A stretch of DNA of 39,029 nucleotides from a virus (Duplodnaviria; Caudoviricetes): positions 1 through 39,029 of IMG/VR virus record IMGVR_UViG_3300042997_001377. One strand, 5' to 3'. The position numbers and the translations under genes are program-made. The notes beneath the pieces are model-generated. The model did no database searches. It was not told the origin of the DNA and saw only the letters and a program-made list of their open reading frames with translations. Every line of letters begins with the position of its first letter. Within the stretch, counting starts at the first letter, position 1. Of the stretch, positions 1 through 39,029 are shown one piece after another.

Positions 1-127
1 TAATTCATTTTGAATTTTAATACTTTCCAGCTCGACAAAATCAATATAATTTTTTACTAAATTTTTATTTTTACTAAATTCATTTGCTACATAACAAACT
101 ATTTTTAAATCTTTTTCAAAAAGTTTT
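1..127. repeat. 127-bp terminal direct repeat, copy 1 (circular assembly overlap)
   Basis: Identical to 38903-39029; 127 is a common assembler k-mer size. Confidence 0.95.
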
Positions 128-267
128 TTAATTTCAAGGTTCAAACCTTTGCCCAAAGTTCCGAAGCAAGTTGTATTTATTTTAGTAATACCATTAACAC
201 AATGAACCGAAGCCCGTATTTTTGTATTATCAATAAAAGTCAATTCAAATAAGTCAATAATTTTCAT
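1..267 (-). CDS. Hypothetical early protein spanning the circular junction (267 to 1, then 38902 to 38888; 93 aa, MKIIDLFEL...ELIKAC)
   Basis: Manual translation is open through the junction, with TAA at 38888-38890. Confidence 0.75.
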   Translation of the reverse strand, partial: MKIIDLFELTFIDNTKIRASVHCVNGITKINTTCFGTLGKGLNLEIKKLFEKDLKIVCYVANEFSKNKNLVKNYIDFVELESIKIQNEL

Positions 268-272
268 TTGTT

Positions 273-446
273 CTAATTTTTAAGTTTAAAAGTAAATTTT
301 TTAAAGTCTTTAATACCAAAAGTATCAATAATCTTATTTTCAGCTATTTTAAGCGCATTTAAGCTATTATTTTCTAAAATTGTTATCTCATTACTAAAAC
401 CAAATTTTGAGTGATTAAAGTAGTATATAAATGTAAATTTTTGCAT
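273..446 (-). CDS. Hypothetical 57-aa early protein (MQKFTFIYY...)
   Basis: Manual translation; A-rich start region; fills the operon gap. Confidence 0.6.
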   Translation of the reverse strand: MQKFTFIYYFNHSKFGFSNEITILENNSLNALKIAENKIIDTFGIKDFKKFTFKLKN

Positions 447-460
447 TTTGTTAATTTATT

Positions 461-1024
461 TTAGTTAATTAATACGTTTAAATTTGTTATACTTTTAATG
501 GTATTTATAAAATCATTTACATTTATATCATTATTCATTTTAAAATTGCTATTATATTTTTTGCCATTTTCAAAAATGTAATAAAATGTAAAATATTGTT
601 TTGAACTTATAATTTTGCCGTTTTTATCAATTTTACCGTTCCAGTAATTTACCTCATTTATAAAATCATTTGCATCGACCTCAATACTAACTATTTTATT
701 TGCATTTTGTAAATTTGTATTTATAATAGTTTCTTTTAATTCCTTTGATTTTTTAATATAAGAAGGTAAAAAACTTTTAAAATTTTGGTATTCTGTTATA
801 CTTTTACCGTTTAACAAATTATTATTTAATAGCAAAGTTTCCAAGCAATCAAAACCAATATTAAAAGTATCATTATTATCATTTTTTACTGTTGCAATGT
901 TTGCAATCAATTTGCCACAATTATCGCAAACACAGCCATTTCCATCAAGTAAGGAAATATATTTTTTATCGATTAAATTGTAATTTACATTTAAAGGTAA
1001 ATTTCTTTTAATTATTGACTTCAT
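461..1024 (-). CDS. Hypothetical protein with CxxC...GxDC putative zinc-binding motif
   Basis: CDNCGK and IGFDC motifs; ATG at 1024 is preferred over the upstream GTG. Confidence 0.7.
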   Translation of the reverse strand: MKSIIKRNLPLNVNYNLIDKKYISLLDGNGCVCDNCGKLIANIATVKNDNNDTFNIGFDCLETLLLNNNLLNGKSITEYQNFKSFLPSYIKKSKELKETIINTNLQNANKIVSIEVDANDFINEVNYWNGKIDKNGKIISSKQYFTFYYIFENGKKYNSNFKMNNDINVNDFINTIKSITNLNVLIN

Positions 1025-1126
1025 AAGTTTAAAATTTAGTTGTTTAAAGTATAAATAAGGCACTAAAATAAGTTAGTATTATATTGTGTTGTTTTTATTA
1101 TAATAGCGCCTTAAAAGTTGTTTTTA

Positions 1127-1369
1127 TTAGTTTTCAATATTAGTACCTGTAAAATCTAAATAATCTAAATCGGTATAATTTTTATCTAAAAATTTATATA
1201 GACTTTTTTTACTTCTGAATAGCTTAATAGTTTCTTTATCAGACCATGCATTTAAAAAACTGTATTGTTTAACCTTTGCAATATAATTGCCTTTAAAGAC
1301 TTTATTTTTATCGGTTAAAATCAATAAATCGTCACTCAAAACGTTTTCTTTTAATATAAATGTTATCAT
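1127..1369 (-). CDS. Hypothetical protein
   Basis: ORF track; A-rich start region. Confidence 0.7.
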   Translation of the reverse strand: MITFILKENVLSDDLLILTDKNKVFKGNYIAKVKQYSFLNAWSDKETIKLFRSKKSLYKFLDKNYTDLDYLDFTGTNIEN

Positions 1370-1381
1370 TTTTTTAAGTTT

Positions 1382-1489
1382 TTAAAAGTTGTTTATTTGC
1401 ATTATTACTGAAACTATTATAACAAAAAAAGTAAACAGTGTTATTTGAATAATTGTATTAATAGTCGGATCGGTTTTTTTACGTTTCAT
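1382..1489 (-). CDS. Small single-TM peptide (35 aa, MKRKKTDPT...)
   Basis: Manual translation; basic N-terminus plus hydrophobic stretch. Confidence 0.55.
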   Translation of the reverse strand: MKRKKTDPTINTIIQITLFTFFVIIVSVIMQINNF

Positions 1490-1513
1490 TTTATTTATAG
1501 TTTAGTTAGTTAG

Positions 1514-1726
1514 TTAATTAATCCAATAGTCAAAATATATTTCTAAATAAAATAAAGGGTAAAAATTTGAAGTAAAATAATACTCAATATCTTTTTTATT
1601 TTTATAATCAAGTTTATAATCAAATTCATAATTATTTTGATCGCAATAAGCCTGAATAACCTGTATTAATTCATTTGCGGTTAATTCATTAAATTTTTTG
1701 TCTGTTAAATTTATTAAAGGATTCAT
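1514..1726 (-). CDS. Hypothetical protein
   Basis: ORF track. Confidence 0.65.
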   Translation of the reverse strand: MNPLINLTDKKFNELTANELIQVIQAYCDQNNYEFDYKLDYKNKKDIEYYFTSNFYPLFYLEIYFDYWIN

Positions 1727-1731
1727 AATGT

Positions 1732-1863
1732 TTAATTTTTTAATTTTTGTATAGTTAATTTATTTAATTTTTTAGTTTCTTGTATTTCATTAAAACAACT
1801 AAAACAAAATGATATTTCAATTATTATTAATAATACTATTGTTAATTTTAAATATGTTTTCAT
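1732..1863 (-). CDS. Small membrane or signal-anchored peptide (43 aa, MKTYLKLTIVLLIII...)
   Basis: Manual translation; start overlaps the upstream stop (TAATG). Confidence 0.55.
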   Translation of the reverse strand: MKTYLKLTIVLLIIIEISFCFSCFNEIQETKKLNKLTIQKLKN

Positions 1864-2192
1864 TATTTACATTTATTTACAAATTCAATAAGTAATTTAT
1901 TTACTTTTTTTTCTCTTATTTTATAGTCAAGATTATAATCTAATGAAATTTTTTGCGCCTTAGCTTCATATTTTAGAACAAGTTTATAATCTACATTTTT
2001 GCCAATAGGATCATAACCAGTTGATAAGCAAACCCCGTCAATATTATAATAATCGCAAGCCCAACCGTTAACCCCGCTTGAATAAGCGAAAGGACGTTTG
2101 TAATGGGTTAAATACTGGATGTCACAATAGCCTAAAGATAGAATATTGTTAAAATTGTTTTTTACCTGGTTTTTAGTTGTTTTTAGTTTCAT
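1863..2192 (-). CDS. Hypothetical phage early protein
   Basis: ORF track; protein-like composition (YSSGVNGWACD). Confidence 0.75.
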   Translation of the reverse strand: MKLKTTKNQVKNNFNNILSLGYCDIQYLTHYKRPFAYSSGVNGWACDYYNIDGVCLSTGYDPIGKNVDYKLVLKYEAKAQKISLDYNLDYKIREKKVNKLLIEFVNKCK

Positions 2193-2215
2193 GATGTTTA
2201 TTTTTATAGTTTATA

Positions 2216-2431
2216 TTATTTTAATTGTTTATAGTTATTTAATGGCGTCCATATTTGCAAAAATTGATTTAAATATTTTGCAGTTGTTTTACTTTGTGGT
2301 TGATCCGCTGTTAAATGTATAGTGCCTATTTCATCGATAATACAAACTATTGTATTATAACTTTGAAATACTATTTTATTATTGTTAAAAAAATAAAATT
2401 GATTAGGTGCTAATTGTTTAATAGTTTCCAT
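2216..2431 (-). CDS. Hypothetical phage early protein
   Basis: ORF track; FQSY...SKTTAKYLNQF motif. Confidence 0.75.
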   Translation of the reverse strand: METIKQLAPNQFYFFNNNKIVFQSYNTIVCIIDEIGTIHLTADQPQSKTTAKYLNQFLQIWTPLNNYKQLK

Positions 2432-2449
2432 GTTTTTAAAGTTTAAAAG

Positions 2450-2554
2450 TTAGTTAATGATTTTAGTTAATTCGATTATTGAAATAGTTGTTACAACTGT
2501 TAAAAGTATAAATACAAATATACTTTGACCTGGATTTTGTTTTATTGCTTTCAT
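2450..2554 (-). CDS. Small single-TM peptide (34 aa, MKAIKQNPGQSIFVFILLTVV...), first gene after the hammerhead
   Basis: Manual translation; start region AAACTAAAACTAAAAAAAATG. Confidence 0.6.
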   Translation of the reverse strand: MKAIKQNPGQSIFVFILLTVVTTISIIELTKIIN

Positions 2555-2586
2555 TTTTTTTAGTTTTAGTTTTAGTTTATATTTTT

Positions 2587-2637
2587 ACTGTTTCATCATT
2601 TTTGAATCATCAGATAAGGTACGCACCTTATTACAGT
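2587..2637 (-). ncRNA. Type III hammerhead ribozyme
   Basis: Minus strand reads ACUGU-A / AUAAGGU-GCGU-ACCUUAU / CUGAUGA / UUCA-AAAA-UGAU / GAA-ACAGU, giving an intact core, stems I-III and a GUA cleavage triplet. Confidence 0.85.
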
Positions 2638-2768
2638 GTCGTTTAAAATAGATATATAAGCACGTTATATAAGTATTTTAAACCTGAGCCATGCCTTTCG
2701 ACCTGAAACCCGCAAACTAATGTTTTTAAACACGTCCGCCTGATTATTTTACTGCTTTAATTCTGATG

Positions 2769-2800
2769 TAAAAATACGTTGTTTATAATTAACCTGCAAA
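2769..2800 (-). promoter_or_regulatory. Bacteroidota sigma-type promoter for the leftward early operon
   Basis: TTTG (2800-2797), 20-nt spacer, TATTTTTA (2776-2769), one mismatch to TTTG-N19-21-TAnnTTTG; a perfect TATATTTG also lies at 2884-2877. Confidence 0.55.
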
Positions 2801-3001
2801 TATTTATACAAGTTTTTTATAAAAAACACTAAAATAATTTTAATTTATTTATAAGTAGTTGATAATTAACAACATACAAATATATATAGTTGTAAGAAAA
2901 TACAACAAATAAAGTAAGATAAAGTATAAATACTACATAAGTCAAATAAGGCTATATAAGAAACAATTAAATCCAGGTAAACAACTAAGATAGTTTTTAT
3001 T

Positions 3002-3009
3002 TAACTTTG
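3002..3009 (+). promoter_or_regulatory. -7 box (TAACTTTG) upstream of terS
   Basis: TAnnTTTG 25 nt before the ATG. Confidence 0.6.
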
Positions 3010-3034
3010 CCTTAAATCTATTAAAACTATCAAA

Positions 3035-3625
3035 ATGAATAAGAAGCAAACAAACACAGAAAGCAAAACACAATTAACAGAAAGCGCAAAAGAATTGATT
3101 AAAACAGTAACGGAAACAAAAGGATCTAAAGAACTAACAACAACACAACCGCAAACAGTTACTAAAAGTATCAATCATAAAAGTAAAGAAGCACAACAAG
3201 AAAGAGAAAGAAAGTTTAAAGAGATCATAACACTAATAGAAAGCAAAGGCGAAAGTCTAACAAAAGCCACAAAGAAAATAGGTTTAGATAAAAAGAGTTT
3301 TATGCTGATGATAGAAAAAGACACCTCTCTTTTACACCAATACACACGCGCGACTGAAGCCCGAGCCGACCTAATAGCCGAGCGAATGGTAAGGAATAGC
3401 CACAACCGAGCCAACGACTTCTATACCGATAGTGATGGCAACCTAAAGCCAAATCCCGTAGCGGTTCAGCGCGATAGGTTAATACTCGACACTGATAAAT
3501 GGCTCTTAAGTAAGCTAATGCCAAAGAAATACGGCGATCGTTTAACCTTAGACGGTGAAGTAAAGACGGGCAACCCGTTGACAATAGAGAATATCAATAT
3601 GATATTAAACGAAATCAAGGAGTAA
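3035..3625 (+). CDS. terS: Terminase small subunit
   Basis: QYTRATEARAD...VQRDRLILDTDKWLLSKLMPKKYGD is an Sf6-like TerS motif; lies upstream of terL. Confidence 0.9.
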   Translation: MNKKQTNTESKTQLTESAKELIKTVTETKGSKELTTTQPQTVTKSINHKSKEAQQERERKFKEIITLIESKGESLTKATKKIGLDKKSFMLMIEKDTSLLHQYTRATEARADLIAERMVRNSHNRANDFYTDSDGNLKPNPVAVQRDRLILDTDKWLLSKLMPKKYGDRLTLDGEVKTGNPLTIENINMILNEIKE

Positions 3626-3987
3626 CAAGGCTTCGCGCTGCTTTTATGCGTGATACTTTACCCAGCCAACAACCAAAACAACACAAATTTGTAGGAAAAA
3701 CAAAGGTACAAACGCGCAAACGTCAAAATTAACATCGTAGCAGTGGCGCGGGTTGAGTCAGGTTGCGCCACGCGGTGAAGACAAGCGCAAAATGTAGGAA
3801 AGCGGGACGGATAGAATAAAACTTTTGAAAATGGAAGGCAGGGAGTATAAATACACCAAAAATATTTTTTACCAAAAATCCCTCACAAAAAAACCTTTTT
3901 TACAAAATAAATTTTCAATTTGCGAATTGCGATATGCGTTTCAAAAAAAAAATTTTTTCAAAAAATCTGATTGTAAAAAACTAATTC

Positions 3988-3995
3988 TATATTTG
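3988..3995 (+). promoter_or_regulatory. -7 box (TATATTTG) upstream of terL
   Basis: TAnnTTTG 15 nt before the ATG. Confidence 0.6.
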
Positions 3996-4010
3996 CATTA
4001 AACTAAGATT

Positions 4011-5471
4011 ATGAATGATGTAGTTGCATTAGAGCAGTTAAGAGTAGTCCAGGCGAAATTAATGTCAAGTTGTATGACTTTTACAAAATACTTCTTTAAA
4101 AAGCGTTATGGAAGGAGTTTTGTAGTTAATAGTCATCACGAGATAATATGTGATGCATTGGATAAGGTAATTAGGGGCGATATAAAGAAGCTTTGCATAA
4201 GTATAGCTCCACGATATGGAAAAACGGAATTAGCGGTTAAAAACTTCATTGCATTAGGTTTAGCGCATAATCCGAGTAGTAAGTTTATACATTTGAGTTA
4301 TTCTCAGAGTTTGGCTTTTGATAATAGTGAAAGTGCGAGAGATTTCGTAGGGAGTGAGGATTTTAATACAATATTTCCTTATGTTGAAATAAGCAAGACA
4401 AGTGCTAGTAAAAATAAGTGGCATACTACGAGAGGTGGTGGAGTGTATGCAACTGCAACGGGTGGGCAGATTACAGGTTTTGGTGCAGGTGAAGTTGATA
4501 GAGAGATTTTCGAAAATTTACCCGAACAGACAAAAGTATTTGCTGGGGCGATTATTATCGATGATGCATTGAAACCTGATGATGCTCTTTCGGATTTAAA
4601 GAGGCAAAGAGTAAATGAGAGGTTTGAAACTACAATTAGGTCGAGAACTAACAGTAGGGAAACACCGATTATAGTAATTGGGCAAAGATTGCACTCAAAT
4701 GACTTAATTGGCTATTTAAAGGAAACTGAAGAAGAAGAATGGACTTTTATTGATATTCCATGCATTACTGTCGATGAATACGGAAATGAACACGCATTGT
4801 GGGAATTTAAGCAAACATTGGCTGAATTGAACCAAATTAGACAAATTGACGAGAATATCTTTGAAACACAGTATCAACAGAATCCACAAGACTTAGTTGG
4901 CAAGTTATTACCGTTACAATCATTACAATTCTATAATTTTGATAACATACCAATAAGCTCTATCGTATTTAAGTTTGCAGTAGGCGATCCAGCAAACACA
5001 GGTGGTGATTATTATTCTATTCCATTTATGCACGTTGCGATTATTGAAGGTAAACTTTTGTGTTTTGTTAAAGGAATTATTCATTCAAAAGAAGGAATTG
5101 AAATTATTAATGAAAAATTAATCGATAAGAGTAGAGAGCATTTTATAGAAGAAGTGTTTTTAGAGGTTAATGGAATAGGGGCTGCTGCTTTTATGTTATT
5201 AAAGCGCGATATGTCAAATAATACAAAAGTTAAACCATTTACGGTTACTATGCCAAAAGAGGCAAGAATTTTGAGTAATAGTGAATTTATTAAGAAACAC
5301 TTTATATTTGACGAAAACTATCAAAGAAATGTTGAATATTCAAGATTTATTAATCATGTTACAAGTTATGAGAGAGAAGGGCAAAATACTCATAAGAAAG
5401 ATGCTATTGATAGTTTAGCTAGTGCTGCAAACATTTTGAAAATTAAATATAAAACCTTGTTATATGGATAA
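4011..5471 (+). CDS. terL: Terminase large subunit
   Basis: Walker A APRYGKT, Walker B IIIDD, QRLH, YQQNP, nuclease DPA and KDAIDSL. Confidence 0.95.
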   Translation: MNDVVALEQLRVVQAKLMSSCMTFTKYFFKKRYGRSFVVNSHHEIICDALDKVIRGDIKKLCISIAPRYGKTELAVKNFIALGLAHNPSSKFIHLSYSQSLAFDNSESARDFVGSEDFNTIFPYVEISKTSASKNKWHTTRGGGVYATATGGQITGFGAGEVDREIFENLPEQTKVFAGAIIIDDALKPDDALSDLKRQRVNERFETTIRSRTNSRETPIIVIGQRLHSNDLIGYLKETEEEEWTFIDIPCITVDEYGNEHALWEFKQTLAELNQIRQIDENIFETQYQQNPQDLVGKLLPLQSLQFYNFDNIPISSIVFKFAVGDPANTGGDYYSIPFMHVAIIEGKLLCFVKGIIHSKEGIEIINEKLIDKSREHFIEEVFLEVNGIGAAAFMLLKRDMSNNTKVKPFTVTMPKEARILSNSEFIKKHFIFDENYQRNVEYSRFINHVTSYEREGQNTHKKDAIDSLASAANILKIKYKTLLYG

Positions 5472-6411
5472 GATAATAATTTACATAAGCAATTACAATC
5501 GAATTGGTGGAGTAGAAACGTTTGTCAATAATTTTATTAAGAGATTACATACGCATTATGATATAACTTTAATGTATGATAATGTAGATACTTTGGAATT
5601 AGTGTTAAGTATATTTGAATATTGTAATTTTGAAAAAATAATGCCTAAAGTTAAGTATAAATGTGATTATTTTATTTGTTCTTCTGCTTGGGGTTATGAG
5701 CCATACGATCAAATAGATGCTAAAAAGTATATACAAATGGTACATGCTGATTATGGATATTACATTAAAGGTTGGAATTTTAGTTATAATAAACACAAGA
5801 AAGTAACGCATCATGTTTGCGTAGGGCAATTAGTTGCTGATAGCTTTGAAAAAGCAACTAAATTAAAATGTGATGCAATTATATATAATTTGTTAGATAA
5901 AAATGTAGTTCCTGTTGCTAAAGTTAATGGTAAGAAATTGCAGTTAGTAACTTTATCGAGGTTAAGTGGCGAAAAAGGTTTTGACAGAATGGTTAAATTT
6001 GCAGAACAAATACCTTGTGATTATGAATGGAACGTATGGGGTAATATAACTGGTATTTGGGCGCAGGCAATAGTTAAGAAATTTAAGCATTTACCTAAAG
6101 TAAAGTTCAATGGAATAACTACAAAGCCTTACAATGAAATTGCTAAAGCTGATTATTTGGTGCAATTAAGTGATACAGAAGGTTATTGTTATAGTGTTAT
6201 TGAGGCTTTACAAATGAATACTCCTTGTATTATTACTCCGTTTACAAGTGGCAATGAACAAATAAAGCATAAAAAAAATGGATATATTATTAATTTTGAA
6301 GTAAAAAATATTAATTTTGACGAAATTATTAATAAAATTCCAAAAGTAGATAGCTTTGTTGAAAATAGTACAGAGCAAGATTGGATAACATTTTTAAATA
6401 AAATAAGATGA
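5464..6411 (+). CDS. GT-B fold glycosyltransferase (GT4 / Glycos_transf_1-like)
   Basis: GGVET N-terminus, SRLSGEKG, SDTEGYCYSVIEAL (ExxxxxxxE motif). Confidence 0.9.
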   Translation: MDKIIIYISNYNRIGGVETFVNNFIKRLHTHYDITLMYDNVDTLELVLSIFEYCNFEKIMPKVKYKCDYFICSSAWGYEPYDQIDAKKYIQMVHADYGYYIKGWNFSYNKHKKVTHHVCVGQLVADSFEKATKLKCDAIIYNLLDKNVVPVAKVNGKKLQLVTLSRLSGEKGFDRMVKFAEQIPCDYEWNVWGNITGIWAQAIVKKFKHLPKVKFNGITTKPYNEIAKADYLVQLSDTEGYCYSVIEALQMNTPCIITPFTSGNEQIKHKKNGYIINFEVKNINFDEIINKIPKVDSFVENSTEQDWITFLNKIR

Positions 6412-6590
6412 TAACATTAAAAGTTTTAAAAACTATTAAAGATAGTTCGATTAAAGATTACAGAAAAGTTAATGATTTATTTGAGGTTGATTTAGAAAGA
6501 TTGGAAGAAATGAAAAAATCATTAGGCAATAAATTTGAATTGTATTTTTTAGTAGTAAAAGGAAATAAAGTAAAAAAAACTAAAAAGTAA
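6408..6590 (+). CDS. Hypothetical small basic protein
   Basis: ATGA overlap with the glycosyltransferase stop. Confidence 0.6.
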   Translation: MITLKVLKTIKDSSIKDYRKVNDLFEVDLERLEEMKKSLGNKFELYFLVVKGNKVKKTKK

Positions 6591-6602
6591 TTAAATTAAT
6601 TA

Positions 6603-6610
6603 TATATTTG
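6603..6610 (+). promoter_or_regulatory. -7 box (TATATTTG) upstream of the portal leader
   Basis: TAnnTTTG in the intergenic gap. Confidence 0.55.
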
Positions 6611-6680
6611 TAGCAATAAATTTGTGTGAAGTAGCACAAAACGATATTTAATGAACGTAAAAACTAACTCTTTAAAATTT

Positions 6681-6717
6681 AAAAGTCTTAATCGATTAAA
6701 TTCGGTTAAGGCTTTTT
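6681..6717 (+). terminator. Intrinsic terminator-like hairpin before the portal gene
   Basis: AAAAGTCTTAATCGA-TTAAAT-TCGGTTAAGGCTTTTT, with G.U pairs on the + strand. Confidence 0.65.
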
Positions 6718-6730
6718 ACATATATAATTA

Positions 6731-7993
6731 ATGGCTTGGTATTCATTTGGTAAAAAAAAGAGTTCTCCTAAGGGTTATGCCGAGTTGCAAAACGATGGCG
6801 CATGGTTAAGTTATTTTAATCAGTATATGCAAAATGCAAATAATGATAAACTTGTTAAATTTGACCAGGACAGGGCGTATGAATTAGCTAATACTATTGC
6901 TGAAATATTTATACCTATTGATGCTATTGCTGAAAGGTGTGCTAATATTAGGTATGATATTATAAATAAAACAACGCAAGAAATAATAACACCTACTGGC
7001 AATTTAAAAAGGCTATTAGACACTCCGAATCCTTTAGATAAGCTAAGCGATGTTATTTATCAAGAAGTTTTTAGTAAGTTATCGGATGGCAATAGTTATT
7101 TTTATACAAAAACAGCTGAAAGTATTGTAAATCCTACTTATGATAATATAAGTAATATTTGGGTATTAAGACCTAACTTAACTAAGCCTGTATTAAAAAA
7201 ACAAATATCTAATCCGTTTTTAATGAAAACGATGGCTGATATTGTAGATTTTTATAAAACGTTCTTTTTTTATGAGCATAAATTACAACCTAGATATGTA
7301 CTTCATAATACAGCTTTAGGTATTACACAAAGTGGAACTGGTAAAAGTCCTTTATTTGCTTGTGAAAAAAACATCAATAACATATTAGCAGTATATCAAG
7401 CAAGGTATAATGTTTATGCTAAAAACGGTAATGCAGGTATATTGGCAAAAGCTCCTGTTGGTGGTGGTGGCGCATCTTTACAAGAAGCTATTGATCCTAT
7501 TACAAGAGATACAATGCTTAAAGATTTACAAGACAGAAATGGATTGATAGGTGATAAGAATTTTATTGGAATGTCAAGTGTTCCTTTACAATTTATTAAA
7601 ACATTAGGCACAATTAAAGAATTAGAGCCATTTGATGAAACATTAGAAAACGCTATTAAAATTGCTGGTGTATTTGGAGTAAATAAAGAGTTGATACCTA
7701 AAAAAGATAATGCAACATTTAGTAATCAAATGATTGCAGAAAAAAGTTTTTGGCAAAACGTAATTAAGGGAACAGCTTATGATGTAGCAAAAACTTTAAA
7801 TAAGGTTTTTTACTTACCTGAAGAATGGACTTTTGAGCCTAACTTTAGTGGTATTGAAGCATTACAAGAAGATAAAAAAGCTGGTTTTGAAGCAGATGGA
7901 TTAATGATTGACAACTTAGATAAGTTAAAAGCAAACGGAATAGACATGAACCAAGCATATTTAAAAATACAAGAAAGGTACAATGGAAAATAA
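6731..7993 (+). CDS. HK97-family portal protein
   Basis: LLDTPNPLD, DGNSYFY, GKSPL, IAGVFGV motifs; gene position. Confidence 0.9.
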   Translation: MAWYSFGKKKSSPKGYAELQNDGAWLSYFNQYMQNANNDKLVKFDQDRAYELANTIAEIFIPIDAIAERCANIRYDIINKTTQEIITPTGNLKRLLDTPNPLDKLSDVIYQEVFSKLSDGNSYFYTKTAESIVNPTYDNISNIWVLRPNLTKPVLKKQISNPFLMKTMADIVDFYKTFFFYEHKLQPRYVLHNTALGITQSGTGKSPLFACEKNINNILAVYQARYNVYAKNGNAGILAKAPVGGGGASLQEAIDPITRDTMLKDLQDRNGLIGDKNFIGMSSVPLQFIKTLGTIKELEPFDETLENAIKIAGVFGVNKELIPKKDNATFSNQMIAEKSFWQNVIKGTAYDVAKTLNKVFYLPEEWTFEPNFSGIEALQEDKKAGFEADGLMIDNLDKLKANGIDMNQAYLKIQERYNGK

Positions 7994-8660
7994 AGTAAAA
8001 GAATTTAAAGCACAAAGGGATTTGTTTAAAAATCCAGTATCTACTTTACTAGATGCAGAACGTGCTAAGTTAGAAATAACATCAGATAGAAAAGTAAAAG
8101 GATATGCTATTGTTTGGGGAAGCAAGAATGACTATAATGAGATTGTTCTTAAAGGCGCAACACTTAATAGTCTTAATGCAAGAGGTGTAGGAACTGCTGT
8201 TGGAAATCCTATATTAGTTTTAAACCAACACAGACAAACTGAACCTTTATGTAGACCAACAATATTGCAAGAAGATGATTATGGCTTATATTTTGAAGGT
8301 GATGTAATTGAAGGTGTGTCTTATGCAGATGATGTTGTTAATCAAGTAAATCAAGGTGTTTTAAGACAACTTTCTTATGGGTTTAACTATATATGGGATA
8401 AAACAGAATATGACGCTGTAAATGACGCTTATATTCTTAAAGAAATAAAATTAGGAGAAATATCTTTAGTAACATTTTCAAGTGATGAAAATGCGCAGTT
8501 AAGAAGTTTTAACCAATTACAAGAAAGAGCAGTTTTGGACAAATTTAGTACAGAACAAATAAACGACTTACATAATCTTTTAGCGACAAGAGCCGTGACG
8601 AACACTCAACAAGAGCCAAAAGTTATTGAGATAGACAAGAGTAAAGTAACATTATTTTAA
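7983..8660 (+). CDS. HK97-family prohead protease
   Basis: KGYAIVW, LNQH, EDDYGLYFEG, LSYGF, EISLVT. Confidence 0.92.
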   Translation: MENKVKEFKAQRDLFKNPVSTLLDAERAKLEITSDRKVKGYAIVWGSKNDYNEIVLKGATLNSLNARGVGTAVGNPILVLNQHRQTEPLCRPTILQEDDYGLYFEGDVIEGVSYADDVVNQVNQGVLRQLSYGFNYIWDKTEYDAVNDAYILKEIKLGEISLVTFSSDENAQLRSFNQLQERAVLDKFSTEQINDLHNLLATRAVTNTQQEPKVIEIDKSKVTLF

Positions 8661-8672
8661 AAAAAAACAGAA

Positions 8673-9944
8673 ATGGAAACATTAAATTTAAGAAATGCAC
8701 TAGAAAGAAATGGTGCAACTTTGGATGAAAACCAAATTAAGTTCGTTTCAGCTATTGAAAACGAAATGAACGAAAGAGCAAAAAAACAAGAAGAATTGTA
8801 TTCAACTTCTTTAACAGAAGCATTAAGAAGCGTTGTAGGCGCACAAGCTAAAAACGAAAAAGGTGAAACTGTTACAGTTGCAGAACAATTAAGAAGTTTG
8901 GCTGAAGGATTAGAGAAAGTTGAAAAAAACAACGTTAGAAATTTATCTAATGTAGAAAAATTCCAACTTCGTAAAATGGTAAAAGAGCAACACAAAGATA
9001 TTTGCGATGCTATTAGAAACGGTAACGACTTTGAAATTTCTTTCAATGCAAAACGTACTGCTGCTATGTTTACTGCTGCTACTGCTGTTAGTAATGCAGA
9101 AGGTGTTGATTTGCCTTTAAATGAAAATTACTTATTCGAAAGTGATGTTGCTAGAATTAGATACCCTGAGAATTTTATTCTTAATGTAATCTCTAACCAG
9201 CAAGTAGCTAAAGTTCCACAACAAATTATCAAAAACGAACAAGCTACTGAAGAAGGTGCTGTTGCAGTTGTTGATGAAGGTGGTACTAAACCATTAACTT
9301 CTGATACTTTTGTAAGAACACTTACATTAAGAAAAAAGTATGCTGCTCGTATTGAGTGGACTGAAGAATTTGAATTAGACAATGAAATGCTTTATAGTGA
9401 AGTATTGGCTTTATTTGAAGAAAAAGTAGTTAGAGCTTGGAACAACGGTCTTATTGACATTATCGTTGACAACGGAACTGCTTATACTACTTCTGTTATG
9501 GACGGTACACTTGTAATTCCTGACAATGGACTTGCTGTTATTGCTTGTCAATCTGTAATCAACGGAATGAACTTTAACGCTGATACTGTGCTTATGCACC
9601 CAAGCGATATTGTAACTACAATGTTTACACAAGATACGGAAGGTAATTCAAGACTATTGCCTTACATGCAAAATGGAGCTATCAACGGAATGAGAGTTGT
9701 TTCTTCTAATGCAATTACTCAAGGAACTGCTATTGTTATGGATAGTTCAGTTTATCGTGAGTGGCACTCAGACTTCATTTTAAGATTTGGTACTTACAAT
9801 GACCAATTTATCAAAAATGAGAAATCAGCGATTGGTGAAGTATTTTCTATATTGAGAATTGCTGTAAACAACTTGCCAGGTGTAATGGCTATTGATTTAG
9901 ACGCTGTTAAAGCATCTTTATTAATTTCAGAACCATCTGTATAA
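8673..9944 (+). CDS. Major capsid protein (HK97 fold)
   Basis: Coiled-coil delta domain, VDEGGTKP, LMHPSD, GMRVVSSNAI; gene position. Confidence 0.92.
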   Translation: METLNLRNALERNGATLDENQIKFVSAIENEMNERAKKQEELYSTSLTEALRSVVGAQAKNEKGETVTVAEQLRSLAEGLEKVEKNNVRNLSNVEKFQLRKMVKEQHKDICDAIRNGNDFEISFNAKRTAAMFTAATAVSNAEGVDLPLNENYLFESDVARIRYPENFILNVISNQQVAKVPQQIIKNEQATEEGAVAVVDEGGTKPLTSDTFVRTLTLRKKYAARIEWTEEFELDNEMLYSEVLALFEEKVVRAWNNGLIDIIVDNGTAYTTSVMDGTLVIPDNGLAVIACQSVINGMNFNADTVLMHPSDIVTTMFTQDTEGNSRLLPYMQNGAINGMRVVSSNAITQGTAIVMDSSVYREWHSDFILRFGTYNDQFIKNEKSAIGEVFSILRIAVNNLPGVMAIDLDAVKASLLISEPSV

Positions 9945-9969
9945 CAAGTAACTTTTAAAAACTATAAAT

Positions 9970-10200
9970 ATGGGAAATTTCAGTATTGCAGAAAAAGGTA
10001 GAAATGTTGTAGGAACAGCTACTTTTACTAAATCAAGTGATTACAAAGCTGTAACACTTTTGGGTGAAAATCCAAAAACAGTTTTGTTGCACAAATTACA
10101 AGCGGACAAGTTAATTGCTTTAAAAAGAGCAAAACATGAGCCAAATGTTAAGGTAAAAGAAACTACTCCACATGTTACTGTAACACCTCTTAATAAATAG
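9970..10200 (+). CDS. Hypothetical head-associated protein
   Basis: ORF directly after the major capsid gene. Confidence 0.7.
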   Translation: MGNFSIAEKGRNVVGTATFTKSSDYKAVTLLGENPKTVLLHKLQADKLIALKRAKHEPNVKVKETTPHVTVTPLNK

Positions 10201-10204
10201 TATA

Positions 10205-10840
10205 ATGATAATAAATGCTCAATACTTTCAAACAAAGGAATTATACATTCCTAATTCAGTTGCACAACCGAGCATCGGGAGTGTATCACCGTCTGCTAGT
10301 ACGCAGTTAAACGAGGAAATTGAAAGTATTGAGCAATCATTGTTACTTGATATATTAGGTTATGAGCAATTAGAAGAGTTAAACGCACAATTTCAAGAAG
10401 ATGGCGAATGGGTTGAAGATCCTATTCAAAAGTGGGTTGATTTAGTTGATGGCAAAGACGATTGGAAAGGATTAAGATATACGATAGGAACAAAGAAAAT
10501 AAGTTTAATAGCTTATTATGTTTACTTCTATTACTTAGGAATGGACTTTCAGACTTATTCTACTACTGGTATGCAAATACCAATGGCAGAAAATTCAAAA
10601 ACTAATGATCCAAGCGTAAAGCAAGTATCAGTTTGGAATAAATTTGTGCGAATGTATGTTGGTAGAGGAATGTATGATAATGGCGATATTTCAAGTAATT
10701 GGAATGGTAGCTATATTAGTTTTGGCGATACAATGATAGGTAATGAGGTTACTTTGTATAAATTCTTAACTAATAACAGAGATGTTTATGATGTTACGTT
10801 TTTTACAAACAAAACGCCTTTAAATTACTTTGGAATATGA
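10205..10840 (+). CDS. Putative head-tail adaptor
   Basis: Position; LLLDILG..LY/Q-type motif and IAYYVY seen in Bacteroidota phage adaptors. Confidence 0.6.
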   Translation: MIINAQYFQTKELYIPNSVAQPSIGSVSPSASTQLNEEIESIEQSLLLDILGYEQLEELNAQFQEDGEWVEDPIQKWVDLVDGKDDWKGLRYTIGTKKISLIAYYVYFYYLGMDFQTYSTTGMQIPMAENSKTNDPSVKQVSVWNKFVRMYVGRGMYDNGDISSNWNGSYISFGDTMIGNEVTLYKFLTNNRDVYDVTFFTNKTPLNYFGI

Positions 10841-11310
10841 TAGTTGTAGAGAAGTTTTTAAACACTTTATTTGCTGATTTGCCTTTGATAGATGGTTTTG
10901 AAACTATTTACAAATGGGGGAACAAACAGCATTTACTTAAACAACTTGAATTATATTCAAAAGAAGCTAAAACAATATATCCTTTAATATACCAAACATC
11001 AAACTCAAGTACTCAAGGCAAAGGGGAATGTGAAACACAATTAAGTTTCGTATTAGCTTGTCAGAATTTAAATGTCGATTTGACAAATGAGCAAAGATGG
11101 GCAATGAGTTACGAAAATGTTTTATATCCTTTAGTTGAGAATATTGAAAACATATTTAGAAGTAGTGGTAGCGTAACATGGGATAATAGTTATAAAATAA
11201 GCGAATTTCCAAATTATGGAAATGGTGAAGAAAATTTTACTATTGACAAATGGGATGCTATCCTTTTAGAAACAAAAATAAAAATAACAAACGTACAAAC
11301 GTGTAATTAA
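10837..11310 (+). CDS. Putative tail terminator/completion protein
   Basis: Position before the tail tube gene; YPLI motif. Confidence 0.55.
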   Translation: MIVVEKFLNTLFADLPLIDGFETIYKWGNKQHLLKQLELYSKEAKTIYPLIYQTSNSSTQGKGECETQLSFVLACQNLNVDLTNEQRWAMSYENVLYPLVENIENIFRSSGSVTWDNSYKISEFPNYGNGEENFTIDKWDAILLETKIKITNVQTCN

Positions 11311-11325
11311 AAAAAATAATAAATT

Positions 11326-12249
11326 ATGGCAATTATAACAGGTGTAGATTGCACCACAAGTAGATACGGTAGCGGACTAGAAGCATGTCAAGCTATTGAA
11401 GGATTACCAAATGGAGTAATCTTAGTTCCAAAAGGATGGTCGTTGTTAAAAGCAACAGATACTTTTAACAAAGCGTATGTTCAAGCACAGTGTCAATTAG
11501 GGAATTTTATTCCTTTAGTTGGTTGTTTTGAAATGGTATCAGAAACTCCTGACGCTACAACACAAGAAAGTCAATCAGGACTTTTAGAAGTTGTAAGACA
11601 AGGTAAAACAAACTTTACTGCAACTTACAAAAATGGTTTAGCTTTCCAAAAGATAGCTTACTCTTACAACTCGTATCAACAATACGACACATTGATTACT
11701 TACGAAACTGGGTATATTAAATGTGCTGAAAGTGCTGATGGATTAAGCATTAAAGGTTTATCAACAGGTATGTTAAATACTAACGGATATACTGAAAACA
11801 ATGGTACAAATTCAGCTTCAACAATATTAAAATTCCAAATTGTTGATCCATTAGAGTACAACTTATATGTAAATCTTTTAACTGATTTGGATTTTAATCC
11901 AGGTACAGAGATTTTTGGTATTACAGATGTAAACATTTCAGGTCGTGCTGATGCTTCTGAAAACAAAGTTTACATTAAACCAACTTGGAAATGGAACGAT
12001 TTGTTTACTATTACAGGATTAGCTGCTGCTAACTTAAAACTTTATGTTGAAGGAAGTGCAAATGCTATTGTAGGTGCTATTGTTTACAATGCTACTACTA
12101 AAGAATACGCAATTACTCCAACAGCTACTTTGACTGCTGGTGATGAGGTTGTTGTTGCTTTATACGATAGTGTTGCAGGTGTAGCTTGTGCTAAAGTAGG
12201 TAACAAGTTATATGCAGGTACAACTCCAACGGTTGTAACAGTAGCATAA
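11326..12249 (+). CDS. Putative major tail (tube) protein with C-terminal beta/Ig-like extension
   Basis: Size, Thr/Ala/Gly-rich composition, followed by a terminator. Confidence 0.7.
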   Translation: MAIITGVDCTTSRYGSGLEACQAIEGLPNGVILVPKGWSLLKATDTFNKAYVQAQCQLGNFIPLVGCFEMVSETPDATTQESQSGLLEVVRQGKTNFTATYKNGLAFQKIAYSYNSYQQYDTLITYETGYIKCAESADGLSIKGLSTGMLNTNGYTENNGTNSASTILKFQIVDPLEYNLYVNLLTDLDFNPGTEIFGITDVNISGRADASENKVYIKPTWKWNDLFTITGLAAANLKLYVEGSANAIVGAIVYNATTKEYAITPTATLTAGDEVVVALYDSVAGVACAKVGNKLYAGTTPTVVTVA

Positions 12250-12266
12250 CTTTAAAATGTTTAATT

Positions 12267-12302
12267 AAAAGAGGTGTGCGTTAATTTGCGCACCTTTTTT
12301 TT
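12267..12302 (+). terminator. Intrinsic terminator after the major tail gene
   Basis: AAAAGAGGTGTGCG-TTAATT-TGCGCACCTTTTTTT. Confidence 0.8.
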
Positions 12303-12326
12303 ATATCTTTGAATAAAATATATATT

Positions 12327-12641
12327 ATGATACAAATATTTAACGTACAATTATTTGGAAGTGATGCAGATTGGTTTTGTAATTTGAGTATTACAGAACA
12401 AGTTGATTGGATAAGAAGCAATACAAATCAATTAGATGATACTTTAATTAACGAGTTTTTGTCTAATGCAGTACATAACAGACAAGATTATTGTTTTACT
12501 TGTCGAGGAAATAAACAAAAAATATCAATAGCTAAAATAGCAGAAAATGGGAATATCAGCGAAGGAAATGAGCAAGAGGTTACAGCCATTGTTGAACCTA
12601 CAACATCTAAAAAATCTCGTAAACATAGAAATAATAAATGA
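12327..12641 (+). CDS. Hypothetical tail-region protein
   Basis: ATG at 12327 follows TATCTTTG (12304-12311); overlaps the next ORF by 95 nt. Confidence 0.6.
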   Translation: MIQIFNVQLFGSDADWFCNLSITEQVDWIRSNTNQLDDTLINEFLSNAVHNRQDYCFTCRGNKQKISIAKIAENGNISEGNEQEVTAIVEPTTSKKSRKHRNNK

Positions 12642-13026
12642 TGAGGATAAATTAGTTGATATTAAAAAACAAGAATACTTGGTTGGTAATATATTTAGTA
12701 ATGGTAAAAAAGCAAAATATTCTAAAAAATCAAGAGTTGTAGAAGGTGGTAGTGAATTGTATAGGGATTTTAAAAATAAATTAAATCCTTTACCTGGATT
12801 AGGTAATGTAGATTTAATTTTAAATGGTTCTTTTATAAATAGTTTTTTTCTAGAAGAAAAAGGAAAAGGATATATTTTTGGAGCAACTGATTCAAAAGCT
12901 GATGATTTATTAGGTAGATATGGAGAAGATATATTTAATTTAAACCAAAAAGCATTTAATGATTTTTTAATTAAATATGTTAAAGACGATTTTACAAATG
13001 TTTTAAAGAAACAATTAGGACAATAA
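12547..13026 (+). CDS. Putative neck/tail morphogenesis protein
   Basis: VDLILNGSF motif resembles virion morphogenesis (L..TG.L/F) proteins. Confidence 0.55.
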   Translation: MGISAKEMSKRLQPLLNLQHLKNLVNIEIINDEDKLVDIKKQEYLVGNIFSNGKKAKYSKKSRVVEGGSELYRDFKNKLNPLPGLGNVDLILNGSFINSFFLEEKGKGYIFGATDSKADDLLGRYGEDIFNLNQKAFNDFLIKYVKDDFTNVLKKQLGQ

Positions 13027-13617
13027 ATGGCAAAGTATAACTCAATAGAAAATATAGCCGCAAAACTGTTCTTTGAAGTTTTAAGCAGTAAAGATTATAC
13101 TTTATTACAAGCGGATAATGAAGATGAAGATTTAGAACAAGTATTTATTGCTATTTACGATGACTTTTTTGTTAAATCAGATAATCCCGAAGCAAAAAGA
13201 TATTTGAATTTAACAACTAATATAGCTTTTTTAGAATATAAATTAGCAACTATAAAACAAGTAATGGAATTTGCTTATTTTGCTCAATTAACAAAAGAAA
13301 TGCGAGATAAGTTATTAAAAGCATTAGAAGTTGGTTGTGGAATATATATTGACAAAGAAGCAGATTTTACAGAAGAAGTAAAAAGAGTAATGCAAGTTGA
13401 AACAGGTATTATTGAGAATGATTTGACTATGGAAAAGTTAGATTTAGATTTAATGGTAAAAAATAGTTCTCAAAAAGCATTTGATTTTTACGATAATATT
13501 GTTTCTTTAAGTAATGTTCATGAAAGAAATATAGACGAAACAATTACATTAGCTATGTATATAGCTTTAGATAAAAGTGCAAAACAAAAAATAAAAAAAC
13601 AGAACAATGGCAAATGA
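13027..13617 (+). CDS. Hypothetical protein, possible tail assembly chaperone
   Basis: Immediately upstream of the tape measure gene. Confidence 0.55.
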   Translation: MAKYNSIENIAAKLFFEVLSSKDYTLLQADNEDEDLEQVFIAIYDDFFVKSDNPEAKRYLNLTTNIAFLEYKLATIKQVMEFAYFAQLTKEMRDKLLKALEVGCGIYIDKEADFTEEVKRVMQVETGIIENDLTMEKLDLDLMVKNSSQKAFDFYDNIVSLSNVHERNIDETITLAMYIALDKSAKQKIKKQNNGK

Positions 13618-16600
13618 TGGTTTTATAGAGTTTTTAAGTCCTAATGCATTATCGGAATTAAAACAAGCTGAAACTTTAGTTAATAGTTTGGCAAATAGCA
13701 TTGAAAAAATAAATAAATTTAAAGCACCAACTTCTCCAAGTGGAGCTGATAATGCTATAAAGCAACAAATAGCAGATTTAAAATTGCAAGAACAGGCTAT
13801 TAAAAATACTACTACTGCTTTAATTCAAGAAGAAAAAGTAAAGCAACAAGTTATTGCTACTGAAATAAAACAATCTAACGCTATAAAAGCCAATATAGCA
13901 GCAAGAGAAGCAGAAAGAAAAGCTACTTTAGCACAACAACAAGCACAAGAAAAAGCCGCTAAAGCAGCAGAACGTGAAGCATTAGCGAATGAAAAGTTAA
14001 ACTCTGCTTATAATCAATTAAATGCTGCAAGAGCAAGAGCAAAAAATGTTTTAAGAGATTTAATAGCAAGTGAAACTGCATCAAATGCTGAAATAAGAAA
14101 AGCACAAAGAGAATTTGACATATTAGACCAAAAAGTTAGAAAAGCTGATAAAGCAGTAGGTGATTTCTCAAAAAGTGTTGGAAATTACAAAGGAGCATTA
14201 TCAGGAATAGGAAATTTAATGGGTGCTTTTGGTATATCAACTGGACTTTATTTAGCTGCTGATTTAGTTAAAAATATATTTGAAACCACAAAGCAATTAC
14301 AGTCAATGGATTTGGCTTTAAAAATGGTTAGTGGAAGTCAATCTGAATTTGCTAATAATCAACTTTTTTTAACAAATTTAGCTGAACAATACGGTATAGA
14401 GATAAAAGGACTTACAAAAAACTTTACTGAATTTTGGGTTGCATCTAAAGGGAAACTTGAAGCAGAACAAATAAAAGCAATATTTACAAGCATTTCTAAA
14501 TCTGTTGCTGTAATGGGATTATCTATTGAGCAACAAGATAGTGCTTTTCTTGCGTTGCAACAAATGATGAGTAAGGGTACTGTTCAAGCGGAAGAATTGA
14601 AAAAACAATTAGGTAACGCATTACCTGGTGCTGTTAAAGCTGCTACAATGGCTTATCAAGCATTACACCCTGAATTAAAAGTAACTGAAAAGTTATTTAT
14701 GGAACAAATGAAAGCGGGTAAAATTTTATCTGCTGAATTGTTACCTGAATTAGCTAAAGCATACGAAAAACTTTATGGTATTGAAAATGTAAATAGAGCT
14801 GAAACATTAATTGCAGCTCAAAATAGATTACAAAATACTTGGACTAATTTAATCCGTTCAATTAATGAAAGTAATTCGGGAGCTTTAACAAGTTTTTTTA
14901 CTACTGCAACACAAGCAGCTACTGGTTTTTTAATGATTTTAACTAGAATTAATGATAGTTGGGATAATATCTATAAAAAAGCAGAGGAAAAAGGTTTATT
15001 TGATGCTAATTCAACTTTTACTAACTTAATGGGTAATAAACAAGGAGATGAAGCATTTAAACAAGCTGAACAAAATATTAGAATTGCCAAAAGCGCAATT
15101 AAATCAACAGTAGAAGAATTAGATGCTTTAAAAACACAATTAAGTCAAACAAATCCATATTTACTAAATTTTGGAGAAAGTCCTAAAAGTATTAAATTAA
15201 AAATTGAAGCATTAAAACAACAAAAAGCAGAATATGTTGGCTTATATAATTTAAGCAAACAATTTTTAGCAAATAAAGATAAACCTTCAATAACAGCTCA
15301 AACAGAAGAAGAAAGTAAAGCAGAAAAAAAAGCAAGATTAGATGCCGCTAAATTTGCAGAAGAACAAAGGAAACAACAATACGATTTAGACGTTTCTAAT
15401 ATTAAAAGAGAAATAGAAAGAGCTAAGGATAAGTTTAATATAGTAGAAGAATTAAATAAAAATGAATTAGGTTATTTTGAAAATGGTATTGCTAAAAAAA
15501 TGAAATTATCAATGGATTTAGCAGTACTTGAGTTAAAATTAGCTCAAAAAGTTGCTGATGAAAAGATAAGATTAGCTAAAGGAAATAAATCACTAGGTAT
15601 TCCACCTAGTATTGGTGGTGATGTAATTGCTCAAAATGAATATGCAACAGAATCAGTCAATATTGCTGAAAATTTCACAAATAGAATGGATAAAATCAAT
15701 AAAGATTATTTCAAGTCTATGGAAGATTCAGTCCCTAAAGATTGGAGTTCAAAAACTCCTACAATGTGGACACCTGAACAAATAAAACAAGCTGAAGAAG
15801 ATGCTAGAAAAATAGCTGAAATACAAAAAAGATTACAAGACGAATTTAGAAATTACATTCAAAGTTTCGGTCAAGAGTTTTTTAGTAATGCTGGTTTTGG
15901 AGAAACATTTGATTTTTTTGCAAGAATGGATCAAGATGGAAAAACTATGTTTGACAAACTTGGAGAATTAGCAGATGGTTCTGTTGAAAAATTTGCTGCT
16001 ACATTTCAAGCAATATCAGAAAGCGCACAAGAAGCATTTAATTTTATATCAGAAGCATCACAAAAGAATTTTGATGCGGAATACGAAAGACTTGAACAAC
16101 AAAAAGAAGTAGCTTTAATGTTTGCTGGAGATAGTGCATCAGCAAGAGCAGAAATAGAAGAACAATACGAACAAAGACGAAAAGAAATAGCAAGACGTGA
16201 AGCTAAAGCAAGAAAACAACAAGCTATTTTTAATATTGCTATTGATACAGCACAAGCAATAGTAGCTGCGGTAGCTAAATCTCCTTTAACTGGTGGTTTG
16301 CCTTTTAGTGCAATAGCTGCTGCTATTGGCGCAGCTCAAATAGCTATGGTTTCATCACAACAGATTCCACAATATTGGAAAGGTACAGATAATGCAGAAG
16401 GCGGATTAGCATGGACACAAGAAAAAGGTCGTGAGATTATTACAGATAGTCAAGGTAGAGTTAAATCATTAGGTAGCGATAAAGGAGCTGAGCTTACAAT
16501 GCTTTCTAAAGGAGATAAAGTATTTACTGCTGAAAAGTCTGCTATGATGTTTGATAATAGTTTAAATAGTATGCTTTTAAACAATGGTATAGTTATGCCT

Positions 16601-16789
16601 AAAGTAGAAGTTTCAATGGACACTCAAATATTAGGAAGTAAGTTAGATAAACTATCAGATACAATAGCATCAAAAGAAAGTTTCTCAATAGTTAGAGATG
16701 CTAAAGGCGAAAGAATATATCAACGTAAACAAAACGAACGTAAAGAATTATTAAATAACATTTTAAATGTAAAAACTTATGGGGTTTAA
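13607..16789 (+). CDS. Tail tape measure protein
   Basis: 1060 aa, helical and Ala/Lys/Glu-rich; QMMSKGTVQAEELKKQLG tape-measure motif. Confidence 0.92.
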   Translation: MANDGFIEFLSPNALSELKQAETLVNSLANSIEKINKFKAPTSPSGADNAIKQQIADLKLQEQAIKNTTTALIQEEKVKQQVIATEIKQSNAIKANIAAREAERKATLAQQQAQEKAAKAAEREALANEKLNSAYNQLNAARARAKNVLRDLIASETASNAEIRKAQREFDILDQKVRKADKAVGDFSKSVGNYKGALSGIGNLMGAFGISTGLYLAADLVKNIFETTKQLQSMDLALKMVSGSQSEFANNQLFLTNLAEQYGIEIKGLTKNFTEFWVASKGKLEAEQIKAIFTSISKSVAVMGLSIEQQDSAFLALQQMMSKGTVQAEELKKQLGNALPGAVKAATMAYQALHPELKVTEKLFMEQMKAGKILSAELLPELAKAYEKLYGIENVNRAETLIAAQNRLQNTWTNLIRSINESNSGALTSFFTTATQAATGFLMILTRINDSWDNIYKKAEEKGLFDANSTFTNLMGNKQGDEAFKQAEQNIRIAKSAIKSTVEELDALKTQLSQTNPYLLNFGESPKSIKLKIEALKQQKAEYVGLYNLSKQFLANKDKPSITAQTEEESKAEKKARLDAAKFAEEQRKQQYDLDVSNIKREIERAKDKFNIVEELNKNELGYFENGIAKKMKLSMDLAVLELKLAQKVADEKIRLAKGNKSLGIPPSIGGDVIAQNEYATESVNIAENFTNRMDKINKDYFKSMEDSVPKDWSSKTPTMWTPEQIKQAEEDARKIAEIQKRLQDEFRNYIQSFGQEFFSNAGFGETFDFFARMDQDGKTMFDKLGELADGSVEKFAATFQAISESAQEAFNFISEASQKNFDAEYERLEQQKEVALMFAGDSASARAEIEEQYEQRRKEIARREAKARKQQAIFNIAIDTAQAIVAAVAKSPLTGGLPFSAIAAAIGAAQIAMVSSQQIPQYWKGTDNAEGGLAWTQEKGREIITDSQGRVKSLGSDKGAELTMLSKGDKVFTAEKSAMMFDNSLNSMLLNNGIVMPKVEVSMDTQILGSKLDKLSDTIASKESFSIVRDAKGERIYQRKQNERKELLNNILNVKTYGV

Positions 16790-19520
16790 GCACTATTTAA
16801 ACTTTTTATCGTTACCAAGTGTTGGTACTATTGAAATAGCAGAACCTATTGGATTTGATGGAGCTTCTTATAAAGTAAAGCAAGACGATAAACGTTTTGG
16901 TAGAGATATTATAATTGCCAATGAAGATACTGAATTAACTTTTACTAGAGATTATTTTGAGCAAATACAAATAACTCAATTATTACCTAACGGTGAAATA
17001 TTTAATTATGCAAGTCAAGGATTTGATTATTTATTAGATATATTTAATAATGATGGTTGGGAAGGCAAAGTAGAATATATAATTGAAAAAGATGATGTAA
17101 GTTTTACTACTGGTATATTTAGTTACTATACTTCTATTGTTGAATTTGACAATATAAAAGTTAAAATAATTCAAAATACTAATCGTGAAGTATTAAAACG
17201 ATTAGAAGATACTGATATTGATGCTTTTAATAATAAGGCATTAGATGGTAGAGATATTAGTCCATGTGAAACTACTAACATACTTTTAAAAGCAAAGCCA
17301 ATAGTAACTAATAGTATTTGGGAAAAATCTTATGGCAGTTATAATTCAATGGCTATTACTAGATTTTATACAATAACACTTAATAGAAGTTTAACACAAA
17401 GTAATATAAATAATACTTTAACTTCATTTTGTGATGTTTTATTTCATCCATTAGATGGTGTAAATAGAGAGTTAACTTTTGCACAACACATAGCTGGTGG
17501 TATAGACTATTTTAATACTGGTGAAGGTCAATCTACAAAATTAATAAATTCTCAAAAATCTATTACCAATATAAATGTTAAGTTAAAATTTAAAGGAAGC
17601 TTAAGAAGTAGAAACGGAAATGATAATTCATTTATTTATTATATAATGAAATCTACTCCTAATTTATTTTATAATAATTATGCAGCTAAAAATTTTGAAA
17701 AAGTTTTAGAAATACCTTTAACTTCTTCAACTTTTATTGATGTAGATTATGATATAGATTTTATTTCTAATTTTACGTTATTTCCTGGAGAAATATTATA
17801 TGGTGGTTATAGTGGTTTATTAGATACAAGTTTAATTGATTTTATAGTTATTAATAGTGAAATTGAAATAATTGTTACTGAAACTTCAATAGATACAATA
17901 ATTAATGGCATTAGATTAATTGATTTGATAAAACATAACGTTAAATCTATTGTAGACATTCCTTTATTAGCTCCTGAATATGATTTAGGTGGTGAGCATT
18001 ATGATAATTTTGCTTTTAATGGATTATTATTAGGTCAAATAACTGATAGACCATTTTACAATCAATTTAAAGATTTAATGAACATTCCAATGGAAACTTG
18101 TTCTGATTATCAAATAAATCCTAATAGCATTGAAATATTACCTTATTCTGATTTTTATGAAGATATAGAATTAGCAATATTTGATGAGTTACCAAGTTTT
18201 ACTTCTAATTCAATGTTTTCAAAACAATATACTTTAAAAAATACAGAATTTAAATTTAGTAAATCAAGTAATGAAAACACAACAAATGGTGAAAATTCTA
18301 TTGATGATGTCCATACTGAAACGCAAAAATTCATTACTGATACTGTTGATGGGAGTTTAAAAGTAGAAATTAAACATATTAGAAGTGCTTTTTTAATTGA
18401 ACAAGCAAGACAAAGAGCATTTGAAAATCAAGAAACAACTTCACTTCAAAATGATGATAGTTTATTTTTGATTAAATGTTTGCCATTACCACCTGAAACT
18501 CAAGGTAATTTTACATCTACTTTATTGTTAAGGTACAACACTTCAAATAATACATTAGAAATATTAAACAATAATTTAGATGGAGATGCAATTACTATTA
18601 ATTGGAATTTATTAGGAATTTCAACAACACAGCCATTACAAACAACTATAAATGGAATTACTGAAAATTGGTTTGTTATTAATGTTACTAATTCAATATT
18701 AACTTTAACAATAGATCCTAGTGGAACTTCTCCAGCAGAAAATTATAATGGAGATTATTTAGTTAATTTTATTTATTTTTATTCTAATGTTTCTTGGATT
18801 AATCAAACTAATGAAACATATTCATTAATTCAAGGAGTTGCTAATCCTAATGACTATTCTAATTTGGATTATAGTTGGGGTAGAAATATTCAAAGATGGT
18901 ATCCATATTTAGCAAGTGCTACTAAATTTAAACCTAATGATGTAATTAAAACAAGTTCTTTTAAAGTTAATGGTAATTTAGTAACTAGAAAAGATAGTGA
19001 AACTGAAAACGTTTCTGATAGTGCTGATATTTTAAATAGTGATATTGCAAGTCTTAAAATATTAAATCCATTTAATCATACTGTAAAAGTATATGCACCA
19101 TTTAATATTGTAACACAATTAATTGAAGATATTAGAGATGTAAAAGGTTATGTTTCTGTAAACCTTAATGATGGTAGAATGATTAAAGGTTATGTTCAAA
19201 ATATGGATTATACATGGATTACAGAAGAATTAGATTTAGTATTAGAAGAAAAGTTTATTAGTGATTTTATGGAGATAGATTTGACAGTTAATATAGATAC
19301 CACAACTACTACAACTATTACTAATCCAAATTATCCAACAAAAACTGATTTAAAATCATTTCAAATTAATAATATTTTTGTTACTTTGTACAATTCAGTT
19401 GATAATGAATTATATCCACCATCAAGATTTACAAATGTTAAAATAAATGGCATACAATACACAGATATAATTTTATTCTCTGATGCTTTGACTGAATTAA
19501 TAAATGCACAAAATGAATGA
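16779..19520 (+). CDS. Tail tip/baseplate structural protein
   Basis: Follows the tape measure gene; N-terminal EPIGFD motif; beta-rich. Confidence 0.7.
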   Translation: MGFKHYLNFLSLPSVGTIEIAEPIGFDGASYKVKQDDKRFGRDIIIANEDTELTFTRDYFEQIQITQLLPNGEIFNYASQGFDYLLDIFNNDGWEGKVEYIIEKDDVSFTTGIFSYYTSIVEFDNIKVKIIQNTNREVLKRLEDTDIDAFNNKALDGRDISPCETTNILLKAKPIVTNSIWEKSYGSYNSMAITRFYTITLNRSLTQSNINNTLTSFCDVLFHPLDGVNRELTFAQHIAGGIDYFNTGEGQSTKLINSQKSITNINVKLKFKGSLRSRNGNDNSFIYYIMKSTPNLFYNNYAAKNFEKVLEIPLTSSTFIDVDYDIDFISNFTLFPGEILYGGYSGLLDTSLIDFIVINSEIEIIVTETSIDTIINGIRLIDLIKHNVKSIVDIPLLAPEYDLGGEHYDNFAFNGLLLGQITDRPFYNQFKDLMNIPMETCSDYQINPNSIEILPYSDFYEDIELAIFDELPSFTSNSMFSKQYTLKNTEFKFSKSSNENTTNGENSIDDVHTETQKFITDTVDGSLKVEIKHIRSAFLIEQARQRAFENQETTSLQNDDSLFLIKCLPLPPETQGNFTSTLLLRYNTSNNTLEILNNNLDGDAITINWNLLGISTTQPLQTTINGITENWFVINVTNSILTLTIDPSGTSPAENYNGDYLVNFIYFYSNVSWINQTNETYSLIQGVANPNDYSNLDYSWGRNIQRWYPYLASATKFKPNDVIKTSSFKVNGNLVTRKDSETENVSDSADILNSDIASLKILNPFNHTVKVYAPFNIVTQLIEDIRDVKGYVSVNLNDGRMIKGYVQNMDYTWITEELDLVLEEKFISDFMEIDLTVNIDTTTTTTITNPNYPTKTDLKSFQINNIFVTLYNSVDNELYPPSRFTNVKINGIQYTDIILFSDALTELINAQNE

Positions 19521-20649
19521 TTTAAGTTTTATTCGGCTAGAGCCAAATTTTAATGATGCAAAGTATTTAAGAGCAAGTACAGCTGCAAAGATATTTTATA
19601 ATGGACAAATAATACTTTGTCCTAATCAAACATATTTACAAACTACAAATTGTCCTTTAGGAATTGCTTTTGATGGTAACTATAAAGTTACTATTGTTGA
19701 TTGTAATGATAATGAATTACAAGATATTACTTCTAGGGTAGCTATTAATGAAAGAACTATTAATGGAGTTCAACAAATAGATTTTGAAATTGTAAAGATA
19801 GGTGTTGATTACTTTGCTAAAAATGTTTACTTAAAATTTACACATACTGTATCTAATTATGTTTGGTATTCAAATCCATTGCAAATAACTAATTATTTCG
19901 ATGATATAAGCTCTAGGTTTAATTATAAAAATGCAAATGACACTTATTATCAATCAATAACTTTAAAGTGTTTTTTTAGCGTTAATGATGCTGAAAGTAA
20001 TTCAAATGAATATGTAACTTACGAAGGTAAAAAGATTACTTCACGTTTAATTACAACCGAATTAGAGCAATATTTTTTTGATAATATAGACAACTTTACA
20101 TTTAGAAGATTAAATAATTTGTTAAGTAGAAATATTGTTTATATAAATGGTAATAGAATAACTAATAAACAAACACTTGCAAGTAAAGCTCGTGCAGGTG
20201 ATACAAATATTTTTAGCCTTGATTTTAAAGTTGCTATTGATTATAATGATATATTTGTAGAAAAATTACAGATATTTGATCCATTAGAATTAATTACTTT
20301 ATATCCTAAAGGAAATTATACTTTGGCTAGTTTAAATTACGTTTTACAAGGAGAGTTTAATAGAATTGTTACTTTAAATACAGGCACAATAAAATTATTT
20401 AAAGATAACGTTTTATTTTATACTTTTACTGAAGAAGATATTTCTTTAACAGACAATACTTTTGAAATAGATTTAACTGGTATATTGACAAGCAATGGTG
20501 TTTACTATGTAAATATATCAAACGGATTGTTTACAAGTGTTCTTGAAGAAGTTTATCAAGGCATAACAAATACAACGGATTGGTTATTTAGCATTGGAAA
20601 TGGTGAGTACGAAGTTTTACAATATAGCAATGAATATTTAATAAATTAA
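19504..20649 (+). CDS. Tail protein with C-terminal Ig-like (Big_5/SbsA-like) domain
   Basis: FNRIVTLNTGTIKL...YYVNISNGLF...GITNTTDWLFS. Confidence 0.65.
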   Translation: MHKMNDLSFIRLEPNFNDAKYLRASTAAKIFYNGQIILCPNQTYLQTTNCPLGIAFDGNYKVTIVDCNDNELQDITSRVAINERTINGVQQIDFEIVKIGVDYFAKNVYLKFTHTVSNYVWYSNPLQITNYFDDISSRFNYKNANDTYYQSITLKCFFSVNDAESNSNEYVTYEGKKITSRLITTELEQYFFDNIDNFTFRRLNNLLSRNIVYINGNRITNKQTLASKARAGDTNIFSLDFKVAIDYNDIFVEKLQIFDPLELITLYPKGNYTLASLNYVLQGEFNRIVTLNTGTIKLFKDNVLFYTFTEEDISLTDNTFEIDLTGILTSNGVYYVNISNGLFTSVLEEVYQGITNTTDWLFSIGNGEYEVLQYSNEYLIN

Positions 20650-20652
20650 AAA

Positions 20653-21072
20653 ATGGCAACAAAAGCAGGTTTAATAAGTGCAGTAAATGGTTTTATAACA
20701 TCTATCGTAAATATCACTAAACATAGAAATTCTATGTTAGAAGTTATTAATGAACTTTACCCATCAAAAGTTTCAGACAACTCAACAGATGAAACATATA
20801 CAACACAAACGAACGCAAATATTACCTATGGTATTCAGATAGTAAAACAAGGTAGAAGCATTAGAATTAATGGTAGTTATACTTATAGTGGCGGTTCTTC
20901 TTTACCAATCGGAACTGAAATATTTGAATTTAAAGAAAATGAGTTTAGAGGCGATACAAGTGCCTATTTAGGTATTAATATTCAATATGTACCTTATGCT
21001 TTAGAATCAACAACAACAATAGCACCTTCTACAACAACACAATTTTCAATAATAATTAGTTCAAATAATTAA
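20653..21072 (+). CDS. Minor tail protein
   Basis: Position; KQGRSIRING beta motif. Confidence 0.6.
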   Translation: MATKAGLISAVNGFITSIVNITKHRNSMLEVINELYPSKVSDNSTDETYTTQTNANITYGIQIVKQGRSIRINGSYTYSGGSSLPIGTEIFEFKENEFRGDTSAYLGINIQYVPYALESTTTIAPSTTTQFSIIISSNN

Positions 21073-21102
21073 TTATAAGAAATTTAGTAAATCAGTAAAT
21101 AA

Positions 21103-23820
21103 ATGAGTACATTAATAATAAGAAAGAAAAGTTTAAAGACTTGGTTGCATACCGATAGTATTTTAGGTGATTTTATAATCTCTAAATTCTATTTTAATGC
21201 AGACAATCTTTCTTTTCAAATAGTTGAGCAAGGACAAAGCAGACGAGTAATTTACAATATTACAGACATTACTTTATATACTTTACCAACTGGCGGTACT
21301 GCTGAAACTTTTGCTAATATTACTGCATTATCTTTAAGGTTAGAAGAATTAAATTATCCTGCATTTCAATACGATGGGCAAATAACTTCTATTGCTAATT
21401 TAATTGATGCAGGAACAGGAGTTACTATTACAGGTGATGGTACTGCTGAAAGTCCTTATATAATTAACTCAACAGGCGGTGGTGGTACTCAAACACTTGC
21501 CGAAGTATTAGTTGAAGGCAATATTACCGATGGTACTGACATATCAATTTCGGATGGTGATAAAATAGTATTAGACAATGGCGCAAACTTAAAAAAAGGC
21601 ACAACAGATGCAGGTCTTGGTGGAACTAAAGGTATTGCTTTACGTTGTGCGGTTGATTACGAATTGAAATGGGAAGCAGGTCGTTTGTATGTAATGGGTG
21701 GCGATGGATTTACAATTCGTGAAGTATCGCATAACTTTACAACTACACCAACAGTAAATGATGATGATACTAAAGGTTTTGTTATAGATAGCCGTTGGAT
21801 TTTAGATAATGGCGATGTTTATGTTTGTACGGATGACACAACAGGCGCTGCCGTTTGGGAGTTAGTAAATACAGGAACAACTCCAACGCTTCAAGAGGTA
21901 ACTGATGAAGGTGCAGATGCTTATGGTAATACCATAAATTTAAAAAATTCAATTAGTAGCGATAGTTTAATTCAATTTAATGTTGATGATGCTTTTGAGC
22001 CATATATTAAAGTTGAAAATTTAGCTGCTGGTTCAGCAGGACATTCTACAATATTAGGATCAAGTACGATTGAATTTGAAGGTAATGGCGATTATAATAC
22101 AATAATAGAAGCGGGAGTTGGTGTAGATAACATTGTAACTTTACCTTCAGAAAGTGGCACACTTGCTTTAACTACTGATATAACTACTCCAACACTTCAA
22201 GAGGTTACTGACGAAGGCGCAACAACTACAAATCCAATAAGCATACCTCAATTAAATTTATATGATACAGCGCAAGATGAATATTCAAAAGTTAGCGTAA
22301 CCGATAGAATTTTTAATGTATTTACACCAACAGATGATATTATATTTTCGGCTGATATTTTAGGTCAAATAAATTGGACTAATGAAGATGGATTTGTTGA
22401 AAATTTAAAAACAACAAATTTAACAGCAACAAGATATCACGAGTTACCTGATGCTGATGGCACAATAGCTTTAACTTCTGATATTCCAACAGGAGCCGGA
22501 ATACCTCACGCAACCGCATCAGGAACTGATACCTATACCGCAACAGTTACAGGAGTTGCTGCTTATACTGATGCTGATGCTTACTTGATTAGATTTACAA
22601 ATGGTAATACAACAGGAGCAACTTTAAACATCAATTCTTTAGGGGCAAAAACTCTTTATAGAAATAACGATGGCGCTTTAATCGGTGGTGATATTATTAA
22701 TGGAGGGGAAATGCTTTGCATTTACAACACTTCTTTAAATGGATTTCAAGTTATTGGAACTGCTCCAAATAGTTTATTTGCGTATGTTACAAATGCAGAT
22801 TCAGTTACTATAACAAAAGGAATGCCTGTATATGCTTTTAGTGGCACAGGAGATAGAATGACTGTAAAGAGAGCAAATAATTCAGCAGATGCAACATCGG
22901 CTCAAACAGTTGGATTGGTTTTATCGACATCTATTGCAGCAGGGCAAAAAGGATTGATAATGATGCAAGGTTTATTGGATGGTTTAAGTATTTTACCAAC
23001 ATCAACTTTTGCCGATGGTGATGCTATTTATCTTGGCGCAACTGATGGAACAATTACAAATGTTAAACCTTATGCGCCTAATCATTTAGTCTATTTAGGA
23101 GTTGTAACAACTGCATCAAATGGAAGCGCAGGTAGAATGTATGTACGTATTCAAAACGGATATGAATTGTCGGAGATACATGACGTGGACTTAATAAGTA
23201 ATGCGCCAACTAACAATCAAGTTTTAACTTATGAAACTTCAACAGATTTATGGAAAAATAAAACTATAATTGAAGATAGTATAACAAATGGAGTAACTGA
23301 TAAAGCACCAAGTCAAAACGCTGTTTTTGATGCATTAGCTTTAAAACAAAATTCTTTAAGTTATACACCTTATAGAAATATACAAACATCACAAACACCA
23401 CTTACTGGAACAACTGCTGAAACAGTTGTATTTACTGCAACAATTCCAGCGGGAACTTTTAATAGTACAGATATTATCAGAGTATTATTTGGAACAAATA
23501 AAACAACTGCATTAGGAACTTATAATTTAAGAGTAAGAGTAAACACAACAAACACCATATCTGGTTCTACTGCAATAGCATTAGTTAATGGTGGAGCTGG
23601 AGCAGCAGCTATTGTTATTCAAAGAAATTTCAACTTAAATGGTGGAAATTTATACGGGGTTAGTTTTAATACTGGTGCTGTTACTGATATTGTTTCAAGT
23701 GGTGCTGGTTTATCTTCAACTACTTTAAATCCAGCAAATCAATTTTTTATTTTTGCTACTATTCAATTAGCAAATGCTTCTGACAGTATAATTGGAAATA
23801 TGTTCTCAATTCACAATTAA
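21103..23820 (+). CDS. Tail fiber / receptor-binding protein (mosaic)
   Basis: Thr/Gly-rich; ITGDGTAESPYII, TLQEVTDEG repeats, NTTGATLNINSLGAK and ELSEIHDV motifs. Confidence 0.85.
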   Translation: MSTLIIRKKSLKTWLHTDSILGDFIISKFYFNADNLSFQIVEQGQSRRVIYNITDITLYTLPTGGTAETFANITALSLRLEELNYPAFQYDGQITSIANLIDAGTGVTITGDGTAESPYIINSTGGGGTQTLAEVLVEGNITDGTDISISDGDKIVLDNGANLKKGTTDAGLGGTKGIALRCAVDYELKWEAGRLYVMGGDGFTIREVSHNFTTTPTVNDDDTKGFVIDSRWILDNGDVYVCTDDTTGAAVWELVNTGTTPTLQEVTDEGADAYGNTINLKNSISSDSLIQFNVDDAFEPYIKVENLAAGSAGHSTILGSSTIEFEGNGDYNTIIEAGVGVDNIVTLPSESGTLALTTDITTPTLQEVTDEGATTTNPISIPQLNLYDTAQDEYSKVSVTDRIFNVFTPTDDIIFSADILGQINWTNEDGFVENLKTTNLTATRYHELPDADGTIALTSDIPTGAGIPHATASGTDTYTATVTGVAAYTDADAYLIRFTNGNTTGATLNINSLGAKTLYRNNDGALIGGDIINGGEMLCIYNTSLNGFQVIGTAPNSLFAYVTNADSVTITKGMPVYAFSGTGDRMTVKRANNSADATSAQTVGLVLSTSIAAGQKGLIMMQGLLDGLSILPTSTFADGDAIYLGATDGTITNVKPYAPNHLVYLGVVTTASNGSAGRMYVRIQNGYELSEIHDVDLISNAPTNNQVLTYETSTDLWKNKTIIEDSITNGVTDKAPSQNAVFDALALKQNSLSYTPYRNIQTSQTPLTGTTAETVVFTATIPAGTFNSTDIIRVLFGTNKTTALGTYNLRVRVNTTNTISGSTAIALVNGGAGAAAIVIQRNFNLNGGNLYGVSFNTGAVTDIVSSGAGLSSTTLNPANQFFIFATIQLANASDSIIGNMFSIHN

Positions 23821-23822
23821 AT

Positions 23823-24260
23823 ATGAAAACAATAATAGAAATAGCAACAAATCAAGTTGTTGGAGTTACTTACTCAAATGAGTGTTTAATAACTGAAACT
23901 TTAATAGATGAACTTTTACAAATTGAAATGGTTAAACCTTATTTTAATTTTGATACAAGAGAGTTTTACGAGGGAGCAACACCGCAAGAAATTGAACAAG
24001 CATTCAAAGATAAAACACCAATAGAAAGTCAACTTTGGAGAGTTAGAACTATTTTAAATTTAATGAATTTAATACCTACTATTGAGAGTGCATTAGATCA
24101 ATTAGATGAGCCAACAAAAACTGCTGCTAAAAATGTTTGGAATTATGGCACAACAATAGAAAGATATAGTCAAACTGTTTTATTTATTCAGTCTGTTACA
24201 CAAATGACTGATGACCAAGTTGACGAAATATTCCAACAAGCTGAAGCGATAGTAATATAA
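23823..24260 (+). CDS. Putative tail fiber assembly/chaperone protein
   Basis: Follows the fiber gene; MTDDQVDEIFQQA C-terminal motif. Confidence 0.6.
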   Translation: MKTIIEIATNQVVGVTYSNECLITETLIDELLQIEMVKPYFNFDTREFYEGATPQEIEQAFKDKTPIESQLWRVRTILNLMNLIPTIESALDQLDEPTKTAAKNVWNYGTTIERYSQTVLFIQSVTQMTDDQVDEIFQQAEAIVI

Positions 24261-24262
24261 CA

Positions 24263-24445
24263 ATGAGTAAAGAAACATTAGATAAGCTATTAAACAAATG
24301 GATTAGCAGAAAGCTATTAGTTTTTATAGTAGCTTGTGTGGGTTTATTTTTAACTAATATAACATCGGGAGATTGGGTAATTGTTGCTACTGCATATATA
24401 GGTATTCAAGGTTTTACTGATATAGTAGCAAAATTAAAAACATAA
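24263..24445 (+). CDS. Holin-like 2-TM protein
   Basis: SRKLLV...AYIGIQGFTD. Confidence 0.7.
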   Translation: MSKETLDKLLNKWISRKLLVFIVACVGLFLTNITSGDWVIVATAYIGIQGFTDIVAKLKT

Positions 24446-24448
24446 AAA

Positions 24449-24634
24449 ATGAATAACGCACACGACATAAAATTATTGATAGTAAATGGCTTTTTAATTA
24501 GTTTCAGTTTCTCTAATGTAGAGTTAGGATTAAAAATATTATCTTTATTATTAGCTGTCGGATATACTGCGAGGAGATGGTGGTTAATGGAAAAAAATAA
24601 AAAAAATGATAACACAAGCTCAACTGATAGCTAA
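24449..24634 (+). CDS. Second holin-like membrane protein
   Basis: Hydrophobic [13 protein letters not shown] with a basic C-terminal tail. Confidence 0.65.
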
Positions 24635-25064
24635 ATATGGAACTCCAAATGCAGAGGGTAAAGGATATATTATTCCAATAGTTTTGCCTTATCCAATGTA
24701 CTATGATGGGAAAAAAGTAACTAAAATTAGATGTCATAAATTAGTTGCTGATAAACTATTGGCAATCTTTAATGATATATTAGAATTTTACGGTCAGGAT
24801 GCAATTCGCGATTTGAAAATTGACGATTACGGTGGTTGCTTTAATTATCGTTTAATGCGAGGCGGAACTAAACTAAGTGTGCATAGTTGGGGTTGCGCTA
24901 TTGACTTAAATCCAAGTAGAAATCTATTAAGAGAAACTTCTAAAACAGCTCGATTTGCTCGAATAGAATATCAACCAATGATAGATATATTTTACAAGCA
25001 TGGCTTTCAATCTTTAGGCAGAGAAAAAAATTACGATTGGATGCATTTTCAGGTAAAAGATTAA
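24606..25064 (+). CDS. Endolysin, M15-family zinc peptidase
   Basis: [24 protein letters not shown]. Confidence 0.9.
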
Positions 25065-25173
25065 CTATTTTCCAGTAAATGTCTGTTTTTTAATACTTTT
25101 TTCCATTATTTGTACAAAATATCAAACAATTAATATTTTATTTAATACTTTTGATAAACTAAACAAATAACTT

Positions 25174-26343
25174 ATGGTTTCAAAGTGGAAAATATACGAT
25201 AATGATATTAAGTATTTTTTAGATAATAGTCAAGAAACTAACAATACTAAATTAGCTAAATTAATACTTGAAAAAAATAAAATCACTTATAACTGTTTTG
25301 ATACTGAATTATTTTCACGATACATTTCTCGAAACAGAATTAGAATACAAATAGAAGAAGATAATCAAGGTGTTATTAATGCTTGTGAAAATTTAGGAGT
25401 TGATGTAACTACAACTCCAATGCTTTGGCTAAAAAGCAAAACAGAAAGTATCAGAGTTACAAATCCATTATTTATTAAGCAAGAAGAAAAGTTATTATTA
25501 GACTTGCGAGATGATTTAATAAAAGATTTACAAGACTACATTCCGAAGTTCCCAAAATTGGAACGCATAGAAAATGCCGAAAGTTATTTATTAGTTATTG
25601 ATCCAGCCGATATTCATATTGGTAAATTATGCTCAGCTTTTGAAAGCAATGAAAGTTATAATAATCAAATAGCCGTTCAACGTGTTTTAAGTGGCGTAAG
25701 AGGCATTTTAAAAAAGGTTTCATCTTTTCATATAGATAAGATACTTTTCATTGGCGGTAATGATATTTTACATATTGATAGTCCAAGCAGAACAACTACA
25801 AGCGGTACTCCACAAGATACAGATGGAATGTGGCACTCTAACTTTTTAATAGCAAAACAGCTTTATGTTGATGTTTTAGAAATGCTTTTAACCGTTGCTG
25901 ATGTTCATTTTACTTTCAATCCAAGCAATCACGATTATACAAATGGTTTCTTCCTGGCGCAAGTAATTGAAACATATTTTAAGAATTGTGAAAACATTAC
26001 TTTTGACTGCTCAATTTCACATAGAAAAGCATTTAAGTATTATAATAATTTGATAGGTACAACTCATGGCGATGGTGCAAAGCAAATGGATTTACCTTTA
26101 TTAATGGCAGTTGAATATCCAAGTGAATGGAGTAATACAAAACATCGTTATGTTTATACGCATCACGTTCATCATAAAACAAGTAAAGATTATATAGGAA
26201 TAACTGTTGAAAGTTTAAGAAGTCCAAGTGGTACAGATAGTTGGCATCATAGGAAAGGTTTTTCCCACGCACCTAAAGCTATTGAGGCTTTTTTACATTG
26301 CAAATCTAACGGACAAATCGCACGAATTACACATATTTTTTAA
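25174..26343 (+). CDS. Calcineurin-like metallophosphoesterase
   Basis: DIHIG, GNDILH, SNHD, HGD, HHVHH; own -7 box TACTTTTG at 25146-25153. Confidence 0.85.
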   Translation: MVSKWKIYDNDIKYFLDNSQETNNTKLAKLILEKNKITYNCFDTELFSRYISRNRIRIQIEEDNQGVINACENLGVDVTTTPMLWLKSKTESIRVTNPLFIKQEEKLLLDLRDDLIKDLQDYIPKFPKLERIENAESYLLVIDPADIHIGKLCSAFESNESYNNQIAVQRVLSGVRGILKKVSSFHIDKILFIGGNDILHIDSPSRTTTSGTPQDTDGMWHSNFLIAKQLYVDVLEMLLTVADVHFTFNPSNHDYTNGFFLAQVIETYFKNCENITFDCSISHRKAFKYYNNLIGTTHGDGAKQMDLPLLMAVEYPSEWSNTKHRYVYTHHVHHKTSKDYIGITVESLRSPSGTDSWHHRKGFSHAPKAIEAFLHCKSNGQIARITHIF

Positions 26344-26388
26344 TGTTTAATTGATTAATTTTTTTGTAAATTGAATAAAAATAAATAG

Positions 26389-26799
26389 ATGAAAATTTGT
26401 AGTAAATGTAAAATAGAAAAAGAATTAACAGAATATCATAAAAGGTCAAATAGACCTTGCGGTGTTCGTTCACAATGTAAACAATGCTATTTAGAATACC
26501 CAATAACAATGAAAAGACGTGAAGGGTACATGCGTGATTTTAATCTAAAAAAATATGGATTAGATTTTGCTGAATATACTGAAATGTTTAATAAACAAAA
26601 AGGTTGTTGTAAAATATGTAATAAGCATTTATCAGAAGTTGATAAAGGAAATAAAAAAGCACTTTGTGTAGACCATTGCCATGATACAAATATAGTAAGA
26701 GGTTTATTATGTGATAAATGCAATAGAGGAATAGGTCTTTTAAATGATAATATAGAAATATTACAAAAAGCTATTGATTATTTAATGCCTTATAAATAA
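26389..26799 (+). CDS. Endonuclease VII-family (His-Me) nuclease with N-terminal zinc finger
   Basis: KICSKC...CKQC; QKGCCKIC...VDHCHDT..VRGLLCDKCNRGIG. Confidence 0.9.
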   Translation: MKICSKCKIEKELTEYHKRSNRPCGVRSQCKQCYLEYPITMKRREGYMRDFNLKKYGLDFAEYTEMFNKQKGCCKICNKHLSEVDKGNKKALCVDHCHDTNIVRGLLCDKCNRGIGLLNDNIEILQKAIDYLMPYK

Positions 26800-26823
26800 A
26801 AAAAATCTTTTAAATTTTATTAT

Positions 26824-26988
26824 ATGACAATTAAAATAGAAACACAATATGAAACATTCACAACAGAATTTAAAAATGTGGATGCAAATATGGAACAAAT
26901 TACATTAGCATTAACTGGTATGCTATTAGGTTGTGGATGGAATATAGAAACTATTAGTAAATATATAAAAACAGAAATCGATGAGTGA
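26824..26988 (+). CDS. Hypothetical 54-aa protein (MTIKIETQY...)
   Basis: Manual translation; fills the gap and overlaps the next start. Confidence 0.6.
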   Translation: MTIKIETQYETFTTEFKNVDANMEQITLALTGMLLGCGWNIETISKYIKTEIDE

Positions 26989-27304
26989 TATAGCAAAATG
27001 TAGTGATTTTTTATGTCCAAGTAGTAAATATTGTTATAGGTTTACTGCTCCAGCAGGAATATATCAAAGTTGGGGAGTATTTAACAGAGAAGAAGATGCA
27101 GATAACTGCAATATGTTTTGGAGTAATGGTATTGATTCTAAAAAATGTAAATTAGGCGGAGTCAAACGTGATGGTGAAATGTGCAATTTAGATTATTGTA
27201 CTTATCCTAAATGCGTTCAGGATGATTATTGTGAGTACTGCCATAAAGTAGATAGCGAACACAAGATGAGTTGTCCAACAAGAAAAATACAAATCAACTT
27301 ATAA
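26981..27304 (+). CDS. Cys-rich hypothetical protein
   Basis: DIAKC...CP....CYRFTA; CNLDYCTYPKC; CEYC......HKMSC. Confidence 0.7.
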   Translation: MSDIAKCSDFLCPSSKYCYRFTAPAGIYQSWGVFNREEDADNCNMFWSNGIDSKKCKLGGVKRDGEMCNLDYCTYPKCVQDDYCEYCHKVDSEHKMSCPTRKIQINL

Positions 27305-27483
27305 GATGTATATTATTTTATACATAAAGCATATAAAATGTATATTATATACAACATTTTGTCCCAAATATTCACTAAATTAAAGACGAAATGTAACTAA
27401 TCGTTTAAAGATAAACCTAAAAAAATGGGGTTTTAATTGATATAAAAAGTAATACACAATGTGTAGTATAAAGCAAACAAAAT

Positions 27484-27753
27484 ATGAAAGATAAAATAAC
27501 TTGGTGGAAACTATTAATAGTATTTATTTCAGCAATAGTTTTAGAGGCGAATAGTATAGCTGGTTTTAAATATTTAATGGATAAAAATTGGATTGGCATG
27601 GTAATGATGGTTGGCATTAATCCTTATCTTTGTTTGCCACTTAATCATTATACAATAGAAGTTAAAACTTTTAAAGAAAGAACAATAATAGCAACAGCAT
27701 TTAGTTTAGGTTTTGCAGTTGGAGTTTTAACAATAAGACCATATTTTATATAA
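27484..27753 (+). CDS. Small 3-TM membrane protein with SMR-like first helix
   Basis: AIVLEANSIAGFK resembles EmrE TM1 (AILAEVIGTTLMK). Confidence 0.6.
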   Translation: MKDKITWWKLLIVFISAIVLEANSIAGFKYLMDKNWIGMVMMVGINPYLCLPLNHYTIEVKTFKERTIIATAFSLGFAVGVLTIRPYFI

Positions 27754-27769
27754 AAATCAAATAAAACTT

Positions 27770-27892
27770 ATGAGCTATTCAAACTATCAAAGAATTAAAA
27801 GAATTTTAAATTTCTATCATTCAAGAGGAACGAATAAAGAAAGCGTAAATTCTGTTTATCGTAAAATTATAAAACAAAAATTAGAAAAATGA
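27770..27892 (+). CDS. Small basic protein (40 aa, MSYSNYQRIKRILNFY...)
   Basis: Manual translation; ATGA overlap with the next gene. Confidence 0.55.
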   Translation: MSYSNYQRIKRILNFYHSRGTNKESVNSVYRKIIKQKLEK

Positions 27893-28395
27893 CAACAGCC
27901 GAAAACAACAATGGCAATAACTTATTATTAATAGCTATTATAACAGCTTTAATAGCTGCAATAGTATTGACTTCTTGCGGATCACGAAAAGTACAGAAAT
28001 CAGAAACAAAAGAACAAGAGCAAAAAAGTGAAAAAATTACTCTCGAAACTGAAACGATAGTAACAGACAACACTAAAATAATTGATACTTCTACAACTGA
28101 TGAAATTGAGATAGTTCCTGTTGATAATACTTTACCTATTACAGTTAATGGAAAAAAATACACAAATAGCCGTATTAAGTGGAAAAAAACTAAAAACAAT
28201 ATAAGTGTTGCAAAAGATGTAAAAGTCCAACACAAAGCACAAAAAGAGGGTTTAGTGATGGTTAAAAGAAACAAAATAATAGAAGTAAAACAAACTGAAC
28301 GTAAAGAATCTTATTGGTGGCTATTATGGTTATTACTTTTAATACCTATTTATTTTGGATATAAAAAATATAAAGATAATTTACCATTTATATAA
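27889..28395 (+). CDS. Lipoprotein with C-terminal TM; candidate unimolecular spanin
   Basis: Lipobox LTSC plus C-terminal WWLLWLLLLIPIYFGY. Confidence 0.65.
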   Translation: MTTAENNNGNNLLLIAIITALIAAIVLTSCGSRKVQKSETKEQEQKSEKITLETETIVTDNTKIIDTSTTDEIEIVPVDNTLPITVNGKKYTNSRIKWKKTKNNISVAKDVKVQHKAQKEGLVMVKRNKIIEVKQTERKESYWWLLWLLLLIPIYFGYKKYKDNLPFI

Positions 28396-28406
28396 AAATA
28401 AATTTT

Positions 28407-28495
28407 TACATTTGAAAATTCATAATAGTTTAGTTTGGTTAATTAATCCCCTATCGTGGTTTGTGGTGTACGCAGACGTAGATAGGGGATTTTTT
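28407..28495 (+). ncRNA. Candidate ~75-nt small RNA (promoter, anti-start-site seed, terminator)
   Basis: TACATTTG 28407-28414; seed 28421-28437; 11-bp stem 28445-28455/28481-28491 with inner G.U stem and U-tract. Confidence 0.55.
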
Positions 28496-28496
28496 A

Positions 28497-28745
28497 TTAA
28501 TAATTACATTTTACATCACCAACTGCTCCCTGATGTCCAGGTAAATCAATTACCTTTATTTCACCTGTACAGTTTTTCTTCATTTTCATTTTGGTAATTG
28601 GAGTTTGTAATACGTTAAAGAAAACCACTTCAACTGCTACTCCGCAATTACAATCTGTATTAGTTTCATTTGTAGGAGCATCATCTCCTGTTGAACAGCT
28701 AATTGACATTACAGCCAATGCTAAAATTAAAATTGTTTTTTTCAT
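28497..28745 (-). CDS. Small Cys-containing lipoprotein
   Basis: MKK, hydrophobic stretch, then SISC lipobox. Confidence 0.75.
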   Translation of the reverse strand: MKKTILILALAVMSISCSTGDDAPTNETNTDCNCGVAVEVVFFNVLQTPITKMKMKKNCTGEIKVIDLPGHQGAVGDVKCNY

Positions 28746-29002
28746 AATATTATTTGTTTTTCTAATAATTCTTTACAATCTTTTATAGTATATATACCCT
28801 GTTGGCTATTATCTAACGCATAAACTCTAATATTATCATCAGCATATAGACCTAATGAATTTAACCATCTACTATTATTCATACTTCTAAAAAATACAGG
28901 TTCAAATGCATTTTCAGAAATATACCATAATAAATCACCATCTTCATCTACTAATTTATCATGGTCAATGTATTCTTTCAAAACTCCAAATGTTGTACTC
29001 AT
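28742..29002 (-). CDS. Hypothetical protein
   Basis: ORF track; overlapping stop and start. Confidence 0.7.
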   Translation of the reverse strand: MSTTFGVLKEYIDHDKLVDEDGDLLWYISENAFEPVFFRSMNNSRWLNSLGLYADDNIRVYALDNSQQGIYTIKDCKELLEKQIIL

Positions 29003-29004
29003 AA

Positions 29005-29244
29005 TTAATTAAATTTAAGGTTAAATAGTTTATCGTAATCACTTTTTGCATCTATTAGTAATATTGCTTTTTGAGCTATTGCACTTTCAAGATACTTTAT
29101 GCAGATTAATTTCTGCTTTTCAAAGTTTTCGCTTCCTAATTCAGAATTATAATAATCATTGTAATGAACTATAAAATTCTTGTAATCGTTTTCTAATTGG
29201 TTGTAAGCAATGTAATGTTCGGTTGATAAAAATTTGTCTTTCAT
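29005..29244 (-). CDS. Hypothetical protein
   Basis: ORF track. Confidence 0.65.
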   Translation of the reverse strand: MKDKFLSTEHYIAYNQLENDYKNFIVHYNDYYNSELGSENFEKQKLICIKYLESAIAQKAILLIDAKSDYDKLFNLKFN

Positions 29245-29585
29245 AATGTATGTGATATATTAATGTTATTATTAATTGTGTGATAGTTTAACCACTTTTC
29301 ATCAATATTCTTTAGTTTAAAATCTATACGTTTAACAATATGCCTAACTTCGGGATAATATTCTAATTCGTGTAAAATTTTTTTATTGCCGTGAATTACT
29401 GTTGCGTGATCTCTATTAATAAACGTTCCTATTGATTTTAAGCTATGCCTTGTTTTTTCACAAGCAAAATAAAAATACAAGTGCCTTGCAAATACCATTT
29501 CTTGTAATCTATTTTTACTTATAATATCTTTTTCAGATATAAGAGTAACTTCTTTTACTGCTTCTAAAATTCTTTTTAATTCCAT
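29241..29585 (-). CDS. DnaA C-terminal-like helix-turn-helix DNA-binding protein
   Basis: R...V.ARH...SLKSIG....RDHATVIHG. Confidence 0.85.
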   Translation of the reverse strand: MELKRILEAVKEVTLISEKDIISKNRLQEMVFARHLYFYFACEKTRHSLKSIGTFINRDHATVIHGNKKILHELEYYPEVRHIVKRIDFKLKNIDEKWLNYHTINNNINISHTL

Positions 29586-29594
29586 AATATTAAT

Positions 29595-30494
29595 TTAAAA
29601 TGTTGGTTTACTTTTTGGTGCTTCTACAATTTGATTGTCTAAAGATAAAGTATAAGGAAGCCAATCTTTATTAACTGATATGCCAAATGCTTCCCATTTT
29701 TTACCTCTACCTCTTTGACAAGTAACACTTGAGAAACTTCCTTCATCTTTAATAATAACAACCGTTTCACATTTTTGTTGTAAAATAGTTCCTAAATGAC
29801 CTCTAGCTTTGTCTTGTCCAGGATTAAGGTGTAGCACTCCTGTTATGTGAGCTTTACTTAATGTTGAGTATTTCATTAAAGACTGAGTAAATTCAGTTGA
29901 TTCAACCAAGTCGTTAAAATTATCAAGCATATCAACATAACCATCAATAGAAACTACTCCTAATTTATTTCTATATTCACTTTCCATAAACAGCCATTTA
30001 AGATAATCCCTTCTAATTTTAGCATTGTGTTCACGCAAGTTTATTGCTATGTAGTTATCAGGAATTACAGGACTTTGTGGTGTTCCATACATTTTGCATA
30101 TCCTATCTGCGCCTAATCGTGAATAGTAAGCATCTTGCTCGGTGTCTAAATCTATAATGTATTTATCTCTAAGATTATGACCTTTAATATCAGAAGAATA
30201 GTTTACGCTGTTACCATCAAAACAACAACCTAATAGCAAAGATTTAAGCCAGGATTTCCTTGCTTTTTCTTCACCTTTAATCATTGAAATGTTACCAAAA
30301 GTACCAAATATTAAATGATTAAATTCTCCATTGTAAGCTATATCATCATAGCCTATTGAGATTGCTAATTGCGGTTTACTTACTTTGCTTTTTAAGTCAA
30401 GTGTTGATAGTTTATGTATCTCACTAAAATCAACATCTAAACTATCTAATGCTTGTTTAAGCTGTACCGTTGGTATATCTATTTTAAATTCCAT
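29595..30494 (-). CDS. AAA_25/RecA-like P-loop ATPase (putative helicase)
   Basis: GEEKARKS variant Walker A, DTEQ, SIDG, VLHLN, RGHLG. Confidence 0.8.
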   Translation of the reverse strand: MEFKIDIPTVQLKQALDSLDVDFSEIHKLSTLDLKSKVSKPQLAISIGYDDIAYNGEFNHLIFGTFGNISMIKGEEKARKSWLKSLLLGCCFDGNSVNYSSDIKGHNLRDKYIIDLDTEQDAYYSRLGADRICKMYGTPQSPVIPDNYIAINLREHNAKIRRDYLKWLFMESEYRNKLGVVSIDGYVDMLDNFNDLVESTEFTQSLMKYSTLSKAHITGVLHLNPGQDKARGHLGTILQQKCETVVIIKDEGSFSSVTCQRGRGKKWEAFGISVNKDWLPYTLSLDNQIVEAPKSKPTF

Positions 30495-30495
30495 A

Positions 30496-31116
30496 TTAAA
30501 ATAATTTAGTTTGATTTGTATGGTTTTTTATTCTTTGAATTGCTTTGTCGTAATATTCTGAATCAAGTTCACAAGCTGTTAAATCAAATCCATAATCGTG
30601 ACAAGCTATTGCAATACTTCCTGAACCTAAATGAGTATCGAGTATTTTGTCGCCTTGTTTTGTTTTACAATATTCAAACATATATTTATAAACATAAATA
30701 GGTTTTTGTGTTGGATGAAAACGTTCTAAATCTGTACTTGACTTTTTCATTATTTTAGCAGGTTTATCAAAAGAAGTCCAAACTAACTCACAAGCTGATA
30801 AAGTTGGCATAGCTTGATTTTTATCCCAACAAACAAATCCTCTTGTATTAGGTAAGTATTCAAAAAAATAATTAGCACCAAAAACAACTTGATTTTTAGA
30901 TACTCTAAATAATTCATTCCAATATTCTTTTGTAGGTAACACATCCCATTTTTTATCTACATATAAAAGTCTTGAAGGGTCATCTTTTCTTTTACCACCA
31001 CCACTACTTAACCTATCACCAAGTCCATAAGGTGGGTCTACAATAGCCAAATCAAAATGCTTATCAGGATAACGAGCCATTAACTCCATATTATCCTCGT
31101 TAGTTATATTTAGCAT
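30496..31116 (-). CDS. Orphan amino DNA methyltransferase (N6/N4, beta class)
   Basis: DPPY, HPTQKP, DTHLGSGS. Confidence 0.92.
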   Translation of the reverse strand: MLNITNEDNMELMARYPDKHFDLAIVDPPYGLGDRLSSGGGKRKDDPSRLLYVDKKWDVLPTKEYWNELFRVSKNQVVFGANYFFEYLPNTRGFVCWDKNQAMPTLSACELVWTSFDKPAKIMKKSSTDLERFHPTQKPIYVYKYMFEYCKTKQGDKILDTHLGSGSIAIACHDYGFDLTACELDSEYYDKAIQRIKNHTNQTKLF

Positions 31117-31628
31117 TATGGTAAGTTTTTATATTTGTTACAGAACTCGGTAATTGTGTTATTTAATGAAATAAATACTTTATCTTCTTTTAATATTCCT
31201 TCAAAGTAATCCATTATCATTTTATCTTTTAAAAGTTCATTTTCTAAATTACGTTCTTTTTCAGTCAATAATGCTGGGTGCTTATCAGTAATACCTAAAT
31301 CATTAATATATTTATTCATTAATACATCGTTTACTTCTTGCGTAAACTTTTCGTAGTAAAATTCAATAGGATGTTTTAAGTAATGGTGCATTGTCTTTTG
31401 TGCCATTTTAAAATCACCTTTATAAAAATGTACTTCCTGAGCAAATACTCTACAAAATAACTTAGCAAACAAAATATCGTTTTTAAGAGCTTGTTTTTTA
31501 TTTTCCATAACCCAGTTAGCTAAAAACGAATAAGCGTCTAAATCAATCTGTTTTGGCTCATATTTGCCATTTTCAAGTCTATAACTCATTTGTGCAAATG
31601 CTTGTTCTATATTATTTATCTTTCTCAT
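31116..31628 (-). CDS. Hypothetical protein
   Basis: ORF track; translationally coupled to neighbours. Confidence 0.75.
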   Translation of the reverse strand: MRKINNIEQAFAQMSYRLENGKYEPKQIDLDAYSFLANWVMENKKQALKNDILFAKLFCRVFAQEVHFYKGDFKMAQKTMHHYLKHPIEFYYEKFTQEVNDVLMNKYINDLGITDKHPALLTEKERNLENELLKDKMIMDYFEGILKEDKVFISLNNTITEFCNKYKNLP

Positions 31629-32299
31629 TGTTTTTTAGTTTCAAAAATTAGTTTAACTATTTGTTCTCTTAATTTTGTAGTTGATAAAATATTCTTTTTC
31701 CAAAATTCACTTTTAGGTGAACTTAAATAACTCCATACATCTCTTAAGTCTTGTAATGTACATTCATTATTTTCAATCATTAATCTAATCGGAGTAACAT
31801 AGTTTTTAAACTTTGCATTTTTTTGTGTTACTGCTGATATAGATTTATCAGTTAAATTTCTAATAAATAATTCTTGAAAGTTTTTAGCAATTTCAAAATA
31901 TTTTTTTAAATTATCTTCAACATCTGAAATTTCAATTTCGGATAAGAGTTTATTATTTATATCAATAATATCACTATCACTATCACTATCGGCTTTTTTG
32001 GGTTCTTTTGGGTTTTCTTCGGTTTCCAAATTACCCACTGGGTTTTTTGGTCTACCACCATTTTTACCGTTATTTCTGTTTCTTTCAACTATATTTTCGT
32101 ACTTCTTTAAATCTCTTTTTAATATGTTTTTAAAATGCTCAAAAGCCATATCAATTACTTCATCATCACATATTGGATTTTCATCATCACAATAACTAAA
32201 AAGTGTTTTAAAAAGTATTCCTGCTCTTTCGTTTGAAAGTTTATTTACCATACCTCTTGAGTCTGTATAAATAATAAATGATTTTTTACCTTGTGCCAT
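31625..32299 (-). CDS. Putative replication initiator (DUF6291-like N-terminus)
   Basis: KKSFIIY, NGKNGGRPK, DSDSDSD linker, FWKKNILSTTKLREQ. Confidence 0.75.
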   Translation of the reverse strand: MAQGKKSFIIYTDSRGMVNKLSNERAGILFKTLFSYCDDENPICDDEVIDMAFEHFKNILKRDLKKYENIVERNRNNGKNGGRPKNPVGNLETEENPKEPKKADSDSDSDIIDINNKLLSEIEISDVEDNLKKYFEIAKNFQELFIRNLTDKSISAVTQKNAKFKNYVTPIRLMIENNECTLQDLRDVWSYLSSPKSEFWKKNILSTTKLREQIVKLIFETKKQ

Positions 32300-32300
32300 T

Positions 32301-32522
32301 TTATACCTCGCTTTCTGTTATTTTATTAATTTCAGTTCGCAAGGTTTTAGCAAATTTAATTGCAGTACTTTTATCTAATAAAATAAAAGATTTCTGTTCA
32401 TTATCACTAATAGAACCTATTTCAATCCATATTCTATTTGTATCTTCCCCAAAGTAAGCATTAGAGGTAATGTAAACATCATCACAATCCGCATCTAAAA
32501 ACTTTAATTCAAATTTTGCCAT
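32301..32522 (-). CDS. Hypothetical 73-aa protein (MAKFELKF...)
   Basis: ATG at 32522 lies after the terminator; LDKSTAIKFAKTLRTEINKI. Confidence 0.7.
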   Translation of the reverse strand: MAKFELKFLDADCDDVYITSNAYFGEDTNRIWIEIGSISDNEQKSFILLDKSTAIKFAKTLRTEINKITESEV

Positions 32523-32565
32523 AATACTAAAGGTTTTAAGATACCTATAAACTATTAAGTTAAAT

Positions 32566-32669
32566 AAAAAACTCGCATTATCCACTGCCTCTTACCTCAG
32601 TTTCAAATACGAGTTCGTATAATATTTTTAAGTTGCTAATTGTAAGAGGGCAACTGAAATGCAAATATA
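32566..32669 (-). promoter_or_regulatory. Promoter with attenuator-like leader (cassette C)
   Basis: TATATTTG 32669-32662; terminator stem 32615-32606/32579-32570 plus U-tract. Confidence 0.6.
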
Positions 32670-32679
32670 TTAAAATATT

Positions 32680-33051
32680 TTAGAAAGGCAAATCATCTTC
32701 TTCATATTTTTGCCCTAAAGGTTGAGTATATTCTTTTTTACCTTTATACTTTTCTTCTTTAATAGTTTCTGCACCAGCTTCTACTTTCTCTATTTTCCAA
32801 CATTCTAAAGTATTAAAAGCAATTTCTTTACCTTCTTTATTAGTCCATAAGCGACCTTTAATATTCAAATGTACTTTTACTTCTTGACCTGGTTTATAGT
32901 TGCTTAAAGTATCGCATTTATCTTTAATAACTTGAAGTTGTAAATACTGTTTGTACTCCTCTTGAGTTTCAACAATAAATTCTCTTTTTGAAAATGTATC
33001 TGTTACATTTTGCGTTTCACCTATTGAGTGAATTTTTACATTTAATTCCAT
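32680..33051 (-). CDS. DUF3127-family single-stranded DNA-binding protein
   Basis: FSKREFIVET...GRLW...FNTLECWKI; acidic tail DDLPF. Confidence 0.85.
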   Translation of the reverse strand: MELNVKIHSIGETQNVTDTFSKREFIVETQEEYKQYLQLQVIKDKCDTLSNYKPGQEVKVHLNIKGRLWTNKEGKEIAFNTLECWKIEKVEAGAETIKEEKYKGKKEYTQPLGQKYEEDDLPF

Positions 33052-33053
33052 AA

Positions 33054-33200
33054 TTATTTAATTTTTAAGTTGGTTAATTCGTTTTGTAAATTGTGTAAAT
33101 AATGATTAGTAAAAATAGTTTCTTTTAATTCTTTTGTTTTTGCAATTTCATCTCGCAAATAACTAATGTAATCTTCTTTGTCTTGTTTGTTAAATTTCAT
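33054..33200 (-). CDS. Hypothetical 48-aa protein
   Basis: Manual translation (MKFNKQDKE...). Confidence 0.5.
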   Translation of the reverse strand: MKFNKQDKEDYISYLRDEIAKTKELKETIFTNHYLHNLQNELTNLKIK

Positions 33201-33204
33201 AGTT

Positions 33205-33372
33205 TTAAAATATAGTTGTGTTATAATTAATTTGATATGCCCTGAAGTAATAGTTTTTATGTTTACATTCTAAAAATTCCTTATATGACATTCTCATTTT
33301 TTTTGGATTAGTTAAACCTTTCTTATGAAAAGCTACTACATCGACCTCAACATCTTTTATTAAATTCTTCAT
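33205..33372 (-). CDS. Hypothetical 55-aa protein
   Basis: Manual translation (MKNLIKDVEV...). Confidence 0.5.
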   Translation of the reverse strand: MKNLIKDVEVDVVAFHKKGLTNPKKMRMSYKEFLECKHKNYYFRAYQINYNTTIF

Positions 33373-33429
33373 TTATAGTTTCAAATATTAAATATTCTTC
33401 AACATCGAGTTCGTTTAATTCTTGTTCGT

Positions 33430-34029
33430 TCATTTGTTTAATTTTTTAATGTTTTCTCTAATTTCTTTTAAGTTCTCTAAATCCCATACTTTGCTAAATT
33501 GTTTATCAATAGAAGCAAGTCTAACTAATTCATTATACCTTTCAACTCCGATTCTTTTAGGCAAGTTTAAAGCATAGTTACTAAAATTACCTTCAAGTTT
33601 GTTATTGCAAAAAAAGCATTGTCCTGCAATATTATCTAAATTAAATTTTAAAGTTGTAAAACTATTAGCAGAGTAATGATGCCCAGCTTCAAATTCGGGA
33701 TTCCAATTACAACCACAAGAAATACATGGCTTTCCTTGATCTCTTTTTCTAACGTATGCGTGAACAACAGTTTTTGTAATTAACAATGCACCCGAAATAC
33801 CTTTTTTTTCTTTGTGTTCTTTATCTGCTTTTTCTAATTCAATTCGTGGTTTTTGAGCTTTGTTCAATGCTTTTGAAAGTATCAATTTACCTACTTCTGT
33901 TTCAGTTAAAAATTCTGCATAACAAGAACTGCACAAACCATATTTTCTAAAAGCCACATTAACTAACTTTCCACAACCTTGAAAAGATATTGCGTTTGAT
34001 TGTCCTTTGCATTTTTTTTCTTTTATCAT
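33430..34029 (-). CDS. ninG: NinG/Rap-like recombination endonuclease
   Basis: YVRKRD..PCISCG...AGHH...NIAGQC..CN....GN. Confidence 0.85.
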   Translation of the reverse strand: MIKEKKCKGQSNAISFQGCGKLVNVAFRKYGLCSSCYAEFLTETEVGKLILSKALNKAQKPRIELEKADKEHKEKKGISGALLITKTVVHAYVRKRDQGKPCISCGCNWNPEFEAGHHYSANSFTTLKFNLDNIAGQCFFCNNKLEGNFSNYALNLPKRIGVERYNELVRLASIDKQFSKVWDLENLKEIRENIKKLNK

Positions 34030-34055
34030 ATTTGATTTTTTATTTTTTTAAAAAA

Positions 34056-34550
34056 TTATATTGATTTTAATGCATTTTGATAGGCATTATGAGCATCTAA
34101 TTCATATATATATAAACCTAAATAAATTTTTTTACTTTTAATTTGTATTTGCGATTGCCATTTTTTAAGTCTTTTATTCCAATAAACACCTATATATTTA
34201 GATGTGCTTTTTATATGTTTTAAATTGCAATTTTCTCTATTAGTAACAATTTCTAAATTTGTAAGTCTATTATCTGTTTTGATAAAATTTTTATGATTAA
34301 CAACAAATTTAAACCCACAAGGAGTATGACCTAAAAAAGCAATAGCTACTAATTGATGAACTTGCCTTGTGTTTGAAACTCCATCTAAATATAAGTTAAT
34401 ATTATAATATCCTGTACTATTTATTATAGGATTTAATACTTTAGTTAGTCCGCTTCTTCTATAATTTAAACTTCTAACATTACCTAAATTACTAACTTCA
34501 TAGTTTTTATAACCATCAATAGTTTTCCAAATTTCTTTTTGATTTTCCAT
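34056..34550 (-). CDS. NUMOD4-HNH homing endonuclease with C-terminal AP2-like domain
   Basis: EIWKTIDGY.NYEVSNLGNVRS, VHQLVA, VNHKN...DN...NLE, SKYIGVYW; probable start at 34550. Confidence 0.9.
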   Translation of the reverse strand: MENQKEIWKTIDGYKNYEVSNLGNVRSLNYRRSGLTKVLNPIINSTGYYNINLYLDGVSNTRQVHQLVAIAFLGHTPCGFKFVVNHKNFIKTDNRLTNLEIVTNRENCNLKHIKSTSKYIGVYWNKRLKKWQSQIQIKSKKIYLGLYIYELDAHNAYQNALKSI

Positions 34551-34557
34551 ATAATTA

Positions 34558-34665
34558 CCCGACAATTTACAAAGGCTTATCCGTTGTGCCAATATTGGCT
34601 TTGAGGCAATGCAAAATGTCGGGATTAAATTTTATGTTTGTGAACGAATAAGCATTACAAATATA
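34558..34665 (-). promoter_or_regulatory. Promoter with structured leader (cassette B)
   Basis: TATATTTG 34665-34658; 14-position stem 34623-34610/34571-34558. Confidence 0.6.
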
Positions 34666-34670
34666 CAAAA

Positions 34671-35495
34671 TTAAATTTGATTTAATCTAATTGACTTATA
34701 ATATTCTACGGCTAAAGGAATTTTAGATAAAAGAAGTTGCTCTTTTTCAATATCCCTTTTTATAATAAAACTCTTTACTCTTTCTTCCTTTGTATAATTT
34801 CCGTTGCTAAAAATTAAATTTTGTTCTAACTGTTTAAATAATCTTTGCATAATTGGATTTTCATCATCTAAAATTCCATATTTATTTCGCAATTTCCATT
34901 TTTCATTTTCTAAAATATGCTCAGGACAATCAGTTAAAGTATAATGCAAATGAAATTCATCAGCATCATAAAGATACATATAAGCGCGACCTTGCCATTC
35001 ATATATAGTAGATAAATCTCCATTCATAAAAGTTAAAGGCGACCAGGAACTTTTTATATCTTTAATTACTTTTACTCCATTAATTGTGCAAACTATATCA
35101 GCTTCTCCAGTAATATGCCCAATAGTTTTACGTTCTGCATTTTTTTCGTAAATAGAATTTTCAATTTCAGAAACTAAAATAATTCCATCATCTTCATTAA
35201 AATTTCCTTTCTCAACATATTTACTTGATAATTCTTCATAAAAACCTTTTTCGTTAAATAGCCATGTTTTTTCAATAAAACTTTTAGCTGTGTCACTTAG
35301 TGTAGGTTTTGCATTTTCTTTGCTTAAAAGTAGCTCAAAATCGATTTTTTGCTTATCTGTTAATGGCTTTCCTTCTCCAGCATCACGAAGTTTATAATCT
35401 GCTAAAGTTTGTTTTTGATTTTCAGTTAAAACAATTCCGCGACTTTCAGTTAAAAGCGCACCAATCGATGATGCGCGAAATAATATTTTTTCCAT
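34671..35495 (-). CDS. YqaJ / lambda-exo-like PD-(D/E)XK exonuclease
   Basis: FRASSIG, GEADI, DIKSSW, YEWQGRAYM. Confidence 0.85.
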   Translation of the reverse strand: MEKILFRASSIGALLTESRGIVLTENQKQTLADYKLRDAGEGKPLTDKQKIDFELLLSKENAKPTLSDTAKSFIEKTWLFNEKGFYEELSSKYVEKGNFNEDDGIILVSEIENSIYEKNAERKTIGHITGEADIVCTINGVKVIKDIKSSWSPLTFMNGDLSTIYEWQGRAYMYLYDADEFHLHYTLTDCPEHILENEKWKLRNKYGILDDENPIMQRLFKQLEQNLIFSNGNYTKEERVKSFIIKRDIEKEQLLLSKIPLAVEYYKSIRLNQI

Positions 35496-35509
35496 AATAG
35501 TTTAGTTTG

Positions 35510-36109
35510 TTATAGTTTGTTTAAAGTATTTAAAGTATATTCATAAAATTTTGGATTTCTACCAAATACAGCTTTTTTTATTGCATCAAATTTTTCTGCA
35601 TCAATTTTTTCTTTTTTACTTTCAAAAATTGCCTCTAGGTTAATCCAATCTAATTCCGTAAGTTCAGCTTTTAATGGCACAGGCGCAGAAGTTTTCCTTT
35701 GATCGTTGTCAATATCATCTTCATCGGTTGCAATATGAAAATATTTTAATAAAAAATATCTTTCCGCATAAGTTAGAGCAGATCCAACACCTTTATCCCA
35801 ATCATTTTGACCGTTTGCGCCAAAAAGATTTTCGTCTTTTTCTCCACTTTCAACATCAATCCAAGTAAATTTCATCATTATTTTAGATAAAATTTCGGAT
35901 TTACTTCCTTTAGCAGTTGAATAGTCTTGCCTTGTATTTTCAATAGATAAAACTTCTTGCTTTAAAAGCAGTCCTAAATCATTCATCATTGGCTTAATTT
36001 CGCCAAGCAATTTATCACCTGTAACATATTTATAATTATATGTTGCTTTGTCTTTGCCTAATCCGTTAATCCTTTTTTGAATAGTCAATAATTTTTCGTA
36101 AATTTTCAT
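35510..36109 (-). CDS. ERF-family single-strand annealing protein
   Basis: GSALTYAERYFLLKYFHIATDEDD. Confidence 0.9.
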   Translation of the reverse strand: MKIYEKLLTIQKRINGLGKDKATYNYKYVTGDKLLGEIKPMMNDLGLLLKQEVLSIENTRQDYSTAKGSKSEILSKIMMKFTWIDVESGEKDENLFGANGQNDWDKGVGSALTYAERYFLLKYFHIATDEDDIDNDQRKTSAPVPLKAELTELDWINLEAIFESKKEKIDAEKFDAIKKAVFGRNPKFYEYTLNTLNKL

Positions 36110-36124
36110 AATAGTTTGTTTAAG

Positions 36125-36292
36125 TTATTTTTGTATTCTAAATATTTCTAAATCTAAATTCCATTTTTTTTGCAAAAATTCCTTTTGCTTTTTTGGTACT
36201 GACATAGGTAAAGTTACCGATACATCTTCCAAAAAAACTTTTGGTCTACCACCTTTATTCTTTTCCTGGTTTTCGTTTGTTTCTTTTTTCAT
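36125..36292 (-). CDS. Small putative DNA-binding protein (55 aa, GGRPK motif)
   Basis: Manual translation MKKETNENQEKNKGGRPKVFLEDVSVTLPMSVPK... Confidence 0.6.
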   Translation of the reverse strand: MKKETNENQEKNKGGRPKVFLEDVSVTLPMSVPKKQKEFLQKKWNLDLEIFRIQK

Positions 36293-36295
36293 AGT

Positions 36296-36517
36296 TTAAG
36301 TAGTTGTTAAAAATTTTTGTATTTCATTTTCTATTGCATCATTAATATTATCATAGCCTATTAAATTTTCTATATCTTCTCTTTCGGTTACTGTACCAAA
36401 AGCAAATTTATAATGTGTAGTAAATGATAAAATTGTAAAGTGTCCGCTAAAATCACGATTAGATATAAAATCTATAATTTCCTGATTTTTTTTAGTAATC
36501 TTAAATGGTTTTTTCAT
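36296..36517 (-). CDS. Hypothetical protein
   Basis: ORF track; TATATTTG at 36542-36535 upstream. Confidence 0.7.
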   Translation of the reverse strand: MKKPFKITKKNQEIIDFISNRDFSGHFTILSFTTHYKFAFGTVTEREDIENLIGYDNINDAIENEIQKFLTTT

Positions 36518-36580
36518 AGTTTAATTTGTTTTTACAAATATAGTTAATTATTATTAATTATAGCAATTTTATTAAAAACT

Positions 36581-36799
36581 TTATTCTAAATTAAATAATT
36601 CAGTTATATTTTCTACATCTAAAATTTTATTTGAAGTAAAAGATAATATCATAAGAGCTTCATCTATATTTAATTCAATCCAATAATTTTTTGTGGCTAG
36701 TGCTTTTAAACATTTTTTTACAGAAGTTGGAAATTGATTTTTATAATTTTCTAATTTTTCCAAATTTTCTTTTTTCATTTTTTCTAATAATGTTTTCAT
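36581..36799 (-). CDS. Hypothetical protein
   Basis: ORF track. Confidence 0.65.
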   Translation of the reverse strand: MKTLLEKMKKENLEKLENYKNQFPTSVKKCLKALATKNYWIELNIDEALMILSFTSNKILDVENITELFNLE

Positions 36800-36822
36800 A
36801 ATTTTTTAGTTTAAAATTTATA

Positions 36823-37020
36823 TTAATCTCCGCTATCTATTCTATATATAACTTTTACTATTTCATTTTCTTGGATCGCTTCAAAACTATATTCGTTTAA
36901 ACAATTGCCTATATTTTGAGAACTTGCTGAATTATCAATTCTATTTTCTTGCAATTTCTTATATAGTTCTCTATCTTCATTTGACCATCCATTTGCGTAA
37001 CCTAAATTTATTGTTTTCAT
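36823..37020 (-). CDS. Hypothetical protein
   Basis: ORF track. Confidence 0.65.
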   Translation of the reverse strand: MKTINLGYANGWSNEDRELYKKLQENRIDNSASSQNIGNCLNEYSFEAIQENEIVKVIYRIDSGD

Positions 37021-37211
37021 ATTAAATTGTTTTTATAGTTTATAATTTCATTTTTAACTTCATTCCAGTATTTTAAATCTTTATATTCAATAATTTCTAA
37101 TATTTCACTAACTACATTTAATGCAGACAAAATACCTTCTCTTTCAGCTTGATTTGTATTCCAATAAGTAAATTTTTGAATCAGCTGTATTGCTTTTTCT
37201 TGTGTTTTCAT
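37017..37211 (-). CDS. Hypothetical protein
   Basis: KAIQL...V.EIL...YWNEVKNEI motif typical of small Bacteroidota-phage proteins. Confidence 0.7.
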   Translation of the reverse strand: MKTQEKAIQLIQKFTYWNTNQAEREGILSALNVVSEILEIIEYKDLKYWNEVKNEIINYKNNLI

Positions 37212-37229
37212 AATTTTTTAGTTTTTAGT

Positions 37230-37553
37230 TTATAAATTTTTTCCAATTTTATCTTCTAGTAATTTTTGTAATTTTTCTTTGCAGTTTGGTAATAGTTTAC
37301 CTTTTGAGTTATATAAATCGTGTACGTTAATTGCGAAAAGTATAAAATCACATTCACCATGTTCAGGCGGATCAAAATAATTTCCATAAGAAGGTTTCCG
37401 ATATACTTCAACTTCAACTTCAAAATCTACAATAGCAATACAATTATAATCATCATCGTAAATTTCTAAATCTTTGCAATTAATATAGTCGTCAAACCAA
37501 TTATAATTTTCATTACAATAATCGTTTATAGTTTCCAAAATTAAATTTTCCAT
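37230..37553 (-). CDS. Hypothetical acidic protein
   Basis: ORF track; GNYFDPPE. Confidence 0.7.
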   Translation of the reverse strand: MENLILETINDYCNENYNWFDDYINCKDLEIYDDDYNCIAIVDFEVEVEVYRKPSYGNYFDPPEHGECDFILFAINVHDLYNSKGKLLPNCKEKLQKLLEDKIGKNL

Positions 37554-37558
37554 TTTTT

Positions 37559-37678
37559 TTAAATTAAAGTTGATATAATAAGTAATGCAAAAAATAAAAT
37601 TGCTATTCCAACAGCAACTTTTACAGCTGTATTTAATACGTAATCAAGTTCTTTTTTTTCCTGTTTAGTTAGTTTCAT
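37559..37678 (-). CDS. Small single-TM peptide (39 aa)
   Basis: Manual translation MKLTKQEKKELDYVLNTAVKVAVGIAILFFALLIISTLI. Confidence 0.55.
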   Translation of the reverse strand: MKLTKQEKKELDYVLNTAVKVAVGIAILFFALLIISTLI

Positions 37679-37683
37679 TTTAG

Positions 37684-37929
37684 TTAGTTTTTAGCTATAA
37701 AAATTATTTCTTTATAGTCGTTATTAAAAAATCTTTTTTGTTCGTTAGGTAAGCTAAAAACATAGTTAAATTGCATTTTTACTTCCTGGCTTCTATTTTT
37801 AAAACTACTTTGTAAATTTTTAGGAGTTTCAAAGTCTAAATTTTCAAAATTTATATTGGCTACATTTAAACCATTTTTTACACAAAATTTATAGAATTTT
37901 TTTAAGTTTTTTATTTTAGTATTATTCAT
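37684..37929 (-). CDS. Hypothetical protein
   Basis: ORF track. Confidence 0.65.
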   Translation of the reverse strand: MNNTKIKNLKKFYKFCVKNGLNVANINFENLDFETPKNLQSSFKNRSQEVKMQFNYVFSLPNEQKRFFNNDYKEIIFIAKN

Positions 37930-38170
37930 ATTTTTGATTTTTAGTTATTTTTATTGAGTAATGTTTCACACTTTTAAAAAGAAAAAAGAAAAACAAAACA
38001 AGTTTTAGAAGAAAATAAAAAGAAAAAAGAAAAAAGCCCCCCCGAAATTCTTTTATCTTTTTAGATAATTTACACGATCCAATTTATTTACATAAAAAGT
38101 TTACCATTAAATAGCGTTTGGCTTCAGCTAACAAAGAATTTTGCTAACTTGTATTAATTAATAAGAAGTA

Positions 38171-38297
38171 TATATTTGCCATAAAAAAACCCTAATAAGG
38201 CCGGAAAGTTTATTAGGGTAAGCGTTTTTATGGTTTTTAATCAAATTGGCCTACCTTTATCATAAAGGTTTCCGGCCAAAATGATTTTACAAATATA
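38171..38297 (-). promoter_or_regulatory. Promoter with attenuator-like leader (cassette A) and a convergent + strand promoter box
   Basis: TATATTTG on - at 38297-38290 and on + at 38171-38178; terminator stem 38219-38210/38198-38189 plus U-tract. Confidence 0.6.
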
Positions 38298-38324
38298 TAA
38301 ATTTTCTTTTAATACAAACTTTTT

Positions 38325-38471
38325 TTAATTAATTTTTGTAATATATTTTTTTTTAAAGTTCAAAATATTGTTTTCGCCCCAAAAAATAGCTTTGTTTTTA
38401 GCTTCAATTCCTGTAAAAATTAAGACCTGAATCGAGTTTGTTGCATTTTCAAAATAAGTTATTTTGTACAT
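38325..38471 (-). CDS. Hypothetical 48-aa protein
   Basis: Manual translation (MYKITYFEN...). Confidence 0.5.
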   Translation of the reverse strand: MYKITYFENATNSIQVLIFTGIEAKNKAIFWGENNILNFKKKYITKIN

Positions 38472-38488
38472 TTTATAATTTTTTTAAA

Positions 38489-38701
38489 TTAATTAATTTC
38501 AAAATCATAAGGTTCAGAATCTAATCCATAATCAAAAGTTAATCCAAATGGCTCAAATTTTTCTTGCCAATTACTTAATTGCTTATAAGTAAAACCGTTT
38601 GCACCTTTAGTTTGAAACTTTTGCCAAAGTTCTAAAAAACCTTTATTTTCTATTTCTATTTCAAATTCTTGAATATTTGTAAAATCGTCGTTAAGTATCA
38701 T
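38489..38701 (-). CDS. Hypothetical protein
   Basis: ORF track; GLTFDYGLD. Confidence 0.7.
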   Translation of the reverse strand: MILNDDFTNIQEFEIEIENKGFLELWQKFQTKGANGFTYKQLSNWQEKFEPFGLTFDYGLDSEPYDFEIN

Positions 38702-38712
38702 TTTTTTATAGT

Positions 38713-38862
38713 TTAATTAGTTAGTTTATTTATTATTTTTTCAGTTTCTGTATTTATTTTATTCTCATAAAATTTTATTAGTTGATAATCTTTTGGATCA
38801 TTTTGTTTTTTTAATATTGTTAATATTTTTTTTAAGTCGGCTAAAGTGCTAGTATATTTCAT
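38713..38862 (-). CDS. Hypothetical 49-aa protein
   Basis: Manual translation (MKYTSTLADLKK...). Confidence 0.5.
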   Translation of the reverse strand: MKYTSTLADLKKILTILKKQNDPKDYQLIKFYENKINTETEKIINKLTN

Positions 38863-38902
38863 TTTTTTAGTTTTTAAGATTAATATATTAACAGGCTTTT
38901 AT

Positions 38903-39029
38903 TAATTCATTTTGAATTTTAATACTTTCCAGCTCGACAAAATCAATATAATTTTTTACTAAATTTTTATTTTTACTAAATTCATTTGCTACATAACAAA
39001 CTATTTTTAAATCTTTTTCAAAAAGTTTT
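38903..39029. repeat. 127-bp terminal direct repeat, copy 2
   Basis: Identical to 1-127. Confidence 0.95.

Follow-up and report, generated by a model that had tools for sequence, protein, structure and literature searches.

On the minus strand of the window, by which we mean the whole stretch of 39,029 nt analysed here, a type III hammerhead ribozyme lies between a structured leader and the first early gene. It is likely that this ribozyme, which resembles that of phage PaP3, cuts the first early transcript between 2632 and 2631 and parts a folded leader of about 131 nt from the mRNA. The sequence, its structure and covariation, and the exclusive exchange of the ribozyme for a tRNA-shaped element in related phages were observed, and it is from these that we infer cleavage, the RNA ends and a stabilising benefit.

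Table 1. Features at the head of the early operon, with their positions in the window
Feature	Position	Strand	Remarks
Possible upstream promoter P1	2877..2909	-	TTTG, 21 nt, TATATTTG; conserved less well in relatives
Likely early promoter P2	2769..2800	-	TTTG (2800-2797), 20-nt spacer, TATTTTTA
Leader RNA A1	2641..2755	-	hairpins 2739-2712, 2711-2686 (GAAA tetraloop) and 2683-2641
GCAGU at the 5' end of A1	2751..2755	-	predicted decoy for the 5' strand of stem III; predicted to close the released leader
Type III hammerhead, U10.1-U11.1 subtype	2587..2637	-	sequence, shuffles, covariation, PaP3 homologue
A-rich translation initiation region without Shine-Dalgarno	2555..2586	-	between ribozyme and first gene
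First early gene, 34 aa, hydrophobic	2450..2554	-	ATG at 2554, 32 nt past 2587
Long hairpin, 10 bp + 4 bp, between early genes	1056..1115	-	12 related loci, compensatory stem changes

Anatomy and genome setting of the hammerhead

The earlier note on this DNA, made from the letters alone, had described a complete type III hammerhead at 2637-2587 on the minus strand, and every coordinate is borne out by the sequence; the core, the stems, the covariation and the loop motifs agree with the class. Stem III, the open helix, pairs 2637-2633 with 2591-2587 (5 bp, including A15.1-U16.1, 2591 with 2633), and the cleavage triplet is GUA, which fits NUH; cutting would take place between 2632 and 2631. Of the two closed stems, stem I (2631-2626 with 2619-2614) has 6 bp, a possible seventh via U1.7, and the loop UGCGUA. 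The core CUGAUGA at 2613-2607 and GAAA at 2594-2591 supply all of C3, U4, G5, A6, N7, G8 and A9 as well as G12, A13 and A14. Stem II, UCA/UGA, has 3 bp and the loop AAAA. The usual G10.1-C11.1 pair is absent, and U10.1 (2606) faces U11.1 (2595). The earlier note had called this U.U a variant, which is confirmed by the accessible text of Perreault 2011 (PMC3088659), the only relevant source found on U10.1/U11.1, where it appears as a natural hammerhead variant; G10.1-C11.1 is therefore not defining for the type III class. The loop-loop contact suggested at the same time also agrees with published classes: loop 1, UGCGUA, fits UN3YN and loop 2, AAAA, fits RNnA, so that both tertiary loop motifs are present as instances of the UNmYN and RNnA contact classes given in the part of PMC2632901 consulted.

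None of 1000 dinucleotide shuffles of the window gave an equally strong match, and a relaxed descriptor matched 1 of 1000. In the window, the relaxed descriptor found one further weak site inside a gene at +20400, which was unscored by the covariance model. The covariance model R1 gave a single match in the window, the only hammerhead found in the genome; this match is circular, as the window belongs to the R1 training set. Folding energy by itself does not set the ribozyme apart (z -1.49; 13 of 200 shuffles fold equally well). The ribozyme sequence is not an assembly artefact, because two runs from lake water contain the stretch, X2 over 2326-2679 with 0 differences and X3 over 2584-2756 with 1 difference; run X1, a possible source of the record, was left out of the count of independent runs. 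No RNA run containing the stretch was listed, which has no bearing on whether it is expressed.

The scan with Rfam Hammerhead_3 that had been proposed as a check produced no match in the window at any threshold tried (E up to 10), and the ribozyme lies below the RF00008 gathering threshold. The same scan of 10 related loci found nothing and missed canonical G-C copies of the hammerhead too, so the negative result reflects the reach of the library. When the region and the ribozyme were compared with cultured phages by blastn, only chance matches were returned, and the exact pattern of the window's own stems matched 0 viral contigs. The element is a type III hammerhead by structural class, of the PaP3-like subtype, and not an RF00008 match by score; its cleavage is predicted.

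The window, which is the complete record of an uncultured lake phage, has a terminal repeat of 127 nt. Rightward from 3035 lie the genes for terminase, portal, protease, capsid and tape measure. Leftward from 2554 there are small ORFs without assigned function and then, across the end repeat, Erf, exonuclease, NinG and replication genes. A Shine-Dalgarno-like word precedes just 2 of the 36 ORFs of at least 90 aa in the genome. The sequence TATTTTTA of P2 has one mismatch to TAnnTTTG, which we take to be the -7 box of Bacteroidota, so that P2 is presumably a promoter of the Bacteroidota form; it lies about 130 nt upstream of the ribozyme, and transcription would start near 2763. The exact TAnnTTTG, with the P2 offset unchanged, recurs in all 12 distinct relatives. 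A sigma-70 promoter scan of the window was at chance (24 vs 28.4). The promoter and the gene order agree with the earlier placement of the ribozyme at the head of the early operon, and the distance of 32 nt to the first early gene also stood, as an ORF of 34 aa opens with ATG at 2554. The host is presumably a member of the Bacteroidota, judging only by the promoter type and the starts free of Shine-Dalgarno words, because the terL search found no relative in GTDB genomes and the best matches among cultured phages reached only 37-46%.

Several other features of the regulatory region were observed. A strongly conserved AT-rich block at 2815-2875 on the minus strand contains a GTT-N10-AAC dyad, which occurs again inside the P2 spacer (2778-2793) and is operator-like. 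At 38170-38320 on the same strand, a second Bacteroidota-type promoter is followed by hairpins with alternative pairings, where GGCCGGAA pairs UUCCGGCC in competition with a terminator-like stem with a U run, in the manner of an attenuator or antiterminator. The long hairpin at 1056-1115 (minus strand) is a candidate further site of processing or termination, and its 5' arm has AAGGCRCUA in common with the 3' end of the tRNA-shaped elements described below.

The U10.1-U11.1 subtype in other genomes

With a pattern in which the core, the two U's and CAGT were fixed and the rest was free, at least 120 viral loci were matched, and about 260 are estimated. The U10.1-U11.1 subtype is common in viral contigs among the matches listed: 60 of the 120 viral loci (40 unique) have a complete type III fold, compared with 1 of 23,200 shuffled flanks. 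An ATG stands 7-37 nt downstream in all 40 unique members and a Shine-Dalgarno-like word follows in 37 of them, therefore most members belong to phages of other host groups. Among the 28 members with enough upstream flank, 11 are without an upstream gene within 300 nt and 17 lie between genes with no long leader. U1.7-G is present in 50/50 subtype matches with a stem I of 17-18 nt.

An alignment of 32 sequences was made from 29 of the 40 unique members (those of identical length, 11 being left out), the window, L015 and L002. All 6 pairs of stem I and all 3 pairs of stem II change on both sides in this alignment, and altogether 10 of the 15 hammerhead pairs do so. Slid controls were 33-47% paired vs 93%, a percentage that is circular because pairing had been the basis for choosing the members.

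In GTDB genomes, 16 of 25 pattern matches are complete, and 13 of those are from Patescibacteria, the taxon being taken from the record title. At seven loci of this set, mostly Patescibacteria (L215, L218, L221, L222, L227, L230 and L236), the U.U hammerhead is followed within about 10 nt by GTTCTTT, a word that we assume to be boxA-like; several loci of the L215-L236 group hold additional hammerhead-like matches. In Sphingobacterium griseoflavum (L233:1388-1552, minus strand), a U.U type III hammerhead stands immediately 5' of a tRNA-like gene that scores 35.7 bits with the Rfam tRNA model and is not called by ARAGORN.

Leader RNAs and the slot before the first gene in related phages

Among 39 terL loci, 13 close ones span the leader, of which 12 are distinct. 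These 12 together with the window and two loci found by the hairpin pattern, L205 and L208, make up the 15 leaders compared here. Judged by many early proteins, L205 is closely related; L208 is distant, having the leader and one early protein (61%) in common with the window. Four of the 10 matches of the GAAA-hairpin pattern were unrelated, apparently coding sequence, and were dropped. The promoter pattern recovered the 13 viral contigs already known, together with 5 contigs from metagenomes, all of them duplicates.

The element in the last position of the leader ends 14-41 nt ahead of the ATG in all 15 cases. It is a type III hammerhead in 7 of the 15 distinct leaders and a tRNA-shaped element in 8, with no leader having both and none having neither. 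The conservation of the core that the earlier note had looked for in related phages thus holds for 7 of the 15 leaders, where the core is intact, but not for the other 8, where the tRNA-shaped element takes its place. In all 7 syntenic hammerheads, the stems are compensated; L002 and L205 have G-C at 10.1-11.1. Leader type and element are not tied to one another: after A1 there is a hammerhead in three cases (the window, L002 and L205) and a tRNA shape in two (L016 and L208). The first gene of the window stands behind a hammerhead in the window and L002 and behind a tRNA shape in L018 and L024, and its second gene comes first in L015 (hammerhead) and L012 (tRNA shape).

The tRNA-shaped element consists of a 7-bp acceptor-like helix stacked on a 5-bp T-stem; 7 of the 8 were found by descriptor, with compensatory changes, and that of L016 is degenerate. 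Compared with the 7-nt reference UUCGANY, the T-loop is the canonical UUCGAUU in L208, an 8-nt NUCGWUUN in six and 6-nt in L016. In L208 the tRNA shape is the MFE fold, with GG in the linker and a terminator-like hairpin upstream. All 8 elements end in RCUA, not RCCA, and lack the anticodon arm and tRNA-model match of a tRNA; neither ARAGORN nor Rfam calls any of them, and they are not filed as tRNA genes. As there is neither a CCA end nor a tRNA-finder call, to speak of an RNase P or RNase Z substrate is to say only what the element works like.

Seven more distant loci (terL 80-82%) have no type III hammerhead at the operon head; 3 of them have a type I hammerhead further in, and 4 are without any in the part examined. 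These type I hammerheads lie between early genes of the distant terL group (L021:6068, L022:1316 and L023:6554, minus strand). L093 and L127 carry mixed arrays of type I and type III hammerheads.

The replacement of the core by a tRNA-shaped element in 8 of the 15 leaders suggests that what is conserved is a cut and not the ribozyme as such. Selection probably acts on the cut, because in relatives the slot is taken by other hammerheads or by the tRNA-shaped element. The leader, the cutter and the first gene vary independently while a cutter-like element is always there, which amounts to a natural experiment and narrows the function to the making of a cut; the relatives also provide ready-made swap constructs. 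It is highly improbable that the ribozyme is a slow or inactive passenger of shuffled intergenic cassettes whose cutting is unselected. The marginal stem II, the misfolding in silico and the absence of the hammerhead from 8 of the 15 leaders would suit a passenger, but all 7 syntenic copies keep an intact core and compensated stems, an X3 contig has yet another compensated stem I ahead of the same gene, and the exclusive exchange for another element speaks for a function that is required.

The slot upstream of the cutter is occupied by four unrelated leader types, A1-A4. In A1 (5 sequences), 10 of the 38 predicted pairs are changed on both sides, and in A4 (6 sequences), 6 of the 28 predicted pairs have compensatory changes. 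Leader A4 is found in L005, L009, L012, L014, L018 and L024, A3 in L011 and L015, and A2 in L001 and L010; A2 and A1 have a GAAA-tetraloop hairpin with a UU bulge in common. The A1-A4 leaders gave no match to an Rfam family. An identity of the leader or alternative modules as twister, pistol, hatchet or c-di-GMP RNA was dropped, there being no Rfam match, as was RAGATH-6, which reached 16 bits against a threshold of 170 in short Rfam scans of L009/L208, at chance level.

The maintenance of A1 by compensatory changes would also be expected if the released leader were the real product, a small early phage RNA serving as decoy, in anti-defence or in host takeover, and the ribozyme only formed its 3' end. 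The locus L208, in which a strong terminator-like hairpin with a U run (z -7.05) comes after A1 as a third way to form the leader end, and the predicted closing of the released leader on itself fit this reading as well. It is nevertheless unlikely, as four unrelated leaders share the slot, the leader RNAs match no family and the 17 of 28 subtype members lying between genes have no long leader.

The L208 terminator, which stands between A1 and gene 1 and so makes read-through necessary, can also be taken as a sign that the leader is an antitermination signal of the put or nut kind, which the ribozyme removes after it has acted or whose cut is gated by the GCAGU decoy. All 6 A4 leaders open with a word that is presumably boxA-like, but the leader of the window has no such word. 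As to gating, the leader context lowers the probability of stem III from about 0.9 to 0.01-0.09, the decoy fold being 3-4 kcal/mol lower in ensemble energy, and in 4 of 6 hammerhead leaders tested the probability is 0.07-0.16; the nearest-neighbour folding behind these values leaves out the core and the tertiary contacts. Pairing of the GCAGU decoy may slow cleavage. However, GCAGU is kept in leaders lacking a hammerhead and has no stem III match in L001 and L010, therefore the decoy may be due to chance, and we consider the antitermination reading quite unlikely. The preferred reading, in which the cut itself is selected, is followed below.

Known systems and the proposed mechanism

The closest counterpart is the PaP3 hammerhead, which is likewise of type III, with GUA, a 6-bp stem I, a hexaloop starting with UG, U10.1-U11.1, a 3-bp stem II and a tetraloop, and which lies directly ahead of orf71, the first gene of the early arm, divergent from terS. 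A subtype model trained without PaP3 finds it with 63.2 bits (E 7.7e-15), and 30 of 51 positions are identical. In the accessible part of PMC3088659 (Fig. S6 legend), PaP3 is listed among core variants active in vitro. Unlike PaP3, the phage of the window belongs to a different host group and has another promoter type, and the 32-nt spacer without Shine-Dalgarno word and the compact three-hairpin leader are its own; a swap with tRNA-shaped elements was not found in the accessible text of that paper. According to the same text (PMC3088659), the early transcript of HF1/HF2 has a 5' end mapping within 3 nt of the hammerhead cut, and its HHphage hammerhead also precedes the first ORF of a polycistronic early transcript, but it has a core insertion, stands 13 nt from the start codon and belongs to an archaeal host. 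With these published precedents for both the variant (PaP3) and the position (HF1/HF2), the ribozyme is unsurprising by itself. The U.U subtype and the position before the first early gene are known already, whereas no published description of the exchange of hammerheads for tRNA-like shapes in phages, or of the four leader RNAs, was found in a search that covered subscription papers poorly.

The clustered hammerheads of prophages have been proposed to process long phage transcripts, and their role is called open in the accessible text of PMC3088659, PMC6765202 and PMC6155905. The window differs in having a single hammerhead, placed between a structured leader and gene 1. Removal of an upstream leader also takes place with the engineered RiboJ, which leaves a fixed, hairpin-capped mRNA end. 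In the T7 early transcript, long hairpins are processed to a fixed, hairpin-capped end by RNase III, a host protein enzyme; both systems are alike to that of the window in the loss of the upstream leader and unlike it, the one being engineered and the other using a host enzyme. The Theta ribozymes of gut phages, as described in the available part of PMC10879173, offer a parallel in that a phage ribozyme is proposed to take the place of a host nuclease in RNA processing; they have an HDV-like fold and trim tRNA 3' trailers, whereas here a hammerhead alternates with a tRNA shape before an mRNA.

Phage LUZ24 (L240, NC_010325) has a type I hammerhead at 2415-2485, after gp5, with C17 at 2480. The accessible supplement of PMC10914365 lists an in vivo 3' end, T004, at 2480 as a termination site without type. 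T004 coincides exactly with the cut site of this type I hammerhead, which is another ribozyme in another phage; the word 'ribozyme' was not found in the accessible part of PMC10914365. A ribozyme matching the LUZ24 type I hammerhead occurs in PaP3 after orf67. LUZ24 has no type III hammerhead before gp1. At L240:914-998 a long hairpin precedes gp1, followed by a 3' end, T001, mapped at 998 in the same supplement, common to transcripts from five promoters and located 21 nt before the start codon; there, no hammerhead is involved in parting the leader from gene 1.

In the window, the host RNA polymerase would start near 2763, the three-hairpin leader would fold, and the ribozyme would form with a U(loop 1)-A(loop 2) contact and cleave co- or post-transcriptionally. 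The predicted start and cut give a leader of about 131 nt and a 5' UTR of 77 nt. The released leader and the 5'-OH mRNA end that the earlier note had expected are consequences of hammerhead chemistry, provided that the ribozyme cuts. The mRNA would have a 5'-OH and carry the stem I hairpin at its start, which lies 77 nt upstream of the ATG, and this fixed end would be expected to resist decay dependent on a 5'-monophosphate, independently of the leader upstream. A 5'-OH end stabilises RNA in E. coli, from which this host group may differ. The leader would leave with a 2',3'-cyclic phosphate, its 3' end being predicted to pair with the GCAGU at its own 5' end, so that religation would be less favourable. 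In relatives, the tRNA-shaped element would be cut by host RNase P or RNase Z. As counterpoints, the 3-bp stem II over U.U has in silico a rival pairing in which U4-G5-A6 are captured (0.35-0.41 at 37 C, isolated motif), and GCAGU outcompetes stem III in nearest-neighbour folding.

It is very unlikely that the cut destabilises the early mRNA instead, handing a 5'-OH product to RNase J and timing the shut-off of early genes. Timed decay has a precedent in glmS (PMC6765202, in its accessible text), and early genes would need only brief expression. Nevertheless, a type III cut leaves the mRNA with a 5' hairpin, and the ribozyme is replaced by a tRNA-shaped element though the latter gives a different 5' end chemistry.

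Beyond the stabilising cut, a broader proposal, to which we would give slightly less than an even chance, is that the start of the early operon consists of two freely recombining RNA modules, a leader of one of at least four undescribed types and, as the cutter, either a hammerhead or a mini-tRNA acting as decoy for host RNase P/Z; the first RNA would in this way be split into a stable, functional small RNA and an insulated mRNA. Rfam misses the U.U subtype, so phage hammerheads are undercounted by standard annotation, and the LUZ24 match, within the accessible data, suggests that in vivo hammerhead cuts are already present in existing phage transcriptomes, unrecognised and listed as terminators. 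The role of phage hammerheads is stated to be open in the accessible text of the reviews PMC6765202 and PMC6155905. If the two-module proposal is true, a ribozyme and a substrate of a host nuclease would be natural equivalents, and phage hammerheads would gain a defined role.

Follow-up and report, generated by a model that had tools for sequence, protein, structure and literature searches.

What does the short intergenic stretch at the end of this phage's lysis genes encode, and which messages would its product recognize? The stretch lies in the window, the whole 39,029-nucleotide piece of DNA that was analyzed, a virus record that is complete and bears direct terminal repeats. Two gene arms run toward each other (Table 1), and the unit under study sits at their point of convergence. 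The labels early and late are used here by strand and annotation. No integrase was found among the 50 window proteins scanned. The closest isolate match of the exonuclease is from Flavobacterium phage vB_FspS_tant8-1 (46%), which points to a Flavobacterium-type host. Among 50,697 records of isolated phages, there was no credible DNA match to the window, and the protein encoded just upstream of the unit was also unmatched. A glycosyltransferase gene (5464-6411; PHROG 2170) lies between the terminase and portal genes.

Table 1. Positions of the small RNA unit, its neighbors and its predicted targets in the window
Feature	Position	Strand	Basis or remark
Plus-strand arm	3035-28395	+	Terminase, portal, capsid, tail and lysis genes (PHROG annotation)
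Minus-strand arm		-	Small genes, ERF, exonuclease, HNH, NinG, SSB, replication protein, methyltransferase
Upstream gene, final gene of the late/lysis arm, lipoprotein-like by sequence	27889..28395	+	Weak PHROG matches, unknown function
Sigma-A type -7 box TAnnTTTG, TACATTTG	28407..28414	+	Predicted start 28419
Predicted 77-nt small RNA gene	28419..28495	+	Structure, conservation, Rfp18-model match
Single-stranded seed (antisense to the start codon and the bases before it)	28419..28442	+	
Intrinsic terminator	28445..28495	+	11-bp outer stem, 7-bp inner stem, U6 tail
Five-codon mini-ORF MNFQM	28406..28423	-	Arises from box plus 4-nt spacer
Final gene of the convergent minus-strand arm	28497..28745	-	Stop adjoins the terminator tail
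Best predicted target: exonuclease start	35493..35509	-	17 nt exact; duplex -24.0 kcal/mol, with folding -23.1 kcal/mol
Second predicted target: start of ERF gene 35510-36109	36105..36127	-	13 nt plus bulged extension; -19.7 / -18.6 kcal/mol
Predicted target: start of 299-aa replication-region gene 29595-30494	30492..30515	-	-18.5 kcal/mol
Predicted target: start of SSB gene 32680-33051 (PHROG 4932)	33049..33075	-	-15.9 kcal/mol
Two early-gene starts, 36799 and 37211, with a common 22-nt exact repeat	36791..37234	-	-14.6 and -15.0 kcal/mol

The sequence-only reading of this DNA had proposed a plus-strand small RNA (sRNA) gene with a seed antisense to start codons, a perfect -7 box before it, and a terminator hairpin whose inner pairs form on the plus strand only. 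The box is present. With TAnnTTTG located at -12 to -5 (PMC9723704), transcription is predicted to begin at 28419, which coincides exactly with the UUCAU of the seed. Upstream of the box, the window shows no evident -33 TTTG of canonical form. TAnnTTTG is the sigma-A type box of the host and was found before early genes too. Folding prediction gives unpaired probabilities of 0.76-1.0 across the first 22 nt of the seed, and UUCAUA is invariant in both family alignments (A1 and A2). The hairpin at 28445-28491 folds at -29.8 kcal/mol on the plus strand (z -6.4, reached by 0 of 200 shuffles), compared to -20.6 kcal/mol on the minus strand. Its inner stem contains two U.G pairs that exist on the plus strand only, and a run of six T follows at 28490-28495. 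This terminator probably also ends the late/lysis transcript, and the seed lies within the 3' end of that presumed transcript as well. A scan for E. coli-type promoters and terminators is unsuited to this promoter type and to the long loop. Two runs contain a small share of the window, both in the form of contigs. In one of them, probably a DNA run, a single 217-nt contig spans the element at a depth of 3.8, which speaks neither for nor against transcription.

The segment 38170-38300 is gene-free and is bounded by two facing TATATTTG boxes (38171 on the plus strand and 38297 on the minus strand). It contains GGCCGGAAA in inverted copies and a hairpin with a T tail, and could be a small RNA or an origin. 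Internal minus-strand TATATTTG boxes occur at 34665 and 32669, after the exonuclease and SSB genes, respectively, each followed by an untranslated stretch of at least 70-80 nt.

Conservation was assessed in related loci that were fetched via the upstream lipoprotein-like protein, an unbiased anchor independent of the motif. Two of the 41 lipoprotein loci (L120 and L121) were truncated and excluded, and 39 were examined. Seed and terminator are present in 33 of these 39 lysis-end loci (28 distinct). TAnnTTTG stands 3-5 nt before the seed in 29 of the 33 seed-bearing loci, at exactly 4 nt in 25, and the background frequency of a box at 3-5 nt is 0.0012 per site. The two free positions of the box vary among loci. 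The other four seed-bearing loci, and two found later, have the box 11-14 nt upstream. Two of the remaining four loci end too early, one is without the CAU (L117), and one has the terminator only (L098). The cassette is intact in L097, L101 and L102 despite 325-507 nt inserted between the protein gene and the cassette. Stem sequences differ between loci while pairing is retained, and two-sided changes occur at 7 of 7 modeled pairs among 38 family members. The stem covariation score is 0.61, against 0.18 for shuffled and at most 0.22 for slid alignments, in an alignment that was fitted to the model and is made up of related sequences. The family model finds a single copy in the window, and a pattern search finds a single copy per contig in 23 of 27 related contigs. 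Very likely, the sRNA gene is real and probably functional. Conservation, box spacing and covariation, together with a predicted likeness to the RNAs Rfp18 and FopS that is described below, bear out the proposal of a plus-strand gene with an anti-start seed.

Some relatives depart from the common form. G025, G026 and G027 were considered as sRNA-free controls and rejected, since G025 and G026 carry a variant and G027 carries one that is CAU-less. The G027 cassette (L117, ~6870-6950) has the box, a U/G-rich stretch and the terminator with no anti-AUG triplet, and may be a decayed or retargeted variant. In G022, the unit is found inside the lysis region (L301:9377-9453) on the early-gene strand, and cannot be the tail of a late transcript because that strand is opposite to the late genes. 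G024 (L305 and L306) is the sole examined relative without the seed, with the terminator alone at this place; it has an integrase and a different early module. This one case hints that the sRNA goes with non-integrating phages. On another related phage contig, a DUF805b RNA motif scores over the Rfam cut-off (L100:9149-9181).

One alternative, for which the G024 locus speaks, is that the terminator alone is functional. In that case, the "seed" would be a minus-strand start site, either the remnant of a lost gene or the start of a five-codon minigene carried on read-through transcripts. As minus-strand sequence, the seed makes a strong start site, and the MNFQM frame, noted in the sequence-only reading and present in the window, recurs in 25 of the 29 boxed loci. 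Yet the frame is disrupted in the other 4 of 29, where the spacer is 3 or 5 nt, and codon 4 is always CAA and never CAG. TAnnTTTG retains the exact promoter consensus and spacing, the U.G pairs and the U tail point to the plus strand, and the unit is also present on a bacterial chromosome, where it is multicopy, and in expressed form as Rfp18. A role for the terminator alone is very unlikely, and the mini-ORF is most likely a by-product of box plus seed.

The type of RNA to which the sRNA belongs is already published in FopS and Rfp18, and FopS has been described in one phage. Rfp18 (THC0290_N_0179) of Flavobacterium psychrophilum is an expressed RNA of 97 nt. Its predicted pairing region, positions 34-63, is the UUCAUAAU...GGUUAA stretch that precedes the terminator, and its top predicted sites span start codons (PMC9723704). 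The phage RNA resembles Rfp18 in its host group, in the UUCAUAAU...GGUUAA seed followed by an intrinsic terminator, and in predicted sites over start codons. A model built from 10 host Rfp18 loci only (R2) has its best window match at 28407-28497 (28.4 bits, E 0.0015), with the next at 16.0 bits. Over 1.12 Mb of phage and host DNA, this model gives 92.7 bits for true Rfp18, 27-40 bits for 12 family copies and at most 25.2 bits for the host background, so that the phage RNA lies far below true Rfp18. Of 41 genomes searched for the Rfp18 core, 31 match it with no more than 1 mismatch. In the G025/G026 clade, the terminator is close in sequence to that of Rfp18.

There are also clear differences. 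Rfp18 has a 5' hairpin before its 30-nt seed, with a leader of ~45-50 nt, whereas the leader is 4 nt in the window RNA and 3-5 or 11-14 nt in its relatives. Rfp18 is chromosomal and single copy with a nearly invariant seed; the phage RNA has a variable 24-nt seed and a different stem. The phage seed aligns to the 24-nt core of Rfp18 only with a 6-nt gap, unlike a near-invariant core. The best predicted targets of the phage RNA are phage genes, unlike those of Rfp18. Because the 5' hairpin and the invariant core are absent, the phage RNA is not filed as an Rfp18 member; it would work like Rfp18 and is probably a shortened relative. Convergence on the common Bacteroidota start-site consensus is another possible source of the likeness, because both RNAs mirror that consensus.

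The FopS family of Bacteroides thetaiotaomicron (RF04319) combines a sigma-A promoter, a single-stranded 5' seed and a terminator, and one copy is reported in a Caudovirales phage (PMC11697453). FopS-10 binds beside the susC start codon and blocks translation in vitro, with rescue by compensatory changes (PMC11697453). The phage RNA has the same plan: a sigma-A box, a length of ~65-77 nt, a single-stranded 5' seed plus terminator, and predicted pairing antisense to start codons. FopS RNAs, as described in that report, are multicopy and chromosomal, bind RbpB and target susC-type mRNAs, whereas the phage RNA is single copy per phage. The RF04319 model had no match at the sRNA element at E up to 10, and on the phage relatives it scored 15.6-24.1 bits, below membership at a gathering cut-off of 56. 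Its best window match is the reverse of a gene start (28992-29050, start 29002; E 0.12), and the predicted duplex between the start of this gene (28742-29002) and the FopS consensus has -22.4 kcal/mol. On the G029 chromosome (Paenimyroides), a similar unit has 9 matches, one of them beside prophage-like lysis genes. The copies L319, L322 and L324-L328 form a multicopy sRNA-like family with an invariant seed and variable terminators, and adjoin prophage-like lysis genes and umuC-like genes (labels assigned by eye). They would be a FopS-like family outside Bacteroides.

GibS (RF04182) and FopS have the R1 anti-start-site type of seed in common (PMC11697453). GibS is a longer RNA with two seeds, from which the phage RNA differs, and its model had no match at the sRNA element. 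At gathering score, Rfam had no match in the window and none at the element of the 13 related loci scanned; relaxing to E up to 10 gave 7 sub-threshold window matches, none credible. Flavo-1, considered as a known candidate, was not found at the element. Among phage RNAs, lambda OOP and P22 Sar are small antisense RNAs with their own promoter and terminator that lower the expression of phage genes. OOP and Sar are encoded opposite their single target. Unlike them, the phage RNA lies at a distance of 7 kb from its best targets, and many starts match it imperfectly. It is intergenic, and the opposite strand holds only the five-codon ORF, so it does not qualify as a cis-antisense RNA. In the open-licence literature, no description was found of an sRNA with which a Bacteroidota phage targets its own gene starts.

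Which starts would the seed read? The sequence-only reading had proposed a silencer of the recombination genes, and the complementarity it described is exact. The 17-mer at 28421-28437 recurs without change at 35493-35509. Read as its reverse complement, this second copy is the ATG plus the 14 bases before it of the minus-strand ORF 34671-35495, the exonuclease (PHROG 5715, E 2.7e-39). Likewise, 28419-28431 equals 36105-36117 at the start of ERF (Pfam ERF), with four further nucleotides past a one-base bulge. When pairing was ranked over all 66 window starts, the exonuclease and ERF were predicted targets 1 and 2. The length of the 17-nt repeat is by itself unremarkable because the window has 7 exact direct repeats of at least 17 nt, terminal overlap aside. 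Its placement over a start codon exceeds generic start-site composition, with P 0.5-2.7e-3 per 60 starts under position-specific start-region models that were trained either on 684 phage starts or on 31 starts of the window, for a match that was chosen beforehand from many windows. None of 400 shuffled seeds attained the observed best or top-three energy. None of 301 genomes of the host genus (that of G028) contains the exact 17-mer.

The same match is less regular in relatives. At the exonuclease start of 19 relatives, it extends over 17 nt in 1, at least 11 nt in 9, 8 nt in 2 and 5 nt or fewer in 8. G002 has the same seed, a non-matching exonuclease start and a matching ERF start. At the ERF slot, the start that follows the small regulator-like gene 36125-36292, a match of 13 nt persists in 9 of 15 close relatives, in front of two different Erf-like genes. 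A second subfamily likewise carries the 13-nt core at the gene following the regulator homologue. This retention is due in part to close kinship. In four relatives, a G-to-A change in the seed is uncompensated at this start, their best-matching one. Across 11 seed types and 24 genomes, many of them partial contigs, a phage's own seed pairs no better than the others (p 0.54), and the co-variation of seed and target, whose lack the sequence-only reading had named as refuting its proposal, thus failed to appear. The metallophosphoesterase start was considered as a common target and rejected, as it does not covary with the seed. In the second subfamily, an element with a TATATTTG box, a structured leader of ~100 nt and a terminator-like end sits between the regulator-like gene and the gene with the 13-nt match (L297:12770-12902, also L285 and L299), and is possibly a regulatory leader RNA.

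These results separate the complementarity from the function first attached to it. An RNA dedicated to silencing the Exo/ERF module would fit the two top ranks, a 17-mer beyond start-site composition and the 13-nt match before Erf-like genes in relatives. It fits poorly with the relatives that match at 5 nt or fewer and with G002. Moreover, the sRNA family is present in phages without these genes, seeds from other phages reach -23.9 kcal/mol at the ERF start, and the exonuclease and ERF start regions are alike and therefore not independent. A dedicated silencer is very unlikely, and a bias toward a whole class of starts, described next, holds without the exonuclease and ERF.

The suggestion that the RNA might also reach other A-rich start sites has turned out to be the better-supported part of the early proposal. 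In a hand-curated list of 59 ATG starts, and in a class test made after the starts had been ranked, predicted seed pairing is -10.9 kcal/mol at 30 minus-strand starts vs -6.6 kcal/mol at 29 plus-strand starts (Mann-Whitney p 5.5e-5). This early-late energy difference is reached by 0 of 500 shuffled seeds, also when the exonuclease and ERF are left out, and the top 12 of the 66 starts by pairing are all on the minus strand. Host starts, which like those of the relatives were chosen by a heuristic that favors A-rich upstream sequence, pair like late starts (-7.4 vs -6.8 kcal/mol). A pairing of -18.5 kcal/mol is reached by 0 of 578 host starts vs 3 of 66 window starts. The basis of the class bias is a start motif of the AAACT...ATTATG type; AAACT precedes 17 of the 30 early starts, 5 of the 29 late starts and 45 of the 578 host starts.

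All 12 relatives examined show the bias in the same sense, though often weakly, and they represent about four lineages. Nine of them gave p 0.000-0.066 with 0-8 of 60 shuffles; G022 gave p 0.13 (2 of 200 shuffles), G025 p 0.013 (3 of 200) and G026 p 0.08 (24 of 200). The seed of host Rfp18 separates the early and late starts of the window equally well (p 4e-6), and the class bias therefore does not show that the sRNA shaped it. The G025 and Paenimyroides seeds separate the window classes weakly or not at all (p 0.23 and 0.04).

The exact 24-nt seed was found in 0 bacterial genomes. A degenerate seed pattern found 43 stretches in bacterial genomes, mostly gene starts or chance matches, with 4 clear cases of seed plus terminator. 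In a host search with a second model (R1), at least 12 of 101 genomes had one match each, with 48 candidates scored per genome. The RNA could be real and yet act as an Rfp18 mimic on host mRNAs, mainly those of secreted and outer-membrane proteins, for example to lower receptors during infection, with matches to phage starts being secondary. Near-matches to the seed (at most 3 mismatches in 24 nt) number 21 in 121 genomes, compared to 8 for the reversed control, and most fall on start codons. SusC-type TonB-dependent receptors, the target class of FopS and Rfp18, make up 6 of the 17 proteins scanned, but these six come from 4 genomes and apparently from one or two gene groups. The seeds are untuned to phage genomes, as a host mimic would predict. 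Among 578 unselected host starts, however, the best duplex is only -16.7 kcal/mol, and signal-peptide-like N-termini, called by a crude heuristic, are not enriched (10 of 28 vs 155 of 550, p 0.40). Mimicry of Rfp18 on host messages is unlikely, though less so than the readings set aside above.

The preferred reading, to which we give about an even chance, is that of a conserved phage sRNA gene, probably related to Rfp18, whose seed pairs with early starts as a class and damps their translation. The anatomy, the conservation, the complementarity and the bias toward minus-strand recombination, replication and small early-type genes are observations. Transcription, timing and repression we infer. 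Host sigma-A polymerase would start the sRNA at 28419, and the late transcript, at its 3' end, would supply the seed as well. The RNA would then mask the AUG of early mRNAs along with the A-rich stretch before it, like FopS-10 on susC mRNA. Bacteroidota ribosomes use this A-rich stretch instead of a Shine-Dalgarno site. Pairing would lower the translation of early genes, with the exonuclease and ERF as the tightest of many targets in the lineage of the window. Head and tail genes would escape because their starts are without the AAACT...ATTATG-type motif, which would give the synthesis of late proteins an advantage over that of early ones. Transcription running on from the minus-strand arm would produce a perfect complement of the RNA that, speculatively, could serve as a sponge.

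Silencing is suggested by the example of FopS, and the sign of the effect is uncertain. It may be positive, because deletion of rfp18 lowered the mRNAs of two predicted targets, fpp1 and THC0290_0300 (PMC9723704). The phage RNA might accordingly pair with early starts and stabilize or activate them in the manner of Rfp18, whose predicted sites also cover the start-codon region, and the sigma-A box would permit expression from the start of infection. A duplex of 13-22 bp on the AUG should nevertheless hinder ribosome loading. FopS-10 represses directly (PMC11697453), whereas the Rfp18 effect is one on mRNA level and may be indirect. Activation is improbable, on a par with a dedicated Exo/ERF silencer.

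A broader view, held tentatively and well short of an even chance, is that lytic Flavobacterium phages took a host-type anti-start-codon sRNA, trimmed it down to seed and terminator, and moved it to where the late arm ends, with early genes tagged by the matching start motif and structural genes spared. One RNA would then serve as a class-wide switch of translation from early to late. If this is true, the start tag of the early genes would also expose them to the host's own Rfp18. The timing of phage gene expression is usually attributed to transcription; an RNA that reads a start tag common to a whole class of phage genes would be a simple post-transcriptional switch, acting in a phylum whose ribosomes use no Shine-Dalgarno sites. 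The link to Rfp18 opens these ideas to tests in a tractable Flavobacterium and prompts the question whether the host's Rfp18 acts on phage early genes.
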